A stretch of DNA of 64,000 bases from Oikopleura dioica (GCA_907165135.1 OU015566.1:14198001-14262000); one strand, 5' to 3'. Shown: positions 1-64,000, counted from the first letter of the stretch. Notes: generated from the letters alone by a model not told the origin. Numbers and translations are program-made.

Positions 1-112
1 TATGAACAGCTTTTCTGTAAATTTGGAAAAATGAAGAAAGGGTAAGATTCTGTTTCAGTGATTTGAGGCATAAAAAGGCAGTTTGAGTCTAAGAGTCTGG
101 ATTTGGCTTCTT

Positions 113-2778
113 CTAGTGGAAGCGTCGTGGCTTTGGTGTGGCGTCTAGGTGGACTGGAGGGATGGGGATGTCGTTGAGTCTGTAGAGGCGGACGAAGACG
201 AAACGGATGTAGTGGACCAGGTTACCACCGCAGACTTTGTAGGCGAAGACGAGGATCGCGTCCATCTTGGCGGGGTCGAGGAGTCCGTGGTCTAAATCAT
301 AAGTTAGATTCTCTTTTTTTTTTAACGGGAGTTGACTTACCCAGTGCTTCCTTGAATCTTCGCTTGATTCCCTGGTAGTTGAGGAACTCCACCAGGTAAT
401 GGACGATTCGTCGTTCCTCGGCGGTGAGTGCAGCAACTGGGTCCAATCTCCAGTTTTCGGTTCCTTCTTTGATGGTCCAGCCGGCTCTGGTGTTGTACTT
501 GAACTGGCGATGGCCGGGGCTCTGGGAGTCTTTGTATTTGAGGAGTCCCTCGCTGCTGAACCAGGCTTGTCTGATTTCTTCGAAGTTTTCGATTCGGCGG
601 TTGTCAAGCATCGCTCGGACTCGTTTTTGGTTACACAGTGATTTCTTTTTTTACTTATGTTTGTGATTTTAATTAGTTAGATTTCTGTGTAACCATTCCT
701 GAGATTCTGCTCATCAGCTTTGATTCTTTCTTCGACAGGTAGTAATGGTTTCCTCTTCTGCCGGTTTCCGCGACGAGCAAGATTCCCACCTGTGGCTTCG
801 TGAGCACCTTATCTTCTTCCGCTTTGATGGCTGCTTGGCGCTTTTCTTCCGCTTCTCTGTCTCGAGCCAGGCGTCTTTCTTGAGCTTCTTGTTCTTCCTT
901 TTTCCGCTGGATTTCCTCGAAGTATTCACGGCGGATTCTCGTGTTCTCCTCCACTTGGCGTCTCATGCGGGCTCTGATGGCTTCTTTGACTCTTTCTCTG
1001 TCTTCCTGATCTTCCTTGAGCTTCTTGAGCCTGTCGACTTCTTCTTTTTGGAGTCGCCTTTGTTCTTCCGCCTCTTCTTTTTGGTGCATTCTGGCCGACG
1101 CGTTTGATTCGGATTCTTCTTCTATGTTTTCCAGCGGCTCTTTCCATCGTGCGGCGATTCTGAGTCGTCTTTCTTCCGCTGCTTTTTCTTCCTCCGCTGA
1201 CTCGAAGAGTGTATCCGTTCTTCGGCTCCAGTCTTGCTGGTTGTCCTGGCTTTGTGGCTCTGGGAATCCCGCGGTGGCTTCGGCTCCTTCGTCTTCTGAG
1301 TCTTCCAGGACTTCTTCGTCTGAGGAAAAGCCGTCTTCAGGGGAGTCCGCTGGATGGCCGTGGCTCGCCGAAGGCATCAGCTGGGATGGGTCTTTTAGTG
1401 GAGTCTCGATTTGTCCCGTTACTAATTAGATTCCTTTTTTTTTTAGATTTCTCTAAGACTCTTTCCTGAGCGTGCGTTGTATGAGTCTTCAAAGAAGTCT
1501 GGGCCGGAGTCAATGCTTGCTCGCTCGTTGTTGTTCGAGTCGTCTGATGGCAGTGGCAGTTGAGTTTGAGTCGAGTTGGTTGAGGTTTGAGTCTCTGTCT
1601 GCATCGAGGAATCTGTTGATTCTGAATTGAGACTGAAAAGGTGTCTAAAATTAAGGTTTTCTTTTAGCCCTTATTTATCCTGGATTTTTGAGATCAGGAC
1701 TGATTCTATCTTTTGAATTAGTTAGTGTGAGTCAGTTTTCTTGGCTCAGAGATTTTCCCACGCTAGCTTGCGTGGTTTAGTTTTATGGCGTTCTTTTTTT
1801 TTGAGAGTTTTTAGTTTTGAATATCTAAAATTACTAAGGACTCAATTCGAGATTCTTTTCAGCCCGTTCCTTGATAGGTTTGAGTTTCCTGGCATTTGGC
1901 TCGTTGAGCTTCGACCGGGTGAGTCTGTGTTGTTCCGTCTCGACGAGAAGTCCAGCCGATGGTTCTTGAGTCGCGTCTTGCCAGCGTGGCTGCGATGTCT
2001 TTGGGGACTCCATCTTTGACGTATTCGCTTCGTCGAGTCCTCTTCCAATCGCGAAGTTCCTCCTTGGGGAGTCGATCTTCTCGGAACAGAAAGTCCGCTC
2101 TTGACTTTTGGAAGGGTTTTTTCTACTCATTTTTTTTTGAATGTAAGATTCTCGATTTTGACCCTTTTCCTTGAGAGCTGAGACTCGTTCTTGATATGCT
2201 GGGAGTCTTGCTTCTGGAATCTCGAGAGACTCATCGATGTAGACGATGTTGAGGAGCGGATGGACATCGATGGCAGCTTTCGCTGCGTTGAGGCATCCAT
2301 AGAACAGGCTCTGGTTCGACTGGGCTCGGTCGTCTTCGGCGATTTTCGCATTTTCTTCGCGCACAAGCTCGGAGAGGACTCGGGAGACCGTGTTGATTGA
2401 GCCTTGCCAGCTGTCGAGCGACATTTGGACGTTGGGATTCGTGAAATCTTATGTGTGGGTCGTTATGGCTAGGTTTTTCTATTTGATTCTTTTTGTTTTG
2501 AAGAGTTTTTACTTTTTATATTAAATAAGACCCATTCCTTGGACCATCTGCTCAAGCAGGTCTTTGAATCTGTCGCCAATCCTGAGACGGAGTCGGATGA
2601 GCATTCGTCCTTTTGATTCCTGAGGGTATTGAGTCACTGGGTCTTTCTTGATCGCCGATTTCCTCTCTCTCCAGAAGTCTGGCTGGTCGATCGGGTCTCT
2701 GATGATTCCAGCTTCTTCTCTGAGTCTTTCGAGCTCTTTGGCATCGGGATTCTGGGCGTTTATTGCGTCTTTAGTCAT
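113..2778 (-). CDS. Orphan multi-exon gene(s): acidic/low-complexity region, long E/K/R coiled coil, C-terminal helical domain (possibly BEN-like)
   Basis: GT-AG introns join the listed ORFs in frame: 2531-2448 (84 nt), 1459-1422 (38 nt), 693-645 (49 nt) and 340-292 (49 nt, GTAAGT donor). A candidate 40-nt intron lies at 2162-2123. The link across ~1850-1650 is unresolved, so this may be two genes. Confidence 0.55.
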
Positions 2779-3568
2779 TTTGAGTCTGAATTTTGATTCT
2801 TGTTAGCCACGAATATTTTAATTTTAAGATTTGGCTGGGTTTTTGAGAGAGCGCAAAGGAAAAATTCTTTTTTTTTGAAAGGAAAAGATTTTCCCTTATT
2901 TGAGAGAAAGAATAAAATTAAAAAAGGAATCTGTTTTTCAGAATCGGAAAAAACACAGATTGACTCTAGAATTTTGTGCGTCCTGGGCGTTTGAAGCTTC
3001 TGTGTCGAAGATGTTTCTCTTTAGAAGGATTCCAGGGTGATTCTCTCTTTTTTTAGAAAAATTTGATTCAATTTGGCCGTCTCTGTTATGAGTGCTGGAT
3101 TATCCTTGGCTTTCCAGGTTCTCCGCCAATCAGCGCGCTGCGTCTCGTGAGTCAATTTTCACTTTCCCACGGTCTCAAAATTGGATTCTTTTGGTTTTTG
3201 GCTTGGATTTCTTTAACATTTTGAGTCCGTTTCCTGATTCTGAAGCTTTCTGATTCTCTTTTGATGGGTATCGCTGTGAAGTTTTGCGCGTTTTGGGAAG
3301 AAGTGGATTTCTTTTACAAGACTCTCTTTTTGATTCTAATTATCCTGTATTATGTGTTATGGGATTCATTTCTGGCTGAGAATCTTCATATTTGACGAGT
3401 CTTTTCCTGTTTTGAAGGTTTTTGAACAGTTGACAGCAGTGTGAGAATTTTGAGATGAGTTTTGAGTCTTTTCCAGGCTCGGGGATTTCAAGTTCGGTCC
3501 GTTTTTACGGCCTACGTTCGAGCCTTTTCCTAATAGAGTCTAGAAGCGGATTCAGATTTCTATTTCTC

Positions 3569-6500
3569 CTAGTTATTCTCTCGGGTTTTGGTCATATTCA
3601 TTCGTGCGAATCTTTCCTCGATGGTCTGGAGGTTCTGAGTCCAAGTGTTTGGGAAGAGATTCTCGGCTCCGGCAGTTGCTCCCTCGTCCATGTTTAGATT
3701 CTCCGCCGCTTTGATTCCGTCTAAGAGGATGTCTCTGAAGTGAGTCGTGAATGGAGCATTCTGGGACAAATCGTGGGACTTGTCTGTGACGTTTTCCCAG
3801 GTTGTTCTGTTAGCCCTGAGTCTGAGCTTGTCTATTTTTGAGACAGCTCGATTTCTAGAGTCGAGGCCGTTGCAGCATCTGGCCATCATTTCCGCCACCC
3901 TAGGGTGTGCCCAGCATGGGGTGAATCTGGATTCATAGCCGCAATCGCAAGCGATTTGAAAAACTTCCCAAAGGCCCGAAAATCTTGGGTTTTTGTCTCC
4001 TCGAAGCTTTTGGTGAAAATCCTTCATCAGGCCTTGGGTGACGAATTTGACGTACGGGGCGGACCAAGTGCTGAGGGCTCTTTCTAGGGCTTTGGCATCT
4101 TCTTGGGCTGGGAGGACCAGAACAGTGTCCTTTTGGAATGTCTGTTCCTTGATGAGTCTCGCCACTTCCGACCAGCTGTCTCCAGATTCGCTTGCGATGG
4201 ATTTAGCGAGTTCTTGGAGGTGTAGATTCTTCGGGGCCGTGGTGTTTCCAACTACGAAAGCATCGAATTTGCCTCCGCATCTTTCCAGACCCGCGTGATA
4301 GATGACAATTCCCGCTGCTTCTGGTCTTTCGAATCTTGGTCTTTCTATGACTCCGCCGAGTTTTTTGAGTCCTTTGGCAATGTTCGACGTTGTGTCGTTT
4401 TCTCCCTGGAAAAGGACTGCCGTAGATTTCCAGGCCTCAAGAATCGAGTCAAAACCTTCCACCGCTGTGTTTTGGATTCTCCCGATGAGTTCTTCGTCGG
4501 CGTCTTTCAGCGTTGTTGTCTTGAATGTTTCTGAGAGCTTCAGAAAGGTTTGCTGCCATTCTTCGCTGTCGATAGCCATTCTGGTGTGTTCTTGGGTGGG
4601 CTTGATTAGGCCAAAGCCGTTTCTTTCTTGGCAATTTGGTGAGCAGTTTTGCTGTCGGGCTTCTTTCAGTTCTCGGAATCCTTGGTGTGTTTTGCACCAA
4701 GTTGAATCTGCCTCGGCTTCTCCGCACATTGGCCATTCGCAAGATCTTTCGCGCTTCTCGGGGCGTGAATGGAGGAATCTGAGTCTCGTGACTCCTGTGA
4801 CTTCTTCTCTTTTTCGCATCCAAGTGCTGATGAAGCTGTCGAGGGTTTTGTCCGGGCTGAATCTTTTCCCGTTTGCCCAATTCCAGCCGGTTGTTAAGAT
4901 TCCCAAATTGTGTTCGACTGATCGTAAATGGGAGTGGGCTTTGGAGTCTTTGACGACTTTGGCGATGATTTCGAGGATGATTTTCTGAGTTCGGAAGGGT
5001 CGGTTGATTCCGACTATGCAGGCTCCGGAGGCGTAATAATTTCTGGTTGGTTTCTGGAACGCCGCGATGCATTTTTGACGTTTTGAGTCGTCCACGGCTC
5101 CGAGGCCAGCTTCTCAAGCGCTTCAGATTCTAGTGGTACCAGTGCTGGGTGGGCTGCCACTGAGAGTAGGGATCTTTCTCTGAGATGCTCAGAGTCCTCG
5201 CCGTAATTAAAGACCCATAATTGGGGGACCACTTTGTAGGGGATCCAGAGAATCCAGTTGGAGTTTCCTTTGCCGACTTCTTTGATTCTGACCGTCGTGT
5301 TAATTGGATTAACCTTCTTTGCTGCTAATTCTAGCCACTTTTTCAGCGAATTGGAGTCTTTCAGTTCTTTCCAGTCCGTGTGCCACTGTGTGGGCATTTC
5401 TTTGCAGCTTCCGTCTTGTCCGATGACGGAGTCTTGGGCGAGTTGCTTGTGCACCAAATGAAGCAGCAATGGCGTAAGAATCTTAGTCAGCGGCGTCGGG
5501 TTCGGCGTCGCAGAGTCTACTGAGGCATATTCACCGATCACATCGATGATCCATGCATTTGCATTTGTTGGTCCCTTCCTTGCCCACTGGGTGTCTCTGT
5601 CTTCTTTGAGCTCCAGCCAGGCGTTTCTCTGGTGGCAAATTTCGTGCCAGTCACTGTGAATCGATTTCAGCATTTTGAGTGAGTCCAGGAGCTCCTGCGG
5701 CTTCATGAAAGCGTCTGGTCTTGGCATCGAGTCGAAGATCGTTTCGAGGCCCTTTTTTATGAGTCTTCGGAGCCAGTTTTCGTCAGTGAAGCTTGGTCTT
5801 TCGTAGTTCGCTTGAGTCCTGACTTTACTTTCCCTGATCACTCGGAGGCAGACGTGGTGCCAGAAACCTTCATCTAGAATGTCTTGATTCTCGGAGCCTT
5901 CCCATTCGCAAAACCAGTCTTGGCCGTTGATTTTTTCCCAGTTCTTTAGTTCTTCCAGGATACTGAACGGAAAGAGTCTGCCCTTTTCTTCTGATTTTTG
6001 AAGGTTCGGAGCCGGGTGGGAGTCTGAATTTCGGGCCACGATTCTGAGCGGGCCTTTAGTGCTTCCTGTCTTTAGCGCTTCTAAAAGGCTGAAGATGGTT
6101 TCGTGGTCGTCCAGTTTGACGCTAGGAGCGTCGTTTGTTCCCAACGATTCTTGCTTCAACAACTTCGTGGGACTCTCCGATGGCTTGAACGGGTATGGCT
6201 TGGATTCCAGTAGCCAAGAGTCTGGGCGGTCATTCTCCGCTTCTGCAATTTCTTCCATTATAATGGAGAGGATGAAGGCGGGTTCGTTGCTTTGGTGGGC
6301 TATCCAGAGTGACTCTTTCCCTGATGGTGCCGTAAATATGATTTGGGCCCAAGAGGAGAGTTCTGAGAAGTTGAATCTCGCCTTTGAAGGAGTTTGGCGA
6401 TCGAAAACCAATCTGTGATTGGATAGAGGCTCGTTCGCATCCGCAGGGACGTAGAGTCTTAAGAGCCTAGGTGCTATTTTCGGAGTCGCCATTGCCGTAC

Positions 6501-6781
6501 GGGAGAGTCTTTTCCAGTTTATCTGGCTCATGAGCAGAAGGGTGTTTCTTTGAGAGGATCAAAAAAAAAAAATTCTAAGAATGGGGAAAAGATTCTTCCT
6601 TCTGGGCTAGCCGAGGGATTCTGAGGTTTTTCTTTTGAGATCCTTTCCTGGAAATATCCTCGTCGAGGGTTTGGATTCTTCTTTGAGAGTTTTCAATTGG
6701 GCGTGTAGGATCTGAGTCCAAAGCCACTCCCCATTTGGGGCCGAATTCCTCCGCTGCCTTAACGAAGGCTTCTTCGATCAT
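3569..6781 (-). CDS. Large orphan protein (~1000 aa if joined) with C-x4-C-x9-C-x2-H finger, DEDD 3'-5' exonuclease-like region and CxC-x8-C-x2-H motif
   Basis: ORFs 5014-6531 (505 aa) and 3569-5095 (508 aa) overlap with a -1 offset, and the second has no ATG near its start. Motifs: CEWPMCGEAEADSTWCKTH, MAIDSE (ExoI-like), IVIYHAGLER (ExoII-like), LPAQEDAKAL (ExoIII-like), CDCGYESRFTPCWAH. ORF 6575-6781 may be an upstream exon (T-rich acceptor at ~6550). Confidence 0.5.
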
Positions 6782-7517
6782 GTCTGAAGAAGAGGAGTAA
6801 ATAGTGAGTCCCGCTGAACTGGGGAAGAAGAATTCCGAACTTCTTTAAGGAAAGATTCTCTTTTTCTTTCTCTTTTTTTTTTTGATTCCTTCAGAGTAGC
6901 CTGAGAGCTGATTGGCTCGGCTTGGCGCACCGGTGTGGCCGCTAATGGAGGAAGCTTGAGCCTTAGACGCACTGCGTGAGGCTGAAGAGGTTTATAGTCC
7001 TGGGACTGGTGAAATAAGCGGTAGCATCGATTGATGGTCTACCTAGAGTCTTTTGATTCAGCTAGGAGTCTTATTGGTAATGCTTCTGCTGAGAAAAAGC
7101 CTCTATTTTAAATTTCTCGATTTAGGTTTTAGCTGCAGGCTAAGAACCTTTAGAGTGAACCTGCGTGATTCCGGTGCACCCGCTCGAAACCAGGTGCTCT
7201 CGGGCGCCTTTGTCACCTTTTGCTGCGTCCTGGGAGTCCCTGCCATTGGTTACTAGGCTCTCCTGCCGCGTTCTATTTCTAGCGGGCTGCTAATCCCTTT
7301 GTCCTAGATTCGATGAAAATTGTCATAAAAGAAGTTGCGAAAGCTGCGAAACGCTTTTGGGACTGGGCCTGTTCTTTCTCTTCTAACACTCCTGCTTGCT
7401 AAAAACATTATTTCACGTCCAGATCTATGCACATCTCTGATCTCGAAGTTAAATATAGAACAAAAAAATGAAGTGAGTTTTTTATTTACAGATCTGAACA
7501 AGAAGCAGCTTTTGAAA

Positions 7518-8305
7518 TCAAATTTCGCCGGCAGCAATAAGGCACGTAATCAAGCAATCATCTGAGATTGACTGGATGTAATTGACGATAGATCCACAGG
7601 GGGATTGAGTGCTGTACTCCAGGCTACCGCCCATTGCGCGAATTTCCTCGATGCTGCAGCTAAGGTCGTCTTCTTTCTTCTTGTCGAATCTAATTTTTCT
7701 GTCCACGGTGCCCTCCACGTCGTCGAGGCAGAGACTGAGCAAAAAAACAGTTACTTATGAAAAGTTAAAAAATAGAATGGCGGGAATATTTTGCTCATAA
7801 ACGAACAATTGTCGCTCCCAAAATAAATTCGAGGAGAGAGAAGTTGTGGTGATAACATGTTCGACTAAAATCGATAATTGATCGTGCTCTTGTAATTTAC
7901 TGCAGTTCATCGAAATTAAAAAAAGTTTCCCAAGTCTTTTCCAAAAAAATACTATTTCGACGGAATTCCATAATATACGTTTTTTGCTATCAAAACTATA
8001 GACGGTAGAATTGCCGCTCTGATGTAAAATTATAATTAATTGAATAAACCTTTCAAAATAACTTCAAAATAACGGGTCTATCTAAAACCAATGCTCCGAA
8101 AACTGTCGAAAAATTTACTCATCGATTCAACTTTGTTTCTCTTTGAACTTTACCTTATCGTCGTTTGCTTGTCCTCGTTAAAATCCTGTGCAATTGACCA
8201 TAAAGCAATATTTTCAACAGTTCTTCTGACAGCATTCTTCAAATTATCTCTCGAGTCCCCATCGGCCCCGGAAAGAGCCAACGCAAAAAATAATGGTAAT
8301 TTCAT
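7518..8305 (-). CDS. Hypothetical small secreted protein
   Basis: ATG at 8305 gives signal-peptide-like MKLPLFFALALSGADG followed by a GTAAAG donor. A Cys-containing exon-like ORF lies at 7518-7742. Internal exons are unresolved. Confidence 0.35.
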
Positions 8306-9128
8306 ATCTCTAAATATTCCATTCAGATCTTTCAAAAAAGAGTAGAAAACGAGAGTTCCGAGCGCAAAAACGGCGCTCAGCGCGCGGTGCTTTGGCGCTA
8401 GTGAGCTGCGACTGGGACTTTTCACGAGCTAGAATTTCGGAGCTAGAATTTAATGTTTCTAAAGAGCTTTTTTGATAGATCGATCAATTTAAGCTTCAGT
8501 TAAAAATGCCCTTGAATATTCCGTTTTGACATTTCGATTTTCATTCAAATTTTCAACTCTTAGATTTGATGAATCTTATCTTCTCCCCCGGAGATACGTT
8601 GAAAGGAAACTTGTCTTATCTTCCCCGCATTCTTACTCCCATTTCTGAGGTATAATTACTCCCAAAAGTGCACTAGAACGAAATTTGAGAAAATCAGTAA
8701 ACACACTCCGAACTCTTTATTTTTCTTTCGCCCTCTTCCTCGAACCGATTCGTGAAGCTTAAGAGGTTTAGCTCTGCGAAAACTCTCCGGGGCCTCTCAG
8801 CTGCACTCGTGCCGGATCTTAGAATCCTCTTCTCGCTAGAAAAAAGAGCTGCGAAATTAAACTTGCTCAACCTGCGCATTGCTCACAACCCACAAGCTGA
8901 TGTTAACGACGCTTCATGATATAATTAAGGCCCTTTTCTGCCATTTGAAATTTCTCATGGTTTTTAAATGCAAAATCGAGTTAATTTCAGAGCAGCTGAA
9001 AGATTGTTAATCCAATCTTAGATGCTTCGAGCGAGCAAAAAAGTACGTATCCGTCGTGTTTTTATTTTGGTCCGAAGTGTGTTTGAAGTGAGGTCAAAAA
9101 GAAACAGTGAAAAAGGGCTTGGCAAATC

Positions 9129-12100
9129 TCAGATCATCCCGAAGCCTTTGGCGTTTTCCATCGCTTTGAAGAGTTTGGTTTTTAACTTTTCTCGGTCCGA
9201 GTAGGCAGGAAGCAGAAGAATATTGAAACATGTATGGGCTGAAAACAAAAGCAAGTTAGAAATGTTTAAAACAGAATATCTACAGCGCATAAATCAAACA
9301 AACCACAAACGCGGTTAAAAAGAGGGGGTAGCAAACTACTCAAAATTCAAGAGCTAACTATTTAGTCGATCTTGTATTTAGCGCGATTTAGCATGTTTAA
9401 CATGGTCAATCAGGAGAATGAATTTTTGAAAATTTTGAACTGCTCTGCCCTTTCTTTGATTTGCGGAATGTTAAGTGATACCTGTGGGTAGTCGATCAGA
9501 ATCCGGCCCTGACCGTTGAATTTTCGTTTTCAATCTGGCCAGACCGCCAACTGGCACTTTGTCTGATCCGGTATAAAATTCCAATAGCTTGCGTCGCTCT
9601 CCCTCGTCCATTTCGTCAAACACCGACCAGAACTAAAAGCGATTCAACAGCCGTTCCAATCAGACCCCGATTTACCGCTTTAATGCTCTCGTGAGCCGCT
9701 GAAAATCCTCCATCATAAGTGCATGTTCGTTTAAGCTCATCCCAATCGTAATCCCGTTGGCCAATGACAATCGCTTCCAACTCTTCTGGACGGAAAAGCG
9801 CACGTAGGGGCGAACGCTGAGTCACGAGGAAAAACCCTTTTCGGAACGCATTGAACTAAGTAAACTTCATTTCCATGAGTGAAACGAGGGCGCTTACAGA
9901 TTTATCGATGCTCTTGTTCAGTAAAAAGTCCGCGTAGAGTTCAACAAACTCAAACTTGTTCAATCCATCCACGTCTCGTTCCCGTCCATTTTTGCACAAA
10001 TCAAACTCGACTGGCTCGCCGAACATATCTTTCAACGTGACAGAAAATGTCAAACACATACTTTCCACTGTATCCTAAAACCAACAGTGTTTATCGTCTA
10101 AACCCTCAGTCCCTACCTTATCAGCTTCGAGCAGTTGAGTTAAATTTCGGTACACATCGGGGTGGGCAAATTCCAAATCTTGGAACTCGCCCTTGCCGCC
10201 AAGGAGCTTTTTGAAAATGCACGTTGAAAGGTTGATGTCCAAATTGATGCTGTTGTAAATTGCCAAGCCTGAAACCGCTTTTTTAGACAACGCCGGGGTC
10301 AATTATTAAATCGGGCTAAATCATTTTTTGACCTACCTAAGAGCATGCCAAGAAGAAGATATTCTTTCTCCGTGTCCTGAAATTGCACAGGATTGAACTG
10401 GTGGTAGCCCGTGTCCTCGTTGTACTGGAACATGCCATAATCCGGTTTGAGTATTTCGCCCAACAACAACGTGAAGAACTCTTGACAAATCAAATTAGTA
10501 AAACTAGATGGTTAATGTTTTCAGTCGAACCTTTGCTGACTCCTCCTTCGTCGATTCCTTGTTCGCCATCGAACTGGACCACAAACTGCTTCTGCAGCGC
10601 TGCTGGGTCATCTTGAATCACCATTTCCAGCTGCAAAAGTGTGTCTTGGATGATATTGTTTCGGGAGACGTTTATGATCAAAAAAGGCAGCTCTCTCATC
10701 GCTCCAAGAAATTCGACGTTTCTCCTGATCATGACTTGTTTCTCCCTCGAGTCGTAAAACAAAAAGCTCGTCTTTCGCTCCGTATTCAGCATAAAGGGAT
10801 GATGGAAGAATGAAAAACGAGTGTCGTCCTCTTCTGCTTCGTCGAAAAGTCCGTCTGGATACCTCAGATTGATGAAATCCCTTTCGACTCGCAGCGCTAG
10901 AATACTGGATTAGAACGCGCGACATGTAAATTCACTTTGAAAATTTGCACTTTTCGGAAATTCCGTGTGCGGGAGAATTCAGCAAGCAAGATGCCATCCT
11001 GGCTAAGAAGTGAGAAGGTGAATTTGTTCGTACCATTATTGATGACTTCATTGACAAACTCAGAGTAAGGTATTTTCGGGCGATTCACGCTGATCCAATT
11101 TACGCCGAGTTTCTTGCACAGCGGATCGGTCATTGTCCCGCCAGAAGCGACTTGATTCAGCAAGTTGCTCCGCAGAAGTTCGTCAATAACGCGTTCATCC
11201 TCTGTTTGCTCATTTAGACCTCCGTTGTTTCTGTTTTCAGCTGCTTCTGCTGCAGGAGCATCCACATCCATCTCATTATTTTCAGTTTGCTCCTGACTTG
11301 ACGATGAATTGACGATGTCGAGGTTGGATTGGAGATTTGCTTTCCAGTCAAGCATTGGCTCCGGGTCCACTGACGCGGTTTTGATTATATCGAATAAGAA
11401 ATCCGCGTAATTCGGTATTAAAATATATGGCGCAACTCCAATCCGGGATGACGCCCAGTGGTTGGAAAAAGTCATGTTTTGGAAAGAAGTGATTTGAATA
11501 ATCTTACTCGAGGAATTTTAATCTAATCAATTAAAATGTTGTTACTCCAAAGCTTTCAGTCTATGTGGCTGTGGTGGAAACATAACTTTATTTAATTAAT
11601 GAAGCTTCTCCCTTTCGACATAATTTATGAATATGTGGATCTTCAGAACAGAACAAAACCGTTCCTAGCGCTGCTAGAAATAGGTACCTCATGGTACGCA
11701 CGTAGCTAATGATCTTGGCGTCCTTGTGCACGTCTCGATCCGTGTCAATCTCGACGCATCTGAAAAGCGTAATTACGACCACTAGCTGCTGGTAGGTCAT
11801 CGTAATCTAATTTGAAACCTCTGCGTCTCTGTCATTAAGGGGGTAGAACTAGGATTTTTGAAAATAGGCAATTCTAGACCGGCGCTCAAAGCTAAACAAG
11901 CTTAGATATTCTTATTCTCTCTTCGGCTGAAGATAAAGCAAACCTAGATCTAACAACATTTTTCTTAAAAATTTTTTTCGTCAACAGATTTCCGCGGTAG
12001 AGAGCCAAACGTCCACCCATCCCTTCAAAAATCGCGATTTTAGCCCATTCGCGTCCTCAAATTTCTCGAGTCACGTGACTAGCCAAATTTTTTAAATTTC

Positions 12101-15100
12101 ATTTTAAGACAGTTTAACCCTTTTTCTAACAACATTTTAAAGGAAATTGTCCAATCATAAAAAATGATAACGTAATCGAAGCGCTCGAAAACTGGAAGTC
12201 GAAAATCGCGGATCGGCCAAAATCAAGGAAGAAAAATTCGAAATGTGATGAATATACTGACTGTTATCGTCTTCTTTTTACTCGTTTTTTGTTGTCAATA
12301 AATTAAATATTCTTTCTTATCAAAAATATGATCGAAAAATATCATTTTTGACGATGACTTTTTGATTAGGATAGCTCGCGCCGTCGCGGGTCGAAAATAC
12401 TGAAGCAGGGCAGGAAAAGCATCAAAATCTCGCACTTTATAAAATCAAATTCAAATTTTGAAATGAGTCCAGCAGATAAGAGAAATAAAAAGGCTTTAGA
12501 CCTTCGTTTCCTCCTTCTTCTAGTGCAAGGTCATCATCATCTTCCAGCTCGAGCACATCTTTTGAAAAAAATGAAGTAAGATTATTATAGATTTGCATTT
12601 TTAGATTTTGATAACAAACTTAGACCCGAACACATATTTTTTCTAATACATTACGATCACTAAATTTAGTTTACAAACATGTTTGTCAATTACTTCAAAT
12701 TGTGCCAGCTTGTCAACGATGTTGTCACCCATTCTCAGAATTGTAGAAATGCGTATTTTCTACCAAGGAATGGGATTTCTAAAAATTTAGAATCGGAGCT
12801 TCTGGAATAACCACTTGTTCTTGCCGGTCTTGTATAACCCTAAAAAAGTTTGACCAGTTTGATTGGCGTCGGTTTCAGCATTCAGTTCGCTTGCCAATGC
12901 GGCGAGAAGATACAGTTCAAAACTGTTTCTGAAAATTTCAATAGACAGTTTGCAGCTGGCTGCACTGTTTCCGGAATTCGAACAGTCAATGCTCAAAGAC
13001 TACTCCTGTTTCTCAATTTTGGAGCGGTTTTGAAAAATGGTCAATCAAATAGCGTCAATTTGACTCGATCCGATTCTGCTTTTGGTAAAGTGAGAAAAGA
13101 TGTTCATGTTTCTCTGATGAAAATTTCTGACGAAAATATGAGTTCTTACAAAGCGAAAGCAGAGCGCCGACTTCAGCTTGACGATCCTAATTCGGGAATC
13201 TATTTTGCTGGAGACGGACAATATGAACGGTTCTTATTTATTCGATAAAGTTGTCAAAGAGCATTTTTGCGCTACACTTTCATCTAATGCATTATTTTTC
13301 TGGATGTACCTAACCAGGTCTCCTTTTTTCCCATAATCCATGACAATGTATATTGAACCAAATGATAAGGCAAGAGTTTGAAATGAAAATGATAAAAAAT
13401 CACTATTAGCATTTTACTTTTTTCCAAACTTTCATAAAGTTGACAACGGGATTCAAAAGTTACGCCTGTAGCTATACAACGATGATGGTTCCGCAGAACG
13501 TGACCGACGATGATAGACCAAAGATTATCAGTAATTATGTCCAGAAAAGATCAGACACTTCGAACTGTGATGGACCTGGTCAAATCGCACATTGTAAAGC
13601 CAGTAAGTTCTTTATACCTCAGCCCCCTAGGTGGCAGGAGAATAAATTTATTCTCCTGCCACCTAGGGGGCTTTTTTGCGTTATATGACAGTAATATTAG
13701 ATGAAATGGAATATCTTTCTTTCACAAAAATGGCGACTGATGTTCTTCTCCCACTCCATGAAACCACTTCTAAGCCGCTCCGATTCGCGACGGATGGAGA
13801 CATCAAGTACAAGCATCCTTTGCTTTACACGAAGCATTATTCTCCTGACTCAAAAAAGGCTGGAGATGTTATTCTTTCTGAAGAAGCAATTATTTTTTTG
13901 CGCGACAAAGGTACTTATAATCTTTGGATTTATTTTACTATCAAATTACAGCGCACGTTTTGAAAAACGTCAGTAATCGTGTGGAGACCATTGATAAAAC
14001 AGTAAAGCTGTTTTATCCAAATTGCTTTGGTGGAAACTGTAAACGACGATTCATTCAAGGGTGAGTTCTACGAAAACATTTTTCTTTCAAATTACAATTC
14101 TCACAATTCATTTTGATCGATAAATACTCTTGTTTTCATCAGTGTCTGATGAAAAGTGCGAACACACAGCGTTTTTAGCGAAGTTGGGAAAGACATCATC
14201 ATGAAAAGCGAAAAACGGGTTGACTTTTGACCTTCAGATAAGTCAAAATAAAACGGTTTTGTATTTCACGCTTGGTTTTTAGAGTAACTATTGAAAATGA
14301 ACTCAATTTATATTTTTAGCCTTCAAACTCTTATTGCTCGGTTGATCAAGGAAATTGGAGAAGATGAAGATTTTTATGAAGATGAGACGATTCGAGCTCG
14401 TTTTCGATATTTCATTCAACACTGCAACAACCAGCATGACAACTGTTTGGATCCAGAAAAATGCAGCAGAAAAATCCCGATTTTTGATCGAGAAAGCGCG
14501 AAGAAGAACCCTGATGCACAACTGGCTTCATTCCTTGATGAAATGAAAATTGCGTATTTTGAAAATACCGATTTTTTTAAAATCATGAGAAAATCCGCCT
14601 CGACAAGCTTCGTAGAAGCATTTCATGCCCTGCTCACCTCTCGATCCCTCATCGACAAATCAAAGATAGTGACCGTCTCGACCAGAGTTTGAAAAAATGC
14701 TAAAATCATGCATAAATATGTTAGCTCGAGAGGCCACAGTCTAATTTTTGTTATGAGCGACAGAGTATGAGCAAGGGTCATTTTATGCTCTTTTCATTTC
14801 ATCCTTTTCAGGCTGACTTGGATCAAGGAACAAGCTCGAAAGGACGCTTCTTTACCAGAAATGACGCTCAAGGCTAGAATTCACAAATGGCTTGACCATT
14901 TTTTCAAACTCTGGTTCCGTCTCTTCTCGCTGAAGCATCAGTGTCTGTTGGTACAATAATTTGGAACGAAGGAGAGGCTAATGCTTTTTCCTTGATTTCA
15001 ACAAAACTTGGATTTACGCTCAATGATCCTGTTATCGAAAAATTGCAGTCATTGAAGAAAGCTGCTGATGCTAATCGTCGATCACAAAAGTTGACGAAAA

Positions 15101-16876
15101 TTGAAAATAAGTTCAAAAGAAGGGCGACTCTTGGAACTTATAACAAGACAAGTGTTTATCGAACGAAGCTGGAGAAAGAGCGAAAAGCTGAGAAGGAAAT
15201 TGCTGATCGAGAAGAAAAACGAAAGAAGAAAGAAGTCGAAAATAAAGAAAACTCTGAAAAAGAAAATTAGTCTTTGCTTATCTTTCCTTATTTTTTCCAT
15301 AAATTAGAATATATAAATAATAGTAAAAATATTTTAGTATATTCTCTATGAATAATTTTGATTTCTAAGCACGTGTTTACTGTAAAAATCATGAAAAAAG
15401 ATCAAAACTATTATGGCAGGGATCAACGCTCAACGCAGGAATCGATTAAACTAAAATCGTTTTTTTCTCGATTTTGATTGGCGGATGGAAAAAGTTGTAA
15501 TGATAAGTTTTATTTTGCATGAGCTAAGCTTTAAGAATCTGAAAAGAAAAATTTGAAAATCCGACTTTGAAAATCCTAGTTCTACCCCCTTAACCAAATT
15601 GCGCGACACTGATTTCTGTAATTTACGGTACCTGATGGTGATCGCTTGTTGAAGATTTTGAACAATTTGAAGAAGGTCTTGGCTATTTAATTTCGCGAAC
15701 GCTTTTACTAGTTTTGACTCTTCACAGTTCTCCTCGCTCTCAAGTGCCTAGTCGTTATTTTAGGCGCTTGAATTCAAAAGAAGAGGACTCACGACTGGGA
15801 TGTTATCAGTAAGAGTTTCACAAAGTTCCGGCAGAGCGTTTTCCAAGTACGCGGGAGATGCAATGTGCGGATTGACAAAAGTCATTACCACACTTTCGTA
15901 GTTTTCGAGACTTCTATTGTCTTTCGCGAACATTTTCCAGCGAAATTCCTTGATTCAAGGTCGATAAATTTCCTCCTCATTTTCCCCCCTCTTACTCTTA
16001 TAGCTCTAACAACAGCCCTTTCCGCTGCTCCTCCTTGCTCCTCTACTGCATCGTAGAATCGCCTAAGCCCGTCCCAATCCACCTCTTTCTCGTCGCTTTC
16101 CAATCGGAAGCACCTGATGAGCTTTTGGGCTCTTGAAGAAACGAGTAAGTCACGTGAGTCTTATAGTATTTAGCCTCGGGAAGGCGATTTATCAATTCGC
16201 TCGCATAGAAAATCGGCAATGGCAATTCTATTTTTGGCCACTCTTTTTGAACACGATTTTCGCCGCTGACAGTTCCTGCGGAATCACTTTCCTAAAATGA
16301 AAATGTGTCAGAATTACCGCGAAATTCGCGCTACACACCATTGGAACATGTTCCCCTCCAGATGGGCCAGCCTTCGAAGGATTTCGATTGACATCTTTAG
16401 TCCTGTTCTTCAGCTCCTGGATCGCCTTGGCGCAGGCTGCGTCTGGCGCAAGGCCGTCTTTTAGAAACTGAACGGATAAAATAAAGACCTGCGCAATGAA
16501 AATTGAAGCGGTATCACTATCCAAACTTCGTATAACCGCCGCTCGGTCAGATTCAGGCGATTATCTCCGAGCTCAAGAATCAATTGCGGAAATTTACTTT
16601 CTCAATTGTAAAATTTGAACTTGAGAAAATTGGGTGATATAATATTGATGGAACGAAAAGATCGCACTAAAAGAAAAATAACCAAAAAATAGTGGAAAAA
16701 TGTTCTAGAGCCCAATTTCTAAAGTAAAACCGCCAGAAACGGGAGAAAAAGCCGCTGCCATTTGGAAAAAAGCGAAAAAATAACGCAGTTACTTGTTCAT
16801 AGATCGACTTGAAAAGACGCTTTGTGGCATCTTCCCGGCTGTTCTGCGGTCTTGCGTTGCTAGAGATGCTTTCCAT
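9129..16876 (-). CDS. UBE3A: HECT E3 ubiquitin ligase UBE3A/E6AP (multi-exon)
   Basis: Exons encode [65 protein letters not shown] and [13 protein letters not shown]. They also encode [15 protein letters not shown] and the catalytic end [41 protein letters not shown], all matching E6AP. Confidence 0.92.
11839..15589 (+). mobile_element. Kolobok-type DDE DNA transposon (3751 bp) in a UBE3A intron
   Basis: Perfect 20-bp TIRs GGGGGTAGAACTAGGATTTT (11839-11858) and AAAATCCTAGTTCTACCCCC (15570-15589). TTAA duplicated at 11835-11838 and 15590-15593. Removing the element leaves a ~70-nt GT-AG intron. Confidence 0.9.
12680..15270 (+). CDS. Kolobok/Mutator-like transposase (spliced; possibly disrupted)
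   Basis: Exons give FACQCG, AGDGQYE...[11 protein letters not shown] (cf. GDGRxDSPGxSAKYCTY), ATDGD, RDKAHVLKN (DxxHxxK), HCNNQH, VEAFH and AxxxWNEG...LGF, then a basic C-terminal helix. The junction at ~13230-13440 and a T6 run at ~14900 could not be put in frame canonically. Confidence 0.75.
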
Positions 16877-17349
16877 TCTTTACTGTCACTGATTTTCCTT
16901 GCTTTTTTGACTTGCTATTTCGATTTTACTCAAACAGTCATCTCATGTTCTTCTTTTTACAATCTAAAAAGAAAGAGCATCAGAAATGATTTGAAAGGAT
17001 AGGAGCATAACTTGTTGATTTTATTAATTATTTAATAGTAGTAACATAGACATACAGAATAACTCTTGAAATCAATCTGTGAGGATCATTTAGTGAGGTA
17101 AATAAGCGGGTGAGCAACTTGAACGAAAAGGAGAGGTGAAGAACATGGCATTTTGTTTGTTTGTTTTTGGGTGATATTAATTTTAAGGGATCATGAATTT
17201 TGCTGAATTATAAAAAGCCAGAATTGTAATTTTCGCTAAGAAATCAGAGCGGGATACGCGGCAGTCCACTTTTTATCGATCTCGCTCATTTGTTCTTTTT
17301 TCGGGTTTGATGTTGATAGATGTTGATTTTATGCGTGTTTTACGTTGTT

Positions 17350-20300
17350 TTACGCGATTAGATTATGATATGATCCGAAACCCAAACCTTCTATTTCATG
17401 AAAGAAGAGATTTTTGGTGGATGTTTGGTCAACGGACCGCCAATCAAAGAGCTCATGAACGTGCTTCCTGAAGTTGGTAACGCCGATCGCCGAGGTCTCG
17501 ACTAATCTGTTAATCACTTGTTCATACAGGCGCAGGTTTCTGAAGCTCTCCACGTGCTTAGTCCGCAGGTGAAAAATTCGCTTTGGAATTTCGCCCTTTC
17601 CACGTGACGCTTCCCGAACGAGTTGAAGCACTTCGGAGAAGATTTCGACGCTTTCGTCACACACGGCCTGTAAAAATAGCGTTATCACAATTGCGGTTGC
17701 CGACATGCCACGCTAATATTTTCGCTAAATCGAATTTGTCACAATTCCAAATGTCAAAGGAATGAAATAAAGAGAACTTCACTAGGGTAGGTCAAAATAG
17801 AAATTTTCGAGAAAAAATTGCACTAGCTAAATCACAAAGCAAGAATATATTCAACCACAAATGGCCACTAAAACTCACCTCCGTTGAATTTTCCACAGAG
17901 TTGAGGAGAATTGTTTCTTGTTGAGGCATTTTTTCGACTTCTATAAAACTGGTATCAACAGCTGAATTCATCTCCGGAATGTCGAGAAAGCTCATCAAGT
18001 CGTTTGGCAAGGCAATGCCAGGGTATTCCGGCGGCGTTACTCGGTAGATCTCATTGTCAAACGTCTCTATCGCCTGTTCCCCTGGATCAGGAGCGGTGGA
18101 ATGGCCTTCAGAGGACTGGTATGTTGCGAAGCTTCCAAGACTCGGTTCTGTCCGACTTTTGCGCATTTCAGACGCAAAGTGAGATGGCCTTGACAAAGGA
18201 TTATTCAAAATAAGTGACGTTGATGACATTACGTTAACATTGTACCATGAAAACGACCTTTTCAAAAAAAAAATTATGATCAATCCCGTTCCTTGTTATG
18301 TGTCCGTTCGTTGCGGCAAAGGTCTCGGCATCCGTTGTGAAGCGGTTGAAAAACGGGAGGTTTCGCTGGAGTTTGGTCTCGTTGAGGCTCTGTGAGACGA
18401 GGGGCTCCTCGAGGGGCTTTCCTTCAGGAACGGAGGGCATTTCCGCGCCAGACGAAGCACTGGACAGCACTCGATGGGTTCTCGTTACGGGCCTCAGCAA
18501 ACGGCTTTTCATGGGCGACTGAATAATCCGGGTCAAGGCGCATTACGTTCAAGGAAAATTTAATCGATTCTTCGACGTAATTTTCCAAGTCATCTACCGT
18601 AATAATGAACGTAAAGAGATTATCGATATTATTTTTCGAATGAACTTCAAAAAGAAGATCTTCAACATGCAACTTGCGAATCAAGACGAAATTTGTTTAT
18701 TATTATCTAAGCGTCTGGCCGACGCCTTCGGTTTGAAGGCTCATGTCAAGAAAGATAATGTTAGAAATATTTCAACTCGAAATTCTGAATTCTAATTCCT
18801 CACCATTGGACTCGAGCTGTCGAAACTCTGGTGCCTGGAGATAGTCAATTCCATGGCCGTTGTATCAGAAATGCTCCGTTGTTCCCGGTAAAGTGGTGTT
18901 TTTCCTGATTCGAGTTCGTCGTTCATCGACCACTGGCGGGAGATAGACACTATCAGTGGCCGGTTCTGATCTAACAAGCGGCTTATCGAATGGACCAAAT
19001 GCTCGTTTGAGCGGTTGATCCCATCTGTAGATTGAAACGGATCGTTCAATGAAGCGTTGGAACTGTCGATGTACAGATCTTTGAAAGAATCATCAGGAAA
19101 CGTGCTACTAAAATGGTCTGTTAAAACGGAGTCGTAATAGAGAAGTAGGTCAGCTTGTGGCTCTCTAAACGCATAATTCTCGCCGCGTAAATCCATCCGT
19201 GAAAGAGGATTAACTGCGCAACCCCTTAATAACGAAGCGTAAACTAAATCTCAATCCCACACGGAAAAACCATGCTTGACTCCTAAAAAAGGACTAAAAA
19301 GGCAACTCGGATAAATGCGGCCGCATGAAATCGTGGAAAATAGCATTGGCGACAGGAGCCAACGCGGCGGCATTTTCACTGACCTTGACCAGGAGTCGAC
19401 TGTTGAGTTGCGCTGACGGCGGCCAATGTCTCCAACGAGCCGTTTTTTCACCTTCCATGAAAGATTTGTTTCGTATTCAATGAGATCAGCGCCATACGGT
19501 GACCTGCTGATCCAGTTGACCACATAAAATGCTTTTCGCAAGGTTGACGTCAAATCCGTCAAAAATATTCGTCAAAATTGGCTAATTATTTTTAGTTTTG
19601 AGGTAACACATAGTTATGCTCTAAGCACAGATTTTTTAAAACAAAAATGTCTTGTTTACTTATTAGCCTAGATTTTTCAAAGAACGAGGAGCATAACATA
19701 AGCTGAGGATTAGCAGATTTTGGCGCTCCAACAAAAATTCCCTGGTTTAACATGACATCTTGTCACGTTCCTTCGTTTCCACCGCAAGTCCGCCCTATCT
19801 CCTTCATCTGAAGGGCCCAAAAAGTTTACTAAACAACGTGAACCTCGACCTGTTGCTCTAATAGGCAGCCAATCGTGTTTTAGGTTCTTGATAACGAGCG
19901 GCCAGAGATGCGAAGAGAACACATTGCATCCGAAATTAGTGCTTAGGATTGCACCTGCGCTCCACAAAGCGGATAACCGATCGAGCTCGCTTTCCGGCAA
20001 ATCGGAGGCGACTGGTTGATTGAGTTGAATTACCAGTTCTTTGACGTAGTCCTTTAGTCGCTCCACCCCAAAGGTGTGCGATGCAAGGGAGTGGAGAAGA
20101 TTGTGCGGTAGGTGAACCGGGCGGACGATATTTCGACTAATTTCGGGTTATAATTGGATTCAATAACAGACTGAAATTTCAACGCACGTTCTCAGAAAAC
20201 TGTACTTCCCATGTAGGAAATGTTAGAAACCCGAGTCCCTGAGAACGCTGCGCCTCGGAACTGACTCTTTCTCATAATCCTTGACATCGGATGTCGAGAA

Positions 20301-23300
20301 CGAAACCTTAAGCCTTCCTATGATTTCTTTACTAAACTCATATTGCCCAGTTGTCATCCAGTTATCAAGCATAGAGTCAAGATCAGTAACTCCGCCGAAC
20401 TCTTCTACTTTTTGCGCAATGAATTCGTTCTCAACCAGGACGCATAGAACCTTCTGTCTCAGAGAGAGGTCGAATTCCATGATCATTCCGAGCTCTTGGA
20501 GAGCGTAATTAGCAATTTTTGGGATTCGGATGAATTGCTGAAAGGCAACGAGGGCCGTGTCAGATTGCTGGGGTGATTGGCGGACCAAGCTGAGAGTTTG
20601 CAAGTACAGCCACTTGTCTTTTACGATCCATTCGGCTTTTGCTTCTACCCAGAAAAGGACCAACTCTGACAGGTAATTCTTCAAATGATCAGAAGCGGAA
20701 TCCGCGATGTCTTCAAAAAGCGGCCTGCAATGCGGCTGTGAAAAATCAAAAGCCGACAAAATGAGCTTTTCTAGAGGACAGTTATCATCGTCGAGCATGA
20801 CAGAATCCGAGCTAGAGGAAGAGTTTCTTCGTTTGAAACATTTTCCAAGGTCGTTTATTTGAAATTTGATCGTTTCCATCATCCTCTTCATTCCGGGCCT
20901 TATCGCCCCAATGGCTTTGATATTTGAATCGCATACGATATACGAATACAACAGGGGAAAATAACGGATGAATAAGCAGTTCTGACTCGTCAATTGTTGG
21001 CGAAGGATGAACGGAGATTCGCGGGTCATTTCCACGAGCTTTTCGTAGTAATGATTCAGGATCTCATCGATGATTTCAATTGACCACTCGAATAGCCTGC
21101 TACAGGTGGTTCTTCTCGCTTGAAAATAGAGACACAATGTCCCTAAGAACGAAATGAAACACTCCGCACATTCGATCTTTTTCCCAACTTCCTCTTTTTC
21201 GGTCCAGAGCGGTCCCCACTCAACGTTTTCATCCGCCCAATGAGGATTGATCAAATGTCCTCTGATGCTGTCAACGATGTCTTGAACCTTAATGCCGTTG
21301 GTTGTTTCTAACGTTTCATCCCCATGCGGGAATATTTCGCTCATTTTCTCGTCCATGAATTCTTTCAATTTGCGACTCAGTACAAGCCAATCTGGCGTGT
21401 ACTCGCTCGTGTCCAACTGAAGATCTTCAAGACTAATCAGAAACGCATTTTCTGAGTCTTCACTGGGCTGTCTTTCGAGACTTCCCTTCGTTGGGCTTTT
21501 CGGCGTGCTCCCTACTGACGCAGCTTTTTTCGACCATTTGATAAGTGATCGCTTTCCAAAAGACTTCCTGGAAGAAGCGGTGTTGTCGAAGATGTTAGCA
21601 GTGGTTTTTGATTTGGTGATGTTGAAAATGCCAAGTGATGAGCGCCGTGAACTGGTGTTTGATGAGGTTGGTGCAGGTGTGGGAACGGGAACTGAATTTA
21701 AGTGAGTTTTTTCAAGAAAAAATTGCGTGGCAGTAATCAAAGCGGAATGTTGCGTGTTTTGACACTTGTAAGTCTCGATTCTGGTTGAGCGAAATTTGAT
21801 TACTTTTTGATCTACAGTTCTAGCGCTTCTACACTTTCTGACAACTGTCGTAATATCTTTTGATCTAGGAGGCTTCTAACGCTCAAAGCCATCTGTAGCG
21901 ACAAGTACCATAGATAATCATGTATAGAGGCCGTAATTTAGTGACGTAAAAATACGTACCAGAGAAAATTGGCTTTGGTTTTTGTGTACGAAGTTTGATT
22001 TGATGCTGCAGGTAAATGGATTGCTGAAAGGAGGCCTTCCGCAGTCGGCGGTAATTTTTAAGCCACATGATTGCCTGATGAGCGCGTCGTTGACCCCGGT
22101 CCGTGGAACCTTCCTCGTTTACTATGTGAGTCAGGCGGGAGGTGATTATCTCGCTCGTTGCTAGAAAAGAATGTAAATAGAGAAAAAAGGGAATGAGCTG
22201 GGATAAGTGAGGTTAATTGGAATGAAAAAACGAAGTTGTTATTATTGTAATAAATGCAAATGACTTGAAAGTGGACTTGACTCTTACCGAGAACGAGCAT
22301 TGCTTTATCTGATAATTTGGTCTCTAGGGACGATTCTTTAGGGATTAACTGATTATTTGAACCCGCTTACCGGAAAGAACAGAATTTGAAACGCAATGCG
22401 CAGGAAGATAAAGTGACGTAAGCACATCGATTTCTGCTAGTAACAAGCCTCCTTTGGCCGCTACCACTTCTGACTGAGCGTTTGTGATGAGTTCGATCAG
22501 GTGTTCGACCAAGCGCGCTTCGAGAAAAATTGCTAGGATGAGGATTTTGAAGGATTGTGACAGGTCAAAGTACGTTCCGTCCGTTTCGTAGATGCTCTCT
22601 TTATATCGACTTTCAGCGACGAGGAAGTTCTGGGCGAGACTAAATTCTTGCTCGTCGTCGTAATCTAATTTTTGGCTTGCTGCGACTAAATCGTCAAAGA
22701 TCGTCGAGCACTCTTCCGATTTTTCTTCAATTTCTTCCAGCTCCTGTTCCTGACAGCTGCGGATGTTGAAGACGTCAAAGAGGAGTGTTAAAAGTGAGTC
22801 GAGCAAAATCGTGTCTTCCAAGTTGCAGCAAAATATCGCCAAAAGCTCGGAAATGGAATTGTTAAAGCGGCCGTGGCAAAGATTCGCCAAGCCACGCCAG
22901 TTGCGGAGAAGAGAGGTCAGAGCCAGGCGAGACGCGTTGTATTGGACACCTGAGCATGTTGGAGCTTGGAGAACTGCGCAATCGGAATGCTTGCCTTTTT
23001 CGAAGTGAGGCGAGATCAAATAACTGAAAATTAAATTTCCATGAAATTTGCGTCTTCCCAACCTGAGGTGGTAATCGGCGCTGACGTTGGGCATAAACTG
23101 GATGAGGTGTAAAATTGTGATGACCATCGATTCTGATATGTTTGGACTTGTCCCTGTGATGGTTTTATCCAGCACAGCATCCAACAACACTCTGAAACCA
23201 CCGACTTCGATAACGGAAGTGGGTGCAGCAAAGCTGATTTCGCATAGGATTTCTTTTGTTCGGTTCTTTTTAAAAATGTTTGTGGATGACACAAAACAAT

Positions 23301-24309
23301 TCTGGGACCCCGCCCCGGATGCCCATAATTGAGCGATGGTGGAAAATTTGAACGACAGTATGCTAAGGTTTATAAGAGCCGATTCCTATACAAGGGCGAT
23401 AAAGCTTATCTCGGACAGGTAGCGTGCGTTTCTCAGCGGTATCATGCGTATCGTTGCGTAAGGAATTGTTGATAATTGTGACTAAGGTGATAACAAGTGC
23501 GCGTGGAAGGTGTTTGGGTACGATCTTGAGGAGTTTGCGAATTAGTTTTAGCGCTTGAACTCGATCTTCATATGCTGGATCGTCGTTGTTGTTGTCAAGA
23601 ATTCTGGGAACGCTTGATTGGTGCTCGTTTGAAAAATGTTTTACCTGACGATAAGAGCAGCCATTCCGCGTTGAATGAATACGTCGACATCGCCAGGCGT
23701 ATTCAGGAAATAGCGCAAAAGACGGATGGCGGAAGCGCGGATTTCTTTCTCCCTGATAACCGTTGGAAATTTCAATCCAAATCGAAATTAAATCAACATA
23801 AATAGAAGCTAAATCTGAATCTTTACGTCACTGTTTGTATTTGCACAACGCTGCCTTGATAGTAGGGGCGCACGTAATAGCCATAAAACATCCCCAAATT
23901 CCACCTTACTGTCATAAGGGGTCTAACTGTTCAAGATTCATGGAGAATTGAACAAGTTAGAATTCTGAGACCCCGTTCCTAGGCCATTTTCCTCTGATTC
24001 GAATATACTTTTCACAGGCCTGATTAAAGTGCGCCAAAAACTCCTTTTTCTCATCCAAACTAAGAGCTGCTTCTTGCGTTGAAAGTCTTTTTCTGAGAGA
24101 AATCGTCGTTTGCCTAAGGTGGTGCAAGAGATTTTCTTCTGGCGTCCCGTTCCGGAGCTCCAAATCCCCCTGAAAATTGGTTTAGGGAGTGAGTTATTCT
24201 CTGAGCGTTTTTCCTTGCTGACAGATCTCGCCGAAATGGTCCTAATTCTGCGCCTAAACATCCTGTGCGCGAATTTAGGCAAGTGAGACAACTCAAAATC
24301 ATCCGCCAT
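17350..24309 (-). CDS. RICTOR: Rapamycin-insensitive companion of mTOR (TORC2 subunit)
   Basis: ILCEISFAAPTSVIEVGGFRVLL (cf. IICELALQNPEVVALRGGL), LPHNLLHSLASHTFG, LSALWSAGAILSTNFG (cf. KASLWALGNIGSSNWG), LRKAFYVVNWISRSPYGADLI, and C-terminal EVLQLVRE...RKHVHELF. Confidence 0.88.
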
Positions 24310-25038
24310 CCCCTTTTTTGACGCGGATTGAATATTCCGTCTCTGATTAAAAATTCAAGCTTCTCTCTTTACTCAAGTCAAAGTCTGCTGAGAAAAGTTC
24401 TGATTCTTTGGCAATTTGCCCTTCAGGAGCGATTTTTGTTAATTTTGGCGCAGGCCATTTTTGCTGTGTATTTGAACAAAAAGTTGACACAGGGTCAGAA
24501 GGCGATTCTGATAGTCGGCCAAGATATTTTTTCTTTCAGAATGCAAGCATACTATTCTTGCGAAAGATACACAAAACAAAGAGAGTCTTCGTTGATTTCA
24601 AAAGATTACCTTTGTCAAAGCTTTTGACTCCGCCCGATGAGGCCGCCTTCTGAGCTGCCGAGTTGGGCGGATCATCGATGTCATCTTGGCAATTCAAAAA
24701 TTCTAGTCCATTTTAAATATTTTTCTAAAGCACGATTTCTTGTCTGAAAAAAAAATACCAACAAATATACACCGGAAGAAAATTTAATATTGAAGGAATA
24801 TCATAAACTATTTTTAATAAACTTTGTCTGGCAGACTGTCTGCGAGACATTCTGAGTCTCAAAAAAATGATGGATAAATGTACAAAGTAAAGTCTATTTT
24901 CATCAGAGAAATTTTCTTAGTGGCAATGATCAGGAGGAAAAGGGAGATTTAGCGGTAAAAATAAAATTGATCTGATAGGGGCATTTTTTAATTGAATAGA
25001 ATTGAAGCTAGAAAAACACGCAATTGTTTGTTAGGTTC

Positions 25039-26123
25039 TTAGGAGTCGAGAATGAGCTGTGTAACTTCGTGGGCAAGGGCTCCGTTTAGAACTGTCGGAG
25101 TCTTAAATGGACGAAGAGGAAGACCGGCTGGCATTCCGATGCGTTGGCGATTCTGGACGATGATTTCGCGAAGATTACTGTGAATAGGTCCACGTGATTC
25201 TTTCTCTTCTTCAATTTCTGGTTCAGCTGCTAGCGCATCTTCTGAAAAACAAATTCTTTTGGCGCAGAAATGGATGATCTTACCAAGAGATTTTAAAAGT
25301 TCCGGATCTCTGATTAAATACTTTGAGTTTTTATGCACTCTCGCTGCTCTTAAAATTGAAGCTGTCGTGTATTCATCGCGTTCTTTCCTTTCTTTCTTGG
25401 GTGGTTTCTCAGGAATGAGGAGGGACCAGTCGATTTTGCGCATGCTTCTATCTTGCAAGAGCTCCACATCTTGCAGACACAAGTCATCAATTGGTAGGTC
25501 GCGCTGAAAAAAAAGAATAAATGAACGTGAACCGCGGTTGAGCACGTGGGTATTCGTGGTCAAAGCATTACCGAGTCAACATCCATTCCATTTTCATTAT
25601 CTGAAATGATCTCTCCCTCGTCTTCGCTCTCATACTCCCCCTCTTCCATCTAAATCAGTCTTGTTAATCCACAGTTCAATGAAACGTCAAAATATTTACA
25701 TCGTCGTCCTCGATTTTCGGCTTCTTTACGTTGTTATCAGTTTGGGGCGGACTCGTTGCCTTCCGCTTCTCGCTCTCTCCATTTTCTTCACGTCTTGGAA
25801 AATTTTTGTTATTGTTAGTTTTTGATTGAAAAAGTGTTTGATAAATAAATTTGTGTACAAGAAGCTCTCTTCCTTGATTTCAACTCTCTCTTTCTCTAAT
25901 TTCATGAAAAAATTTAAACGATGTGAATAAAATATGCATTCGAGTGTTTTTGGGTCTCTCTCGCGATAAATCTCTCTAACTGAAATATTTCTTCATACAG
26001 TGATCTCTTAATTCTCTCTCTGTTAATCTCTCGGATCTCTAGTTCTTTCCGTATTCTCTCTCCCGGAAACTACCTGGGACTATCGGATACCTCTCCATCC
26101 TCGATTTCACCGTCTTCGACCAT
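25039..26123 (-). CDS. R/E-rich protein with ZC3H13/Flacc-like C-terminal domain
   Basis: Starts MVEDGEIEDGE and has acidic/RE-rich exons. KIDWSLLIPEKPPKKERKERDEYTTASILRAARVHK resembles ZC3H13 KVDWSGLMPKHPKEP...FTPGAVMLRVGISKK as recalled. Confidence 0.45.
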
Positions 26124-26232
26124 GACTTTTATCTCTCTGAAATCACCGAAAGTTAAGAGAGCGCTTCGATATTTGAACATAATGGTAACGTTGCGCAGTG
26201 AAATAGCGAGATTCTTTCTATAAATAGGAGCT

Positions 26233-27449
26233 TCAGAAAAACAGACGCTTGGCGATCTTTGAGTCGATGGGGCCACCTGCTCCGAGCCCTTTTCTTTTGC
26301 CAATGAGTCCCGATTTCAGCGCTTTTTCTTGTTCGACTTTGCACTTTTGTGGAAGTGGCAGTTCCAGGGGAGGTGTTGGTGGGGGATCGTTGGAGAAATA
26401 CGGCAATTCTAGCGGTTTCGGTAACGAAAAAGACATGGTAAAGAATCTTACGAAGGCACTGGGCAGCATCTAATCTCCTGGAAGGGCACAAATGAAACAT
26501 TCCTTGCAGCAGCTCTATGAGATCGTTTCCTGCTGCTGTGAAGATGTCTCTAAGGGGAATGCCTGGGCAGAAACGGAACTCGCAGTAGTCCGGAAGAAGG
26601 TGATGGTTGGGCCAATTTTCTTGAGTAGGGGTGCCAAAGACATCGAAGATCTTAGACAGTTGATCAAGATCGGAAGCCCCTGGAAGAAGAGCGCTTCGAC
26701 GAAGAAGTTCTGCTGCGATGCAACCAACTGACCAGATATCAACCCCTGAACAGTTTTTACACTCGATTTCTAAGGCAGACCAATTACCTGTACTGTACTG
26801 TCGGGCGCCAAACATCAATTCCGGCGATCGATACCACCTGGTAACGACTTGATGCGTTAGTTCTCGACTTGGCGAGCCAAATGCTTTTGCTAGACCAAAA
26901 TCACCGAGTTTGACGACTCCTCGGATATCGATGAGCAAGTTATCTGGTTTCAAATCTCGATGGAGCACGAAATTCTTGTGCAGATATTCGAGGCCTCGAA
27001 GAGTTGCTATCAGAAATGCTTTCGTATGCGCAGGAGTGATCATAATATTCTGGTCTCGAATAAGATCTTCAAAGAGAGTTATAAGAAAGGAGGAAAGGAG
27101 ATTTTCAATCACCAGCAAGGTCTGTCTCCATGAAATCGAGGACCAGGGAAATGTTCGATTTCTGTCCAAATACATCAACGAGCTCAATGATATTCTCGTG
27201 CTTCAGCTCTTGAAGCAGCTTGATTTCTCGCAACGCAGTTCTGTTTATTCCATCCCTTGCCTCTCTTCGATCACCGAGCTAGAAAGAACAGTTAATCATT
27301 CAGGAGTTCTTGCACTGAACCTTGATTTTCTTGATAGCGACGATTCGTCCATGCGGGTCAAGAAGATCCTTTGCTTTATAAACCGTCGCAAAAGTACCTT
27401 CGCCGAGAAAATTTATTCTTTCATAACGCTTGCTCCCAACAAGGGCCAT
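26233..27449 (-). CDS. CDK7: Cyclin-dependent kinase 7 (CAK/TFIIH kinase)
   Basis: [53 protein letters not shown]-loop [25 protein letters not shown], and C-terminal [10 protein letters not shown]...IAKRLFF*. Confidence 0.95.
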
Positions 27450-27509
27450 CTGAAAATAGAAATTTACAAGGACTTGTTTCGAATTCGTTCTCGTGGCAGT
27501 AGAAAATTT

Positions 27510-29402
27510 TCAGTTACTTCGATGAAAGAATTTTTTGCTTTCGCCCGTTTCATAATTCAGCTCATAATAAACATCAACTTGAAACTGAGTGACTTGTTGT
27601 TGGTCGCCGAATTGTTGAGCTTGCTGGTGTAACTCAGAATATAGCGGTATTCGATGGACTGATGGGATGTTTTCTGGACGCTCAAAGTTGCCAGACATGA
27701 ATCGGATGATCAGAAACTTGTCATCTTGGCTTATGTTTTGAGCGGAGCTGAAATAAGAGTATGAGTGGAAAAGAGTAATGAACAAATAGCTCACTTGAAA
27801 ATATCTTGGAGCTCGGCCATTTGTTCTTGGTTTAATTGAAGAGTTTGGGCCGTTGCTTGCGGCGCACTTGGAGTAAACTCTTGCTGCTGTTGATCACCTT
27901 AATTTTATGGTAGAATTCGTTTCAAATTAGCTCGGGTTGTTGCTCACCATAGATAGTTTGACCGTATGGCTGTTGCTGAGTCGTTTCCATCGTAAGTGTC
28001 ATTGTCTCTCCTGCAGCATAACCCGCTTGCTGCGCTTGAGCTTGCTGCATTTGATGTTGCTGATGCTGTTGGCTTTGAGGATGGGGAAGGTCTTCTTGGT
28101 AAATTTGCCCGTCGCCGTAAATACCTCCCTGTGGCATGAATCCCTGGGTAGCTGCAGGAACAAGCTGCTGCATCGTTTGAGGGCTGGTGAAAGGCTGCTG
28201 AGGTGGAGTGGATATCTGCCCTGGTGTTCGCCGCTGTGCATAAGGTGAGACAGACGATGACTCGGAGTTGGTAGAATTGAGCCGGCCAGAATCCCGACGG
28301 CGCTTTTTCAATCGATTTTCTTCCGAAACCTGGAAGATTGGGCCGACACCAGGAGTTCCTCCCGGAGTAGAGTGAGTCGGAGAAAACGGGCCGCTGGAAA
28401 TGGAGCTTTGGGAATCTCGACGTTCGAGAAACACGGCATTCTTCGCCTCTGAATCGGAATCGGTCGATGCTCCTTCGCCGTCCGCAGATGATTTTTCTTT
28501 CTTGGCCTTCTTCGTTTTTTTCTGCTTGATGGTAGGAGGCGCTTCGCCAATGTCGAGCATTTTCGTCCCTCCAGAACGCGAAGTTTTCTGATTCGTGCTT
28601 CTCATCGAGTTCTGTCGCTTTCCGCTGCTAATTGACACGAACTGATGCGCGCCATCTTCTTTGTCCATGTATTTGCTCGAACTAGAAGTGATGCGCGATC
28701 TAGAGCTTTGTTTCTGAATCTGTGATGCGTAGTCCTGGCTTCGTTGGAGCAATTCTTGTCGGAGAGCGGCGGATTTCGGTTTTCGCTTGAGCGTAAAATG
28801 CTTTTCGACTTTTCTTTCAGGCGCGTCGGAAATCAACTTGAGAAGTTCTTTTGAAACAATTCTGCATTCTAGTGGGAGCATGCGCGAGTCAGGAGATTCA
28901 TTCGCCGCTTCTACCAGGTCATTGATGATCGAGCTGATATAAAGCTGATAAGAACAAGGGCTAAAACGAATGTCTACCTGAGCCTACTGTCAACGGAACT
29001 GATGTACTTGTGAAACTGGAATTTGCGCGGGTAGAATTTTAGGATTTCTGCGATGATGCGGACCCAATGATCTGCGTTTTTCAAAGCCATGTTAATGATT
29101 TTCTCGAAATGCGTATCCATCTCGTCCATTTTCGATCGATCTTTCAATATATGATGATGCTTATTTTCTACTATCAAACCTCAGTACCTAAGTGAAGCAT
29201 CGACAGAAGAATTTGTATTTGTATTCCTGCATTCAAAGTTTCAAAGGAAGCCACAACTGATTCAATATTCTCAACTCTACGGAACCAATAAAATCGGAAA
29301 AGAAACACTGACGAACCGTAAAATTTTATTAATCTGCGGAGGAACCCAGTTCTCCTCACCAAGCTTATTCTCCAGCCACATTGTTCCGCCAGTATTATCC
29401 AT
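27510..29402 (-). CDS. NELFA: Negative elongation factor A
   Basis: N-terminal MWLENKLGEENWVPPQI and DHWVRIIAEILKFYP. C-terminal IIRFMSGNFERP...FQVDVYYELNYETG (cf. ILGFMAGSRENP...MLVDTVFEMNYATG). Q/S/P-rich linker. Confidence 0.85.
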
Positions 29403-29716
29403 CAGTCTAATCAATCAATCTTTTCAGAAACAGTCATCTCTGGTACATACTGGCAGCTAGGCCCACACTCATACTTTGTGCTTGAGTCTCGATGTAATTT
29501 ATTCTAGCGAAAGACAGTGATACAAGTAAGTCGTGAGAGTACTAACAGTAAAATAAGAAAAAGACTCGACAATCAACTGAATATCCGTTTTTCTCAATTT
29601 TTTTCTGACGTTTTAAAAATTTTATTTATTTTTGAGATTTGTTGATTTTTTTGTTAAAATTTTCAACAATTGAAAGGATGGTGGCGGTGTTGGCGATTAT
29701 GTTCAACTAGCGTGGA

Positions 29717-31148
29717 TTAGCGACGATCTCGCTCGCGATCGTCGTATTCTGAGCGGCGTCTTTCCCGGCTTCTGCTTCGTGCCCGCTTTCGTTCTCGCTC
29801 CCTATCACTGAAACAAAGCTGAAATGCAGCAATTCTAGCGCTCATTACCGGCTTGAGCTTCTGTCCCTTCTATCTCTTTCGCGAGATCGATCTCTTCTCC
29901 TACTCTTTGACCCTCTATCGTGACTGTCGCGTCTTGGAGCGCCGAAGGATTTTTCCTCGATTCCGTGAAGACAATCATTCAGCGATGAGAGCATAACTTT
30001 CGTTCTTTCATGTTTTCCAACCTAAACCCGCGTTAAAAATCAACTCTTTCTTTCACAGTACCTTTGAGTTCTTGACTTTCGCGATGGCATTGAGTAGAAC
30101 TGAAATGGATTCACCATAGTCCGACTTTGTCGCCAATTCTACTGCCTCCTTGATCGCATTCCTATTGAAAGAACTAAGCTGATAGAGTAACTAGAAAGAG
30201 ACATACGTTGTTATTTTCTGGTTTTCGTTAATGACATCTTCTTCTGACTTTTCATCCGGCTTTGAGAATCCGCCAGATACACCCCAAGCAGCGGGTGGGC
30301 CTGGTGGAACTCCGGGCATGGCGCCCATTGGCGGCATCATCATCTTTTATCGGGATTTAAAACACTCACTATCGATATATTCGAATATTGCCCCAAGATC
30401 GGATTTTTCGAGTTTTAAATCCGTAACGGTGGCATTCCTGGAGGTCGGGCGCCGACGGGAGGGAATCCGGGTGGGGGGACTCCAGGAGGGAAAGAAGATG
30501 GAAATCCAGGAGGGGGCATTCCTGGCATGGAAACTGGAGGCATTCCGGGAGGCGTCATTGGTGGCATTCCCGGTGGAGGCATTGGTGGCATCACTAAAGA
30601 GAATATGTTGAAATCATCGAAGACTACCATGAAAGGATCAAAAGGATTACGACATTTACGTTTACCGTTTGCCATCGGGAATGGCATAGGCGGGGAACAA
30701 CTCCGTTGGTCGGTTTCTTTCCGTTTTCTTTGACCTTTTCTTGATTTCTATCGCAGAGTTTGTCGTTGAAAGCTTCGTTGAATTCCTTTAGGGTGACGGC
30801 ATTGGCAGGCGTTACAACTGGCCTGACTCCGTTGAGGTCGCCGCGGGGGAGCTTCTCCATCACCTGTTTCGCGCTCGCTTCGCTTTTAACGTCAACGCGA
30901 GCAAAGCCCTTGCTCTGACCGTTTATGCTGCTCTCGTGGATGTACACGTCCAAGATGTCGTACACTCCCAGTCGCCTAATCGCCATTTCCAAGTCAAAAT
31001 CACTCGTCCACCAAGTCAAGTTTCCAACATAAATTGACACGCTGGAAGTCTTTATCTGCGCGTCCTTAAACGTCGAACTCAATGGCTCGAAGGCTTCGTA
31101 CTTGGGGATTTTATCCACATCTTTGTACAGATCGACTTCGTCAGCCAT
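29717..31148 (-). CDS. CPSF6: Cleavage and polyadenylation factor CFIm68/59
   Basis: RRM IYVGNLTWWTSDFDL...NGQSKGFA...LNGVRPVVTP, proline-rich middle, SDYGESISVLLNAI helix, and RS/RD-rich C-terminus. Confidence 0.88.
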
Positions 31149-31807
31149 TACTGTAATAGAAGATTGATGAGAATTGAGTCTTATTTTGTTTGAATTGGAT
31201 CATGTTTTGATTTGTGAATGAAATTGCAGAATGGCTAATGGTAGAAGTATCAGAGTTGTTAGAAAAAATACATAAATAAGTTTTTTCTTGGAGTTATTGC
31301 ATCTTGGGGTAAACATGTTAAATTTGCAGTTAAAATAATAAGCTACTACATATATGAAAATAAGAAGATAATAGAGAGAGAGAAAAGAGGGCCAGGAAAA
31401 AAGGATCATTTAGGTATCAATAACTGAATATTTGAACGAGGCATGTAAGTCAAAAAGAAGGAGTCACAGCAGATAAAAGGGTTTTAAAAAAGAACAATTA
31501 GAACTAGAAAGCCATAAATAATCAGGCGTCACCAGAATATGATTGTTTGGGAGAGTAAAGAATAGATCAATATTGAAACTTTCAGGTGAAAGTGTACCAT
31601 TCGGAGCTTGTAGGCAAAATATGTAAAGAAGTCTTTTGTCAAAAAGGGTAAGATACTGAATTCGTAGAAGTGTATGAAAAAATAGTAAAGAATTTAGCAA
31701 AAACAGCGCGGAAAATATTTTAAAACACTTGAAAGAAATAATATGAGAAATTGCGTAAAGAGAACATTTTGAAATTAGAAATTAAAATACAGTAAGGGAC
31801 AAGAATT

Positions 31808-34020
31808 TTAAATGGACGCTTCTTTGAACTGCAGACTGAGGTCGTCTTTTTCAGCGGTTTCTTCTGTACTTATCAGTTGCGCCTCTTGCGCTAGAATTGG
31901 GTTTAGAACGCGATTAATGCCGGGTTCTTACCTGGGGGCTGTTCTTGGTTTTCTTTCTCATCGTGGCTTATCACTCCAACAATGTGCACTCCATTAGTCG
32001 GCTCGGGCTTCAATTTTTTTTTAAGTTTATAAAAAGGAGTGAAGCTTACAGTAGCAGGCTTTGAATTCTGAGTCGAGATCAAATCAGCAACGGGTGCAGA
32101 GTTCATTGTTCCGACGATATTTACTCCATGAATTGGGGGAGTCGCAACTCGCTGCTCCTGGGGTACGATCGGCTCTCCTAACATGTCAAACATCTGCGGT
32201 GGAGCATCATCGACTGGTGTTCGGCCACAAGGGGGCGTTCCAGATCCTAAATGGAGAGATAATGAGAAGTTTAAACGGTGATTTTTAGCAGGGATGAGGA
32301 TCAAACAACACCATGAAAAGAGAATCAAGCGCACCATCGTTTTTTTTTCAAGCGACTTACTGTCAAGTTGTCCAGCGAGACGGAGGCCAGTCTTTGGCCG
32401 CGGCATTTTAGGCCTGTTAGTATCTAATAAGACATGCAATAATGACATACAGTTACATCAAACAATGAAAAAGTGAAACGAAACAAATGAGTTGATGGAC
32501 TGATATTTTACCATTTACGTAGTTTTCCGTTTCCAAGAAGCTTGGAATTTCCTCTTGCCGCTCTTGCTGGTATCGCTCAAGTACCTTCACTGTTTCTGCC
32601 ACTTTTTCGTAGGAACCGTTGAAATACGCGACTAAAAAGGATCAATACAGGGTCTCGCAGAAACTCTACCTGTAGCCGAGTGGAGCAAGAGACACTGTTG
32701 TCTCATGACTTTGATTCTATTCTCATCCAATAACTCCAGCTTCACACCAACATCGCTCCTTTTCTGCTCATATGCCGCCCTCGCCTGGTCCATTTTAAAC
32801 TGCGTCTCTCGAACTTTACCGCTCATCGCGTTCCTCTGCGTCATCTGGAGTTCTTCAAGCTGGTTTCTGTACGCGTCGTACTCGATCCGACACTTTTCAT
32901 AATTGGTGATTGTGTCCAACGAGTCCTGAAGGAGTTCTAGAGCTGAAAAATGCTTGAAAGAACCTGGATTGTCTGAGTAACAAGAGTCTTCAACGAATCT
33001 GCGAAGGAAGAAAGGACTTTGATAAGGGTATCGCCCTGGTCTGTGATGTGATGATAAACAGACCCATTTACGCTCAATTCTCCCATCAGCTCCGGCTGCT
33101 GCCTAGTCAAATCGTTGAACACCTCCGACATTGCCTTGTGCGTTCCTTTAATCGCTGTCAACTGCGCTGCCAAGCTACTTGTCAGTTCCAGCAACCTGGT
33201 GTAACGAGCCTTGGTGTTTTTAATCTTTTGGATCTTCTCATCTAACTGGAAGTCGACAGTGCGCGTGCCTTTGCCGGTACGCTCGTTGTACATTTGCTTC
33301 GTGCAGCGGTACGTTTTGAGACCCCAGTCTTTCAAGTCGATTGACTTTTGGATCGCTTTTTCGGCGTATTCTGTGCTCACTTTTCCAGCAACAGCGTTTG
33401 TTATCTGACCCACCAGGCCTTGTGTGAGCGGTGATCGGCCATAACCACCACCTAAAATGCGAATGAGGGGTAGTGGTCACATGATTCTTACCTGAAACGG
33501 ATTGGCTGCCGTACTGATTTGGAACAGCTGAATATCCTTGGCCATAACCTGGGCTTCCGTAACCAGGTCTAGGAGCTTGGTGATGTTGCTGCTGTTGCTG
33601 AGCGTACGGACTTTGGTGAGGGGAGTTGTAGGTCGATGTTGAACCGTTTCCGTATCCGTACGGAGAGTTGACAGAAGACTGCGTTGGAGGGTTGTAAGAG
33701 TGGGACGGTGTACTGGCATACGAAGCAGGACTGGCTCGATTAGGTGTTATTTGGCTGAAGAAACGATTATGGGAGGAAGGGAGGGAACGAGAAATCAACC
33801 TTGGAGGGATGATACCAGTGTTGTTTGGTGTATTGTACCCAGCTCCGTTGTGAACGACTTGAGGAACGCTTTGATGATGGGGAGAGCTAAAGGGAGCCTG
33901 CTGCGTTTGTTGTCCATGGTAGGGGCTTGAGGTGTGCTGATTCTGAAAACCACTGTTCTGAGGGTAGCCAGCGCCGAAGTTTGGTGACGCTCCCGCCAAT
34001 CTGGATCCGATTGACGACAT
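31808..34020 (-). CDS. ARFIP2: Arfaptin (AH/BAR domain) with extended low-complexity N- and C-termini
   Basis: DWGLKTYRCTKQMYNERTGKGTRTVD, YEKCRIEYDAYRNQLEEL, VKLELLDENRIKVMRQQCLLLH, and IPSFLE. ARFIP1 versus ARFIP2 cannot be distinguished. Confidence 0.85.
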
Positions 34021-34403
34021 GATGTCTACAGTCTAAGAGGAAGGTGGAAGGTTAATTGCTGCGTGAAATATTTATTAATAGATCGAAAACGGACACCTAA
34101 GAAGTGATTAAAGGTGGACAGGTGGACTTTTGAAGTATGTAATAATACAAAGTAGTGAACTATCAAGATGCGACTATTTTCTGCCATCAACACTTGTTTT
34201 TCTTGTTTCTTTGGTCGAAAATGACGATGAAATAAAACAACGCACATGTGACATGTATGTTTCTTTTTGAACTTCTCTTTCTGTTGAATCTTTAATTCTG
34301 GAATATTCTTTTTTAAAGACAGGAACAATATATGGCCATTCTTGAAATTGAATTATGCTGAAGAATGACGAAGCGGGGGAAAGTGAGGACGAAACTGGCG
34401 GAA

Positions 34404-36176
<1,773 letters not shown>

Positions 36177-36545
36177 CAACAAGAGAAAAAATCTTCAACA
36201 ACGAAAAAGCAAAAAATCAGAAAAACACAAAGTTCCTTTTCCAATTTCAATTCTTTCTGAAGAAAAAAGTGTCACTTTTTTATTGTTCTTTTTTTGGGAA
36301 GATGGATCATTTAGTAGCAGTTGAGTAGAAAAAAATAGGAAAAAAGAGTAGAAGAAGCAAGGTACAATAATGATACAAGGCCGATTTTTATCAATGTTTG
36401 TTTTTAATTAAAATTTAGATTTTCTTTGTAACTTGAACATATAGAACGTAAATTAGAATATGTTACTCATAAGAAGGTAAGCCAGGACTAAAATAGATTA
36501 TGAAGCAGTGTCAGTGGTAAACTTTTAAGGAGCTACAATCAATTA

Positions 36546-38868
36546 TCAGGATAAGGAGCTTCCAGGCGGCTCACTCGAAGGATTCTTCAGGATCGTCTTC
36601 AACGCCGCGTCGAGGATTCCTAGCGGTTTGTTGAGCCTCAATTCGACCCAGCAGGGACAGGCTGTCACCGTCTTATCGGTCATTTTAGAGCAAGTTTCTT
36701 ATCGTTGATTACCTGGCGGCGGTACTGAGCGCCCCAGCCCTTGACAAAGGAAATTCTGATTTTGCAAACATAAGTGTAGAAAAACGTCTCTTCGTAGCCC
36801 GAGTTGATTTTTGAACAAAGCGTTTCCTCGTATTTTGTGTTTGAAAAGATCTCAATGCAGCCTTGGGGAGGGATCTTGACGACGGTGGCTGGATGCCAGC
36901 TGTGCTGAAGGTTGCAGATCGGGCTCTGAATAACGATTAAAAGGCTGGTCTTTTTTTGGTTCGGTTGTACCTGGACAAAAATGGACGATTCGGACATGTT
37001 GTACAAAAACACGCTGTCGTTATTATCGGTATACACGGTGCATCCTCTTCCAATATATCTCCTCGCAGAATCGGACTCTGCCTTTCTGTTAATATTCGTC
37101 AACAATCCAAGACTAAATCTGTTTCCATTGGCGCTTCCGTCACTCGGCTGTGTGAATCCGTCGATAAAGACCGAGTGCATATCTTTTGGCGCGTGCCAAA
37201 CTTCTCCGACCCGCTCGTTGAATTCGTAGTAACTGATGGAGCACCAGAATTCTTGATCGTTCGCCTTCGATTTTAGGATTTTCAACAAATTTTCTTGCTG
37301 CGCCGTGTGATCAGCGCTAGAAATCACTCGAGTCTCTGGCTCGCTCGTCACGGCGGCCACAGACGCGTCCATGCTGCTGCTCTGCGGGCTACTCACGTCG
37401 TTGTAGTTGATCGCCGAGGGCGTGTTCGCCACGAACATAAGGGTTTCTTACTTTTTTTATTCTCTTGTTAGATTTGACAAAAAGGAAGCAGAGCTGGCCG
37501 GGATTCAGCATTCTGCTGAGGCGTTAAGAACGCGATCTTCAAGGTCTGCCAGACTCGGAAAAACAAATATCAAATATGACCTCATCGGAGATGTCTTTGG
37601 TCTTCAGAATACGCTTACGACGTTGAAATCAAGGAGGAAAATACGGAGTTTAAACAAAAAAAGTATCTCCGCGCCTTTTTTATGGAACGGTATTTGTTAG
37701 GCTCTTAAGTTAACGAGAGACTGAAGAAACCCTTGACGAAAGAACTGTGTGGAGAGGTCGGAGAGAGGACTGGCCCGGGATTGCTAGACGCGGAGTTGAG
37801 CTGGTTTCGGAATGCATATTCGCTAGGAGCGTTGGACATTGTCTCGTCGATTTGGAGCTCGGAATCCGTCGGCTCTAGAAGAAAATGGATGAACGATGGT
37901 CGACGAGTGATGCTTACCGAGCATGAGGTTGAGCTGGAAAAGGTCCACGTCAGCAGATTCGTTACGGTTGAGGATCATGTCGCTCAAATTCGTCGTGTTC
38001 TGATTTCGCGGGTTGAATGTAGAAGTTTGGAAAGCTTGAAGGTGATAAAGGTTTTTTGATAAGTGGGATAAATGATGAAGGATTCGATAATAAAGAATGA
38101 TTGGTACCTCGACAAAAATGTGAAGGATTGATACAGACTTTGTTGCCCTGGCGGGTCGAGTAAGGGCACTCGCTGGACTTGAGGATTTCGTGGGGGCTTT
38201 GGGTTTGCGACGCCTCGGGTGAGTATAGTTTTGCGAAGACGTATTCGACCCCGGCATGAAGAAATTTCGTAAGAATGCTGAAAAGCGAATGGGTTTCAAA
38301 TATGGTCGATTTTCGGAGTACATCAAGGAGGTTTGTTTATCCTTGTGAGGAAAAGTTTTCAGCGAAAATCTCAGATCAACAAACTGATCTTTTAAAGGTC
38401 ACGTGACCTCAATTGAGTCCAAACATGTCCCTTTGGAAATAGACATTTCATGGCATTTCTTACCTCTCCGGCTGTCCTCCCGAAATGGATAGCCTGTCGA
38501 TAACGCAGCATTGCTGCTGATTGCCGTTGCATAACATCGCCCAGAAGGAGTTCAATCCGACCTGCTCATGAATTTTTATCAAAAATTCACGACTGAATTG
38601 ATTGTCGATATTGCTGTAGCTCAGCGGGTTCAGTCTATTGTGAATCAGCTGCTCGATTATGTCGAATTGATGCGCCTGTTGGAGCCCAGAGTAGCTCTGA
38701 AACTAAAAATGTAAAGAAAAATAGTTGAAAAACTGGGAAAACTGAAATCAACAAGGAGTCCTTACCTGTGGGCTCCAGCCCGACTGGACTGCCATCGGCG
38801 AATACAGTCTGACAGAGTTCGAAATTCTTAAACAAGGATTGAATAGGAGATGCTTTTAGAGGTGGCAT
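36546..38868 (-). CDS. SMAD2/3: Divergent R-Smad, Smad2/3 type (paralog A)
   Basis: MH1 Zn ligands CCVIDR, SECPY, VCINPSHF. MH2: [43 protein letters not shown] (Smad2/3-type L3 loop). C-terminus GSSLS*. Confidence 0.9.
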
Positions 38869-39360
38869 TCAGTAGCTCCAGGTCTACATGTACAGATAAT
38901 ATCATAAAAAGAAAGAAAGGGTGAACAAAATAGAAAGAAATAATCCTAGTCTTTACTGTCGTTACTGTTTCCTGGCTGTAATTACTGTCAGATTATTTGA
39001 GGCTGGCTTTTCCAAAAATACCGGTGAAAGCAGGCCTTTACCCTGGATAAAAAGATTGTCGCCACCCCCTGGCGACAATCTTTTGCCACTAGCCAATCAC
39101 AAGTTTCGAGACTTGTAGTGGCGGCGTAACCCCGGATTTGAGTCTGCTTTCATCGGTAGTAAAAATAGAGAAACAAACAAAATTAGCAGCTGTAGAATGA
39201 AATCTAAGACTCTTGAACTCTTGTCTGCTAGACAATTTTAAGAGGAATTTACGGGTCATAAAATTGACAGGAATCAGTTGGCAGAGAAATATTGAGATAA
39301 TATCAGATGAACAAAAATGTGACTAGTAAAAAGTGACTCAAAAAAGTGAAGGAAAAAAGT

Positions 39361-41745
39361 CTATTTCAAATTTGACGATTCTGCAGTTTTCATCTGAAAA
39401 AGGGAAGTTAATTTTCGTCAGTTATCGAGTAGGTACCTTAATAATCCTAGAATCAATGGCTTTGAAGAGTTCTTTTGAATCATGCAGCGCCGTTTGAACA
39501 AGAAAAATGCCGACTCCGCCTTCTGGATTCGTCGTATCTTGGGCGGATATCCTTATGCTCTGAAAACACTACTGCCTAACCGCGGTTGGATTAAAGATTT
39601 ACCTTTGGTCCAACTTGTTCAACGCTCATATTCGCCCAAATTTTACTATTCATGGCGACTTTTTGTGTTCCAGATGTTCGGAAAACCAGTCGCGATTTGA
39701 AATCTTAATTTTCTGGGTAAAAATTTATTAGAAAATCATAAACTGTTGGCATCAATAAACATGCTCAGGGTTCCAACTTTCCGAAGATTAAATAAATTAA
39801 GGGTGTCACAATCTTAATTATAGAAGGAGGCTTTCAAAACTTACCAGATCCTTCTCCACAATCATTGACCCTGAGCGTCCCTCTTCCTCTTTGAGAATAA
39901 GTCGATTCTTTCTTATCAAACTGAAAAATTAACCTCCAAATCAGCTGATAAAATTTCGCTAGTACCTGGAAAAGTTTGCACGGAACTTGTAAAACATTTT
40001 TCTCTTCCTCTTCGCCCGTCACAATTTTCTCGTTCGCCACTGGTTCCTTCTGATTCGCGACCTTTTCTGGCGAATTGGAAACAATGGAAGATTCATCTTT
40101 ATTTTCCTCTTTCTTGATTTCTGTCGTTTCTTCTTTAGGTTTAAAACTTTTGAATCCGAAACCGCCGCCGCCGCCTGATGCCGCCAGACGTTGAAAGGGA
40201 TTCAGCCCCTTTGATTCTTACAAATATCAATATTTAAAATATCTTCTTTACCGATCAGATTTGGTAGCTTAGGCGGCCAAAAATCTGGGTCTGAAGCCCT
40301 CTCAGACCGAGAGAGCGAGGGCTGGCTCTCATTGGTTAAATCGAAGGCCACGTCATCCTCACCGCCTAATTTTCCAGATCTGATCGGTATATTCCTGTAC
40401 CGGTGGAACTTTTAGTGATGCTCAGAGAACCAAAACCGCCGGATTTCGCTGTTTCACTGGCGACTTTTTGGAAAGGATTGAGTTTTCGCGCCGTTGGCTC
40501 TACTTTTTCTTTTGGCTCGTCAACAGTTTCCTATTGAAAAAAAGGTCATTCGGGGTCATTGGAGTTGAACCTGAGGTTATCTGGGGTCATTTTCGGCTTA
40601 CTGGGAACAGAGGAGCAGGATTATGGAATGATTAAGTTCATTTGGGGTCATTTGAGGTCATTTGAGTTCACCTTTTCTTTCAATAATGATTTCTCTGAAC
40701 TTTCAGAATTTCCATTTTCCTCTTTTTCGACTTCTTCCGTCTTTTCACTTTCCTCTTTCTTCGGAGCTTCTTCCTTTACTTCTTCTTTCTCCTCTTTTTC
40801 GAATTTACCGAAAGTAGCGGCAGTTTCCCCTGGCTTCGCACTTCCATTAGCAGCAGCAGTATTCGCATCGACAGTGAATTTTTCGGCGTCTTTTGGTTGA
40901 AACTGGCTTTTTGGATCGAGAAGGACTAGCGGCGTTTTTGCTTTTTCCTCTTCTTGCTGCGCTTTTAGCTTTTGCAGCGCCTCGCTCTTAGAAGAAATGA
41001 TTAAATGGAGAGCTTGAAGGAAGCTCCTACCTGTGACAAATCGACGCTGGGCAAAAAGGATCGTCTGAAAAGCCCAGACGACGGTCGAGACGGAGGAAGC
41101 GGCGCAGCTGGCCGAAGAAGCTGTGGCCCGTCGCCATCTAATTCGCTCTTTTTTGAAGGAAGCTCTGAACGAAAAAATCAAAAATTATATAAGCGAAAAT
41201 CGATATTCGATCTCCTTTGATTCTGACGTAAAAATTCTTACGGTACTAGAAAACAAAAACTACTAGACACAAAAATTTTCTTTTGAAAAATAGATGAAAC
41301 TAAAACGCCTTTAAGGTATAGTATTATATTAATAAGATAAGATAATAGTATTAATTAATAAGAACTAAAATTGTCGTAAAATTGTCGAAAAAATTGCCTA
41401 AGAGACAAACTGTCTAGCAGACATTCACTTATTTTCCGTACTAAACAGTGCGCTGTTCTTTCTCGATGAAAATAGGAAGTGTACTATGAAATTTTGTCTG
41501 CCAGACAATGTATGCTAGCCAACTTTATTACAATAAAATAGACAAAAGGTGAAAATTGAAGCCCGTAATCTTCAAAATAAAACTCTTGAACACGGCACTC
41601 TCGAAATGGATTTTAGAATCGTAATTTAATTTAACAATTAGTCAATAAAATTCACCAAATTCAAATTATCTATTTCGCAAATGAAATTACCTTGAGAATC
41701 TGGCTCAGAAGCTTCGGGTCTTTGTCTCTTCAAATTGCTGCTCAT
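39361..41745 (-). CDS. RANBP3: Ran-binding protein 3-like (RanBD)
   Basis: MSSNLKRQR NLS-like start, FG-type motifs, then RanBD GEEEEKNVLQVPCKLFQ|FDKKESTYSQRGRGTLRVND, SRLVFRTSGTQKVAMNSKIWANMSVE and SIRISAQD. NUP50-like identity is not excluded. Confidence 0.75.
40543..40670 (+). repeat. 10-bp-period array of RGKTCA hexamers (DR4-like) in a RANBP3 intron
   Basis: AGTTCA-tttg-GGGTCA-tttg-AGGTCA-tttg-AGTTCA (40635-40670), AGGTCA-ttcg-GGGTCA (40543-40558), and a single GGGTCA at 40584. Confidence 0.8.
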
Positions 41746-42511
41746 CTCACGATTTTCGCAGTTCGGAGTTCTCCAGAAGAAAGCTCTCTACAGCGCTAGA
41801 ATCTTTTCTTTTCTCGATTTTCCGTTCCGTTCTTTTTTTCTCGTGAAAGTTGAATTTTGTGAAGAGCGCGCTTCGAATTTGCCAGGCGCGCTCCATTGGC
41901 TCCTTTTTTAGATTTAGCGTAGGCCGAATTGAAAGAAGAAATTCCTTTACCAGCTCTATTTTTCCCTTTTCCTTCGATTTCTAGCATATTTTTGGCCCAA
42001 AAGAGTTGATGAAAAAATTTCATTATGAAGAAAGAAAGCCGAATTTTGAACTGAGAGAAATTTGAGGAAAAAGGTTGATTTCGAGTCAAAAAACGCGAAA
42101 TAGAACGTTTAGGTTGTGAACATGTTAATTTCTTGCTGTTAACATGATGACAGCATGTCGATTTTTCGCGTGAACTGTAAGTTTTCACTCATCAAGTGAA
42201 TTATATTTTGAGAATTCAAGAGAACATCGCGTTTGAGTCAAGATTTCCTGGTTAAAATTAAGGGTATCCGCTTGTTAAAATGTGCCTCGGCGAATCAGAT
42301 TTCAAAAATTACTCGTTTATAAAACTCATTTTTTTTGCATGAACTGAAAATTCTGCTTGACCGGTTTATTTTATTCAAACTAAAGTTACTGCAGTTACTC
42401 GCTGATAGAGCCCCGATAAAGTGTCTATCCGCCACGAAGCTTATCTGGAGCTCTTATCAGCTAATTTTTTCCAACAAATTTCCAAAGTTTCGAAAGAAAC
42501 TGTTCTTCAGA

Positions 42512-43642
42512 ATGCCGCCAAACTTTAGTGACGAAGACTTGTCCGACGTTTCGGAAGACTGGGACTCCTCCGGCGACGAGGCCGTCGAGAAGAAGGAGCA
42601 GGAAGCTGCCAAGGCCAAAGCACAAGAAGAGGCCAGTAAGTCTAAAAATAAGTTACCAGAATTACTTTTTCTCGCTTCGGCAACCTGGTGATAAAACCTG
42701 AGTCAGGTTCTGAAAGCGGCCTGACTCAGGTTAAATACACAGGTTCCCGGGCTAAGCCCAAGAACGCCTTAGAATATCCGTAAATGTCCATTTCAGAGAC
42801 GAAGAAAGGAGCAAAAAAGACGCTGCAGCAAAAAATCAAGGAGCGAGAAGAACGCGAAAAACGAGAAATGGAGATTCGCGAATTGACGCCCGAGCAACGC
42901 CGCGCGCAGCTCAAGAAAGAACAGGACGAATCGGAACTCCTCGGAGCCATGGAATTCGTCGACGTCAAGGACCCAGAAGAGTGAGAATCATCGAAAAATG
43001 ATTGTAATGAATTTAACTCCTTCAGTATCGACATTTCAAAGTTCGCGCCAAAGAGCAAGCACGATTTCTCGCTGTACTCTGAAAAGCTTGGAAAAACAAT
43101 CAGCCAGTATTCGTCGAGTCCGTTTTACGTCGATTCCGTGGTCGACCTGACGCGAGTGCTCATCCAGGGAATGAAACTCGACGATACGAGGAAAGTCGAA
43201 ACCATGCTCAAGGTGCAAATCAACAAACTCGTCAAAGAAAGCTCTGGCAAAAAGGGAAAGGTATTAATAAAATCGAGAAGAATTCAAAAATAATGTAAAA
43301 CATTTATTCGTCGAAGATGGTCATAACAACAGTCACAGTAGATAAATCACAAATTGCTTTTGAAACATTTTGGAAGGCTCGGAGAAGTAAATTCTAACAT
43401 CGATTCAAACTTTCCACTTTTATCCAAAAAGATAAGGATCAATCCTCGTCTTTTCGAGGCTATCTGATGAAGATTGAACCTTTTTCAAATCGAACTTTTA
43501 AAATTCAAATTTATAAACTTTTCATAACCCAGTTTTCATTCAGAAAAAGGCAGGTAAAGGGTCATTGAACGCTGGCGGTGGAAAAGGTGGCATGGACACG
43601 AGAGCATACGACGGATACGATGACATGGAAGATTTGATGTAA
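42512..43642 (+). CDS. EIF3J: Eukaryotic translation initiation factor 3 subunit J
   Basis: Acidic N-terminus DVSEDWD, KKTLQQKIKEREE, LTPEQRRAQLKKEQDESEL, SSSPFYVDSV, and end YDGYDDMEDLM*. Confidence 0.88.
42681..42750. repeat. Degenerate foldback element in an EIF3J intron, related to the 63824-64000 element
   Basis: Palindrome AACCTGAGTCAGGTT (42695-42709) plus an inverted copy CCTGACTCAGGTT (42720-42732). Flanks CAACCTG...AAAACC and TACACAGGTT match the element at the right end of the window. Confidence 0.6.
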
Positions 43643-43727
43643 CCTACACTTTTGCTTACTTCATTTTCTATCACAGAAATTCAATTCTAGCAAGCAAATA
43701 TAGTATTCTCTAATTTCCTAAAAGTTC

Positions 43728-43770
43728 TCTCTCGCCCGAGGCTGGTCGCCTCCTGCCCTCGGGCGAGAGA
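43728..43770. repeat. GC-rich hairpin with a 14-bp perfect stem
   Basis: TCTCTCGCCCGAGG (43728-43741) and CCTCGGGCGAGAGA (43757-43770), located between EIF3J and MRPS27. Confidence 0.8.
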
Positions 43771-43994
43771 CAAAAATCAACAAATCACCAAACAACAACA
43801 ACTGGACCTGCCTGTACCAAAATCCTAATCCGTGTTCAAAAGCAACTCTTAGGCGAAAATTTACTTTCACTTGTCAGTAATACTATTATCCCTTCAGTTA
43901 AATCCTGCGATTGAGCACTTCCGTCCAATAAAAAAAAAACTCAATAAAAATCAGAAAACCTAAAAAACTCTTTCTTGATTTCAGAAATCGGAAA

Positions 43995-45690
43995 ATGACA
44001 AATCTCATTCGCGCCTCAAGGCGATGCATGGCCCTTAAAATGCCTCGAGCAAGTGCCCTCGCAGCATTCGAAGATTTCTCCAAGTCCTTTCAGGTTTTAG
44101 CAGGGCAAGAAAAGGGGTTGAAAGAAATTAAAATTCAGCTTCGATTGGATTATCCAGTCCAGACGACGGGAGACTTCATTGATCAAAATCTGAATAAAGG
44201 CGAGCCCGTTCCCTCGATCCTCCTTGATCAGCTGATTCAAACAGTTGAAACTAAGAAGCAGTTCATCGATATTTCGTACCACTTGTGGCGCTTTAGGCAC
44301 TCGCCGTTTAGCTACAAAATGAGGCCCTGGACGAACTATTTTCTCATCACAAAAGGTTTCAAATTCATCCCTTCCAAATAGGGTGGGTCACTTTCAGGGT
44401 TGGTCTTTCGATTTCGCTTTTTGTTTGTAAGATGATTGTTCTAACCCCAATAAAGAACTTTCCACAGAAAACTGACCAAAAAAATTTTTTCATCCCTCAT
44501 TTTTGAAAAAAATTTTGTCGAAAAACCGGTTTTTCTAGAATAACACCGGAAGCCCCTTACTGTACACGTGATTTTACTGTATCATCATAAAGACCTCGTT
44601 AAGCCGGTCATTTTGGTACCCGAAACTTCCCCGGGAAATGACAGGAAAAAAAACTGCAGAGATTTTGAATGCCCGAATACAGCAAAATTGAGCCAAATTT
44701 GGCCCAAATTTCGCGATTTTCGCGATTTTCTAGAGTCTGTAAAAGTACTTTCCCGGGAGTGCACAGGGGTGTTCGGGTGCTCAAAATGATCAGCACGACG
44801 AGAGCTTTCAAATGAGCACAAAAAGAAAGTGCGGCTCGAAAAATGTTTAAAAAGTGACCCACCCTACTTCCAAACCTCAAATCTCTCCTAGGAGTCCGCC
44901 TGGGTGCATTTGAAGCATTGATTGAGCTCTTGTTGAAGTCGGAAACGTATGGTTGCTTCCCAGATGCTGCTAGTCTCTCTTATTTATTGTTAAATCTCGT
45001 TGAAAATGGAGAAAATCAACTGGCGGTCGAAGCGTGCGTGGATTTATTGATAAAAGATTTGTGCTCCAGTTCGACTTTGGCAAAACTCTGCTTGAATATT
45101 TTTATCCATAACATCGGTAAATCCTTCCTTCTTGACAAATCATTCATCTTTCATAAGAAAATCTTCAATCATGCGAAGCAAAGCAAGTTTACGCGTCTGT
45201 CAGAATCATTGGAAATATCCTCGAGAATGAAAAGCTCAAAGATCTTGGCGCTTGTGGAATCGCCAAGACAATTTCTGAAGAAGAAGTGACAAAAGATGAT
45301 CATTTTTATATCGACCCTTATGTTAATTATGAAGAGCTCTGTAGCAATCCGCAGATTGAGTTTGAAGAGTTTATCGAGCAATTGAAATCGCTGGATTTAG
45401 AATTTGGAAGCTTGGAGGGCGAGATTAATGGACTTTTTAACGATGCTAGTGAAACTTTTAAGGTAATGTTTTTTCAGGAGCTAGTGTCTCAATCCCTCTT
45501 TTAGCAATGGAATGCAGAAGCAACAGATCTCCACCAAGCTCTAGAAACCCTCGTTTCTGACAGAAAAGACTGGGCAGCGCGATACCAACAGTTGGAAAAA
45601 GAGTTCAAGGCTGGCGTCCAATATGCATTATCTCAGGTAATCTCGCTAACTTTATTACGCCTTTAATTAAACAAGAAGCAGCGAGGGTAA
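43995..45690 (+). CDS. MRPS27: Mitochondrial ribosomal protein S27 (PPR)
   Basis: Mitochondrial-presequence-like start, HLWRFRHSPFSYKMRPWT (cf. YLYKFRHSPNCWYLRNWT), and YGCFPDAASLSYLL (cf. YGIFPDNFTFNLL). Confidence 0.75.
44379..44866. mobile_element. Non-autonomous hAT element (MITE, 488 bp) in an MRPS27 intron
   Basis: Perfect 16-bp TIR TAGGGTGGGTCACTTT (44379-44394 / 44851-44866). 8-bp TSD CTTCCAAA (44371-44378, 44867-44874). The empty site is a 40-nt intron. Confidence 0.9.
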
Positions 45691-45758
45691 CTTATCACAC
45701 CGCCTAATGAGAGTTGCAATCTGGCGGCTTGCCAGTGCTTGCAAGGAATTGTTTATAA

Positions 45759-47092
45759 TTATTCAATAAGTTCAGATGCTAAAGCTTGTTTTGAGTCTTA
45801 AAATATTAATGATGCTTCCTTGATTTCGATAGATATAGGTTTATTTGGGATCAAGGCAATTTTCAATAATTTGCACCATTTGCGCTGATGTCGATTTTAA
45901 TCCTTTCATCGGCAATAATCACGGCGGTTTCTCGGTCTGCCGATTCTTTAAGGATATTTAATAATTAACAGAGAGATCTGTATGCAAACCTGTTGCGTCC
46001 GTTTTTCGCGGTTTTGGCGGTTGTGATTGTCAAAGTCTTTCATATGGCCCCTGCGTCTGTTTTATTAACCCCTTTGGCTTTGCCGGGTGTTCTTCCTAAA
46101 AGCAGGCGAATGTCAGTAAAGACCAATTACTGTCACTTTCTCGAGTGACACTTAGTGCCCATTCATTTGGAATTCAAGGCGACAGGAGCCTGCGAAAATC
46201 GCGAGTTGCGATTTTATTGCCCGTTCCAATTCAATTTGCGCGGCTTTTTGATTTGGGTTTAAATAACTCAGCGGGGGATGTACTGTTGCTTACACTACTG
46301 TTCTCTTCCGTGTCTTCAAGCTCCGACTGAAGAATGGAAAGTTCCCTTCGTAGGTTCCAATTCATTGTGTGGTCAGCTTGAAAGGGCTAGAATTATATTT
46401 TTATTTTAATTATTTCACGGTCGAGCAGGTTTTCAATTAAAATTCACCTCCGAATTGCCGAGCATTGTTGATATAGGATCGTGAATGCTCGCTGAAGTAG
46501 GCAGAAGTGTGGACTTTTCTGTGACACAGCTCTCATCGATCTCCGTGTTGTCGCTAGAATCACATTTGTCAGACGCGTCTGCTGCTTCTTTCTCCTTCAT
46601 CTTTTGCTTGAAAGCCTCTACTTCCTCGCTCGTGAGAAACTGATCGTAATAGCTCCGTGATTTCGGCGCGGTGAATCTTTAATAAAAACAATCTCAAATA
46701 AACTCAATATTAATCAAAACCGATAACGCCTTTTGGGACGGTTCAGAATACATTTTATTTTGCAATTCCATTATTTCTTACTTCATGCTTTGACTCTTGC
46801 TCATTTTCCCCAAAACCAAAGGGTCCTCATCGCTCCATTTTTCTCCAATTCTTGATTCTCCTACTTTTCTCTTTGTGATACAGTACGTTGCAATTATCAG
46901 CGCTACTGTGAGTAAACCAAGCGGTGCGGCGATGAAAATTATCTCTTTATCGCTCATCCTCAATCCAAACGATTTCTCCTAAACAGACAGTAAGAAGGTA
47001 GTCAGTAAAGAACTCTCCACGCCCCGACGACGTGTCCGGAGCTCGAGCGCCCCTCTACCAATTCATCTTTGATGGATTTTTTGAGCAATCAT
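45759..47092 (-). CDS. Hypothetical single-pass membrane protein
   Basis: TM segment IIFIAAPLGLLTVALIIATYCIT followed by KRK. Open exons with GT/AG borders at 46449-46676 and nearby. The 3' exon structure is uncertain. Confidence 0.4.
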
Positions 47093-47432
47093 ACTTCTCT
47101 GTTAATTTCGAAGAATATTGTTACGTTGTAGCCCATTTTCGATGAGACAGAATTCGTTATCTGCTTCAAAATATATAATGAAGATGATATGAAAATCGAT
47201 AACCTGTAGCTCCGGCAAATGGAAGAAAAAACTGAACGTCGTATTGATTTTTGTTGTTACTATAAGAGCTTGGTCTTCCTGATGTTGCAAGATTTTATTA
47301 ATTTGGGAATAATTAAAAGGTTAACCTTGCATAACTACTCTGATTTAAAAGGGCCTCTCAATTCAAGTGCGTCTCGTTTTACCAACAATAACGCTTGTCC
47401 TTCAGACTGGGCTTTTTAACCAAAGACAAGCC

Positions 47433-47779
47433 ATGGAGCAGCGCGGAAGTGAGCGAATGCCGAAACTCTACCCGCCTTACATGGAGGTAGATTGGATTAA
47501 TTCTAACGCATTTGATTAAAAATGCAACCGTAGAATGAATATTTCATCGTCGCCGTATCCGACCTTGAGTTAGAACAGGACATCTACGAGGCAAAGAATC
47601 CAAAAGAGTGGAGCAAAATCAAGACGTTCTTTGAAAACAGAAAACAAGAAAAAGAACTGGCCCTAGAAGAACGAAGAGCGCCGCTGAGAAGGAATTACAA
47701 AACGAATGAACGGTGGAATGGGAAAATGTTTTCTGAATTTGACAAGCCTAATTCTACACCTCGATTGCCCATCGAGTGA
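47433..47779 (+). CDS. Hypothetical protein (the 5' end may extend upstream)
   Basis: Two exons joined by a GT-AG intron (MPKLYPPYME|NEYFIVAV...LPIE*). The stop lies 51 nt before the UFL1 ATG. Confidence 0.45.
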
Positions 47780-47830
47780 ATTCTGAATTCACGAAAAAAG
47801 AAGAGAAGCTTCTGAACTTTTCCTTTTAGA

Positions 47831-50333
47831 ATGGATGCAATGTGGGCAGAAATTGAGGCGCTTCAGAAGCAGCTGGCGGCGGCTCAGGCTCGGTTCGTAC
47901 TGTTATTAATCGGCTTGGAATAGATAAAAAAGGTTTTTTGGACCGTATTTGAACCGCTGAAAGGAAGAAGATACTTCCCAGCGCCTTAGCGATCGAAACT
48001 GCATCGAAATCATCATGAAGCTGAAGGAAATGAATCTCGTTGAGCTGATCCACTCATCCAACGGAAAGTTTTATTTGACACATCAGAAACTGCGATCGGA
48101 AGTGTTCGATGCCCTGGTTAACGCGGGCGGGCGAAGTACGATCGGCGATCTGGCGGACGAAGTAGGTGTCAACTACGATCACGTGGAAGAGGCGCTCGCT
48201 GCAATCAAGGAAGAGAAAAAGCTCATTTTCTATCTTGGAAACTTCATCACTCAAGAATATCTCGACTTTATTGCTGGTGAGGTCTTCGCAATGACGAACG
48301 TTTCTGGCTTCGTTTCCATCGCGAAAGTGAGCCAGGAATTCGATCTTTCTGGCGAGTTCTTGATTGAGCATGTTCCCAGTCGATGCGCAGCCATGATCAA
48401 TAACCAGAAAACAGGATTCTACACGGAAGCTTATATTCGGCGAACATCAGTTACTGTTAGAGCGTACTTGTCTGCTGCAACGAAGCCGTTGCACATGAAG
48501 CATTTTTATGCGAAGTACAAGTTCATTGACGAAACTATTGTTGACAAAATCGTCGATGACTTGATCAAAACTAAGCGTATAAAAGGTAAACAAAAGCTTC
48601 CGAACATCCGAACAAATTTTTCAGGAAAATATCTGAACCGAGGCCACATCGCTTGCTTCTTCCCATCGATTTATCTCGAAGAACAAACCAAAGCCATCAA
48701 GATGAAGATAGAGTCCTACGGCTACATCAAACTCGATGAGCTAAAACACGGAATAGACACTACCAGTGACAAAGAAGCAAATCGTTGGATGAAGGAGAAC
48801 TTTCCAGACTTCATTAAAACAGACACTCATTTCATGTCTCTTGGTTTTATCGAAAGAACCAAGACCGAGCTTGAGCAGAATATTCAACAAACGCATTTGG
48901 TCGATCTTTTCAGCATCTTTCCAGAAGCTTTTAGCGAAAAAGATGTTGAGTACGTCCTTCGAAGTGCTTCCAGCTCCTCTTCTCTCATCAACGATGCGAA
49001 GATTTTCGGCTCAACGTGGATGATGGACGATCAGGCGCTAGAAGAATGCGCGGCGATGTTCTATCCGGCTGTAGACGAACGGGCGGAAAAAGCTGCTTCC
49101 AAAAAGATCGTCACGATCATCACTGAAGATGATTTTGTCAAAGTCGACAAGAAATCCCCATCGATAGCGAAGGCAGAAGTTTCTTCGGGAAAAGAAAAAG
49201 GCGGAGCTGCAGGCGGCCGAGGCGCAAGAGAAGTGAAGACCAAAGGGAAGAATAAGAAACAGAAGAAAAAGGAAGCCCAGGAAAGCATCGTCCAAAAGGT
49301 AAACTGATCGAGATCTTCTCAGTTTTCATTTTTTCCTAGAAAGAGGGTGATACGGGAGCACTGACGGAGGATGAGATCAAAGAGTTCCTTCAAAAGGAAG
49401 AAAAGTACGAAATCATGGAAGAAGAAGCGCTTCAAGATCTAATCGACATCATTTCCCCCAAACTCGCCGAGCGATACCAAACCCAGGCTGCAAACATCTT
49501 CACTTCCAAGCAGCAAGCGCAGAATGACGCGAAAGGCCAGCGAAAAAAGACTCGAAAAGAGCAAGAAGAATACATCAACAATTGCTTCTGCAAACTACAG
49601 CTCTTCGAAAAAGGCCTGGTTCATCTCTTCAAAGAAGTCGACGAAGGTGCAACTGATCAAACCGGGCCAACTCAGCTCTCGAAATATCTCTTCAAGACAG
49701 TCGGTATGGACCTGGTCAATGCCGTCTTTGCGTTATCTTCCGATAGCCAGGAGACCACCCTGACTCCTGCTATGCGACAAAAGATCCTGAAAAGCGTAGA
49801 AGATGCAGATAGAGTCGACCCAGCTGCGTTTGAATCGCTCAAGGCACTTAATGATGCTAAAACTGTCCAAGAAATTTTTGGTAATTTCCGATAAAATTAA
49901 ACTCATCTAAAACGTCTCTAGCTAAAGTCGCAGATGCATGTGACTACGGAGCGGGAATGATGATCAAGGCAGGCAATAAGCGACAGGAAACGGTGAAGAA
50001 GGCGCATGTCGAAGACATGAGAAAGGCTCTTGAGACAGCTCCAGGTTTGAAGTTACCAAAGTCAAGTTTCTTATTTATTTAGACCTACCGACTACTCTTC
50101 ATCTGGCCGTATCGTTGATGCACGCTCAATCGTCAGCTTTCCTCATTCATTTCTCCGGCAAGTTCGTTCCTCTCATCACTGAACAAATGGCTGCGTTACT
50201 CCAGAAAGAACAAGTCGAGGTGATAAACGAAGCACAAGAAATCGTTGTCAAGAATCTCCGTGGCGAAGAAATCGACACTACTCCGTTTATCGAGAAGCTG
50301 AAGAGTTTTGACTACACAACTGATGCTAATTGA
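47831..50333 (+). CDS. UFL1: E3 UFM1-protein ligase 1
   Basis: MDAMWAEIEALQKQL, QRLSDRNCIEIIMKL, GKFYLTHQKLRSEV, GGRSTIGDL and GGAAGGRGAREVKTKGKNKK, all matching UFL1. Confidence 0.92.
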
Positions 50334-50446
50334 GTCCGTCCCGGGAACAGTTTCCATTTCGTTTTCTGTTAAACTTATGTTTGCAAGTTCATTTCTTTCT
50401 CAATCACGCTCATTTTTCAGTAATAAACCGTGAAAAATCCTTGTAG

Positions 50447-52423
50447 ATGTCGAAATTTGAAGTTTTGAAAGACCTGTCGAGAGGAATCCGGGCATTTCAA
50501 CAACTCGTTGAGCTTGACAAAAATGAGCAGGGCGCAAAAGTCGGTCAGAAATACACAGGCAGGGTGAAATCTGATTTCTTATGAACGAGGGAATGTTATC
50601 ATGAATCCTCATTTTTCATCTTAGAGCTCAGAAGTCAGAAAACTGGTCACGAGCTGGCTGAATTCGATTCAATCCCTGGAGTCGCCAAATGATCTTGCGC
50701 GGCTGGAAAAAGCAGCAGCTCCGCTTTGGAAAATCTTCTTTAAAACAGTGGACGAATTTATTACTCTCCGATTGACAAGAACGACGAAAGTCGAGGAAGT
50801 AGAAGATCTGGACAAAGATTGTTTGAAGAACTTGAGCAAGTTGATCTTTGAGCGGAATCAAGCAACCGAAGTGGAACTGAAAGATGATAATGGAAACTTG
50901 AGTCCTTGGGACTCGAGTAGAATTTCGGAAGTTCTCGCAGAGAATCTCCATGTGACTCTGATGGAGCAACTCGTCGAAGTGCTCGAAAGCGAAACGGCGG
51001 AGAAAAACTGGGAGCCCGTGCTAGAATCGCTCGTTCACGCTCGTGACCTGGCAATCGTCATTTTTTATTCGAACGAAAATGTTGCTGCGAAGTCTGTTCC
51101 AGGCGAAGAGCCGAGAAAGCAGAGAATATCCCTCGAAGTTCGCGGCCAAAGCGGCCGATTCATCGATGTTCTCTTGGAAAAAGTGAAGAAGGGGCTTGAA
51201 GACATCAACTTGGAAGTCCCTGTTTTCAGACAAAAGACGAATTTGCCCATGGAAATTGTCGACTTGCTCGCTGCGATTCAAGAGCGAAACGAATACGATC
51301 AGAAAATGTCGCTTTTTCATCGAAAACGCGCGGAATTATTCAGTTCGCTCGATCGAGAGTCCTTCGCGCCAAGCTCAACTTTCGTTACGAGCTTCATCGA
51401 GCTGGTAAAGACGCTAGAATTCATCCTCGAGCGAGATCCTTCGCAAGGATTGATGATGACCGAGTCGGTTCTGGACTTGGCTTCGTTGATTTGTGATAAA
51501 ATGTCGATCGCGTTTGAAAACGGAGATTTGGAGCGCTTTTTCCGAATTCTTTTCGTCGAAATCAAAAGAATCTCAAGAGAACTGGACAGTTGCTGGAAAT
51601 GGATCGAACTGGCTCATGACAAAGCTGAGAAAGAACGAAAAGAGCGCCCTGGAGAACTTCTCTATGCCTCGACAGTTTTGAAAAAATACGCCGAGCTTCA
51701 AAAGACTCTGGCAAGCGAGAAGCAGGAAAATATTCGAAAATACTCCTCCTGGGTGACAGATACGATGCAAGAGCTGCTTGACGAGCATTTTCCAAAAGCA
51801 AAGTATTGGAAAAGCGCGAAGCCGCAGCATTCAGAGTGGTTTGTTGAAGTCAACGAGCAAATTTCCTGTTTGGTTGTTAGAAGTTGCAAAAACTATTCCA
51901 GTAAGAATCAGTCTTCTTTCAAAGAAACAGCTATTTTTCAGGCGATTTGCAATTGGATGCAATGCATATTCTTGCAAATGGTGTTATTGAAACTCTCATG
52001 AGCCACATGATCAAAACTGACTACAGGTAATTTCCCTGTCTCTAGAAATCCTGACCGATTCAGGTACTCCTTGCAAGGGGCAAAAGCTTTGTCAGATCAC
52101 GTGATGGGCATCCACGATGCAATCCGCGACAGAGAAGAGCTCGACGAGGAAATCGTTGACCGCCTTGGAACTTCCCTCCCGTTTCTGCGCATTTTCATCG
52201 TTTGCAGAATTCTTTCTGACCCTGGGATTCCCGACCACGCCGGTAAATGTCTTTTTTAATCAAGCAGCTTATTTGATAAGCTATTTTTATAGGCTCACAC
52301 GCGATCGTAGCGCCGTTGGATCAGGAGCTCGAAGAGAGAGTGCGAAAATACGGGCTTGATAAAAACCAGTGGGTGAATTTAAGAGCCAACCAAAAATCAA
52401 ACTGTTTGACATTTTGCAGATAA
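50447..52423 (+). CDS. CCDC142: CCDC142-like CATCHR-type helical protein
   Basis: FPKAKYWK...HSEW and MSHMIKTDYRYSLQGAKALSDHV (cf. MPRGRYWR...PSEY and LDHILTHGIRFSLQGALQLKQDF), with C-terminal NQWVNLR. Confidence 0.55.
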
Positions 52424-52563
52424 AAAATCCTTTTTCCGTTTTGCCTTTTTTCTTTTCTTACTTCTTCAACCCTTTCACTTTCAAAATTGCGTTTTTGCTT
52501 CAAGTCTTTCTTTTCAGAATTATAGTTTTATTTATTCTAAGTCAAAATAACTGTGAATTTCAG

Positions 52564-53446
52564 ATGAATTTTGCCAATCTTCTTGAAGCAAAGGATGAAC
52601 CTTTCGTCGTCAAAATGGAAAAGGACAGCGAAGAGGAGGATGACGATGAAGACCAATTCCACGTGGCGAACAAGAATCCTGAACAACTTCTTGGAGAAAC
52701 AGAGAAAGAAAAAATGGTAGAGTTGATTCGCTCAGAGCTGGGCTGCCGATCCAAGACTATATTTCAAGGTAACTTTTGTCAATTTCTTCTTCTTTCAAAA
52801 TCCATCAGAATGCAAAGATACAGTCCGACTGGCGGGAAAAGCAACAATCGACTTAGAAATTAAGCTCGAAATGGCTAAAGATGATCACGTGATTGAAAAC
52901 CATTTTGACAACAAAACCCCTGCCAGTTACAAGGGGCTTTTGACGAAGAAAGAGTCACCTGGGACAAATCACTGCACGGAAAATCACTTCTTCAAGAAAC
53001 TACCTCCCTGGGTTGTGAAACAATTGCAAGTTCACGGACTCAAACATGTTCTTTACAAATTCAAGTACGCTTCATCTTTGCTTTTAAGTTTTAAAAAGTA
53101 ATTTAGCTCCCCCGCGGATTTATCCCTTGCCAAGCTTGAGCCCTTCGGATCCATCGCCGTCGCCTTCCTCATCAGTCAAATCGGCCTGTACGACATCGTC
53201 GGACCCGAAATGTTCGTATCCGGCTTCAACCAGCTCTACCGTCGATTCTTCACGAGCCCACCAGGCGCTGCAGAAGAAACCCTGCCGTTGAACCACCCTG
53301 CTCGCGGCTTCAACTGTCTCACTCTCGATGTAAACGGAGAAGTGGAATTTCTCAAGGGCAAAAATCGTCACTCCCTTTACAAGTCACAATGCTTCAATTT
53401 CATCGCTCAACTGCCTGATTCTTCAGATTCTTCAGATTCTGACTAG
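52564..53446 (+). CDS. Hypothetical protein
   Basis: TTCAG|ATG start, three exons with GT-AG borders, acidic N-terminus. No family recognised. Confidence 0.55.
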
Positions 53447-53615
53447 CTCTTTTGAATCTTCTTTTCTACTAGTTCCAATAATTGAAAACGCAGAGAATAA
53501 AAAACCGACCCTTTTTCCGAAAATTAATTTGTTTTGTTTCAAAGCAATAAATATATTTGCAGGGAGAAGAAGAATGGATTATATACAATAAAACACTGTA
53601 ATGGAGAAAGGCAGT

Positions 53616-55206
53616 TCATGATAAATTGGGCACAGTGAAATTGAGTGTTTTGAAATTCAGGAAGTTTTCTTTCCAAACAGTTTGCTTCTCATTTCGCATT
53701 TTTCGAACTTTTGTTTGAATGGTTTTCATATTTTGAGCATCGCATTTGAAATTTTCGGAAATGAGGTCGGCAAAAGCAGATCGCATGAAATCGCTGTCGA
53801 TGACTTTGTGGGTGATGGCCAAGCCCCGGGTCGCGCAGGTGTCGTGGACGGAAAAGTTCTCCATGAGTCCCATGCAAATTCCTTCCGATCGCGCCATGTT
53901 CTGACCTTTGCCGATCTTCTCAATCAGCATCCCAGTCCAGGTATCATCAAGCGGTATCACCAGCTTCTCCTCTCTCGCCGCTTTCGCCACAGCTCTTGTA
54001 AACTCACCAGTCGTTAAAAATCCACCACCGGACATGTAGCGCGGCCATTTTGGCTTTCCATAGACTTGTTTTGGAATGAAGTACTTTATCTTCGGATTTC
54101 TGCAAACTGGCTCAGCCTCTTTTTTGCATCCAATTGCTTCGATTGAAGGGGAGGATTTGATTTTGGAGATTTCGTTGATGAGATTTTGAGGCACTACCAA
54201 GGTATCGTCATCGCCCATAAAAACGAAATCAGCGGTAAAGCATTTATCTTCCATGAAACGCCACAAAGCCAAGAATTTGTAAGGCATAACATATTGATTC
54301 TCCACAAAGTCCGAAATCAAGAGATCATCATGTTCTCTCATTTCTTCTGTCAGATCTTCGTCACTTTTCAGGCCAATGATGAAGACGACTTTGATCTGGA
54401 ATCCAAGTTGCTTCCAAAGATCTGGATTGAGCCAAGTGTCGCGAATGGATTGTCGGAAATCGGCGGCGCCAGGCATTGACTTGATTCCGAAGAGGATGGA
54501 TTCTCCTGATTCGCTGGAATTGTCGAAATTGCAAGTTGATGGAGAGTGAAGCGTCGTAAATTTCAGTGAAGGGTTGTATTCCAGTAGCTTGTTGACATGT
54601 GAAAATTGGCCATTGTAAATGCATCTTCCATCCGGTCGCCGAAATCGCTGACCTCTCAAGTCTTTATAATTCCGCTCTAGAATGTCAATGTTAATCATGA
54701 ACTCTTCTTTCAGCGGATCATTGCATTTCTCCAAGTTTAGTATCCACGAATGTTGCCCACTAGTACCGGCATCTGTTTTGGGACCGACACGAAGCTCGAA
54801 GTCTCCATTTTCTCGCGTTATTCCAACGCAGTCATCGGTTTTTTTGCACTGTTTCTTTGCTTCTTCGAGACTTTTCGTGTGGTTTATTTTACGACCAGAA
54901 ATGTAAGTATTCGGAAAAAATTTCCAATCAGGATCGTTGTTCATTGTTTCAAGCAGAAAGTGGTCAATTCGACTTGTTAGCTCATCGAGGGAAGATTGAA
55001 GACTTTCCACTTCTTTGAGCACATATTCTTCATCGTCTTTTTCTCCTTCATAAAAAACTTCTTCTTTGAAAGCCAAGTATCGAACATCAGGCGAAATCGA
55101 TTTGCCGGAAATAACGACTAACTGAATTTAAAATTTCGAGAAAATTGAGTCTTCAAATACTTACAATAGGCAAGCAGCAGATGATTCCAAGAAGGCCTAT
55201 CTTCAT
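53616..55206 (-). CDS. GT31 beta-1,3-glycosyltransferase (B3GNT/B3GALT-like), paralog 1
   Basis: Exon 1 MKIGLLGIICCLPI, then FRQSIRDTW, VVFIIG, DxD motif GDDDT, KYFIP..YMSGGGF, and LDDTWTG. Confidence 0.88.
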
Positions 55207-55319
55207 CGTTGTCTCTTTTCCCAGATTCCAAATCATTCTTTTTAGCTATTTTTGTTTTATATTTTTTTGGTGAAGGAAAGTATTATTGAGTTTTTATGTT
55301 GGAATGAAGCGTTTTGCTC

Positions 55320-55499
55320 TTATATAGGGAGTCCGAGTCAACCAGATGTTCCAAAGGCGCTAACTATAGCAACGAAATCTACCCGTATTATCTACCTCGC
55401 ACAGATTTGATAAGAGTTATGCACCTGATTATCTGACTGTTGCAATCAAGATCAATTTACCGCCTTTGGAACACCTGGTTGACCTTTGCTGCCTATAAA
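55320..55499. promoter_or_regulatory. Back-to-back TATA boxes of a divergent promoter
   Basis: TATATAA on the minus strand (55320-55326) and TATAAA on the plus strand (55494-55499), each about 90-115 nt upstream of its GT31 ATG. Confidence 0.5.
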
Positions 55500-55581
55500 G
55501 GAGCTTCCTTCGACCTAAAAAATTGTACAACGCCAAAATTGATAAAAAACAATGACTTGGAATCTGAGAAAAGAGACAACG

Positions 55582-57150
55582 ATGAAGATTTGCCTTCTTG
55601 GAATTATCTGCTGCCTGCCTTTTGTAAGTTTATGAAGACCTTGATATTCATTAAAATTTTTAAATAAGTTGCTCACTATTTCTGGCAAATCAAGATGTTT
55701 TGACGCTCGATACTTCAAGAAAGCAGTCTTTTATGAAGCAGCAACTTACGATGAAGTGGCCGAGAAAGTGGAAAATCTACACTCTTCTGCGAATGAGCTT
55801 ACAAGTCGAATAGACCAGATGAGCAACGATACCGATTGGAAGCTTATTCCGAATACCAAAATCTTTGGTCGTACAATTGACCGCGTAAAAAGTCTCGAGG
55901 AAGCAAAAGAACAGTGCAAAATAACCGATGAATGCATCGGAATAACGCGAGAAAATGGAGGATTTGAGCTTCGAGTCGGTCCCAAAACAGGCGCAAGTAC
56001 AAGTGACCAGCATTCCTGGATGATGAGCTTGGAAGAATGCGATGATCCGTTGAAAGAAGAGTTCATGATTAACATCGACCTTCTGGAACGAAATTATAAA
56101 GAATTGAGAGGACAGCGGTTTCGCCGACCGGATGGAAGATGCATTTACAATGCTCAATTTTCGCACATCAACAAGCTACTGGAATTCAACCCTTCGCTCA
56201 ATTTTTCGACGCTACACTCTCCATCAACTTGCAACTTCGACAATTCCAGCGAATCAGGAGAAACCATTCTTTTTGGAATCAAGTCAATGCCTGGCGCCGC
56301 CGATTTTCGACAATCCATTCGCGACACTTGGCTCAATCCTGATCTTTGGAAGCAACTTGGATTCCAGATCAAAGTCGTCTTCATCATCGGCCTGAAAGGT
56401 GACGAAGATCTGGAGGAAGAGATGAAAGAACATGACGACTTGCTGGTCGCTGACTTTGTGGAGAATCAATTTGTCATGCCCTACAAATTCAAGGCATTCT
56501 GGGCTTTTATGGAGGAAAAATGCTCTAATGCTGATTTCATCTTCCAGGGTGATGACGATACCCTAGTAGTGCCCCAAAATCTCATCAACGAAATCTCCAA
56601 AATCAAATTCTCTCCTTCAATCGAGGCAGTCGGCTGCAAACACGGAGAGGGTGCACCAGCCGTCAGAAATCCAAAGGACAAATACTTCATTCCAGATCAA
56701 ATCTACCCAAAGTCGACTTATCCGCGCTACATGTCGGGAGGCGGATTTTTGACTACTGGTGAATTCACGAGAGCCCTGGCGAAAGTGGCGAGGGAAGAAG
56801 AAAAAGTGATGCCATTTGATGATACTTTTACTGGGACGCTGATTGAGAAGATCGGCAAAACTGAGAACATGGTTCGATCGGAAACAATTTGCATGGGACT
56901 TCAGGAGCAGTTCTCCGTCCACGACACCTGCGCGACCCGGGGCCTGACCATCACCCACAAAGTCATTGACAGTGATTTCATGCGATCTGCTTTTGCTGAG
57001 CTCAACTCCGAAAAGTTCAAATGTGATGCTCTAAAGATGAAAGCGACTCAAGGAAGACTACGAAGAAAACGAATCGAGGAGAGAACTGCTTGGGAAGAAA
57101 ATTTCATGAAATTCAAGGAAGTTAACTTCACTGTGCCAAATCGATCATAA
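55582..57150 (+). CDS. GT31 beta-1,3-glycosyltransferase (B3GNT/B3GALT-like), paralog 2
   Basis: Exon 1 MKICLLGIICCLPF and the same GT31 motifs (RQSIRDTW, QGDDDT, YPRYMSGGG, FDDTFTG). The 5'UTR is nearly identical to paralog 1. Confidence 0.88.
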
Positions 57151-57363
57151 ACTGCCGCAATATTTGATTTCCTGTAAATATATATATAGCCCAAAGATTT
57201 CGCTGTATTCAATAGAAGACTAGAAGAAGTTTAGAGTTTATGGAAAAATATAGACTAGGTCAAGTCATTGTTTTTTTCTATACCGGAAGCTTTTTATTTG
57301 CGTTCCTTTAAAATCGACTTGCAAGTCTATCCATCTTCAAGTCTATCGTAAACGAGAGCAGAA

Positions 57364-58017
57364 ATGACAGTCAGCGAGGAAAGAGAGCTTTTTCAATTTT
57401 ACGCGATGCTATACCGTGACATTCGAATCCAGCGATTCAACCGCTCGCCAGATCATATTTCTCAGTCAGTCCCAATGAGGATTCTTCAAAATGTAAGAGA
57501 GTGCAAGACTGTTATTTCTCCCAAACTTCTTGGCTACACTCTCGGTTTTCACACTCTCGTTTTTCTCTTCGTCAATGAACATGGAGAGATTGGCGACTTG
57601 GGAGAGTCTATTGGGAAAAATTGGGCAGGGGAGTTTTTCAAAGGTACTCTTCCTTGATTTCAAGATTGTGAAACCTTTTTTGAAGCTTTTGAAGAAGGAC
57701 AGAACGATTACAAATTCGCCAATTTAAAGCTTCCAAACTCTTTCGCCGAAGAATCTTCTTCCTTGATCACAAACTCCAACGAACTCTCCTTGCGAAGAGT
57801 TCAATCAGAAGGCGTCCTAGTCAAGAAGTTGTCAATAAAGCTCGAGAAACAGCTCAACAGCTCAAACAGCTCAAGAAGAAGACTGAAAACTGAGTCGGGC
57901 GAGAAAAGAAGAAGAGGGAGATCCCCATCGCTTAGCTTAAAAATCAGCGAGAAATTTAGCAAAGTCAACAAAAGTATTCAATCGAGTTTCCGCTCCTTTA
58001 TTCCCTATCAATTCTAA
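57364..58017 (+). CDS. Hypothetical protein
   Basis: Adjacent open frames with plausible splice sites and no recognised domain. Confidence 0.25.
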
Positions 58018-58019
58018 TT

Positions 58020-59930
58020 CTATAAAATATAAACACTGTTCGAAAAGGGCAGAAATTTTTTACTCTTCCATTGTTGAAAATTTGGAGTTTCGATGTTGAT
58101 GATGAAGGGGAAGGCTTTTGTAGCGATTGATCGTGAGTTTTTTCCGGTCTTTGTAGAATGGGTCTTTTTGCAGTTTTTCCCGGAGGCTTGCGGATACAGC
58201 AGGCATTCTAGCTTCAGTGAGATTGATGTCGGAAGGAGGAACTTACCGTATTTCGTAGGTGGAGTTAAAGTTCGAATGATCAGCAGTGAAATGATGCTGC
58301 GATTGAAAGAGCATCGGCATGAATCGAAAGCCCTTATTTTTTTTGAAATTGATTAGTAATTCATGAATTTTATTTCCTACCCATTTTGTCTCTGTGTTCA
58401 AGTAGCTCGTGCGCGCTTGACAGATCATTCCGGTTGATTCAACAATGCCTTCTAAAATGACGATGATTTCAAAGTGCTTCTGGTTGATGTCTTCTTCTGA
58501 CATTTCCCAGAGCGGTGACTTTTCGTTGATTTCATGGCAGACAATTAGCGGCTGAAAAAATGTCATCCATAAAACTTTCCATAGGAGTTTCCTATGACCC
58601 ATCAATCGCTTACTGTAACCAGGAAGAGTTTGTCAGCTCCGGTGTCGAATCCTACGTTCATGTCTGTTTGCATAAGTGGAATAAATTCGCCCTCTGTTGT
58701 TTGCTTGTTTTTCACGAACTTAGCCCGAATTCTGCACTGAACAATCAAGGAGCTACGCAAGTTTCCCACCCGAAACATCAGACAATATTTTCCATCGCGC
58801 TGAAAGCATGTTCTCAAATGTTAGCGGAAACCGCGCCTACTTGAGAAATGACAGCATCGGTGCTAAAGATGAGTGTGTCCGTTCGATTTGTGGGTTTTGA
58901 GAGCTTGATGAAAATACAACCGACCATTACGGCGTCCACAAATGTTCCGATCAAGCATTGGATCACGAGGGCGAGCACAGCCTCTTGAAATTGAGATTAC
59001 GAGTCTTTGAAGCACTGTGTTGATACTGTACCTGGGCAGTTAGACTGTATGTTTCTCCGGCCGTAGCCGACGGTCGTTTCTGTTTCGAGAAAGAAGAGAA
59101 AAGCAGTCAAATAGCTTCGAACTCCGACGAAACACAAAGAATGGCGCTTGGCAACTGCTTGGGTTTTTCAAATTCTCTTCCTTGATTTCAAAAAAGAACC
59201 CAAAACCCAGTCCCGATCACCTCCGCATTTCGTTTGCCAATGCCAAGCGACAAAAGCCCTTCAAGAGGAAACATTTCCAGCGCATTTGTAACTTCATGAT
59301 CTGGCATTATTTGCGGCTCCCCAGTTTCGTTGTAAAAAATAACCTTTGATCGAATTTCTTTCACTGCTTTATAAAAAAGCAGATCTCCGCGAAAATGAGC
59401 AATGACCCAGTAAACTCCGGAGAAAAGCAGCCACGTGATTGCATAAAAACTGAGGATACTAGAGAGTTTCGTTGATTTTTGCCTTACCTGAGAAAAACTC
59501 CAAGAGAATAGGTCCATTTCAGGTCGACTAGAGTCGTGAAAAAGTCCTGCAAAAACCGCTTCGTTTTCTCTTTTGCATCGTGGCGGATATTGCACTCGCC
59601 ACTTTTCGTCATGAATCTTGGTCGCTTGGACATTCTCTTGGAAACTGTCGGAGTTCTACCCATTCTCCTCGTATTTTATTGCTCGTGGCCTGCCAATACT
59701 GCTTAAAATGACTTCTATGCGGTTAATCTCTTGCCATAAAATATTGAATCTTAAAATGGTCGGACTAGGCGCCGATTGAAAACGATTGTGCATTACTGTC
59801 GTTCCATTTATCTCAAGGTCGCTGTCTAATGATCGCGAAAAAAGAAAGGGTTGATGATTAGTGCGCTGCATTCTGAAACGATTTTCTTTTTGACCTTCAC
59901 CAATGTCAACCGTATTCGTTCGATTCAAGG
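58020..59930 (-). CDS. KCNJ: Inward-rectifier K+ channel, Kir3/GIRK-like
   Basis: [22 protein letters not shown], pore [20 protein letters not shown]2 [24 protein letters not shown], and [24 protein letters not shown]. The N-terminal extent is uncertain. Confidence 0.92.
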
Positions 59931-60118
59931 GTCATTTTTGTCGATGACAGTATCTAACATTACACTTATTCGTGTCACTTTGTCATAGTAACGCATATTC
60001 ACTGCTTGAAGAAAAACCTCAAAAGAAGATTCTGAGTCAATAAAAAACGAGGCGTTCTTCAAACACCAGTTGCTATTTAATCTGCTTCGAGTTCTTTTCA
60101 CTCCCACAAATCTCAAAA

Positions 60119-60661
60119 ATGAAACTTTCCTTTCTTTTCGCTTCTTCCGCTCTCGCCGCCAATACGAGAGGCACGAACGGAGACGCAGCCGAATTGAAGA
60201 AAAATGGCTTGACTACTGAAATTCTTCACTTCAAAGTCCATGGCAAAGACGTCGACAAGTGGAACGAGCTTGATGATGAGATTTGGACGACTTACTTGGC
60301 CAAGCAAGACGGTTTTGTGAGAAAGACGACGAATGTGGACAGAACTTGCGATTTCACCAAAGCTTCCAACTGCGATGTTTATAGCCATGTCGACTGGGAA
60401 ACGTTCGACCAGTGGAAAGCTATCGATGAGAAAGAGCTTAACGATAAAACGAAGGTAAGATATCAGTATTAACTTCGTTCAAATGAGCATTTAAAGGAAT
60501 TCGACGACGCTTGCGAAGCCGCTGGCATCACCCAAAAGATGGAAAATGCCGTTCCTCTTGGAACAACTGGACTTGCCGTCATTGCCTCGACGAGTTCCGC
60601 CGCATCTGTCACCGGGGCTCTTTTTGCTCTTGTCAGTTCCCTTGCTCTCTTCCATTTGTAA
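60119..60661 (+). CDS. Secreted, probably GPI-anchored protein with a TIGR03792-like (cyanobacterial ABM-fold) domain
   Basis: Signal peptide MKLSFLFASSALA. Domain EILHFKV...LDDEIWTTYLAKQDGFVRK...WETFDQWKAIDEKEL..|EF. One GT-AG intron after 60453. S/A-rich spacer plus hydrophobic tail GALFALVSSLALFHL*. Confidence 0.8.
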
Positions 60662-60693
60662 TTAAAAAAATTATCAATAAAAAGATTACAATT

Positions 60694-61714
60694 TTAATTT
60701 TCATCAAAGTCAGCAGCAAAAAGGTTGGTCGGAGCACCAAGCCATTCGTTTGTCTCTTTCAAGGTTTGCTTCTTGAGTTCTTCTTTCCAAATTTGCGAGG
60801 CATTTTCAATTTCTGTTGCTTCGGCGAGAATTCTAGCGACGATTTGCGCCATCTAAAATGATGCTTCACCATCCCTTCTCAGGACATTTTCTTACCTTGA
60901 AACCATCAACCGGATAAGTGACTGTATTTTCAATCCGCTTGAGCATTTCAATCACTCCATCGCGCCACATGATTTCTTTAAAATTGACGGCGAAAAGCTC
61001 CCAGAACTTCTCAAATTCTTTTTCTTCGAGGATTCTGTTGAAATTTCCGTCCAAATTGGTCAAAACAGTTCTTCCACAGGCGCCTTAAAATTGCATTCTA
61101 GCGCCTTTTCTTCAAACGAATTCCCCTCAAACCTGAAACTCCCGCGACAAAATGCAAAAACTCGTGCTTCGATAGTTGGTCGTTCATGTTTTTATCCACA
61201 TACGGCCAGAACTTGTCCGAAATCAAAGCGATATTGATCGGTACTTTGTTTTCCAAAATCTTCATGAAGTAATTTCCGCAAATGATCAAATTGTCTTTTG
61301 TTATAAAATCGCTCTTTTTCTTGTTGCAGAATTTCCACAGCTTTTCCAGCGCACTAGAATCATGATAAAAGCACGTAAAAAAGAATAAAAGAGGACTTAC
61401 TCTTTCGGGTAGTTTTGAAAAATCCTCGAAGAATCCTTGTTCGTCGGATCCCCCAAAATTCTGAAGATAATGTCCAACTCTGTCTCGTATCTTTCAACCA
61501 GCGCCCTCATCTTCATCTTCATTTCTCTCTCCCTCTTTTCATCCTTTTCTCTTTCGTCCAGCTGCATCTGCGCGTGCAAGTCTTCAGTAAGCGCGCTGAT
61601 GTAGCCTCGCATGTCTTGCATGATCTCGGATTCGAGGAAGAAGAGGACGTAGATGCTCGTAGAAATCCATAACGAAGAAAAGGCTAGGAGGTACTTTTGT
61701 CTTGTGGAAAACAT
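60694..61714 (-). CDS. Type II membrane protein with EF-hand motifs
   Basis: N-terminal TM YLLAFSSLWISTSIYVLFFL, coiled coil, and EF-hand-like DKNMNDQLSKHEF and DGNFNRILEEKEF. The 3' end is uncertain. Confidence 0.55.
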
Positions 61715-61745
61715 TGTTTATTGCGAAAAGAGGAAGGGGAAAAAG

Positions 61746-63614
61746 ATGAATTTTCACTTGGAAGATGATTTTTACGAGTCTCGGGAGAAGGTCAACTCAA
61801 AGGTACAAAACGAACGCCGGAAAGATCATAGGCTTTGACGGATCTTTTCTTCTTAGAGACAATACCAACCAATATATCAGGGGACTGGTCTAACCACTAT
61901 CAAGAAGTGAAAGCCCAGATTTACCTTACTAAACAGTTAGTTATTTACTTCCAAAAAATTGGCTCAAGATGGTCGATTTTCCATGAATTACCGACTATTT
62001 TTTGCATCACACTATTCAGAGCTGAAGCGTTTAGGACAATTTTCGGGCTGTTTTTGGTTAAAAAAAATAATTAATAATTTATTAAATAAATAATTTATCG
62101 TAGAAAAAAGCTAGTTGAAGAGTGTTTGCACGAGCCTCACCTTATTTCCTAGAATACCGGTAGTCGCTTCATTACCTTTGACCCTCGCGGTATCATAAAA
62201 CCTAAATCAGATGTTATTATTATGAATCGTCTCTATTTCCTAAATCGTAAATCATCATAAACCGTGAACAAGCCCAAAAATGTCCTGAGTTCGTATGAAT
62301 CATGCTCGTTTGATTTCTGGCGCTGCTCGGAGCAGTGCCGCCCACGCCCGAATGAATCGCCAATTCATCCAAAGAAGCCACTCCGACGAGTAATTTTTCC
62401 TGTTTTTGCCCTTTTTTCTTCTGTCTGGGATCGAAGCCGTCTGAAAAAAAAGAAACAAGGAAAAAGAGAGATAAAGAAGCCGAAAACTTGCCGGAAAAGA
62501 ACTAAAACTTGGGAATCTTTGGAATTCAAACTTCGGAGAAATTGGGAGAAAAAGAAGGAATTAATGCAGGCCCCAGTTCAGAAGAAAGTTTTTACGTAAG
62601 TTCAATGATCAATTAATTTAACCGTTGAATAGTTTGATGATTTCAAAAAAAATTTCGCGGGCCTGGAAATCGTCAAAAAACTTCTTGTCTAGTTTTGAAG
62701 AGCTCGTCGAGACGAGTCGAATGATATATAAAACTCCAGATAGTTTTAAGATTTTCCGCCAAAAAAAGTGATAAGAAGGTGTCTTATCAAAAATTTTCTG
62801 ACCGGCGCCGTTTTTGTTCTAGAAAAGCTGAGGTGATGCTTGACCCCGGAAAATGATCCTCATGAGCTGTTCTATTCCGGCAAAAAATTTCAGCTCGTCA
62901 TCATTTACCCAGCCGAGTTTATCGTTAAATTTCATTTTCCAAAGAAAATGGGACTGTAAATGGGCCGGAAACTAGGAACGTGCAGCGACAACAAAATGCA
63001 CTATTTTTTGATTTTTCGCTGATAAGCACAGCAGGATATGTGATGACGACCTGAAATTTTTTGCCGGAATAGACCAGACCATGAGGATCATTTTCCGGGG
63101 TCAAGCATCACCTCAGCTTTTCTAGAACAAAAACGGCGCCGGTCAGAAAATTTTTGATAAGACACCTTCTTATCACTTTTTTTGGCGGAAAATCTTAAAA
63201 CTATCTGGAGTTTTATATATCATTCGACTCGTCTCGAAGAGCTCTTCAAAACTAGTCAAGAAGTTTTTTGACGATTTCCGAGCCCGCGAAATTTTTTTTA
63301 AAATCATCTTTCAATCCCTAGGTAGTATTTTTTTGATAAGCCCAATTCTAGTGAGCGGATAAAAGAAAAGCGCCCGCCCGGTTTCAACTTGGGAATTCGA
63401 ACGAACACGACTTCCGCGACGCTTTCTACGCCCGATTTGAAAAAAGCTCTCCAGGTCAGTCAAGTTCCAATTTCTTGCGTCCTTGTTTACGATACGGGCG
63501 GTCCTAATCATCCCTTTTCGCCATTTGTAGCGGTCAAATGTTGCCGCAGCCCTCGGGTTATCGCCTAGTCATCTTCCTAGTCATCTAGTGGCTTTAAATT
63601 ATCGAGGGAATTGA
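61746..63614 (+). CDS. Hypothetical multi-exon protein hosting the foldback MITE in an intron
   Basis: The GTAAGT donor at ~62597 joins in frame to exons at ~63349-63463 and ~63530-63614 via canonical sites. The 5' exons are uncertain. Confidence 0.35.
62636..63308. mobile_element. Foldback MITE with ~268-bp inverted arms
   Basis: 62636-62903 is a near-perfect reverse complement of 63041-63308, with a 137-bp spacer. TTT flanks both ends (possible 3-bp TSD). No ORF. Confidence 0.9.
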
Positions 63615-63823
63615 GGAATTGGTGGAAACGCGAGAGATCAAGTCCGTTATTAATTTCATATCTTTCTTTCGAGTGGCTCGAGTAATTATCAATTTGTATT
63701 GTAAGTGGGGTTGAGCAGGAAACAACTTTTTTTATCTGAATGGAGCTTACTATTGAGTCTTGACTCAACACGCGTTGTTTTTTCTTTGAAAATGAAAGCA
63801 ATCAATATTAACCCATTCGAGCA

Positions 63824-64000
63824 TGAAAGTCAAAAACAATCCCATTTTCTGTCTGGGCCTGGCAACCTGTGTAAAAAACCTGAGTCAGAGCTAAGATGAA
63901 AAGCAACGCGGCTTCTCCTTTTAGCTCTTTAGACCCTGACACAGTTTTTTTACACAGGTTGCCAGGCCCAGACCGAAAACGGGATTGTTTCTGGCATTCA
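63824..64000. mobile_element. Small foldback MITE (may extend past the window end)
   Basis: Arms of about 55 bp: ...AACAATCCCATTTTCTGTCTGGGCCTGGCAACCTGTGTAAAAAA and TTTTTTACACAGGTTGCCAGGCCCAGACCGAAAACGGGATTGTT... Confidence 0.8.

What the first reader, a model, noticed from the sequence alone, without database searches (positions are those of the whole stretch)
60119..60661. Candidate cyanobacteria-to-tunicate gene transfer: a TIGR03792-like domain remodelled as a GPI-anchored surface protein
Seen: EILHFKV-x10-LDDEIWTTYLAKQDGFVRK...WETFDQWKAIDEKEL...EF, with an added signal peptide, a spliceosomal intron, a Cys-x7-Cys loop insert and a GPI-type C-terminus. Known (recalled consensus): the uncharacterised cyanobacterial TIGR03792 family (ABM-like dimeric alpha-beta barrel) reads roughly ELLKFKV...DAEIWTxxLAxxPGFLGK...WxxREQWKAIxxxxL...F and is cytosolic. 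Appendicularians filter-feed on picocyanobacteria. Inference: a domesticated foreign gene with a new extracellular role such as binding or modifying small molecules, pigments or toxins from prey. The intron and host flanks argue against contamination.
Basis: partly seen in the sequence, partly recalled or inferred. Interest (0 to 1): 0.8.

Follow-up and report, generated by a model that had tools for sequence, protein, structure and literature searches.

The report
Foreign-type ABM-fold surface protein gene in Oikopleura
The tunicate Oikopleura dioica carries a real, intron-containing, conserved gene of the mainly cyanobacterial TIGR03792 protein family. The gene probably entered larvaceans by horizontal transfer, but its nearest relatives are secreted proteins of marine microbial eukaryotes, so a direct jump from cyanobacteria is not shown.

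Summary
Window 60119-60661 (+) is a two-exon gene with a 42-nt GT..AG intron. Its 166-aa product is identical to the annotated O. dioica protein CAG5108635.1.

- **Family:** exon 1 matches TIGR03792 above the curated cut-off (47.7 vs 45.75 bits, E 1e-12). The model folds as an ABM-type alpha+beta barrel.
- **Status in the genome:** single copy, flanked by a Kir channel gene, base composition like the host. It is present with the same intron position in the Norwegian O. dioica assembly (dN/dS about 0.13). A related gene (49% identity to P0001) with an intron at the same site sits on a Tara contig beside a myosin gene 82% identical to O. dioica's.
- **Interpretation, partly supported:** no named animal other than O. 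dioica appeared among the roughly 40 hits whose sources I checked. However, the closest homologs are secreted, often tandem or amine-oxidase-fused proteins on eukaryotic contigs.
- **Shared features:** these proteins and the larvacean ones share a lengthened beta2-beta3 loop, which is absent from all 48 cyanobacterial sequences compared. The signal peptide and the Cys loop are therefore not tunicate inventions.
- **Donor unresolved:** trees group larvacean and eukaryote-type sequences only moderately (86/81). AU tests cannot reject a cyanobacterial sister (p 0.28-0.44).
- **Untested:** the GPI anchor and the function are inferred only.

Earlier notes from this scan reported similar foreign-type genes elsewhere in this genome.

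The parts
60119..60454 (+). Exon 1, 112 codons: signal-peptide-like leader plus the TIGR03792 domain
   Evidence: ORF and sequence. Translation equals residues 1-112 of P0001.
60119..60160 (+). Signal-peptide-like N-terminus MKLSFLFASSALAA (A-x-A before the likely cleavage site)
   Evidence: Read from the sequence; hydropathy maximum 1.89. Conserved in the Norwegian and metagenomic orthologs. Cleavage not tested.
60218..60445 (+). TIGR03792 / ABM-fold domain (residues 34-109)
   Evidence: hmmscan E 1e-12, 47.7 bits, above the 45.75 cut-off. Genome family search 48 bits. AlphaFold model pLDDT above 93 over residues 30-130. Foldseek top hits are SnoaB and other ABM proteins.
60347..60373 (+). 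C77-x7-C85 pair in the lengthened beta2-beta3 loop
   Evidence: Sequence. The model has strands 66-73 and 84-93 around it. K69-to-W93 spacing is 23 residues, against 16-17 in all 48 cyanobacterial sequences.
60455..60496 (+). 42-nt spliceosomal intron, phase 0, GT..AG, with an in-frame stop
   Evidence: Sequence. Same position in the Norwegian O. dioica ortholog (40 nt) and in the larvacean-like Tara contig L003. The metatranscriptome-derived P0004 lacks it.
60497..60661 (+). Exon 2, 54 codons plus TAA: last helix and strand of the fold, C118, linker and hydrophobic tail
   Evidence: Sequence. Translation equals residues 113-166 of P0001.
60587..60658 (+). GPI-type C-terminal signal: small-residue region S143-S149, then hydrophobic A153-L166 ending the protein
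   Evidence: Hydropathy and uncharged-run count. Same layout in P0006, P0004 and P0003. Anchor addition is inferred, not tested.
60676..60681 (+). AATAAA polyadenylation signal, 15 nt after the stop codon
   Evidence: Read from the sequence.
59188..59663 (-). Upstream host neighbour: exons of an inward-rectifier K+ channel gene
   Evidence: Pfam IRK PF01007: E 6e-10 and 6e-5 on two ORFs.
60694..61289 (-). Downstream convergent multi-exon host gene; its 3' end lies 32 nt beyond the stop codon of this gene
   Evidence: ORFs. No Pfam hit. An EF-hand-like loop is seen by eye only.

Best explanation
This is a functional, single-copy larvacean gene of non-animal ancestry. It belongs to the TIGR03792 family (ABM-type alpha+beta barrel).

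It most likely entered the appendicularian lineage by horizontal transfer before at least two larvacean lineages split, then acquired or kept a phase-0 intron. The donor is unresolved. The best-fitting source is the secreted, loop-extended TIGR03792 branch found in marine microbial eukaryotes (possible prey), rather than a cyanobacterium.

Inferred mechanism: the product enters the secretory pathway through its N-terminal signal peptide. The C77-C85 pair staples the extended loop. The C-terminal signal is exchanged for a GPI anchor, which displays a small ABM barrel on an epithelial surface. Such folds usually pair into a dimer. All family-invariant residues are kept (E34, D52, W56, T57, G65, K69, W93, W99), so it probably retains the family's unknown activity: cofactor-independent binding or oxygenase/isomerase-type conversion of a small, probably aromatic or amine-derived molecule. 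The recurrent fusion of the eukaryotic homologs to a flavin amine oxidase points the same way.

Shown: family membership, fold, gene structure, host context, conservation and selection. Inferred: transfer, secretion, GPI anchoring, dimer and chemistry.
For: - **Family and fold:**. Invariant residues kept.
- **Host gene:** intron, poly(A) signal and Kir channel flank. GC 0.42-0.45, like the surroundings. Single copy.
- **Second assembly:** the Norwegian O. dioica ortholog (two allelic entries, CBY24091 and CBY30831) has its intron at the same site. dN 0.25, dS saturated, dN/dS about 0.13.
- **Transcription and splicing in nature:** P0004, from the MERC metatranscriptome catalogue, reads straight across the exon junction. 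Genomic ORFs P0005, P0008 and P0009 read into the intron.
- **Second larvacean-like lineage:** P0014/P0099 on contig L003 is 49% identical to P0001, has an intron at the same site, and lies next to a muscle myosin 82% identical to O. dioica's, against 70% for Ciona and 50-68% for vertebrates.
- **Animal distribution:** of 91 phmmer hits in 1.84 billion representatives, none of the roughly 40 I checked carries an animal name other than O. dioica.
- **Eukaryote-type affinity:** phmmer rank. Bipartition {larvacean + eukaryote-type} against {all bacteria}, support 86/81. The K-to-W loop is 22-23 residues in larvaceans and 19-52 in eukaryote-type sequences, against 16-17 in 48 of 48 cyanobacterial and 15-18 in 20 of 20 group-D bacterial sequences. 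They also share a C-terminal P-x-x-G-(L/F)-x-V motif.
- **Eukaryotic context of those homologs:** ATG101, an intron-split MCM gene, WW/CD36/mitochondrial carrier genes, and amine-oxidase fusions.
Against: - The domain is short (84-118 usable columns). The larvacean + eukaryote-type grouping has only moderate support, falling to 49/90 in the extended alignment.
- AU tests do not reject larvacean + cyanobacteria (p 0.277 and 0.387) or larvacean + picocyanobacteria (p 0.443).
- The organisms behind the eukaryote-type homologs are unnamed. One of them (P0029) lies beside a cadherin-repeat gene, so some may be animals or their unicellular kin. That would favour old vertical descent with losses.
- Absence from other tunicates and animals rests on annotated proteins inside a clustered library, not on genome searches.
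- No RNA reads of this strain could be laid on the gene.
- No GPI or signal-peptide predictor was run, the dimer job gave no verdict, and no ligand or activity is known for any family member.
Confidence: 0.6

Rival explanations
1. Direct cyanobacterium-to-tunicate transfer. A cytosolic picocyanobacterial TIGR03792 gene was taken up from prey, and the signal peptide, Cys loop, intron and GPI tail were then added in the tunicate.
For: - Named members of the family are overwhelmingly cyanobacterial: 319 loci, 117 of 401 cyanobacterial genomes, and the Atlas clusters.
- AU tests do not reject a larvacean + cyanobacteria clade (p 0.277 and 0.387) or a larvacean + picocyanobacteria clade (p 0.443).
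Against: - Cyanobacterial and picocyanobacterial profiles give the lowest scores to the larvacean proteins: 54 and 36 bits, against 87 for the eukaryote-type profile.
- All 48 cyanobacterial sequences lack the loop extension. Picocyanobacteria also have R in place of K69 and WEPWL in place of IWTxxL.
- The ML trees place cyanobacteria across a supported branch from the larvacean clade.
- Signal peptides and loop cysteines already exist in non-tunicate homologs.
Confidence: 0.12
2. Vertical descent. The loop-extended, secreted TIGR03792 branch is an old eukaryotic gene, itself perhaps of bacterial origin, that was lost in most animals and retained in larvaceans.
For: - Many homologs lie on eukaryotic contigs.
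- One lies beside a cadherin-repeat gene that could be holozoan.
- The larvacean clade branches beside, not inside, the sampled eukaryote-type sequences.
Against: - No named animal, fungal or plant protein other than O. dioica's appeared among the hits checked, although the library includes NCBI and UniRef.
- This scenario needs very many independent losses across animals.
- The larvacean clade is not specifically sister to the cadherin-linked group B.
Confidence: 0.22
3. Contamination or misassembly: a microbial fragment wrongly placed in the O. dioica assembly.
For: None beyond the unusual family.
Against: - The gene has a 42-nt spliceosomal intron with an in-frame stop and an AATAAA signal, and host-like GC content.
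- It lies inside a 14.5-Mb chromosome contig between animal genes.
- An independent Norwegian assembly carries the ortholog with the same intron.
Confidence: 0.01

Closest known systems
TIGR03792 family (NCBIfam hypothetical equivalog; named members mostly cyanobacterial)
   Same: HMM match above the curated cut-off. All invariant residues are kept (E, D, W-T, G, K, W, W). Same ABM-like fold, with TM up to 0.88 to cyanobacterial TIGR03792 models in the Atlas.
   Different: - Encoded by an animal gene with an intron.
- The beta2-beta3 loop is 5-7 residues longer and carries a Cys pair.
- It has a GPI-type C-terminal signal.
- It lacks the conserved cyanobacterial neighbourhood of a phasin-like gene, an FKBP gene and a zinc-ribbon gene.
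- The cyanobacterial group profile scores it only 54 bits.
Unnamed eukaryote-type TIGR03792 proteins from marine metagenomes and metatranscriptomes (for example P0011-P0035, and the amine oxidase fusions P0016-P0018)
   Same: Signal peptides, an extended loop often with Cys or N-x-S/T, the C-terminal P-x-x-G-(L/F)-x-V motif, and sometimes TM or hydrophobic C-termini. They are the best phmmer and profile scores to the Oikopleura protein.
   Different: Many are tandem two-domain proteins or are fused to a flavin amine oxidase (PF01593). The source organisms are unknown. The Oikopleura protein is single-domain, and O. dioica lacks the N-terminal C-x2-C seen in P0011, P0013 and P0019.
ABM (antibiotic biosynthesis monooxygenase) fold proteins: SnoaB (3kg0), ActVA-Orf6 (1lq9), LsrG (3qmq), IsdI
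   Same: Ferredoxin-like beta-alpha-beta barrel. These are the best Foldseek matches (E 2.5e-4, TM by target 0.66), and a weak profile match to 1tz0 agrees.
   Different: Sequence identity is 13-19%, and Pfam ABM (PF03992) does not match. The catalytic residues of those enzymes were not compared. Those proteins are cytosolic bacterial enzymes.
Known tunicate horizontal acquisitions: cellulose synthase CesA and GH6 (PMC3390340, PMC7464555, PMC6523144)
   Same: A microbial-type gene, carrying introns, fixed in a tunicate lineage and encoding a surface or extracellular function.
   Different: CesA is shared by all tunicates and has a known function. This gene was found here only in larvacean-type sequences, its donor is unresolved and its function is unknown.
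GPI-predicted oikosins oik44 and oik45 of the Oikopleura house proteome (PMC3390340)
   Same: Small, secreted, GPI-predicted O. dioica proteins. The start MKL/MKF fits the M(K/R)(I/L/F) signature reported for 59 of 80 oikosins.
   Different: Read by eye, the oik45 primer sequences do not occur in the 541-nt Norwegian gene printed. The accessions CBY24091 and CBY30831 are not in the paper's held supplements. Membership of the house proteome is untested.

Membership tests
TIGR03792 family | Score at or above the curated NCBIfam cut-off (45.75 bits) | tested here: met
   47.7 bits, E 1e-12, on exon 1 alone. 48 bits in the six-frame genome search.
TIGR03792 family | Family-invariant residues (E34, D52, W56, T57, G65, K69, W93, W99 in P0001 numbering) | tested here: met
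   Invariant or at least 90% conserved columns in alignments of 66 and 28 members; all are present in P0001.
TIGR03792 family | Compact beta2-beta3 loop of the bacterial members (16-17 residues between the conserved K and W) | tested here: not met
   23 residues in P0001, against 16-17 in 48 of 48 cyanobacterial rows. This is a subgroup trait shared with the eukaryote-type members, not an exclusion from the family.
ABM / dimeric alpha+beta barrel superfamily | Ferredoxin-like beta-alpha-beta fold | tested here: met
   AlphaFold2 mean pLDDT 83.9, core above 93. Foldseek hits to SnoaB, FasU, RslO4, LsrG and ActVA-Orf6. Atlas structural neighbours agree.
ABM / dimeric alpha+beta barrel superfamily | Pfam PF03992 (ABM) sequence match | tested here: not met
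   No Pfam family up to E 10 for either exon.
ABM / dimeric alpha+beta barrel superfamily | Homodimer that completes the barrel | tested here: inconclusive
   The two-copy complex job gave no verdict (score 0.21, mark 0.32).
GPI-anchored surface protein | N-terminal signal peptide, plus a C-terminal small-residue omega region, a spacer and a terminal hydrophobic stretch with no cytosolic tail | tested here: inconclusive
   The layout fits and is conserved in the orthologs P0003, P0004 and P0006. No dedicated predictor or experiment was available.
Horizontally acquired animal gene | Integrated in the host genome: intron, host flanks, host composition, a second assembly | tested here: met
Horizontally acquired animal gene | Absent from related animals | tested here: inconclusive
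   No named animal other than O. dioica among about 40 checked hits of the exhaustive protein search. Other tunicate genomes could not be searched.
Horizontally acquired animal gene | Nested within a donor clade with support | tested here: inconclusive
   The larvacean clade groups with eukaryote-type sequences at 86/81 and 49/90. AU tests do not reject cyanobacterial alternatives.
Horizontally acquired animal gene | Maintained by selection | tested here: met
   dN/dS about 0.09 for exon 1 and 0.22 for exon 2, Okinawa against Norway, with dS saturated.

The most novel reading that the evidence does not exclude
Larvaceans domesticated a gene from eaten microbial eukaryotes, an alga- or protist-to-animal transfer. 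The gene belongs to an undescribed extracellular, loop-extended eukaryotic branch of TIGR03792, which elsewhere is fused to cell-surface flavin amine oxidases. In the animal it works as a GPI-anchored ABM-type enzyme or binder acting on prey-derived or amine-derived small molecules at the feeding or house-building epithelium.
Probability: 0.3. Interest if true: 0.65.

Novelty: new variant of a known kind. Interest (0 to 1): 0.45.

Why it matters
Well-supported foreign genes in chordates are rare. In tunicates the cellulose synthase transfer shaped the whole body plan. This gene would be a lineage-restricted addition in larvaceans, animals that matter for ocean carbon flux.

The work also exposes a secreted, eukaryotic branch of a family known only as an uncharacterised cyanobacterial protein. 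Members of that branch are often fused to amine oxidases, which gives the first functional handle on TIGR03792.

It is also a caution: the obvious 'prey cyanobacterium' donor is not what the sequence similarity favours. I found no paper that mentions TIGR03792 or these accessions.

Tried and rejected
- **RNA reads:** three oligo-dT runs and one single-cell run labelled with the same species gave 0-1 reads on 59900-60900 at 88% likeness or more. The organism or strain was not shown to be in those runs, so this is no test of expression.
- **Homodimer job:** no verdict. It counts neither for nor against.
- **Word-indexed protein search with a 66-sequence profile:** returned only 14 proteins and no new names.
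- **Locus search with broad alignments:** The narrower one found only the filamentous-cyanobacterial subgroup.
- **Atlas searches:** only cyanobacterial clusters carry taxa, so they did not help with the eukaryote-type groups.
- **Context of group-B homologs P0037, P0043 and P0252:** no informative neighbours.
- **Cyanobacterial synteny** (phasin-like, FKBP, zinc-ribbon genes): conserved, but it gives no clue to function.
- **Amine oxidase part of the fusions:** no relative among PDB sequences.
- **3' exon structure of the L003 gene:** I could not settle it. Two splice options give different tails, so I claim no GPI signal for it.
- **Oikosin identity:** not established.
- **Joined sequences:** full-length searches used the database record P0001, not a sequence I joined. 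dN/dS was counted exon by exon. One script joined the two exons of the Norwegian locus only to locate its intron, and the result equalled the database protein P0006.

Full report
**1. What is there**

The window is Oikopleura dioica OKI2018_I69 chromosome 1 (G000:C4:14198001-14262000).

- At 60119 an ATG opens a 112-codon exon ending at 60454.
- A 42-nt GT..AG intron with an in-frame stop follows (60455-60496).
- A 54-codon exon ends with TAA at 60659-60661.
- AATAAA lies at 60676-60681.

The two exon translations equal residues 1-112 and 113-166 of the database protein P0001 (CAG5108635.1). I used that record for full-length work instead of joining exons myself.

**2. Family and fold**

- Exon 1 alone matches NCBIfam TIGR03792 at E 1e-12 and 47.7 bits, above the curated 45.75.
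- Pfam finds nothing.
- A six-frame family search of the whole genome finds this one place only, at 48 bits. A protein search also finds one copy.
- An AlphaFold2 model built on a 66-sequence alignment has mean pLDDT 83.9, with the core above 93.
- Its best PDB matches are ABM-fold proteins: SnoaB, FasU, RslO4, LsrG and ActVA-Orf6.
- The Atlas's own model is closest to cyanobacterial TIGR03792 clusters (TM 0.88 by target).
- A profile search of PDB sequences gives only weak ABM hits (1tz0, 5f9p).
- The family-invariant residues E34, D52, W56, T57, G65, K69, W93 and W99 are all kept.

**3. It is a host gene under selection**

- An inward-rectifier K+ channel gene lies upstream on the minus strand (Pfam IRK).
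- A convergent multi-exon gene ends 32 nt downstream.
- GC content (0.42-0.45) matches the surroundings.
- The Norwegian O. dioica assembly carries the ortholog P0006 (CBY24091.1, with the allelic entry CBY30831.1). It has a 40-nt intron at the same phase-0 site but different neighbours.
- Counted exon by exon, dN/dS is 0.09 and 0.22, about 0.13 overall, with dS saturated.
- P0004 comes from the MERC catalogue. To my knowledge that catalogue was assembled from Tara eukaryotic metatranscriptomes. P0004 reads straight across the exon junction, whereas genomic ORFs from metagenomes (P0005, P0008, P0009) run into the intron. This is indirect evidence of transcription and splicing in a close relative.
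- Reads from runs labelled with the species gave no usable coverage.

**4. A second larvacean-type lineage**

P0014/P0099 is 49% identical to P0001 and lies on Tara contigs. In L003 the gene has an intron at the same site, after ..KLAQIDQ. It sits about 3 kb from exons of a muscle myosin heavy chain. One 489-aa myosin piece is 82% identical to three O. dioica loci, against 70% for Ciona savignyi and 50-68% for vertebrate fragments.

I take this organism for another appendicularian; that is an inference. Its 3' exon structure is ambiguous, so I make no claim about its C-terminus. P0011, P0013, P0019 and P0033 (metatranscriptome) form a clade with these sequences (95-100 / 98) and share the Cys pair in the loop. 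Their organisms are unknown.

**5. Who else has the family**

phmmer of P0001 against 1.84 billion representatives gives 91 hits at E 1e-3 or better. After the larvacean-type clade, the best hits are:

- proteins with signal peptides;
- tandem two-domain proteins;
- 860-1050-aa fusions with a flavin amine oxidase (PF01593).

Their contigs are eukaryotic:

- ATG101 beside P0017;
- an intron-split MCM gene and a Complex1_LYR gene beside P0034;
- WW, CD36, mitochondrial carrier and GT8 genes around P0264.

P0029 (group B) lies beside cadherin-repeat ORFs, so some of these organisms might be holozoans.

Short bacterial forms score lower. One group (P0064 and relatives) sits on a bacterial contig with an ECF sigma factor. 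It is not cyanobacterial: identity is at most 47% in 401 cyanobacterial genomes. The canonical cyanobacterial group is large, with 319 loci in species-representative genomes and 117 of 401 genomes positive. It includes small picocyanobacterial genomes whose copies carry an N-terminal hydrophobic leader. Lipoprotein-like leaders occur in other bacterial members. 'Cytosolic' is therefore not a family rule.

Among about 40 hits whose sources I looked up, only the O. dioica entries carry an organism name. One caveat applies: named members could hide inside 50%-identity clusters.

**6. Where the larvacean clade branches**

- **84 columns, 114 rows.** The ML tree has a bipartition {9 larvacean-type + 48 eukaryote-type} against {all bacterial rows} at 86/81. 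Cyanobacteria plus picocyanobacteria form a clade at 98/92.
- **Domain extended to 118 columns.** Cyanobacteria are again separate (88/79). The larvacean clade sits with the eukaryote-type groups and the P0064 bacterial group, but at only 49/90.
- **AU tests reject nothing.** Larvacean + all cyanobacteria: p 0.277 (84 columns) and 0.387 (118 columns). Larvacean + picocyanobacteria: p 0.443. Two long branches are easily joined.

Three tree-independent observations favour the eukaryote-type affinity:

- **Loop length.** Between the invariant K and W there are 22-23 residues in larvacean-type rows and 19-52 in all 60 eukaryote-type rows. There are 16-17 in 48 of 48 cyanobacterial rows and 15-18 in 20 of 20 group-D bacterial rows. 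Picocyanobacteria also replace the K by R.
- **C-terminal motif.** P-x-x-G-(L/F)-x-V is shared by larvacean-type and eukaryote-type proteins.
- **Group profile scores for P0001.** Eukaryote C 87.1, eukaryote B 76.5, bacterial D 73.6, bacterial E 71.6, cyanobacteria 54.4, picocyanobacteria 36.5 bits.

One eukaryote-type protein (P0026) even has a C-x8-C pair at the same loop and a C-terminal TM helix. The signal peptide, the loop extension and the membrane attachment therefore predate, or lie outside, the tunicate copy.

**7. Reading**

- **Most likely (about 0.6).** A foreign-origin gene fixed in larvaceans before at least two lineages split. The donor is unresolved, but the gene is closest to the secreted eukaryotic branch of the family.
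- **Direct cyanobacterial origin (about 0.12).** Not excluded, but the least similar option.
- **Vertical descent with massive loss (about 0.22).** Stays open until named genomes are searched.
- **Contamination.** Excluded for practical purposes.

Mechanism, inferred: secretion, a C77-C85 disulfide, GPI attachment, and a small ABM barrel on the cell surface that keeps the family's unknown small-molecule chemistry. The uncharged 38-residue C-terminus with a small-residue region and a 14-residue hydrophobic end supports GPI attachment. The amine-oxidase fusions are the only functional hint.

The MKL/MKF start fits the oikosin N-terminal signature reported in PMC3390340, but I could not link the gene to the house proteome.

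**8. Literature and earlier notes**

No paper in the library mentions TIGR03792 or the protein accessions. Papers on tunicate horizontal transfer concern CesA, GH6 and rusticalin.

Two earlier notes of this scan describe other foreign-type, intron-bearing genes in this genome. One of them also has its closest relatives in single-celled eukaryotes. I did not test those.

Noticed in passing
L090:3231-6014; L127:8046-10714; L006:8001-9967: Marine eukaryotic contigs encode 860-1050-aa proteins that fuse a divergent flavin amine oxidase (PF01593) to two TIGR03792 domains, some with a signal peptide. In L127 and L006 the two parts are called as adjacent or overlapping ORFs. This architecture appears to be undescribed.
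   Followed up: partly
L109-L124 (picocyanobacterial-size genomes, 1.6-2.9 Mb): The small cyanobacterial genomes carry a divergent 135-200-aa TIGR03792 form. It has an N-terminal hydrophobic leader, WEPWL in place of IWTxxL, and R in place of the invariant K.
   Followed up: partly
L010-L089 (cyanobacterial loci): In filamentous and unicellular cyanobacteria the TIGR03792 gene keeps the same neighbours. A phasin-like gene occurs in 65 of 80 loci, an FKBP isomerase in 56 and a zinc-ribbon protein in 53.
   Followed up: partly
window 59188-59663 (-): Exons of an inward-rectifier potassium channel gene lie directly upstream (Pfam IRK).
   Followed up: partly
window 60694-61289 (-): A convergent multi-exon gene ends 32 nt beyond this gene's stop codon. 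One exon has an EF-hand-like loop, but Pfam gives no hit on single exons.
   Followed up: no
L125 (Norwegian O. dioica, FN653038.1 239462-252002): The ortholog has different neighbours (a PLAC8 gene and a gene for a 4850-aa product) from those in the Okinawa genome. This fits the known scrambling of gene order between O. dioica lineages.
   Followed up: no
L091:1698-3716: A homolog with a conserved N-x-T sequon in the loop (P0029) lies beside cadherin-repeat ORFs on a 37% GC metagenomic contig. The organism is unknown and could be a holozoan.
   Followed up: partly
P0011, P0013, P0019, P0033, P0050, P0068: The non-dioica members of the larvacean-type clade carry an extra C-x2-C motif just before the first strand. 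O. dioica lacks it and instead has a conserved third cysteine (C118) in exon 2.
   Followed up: no
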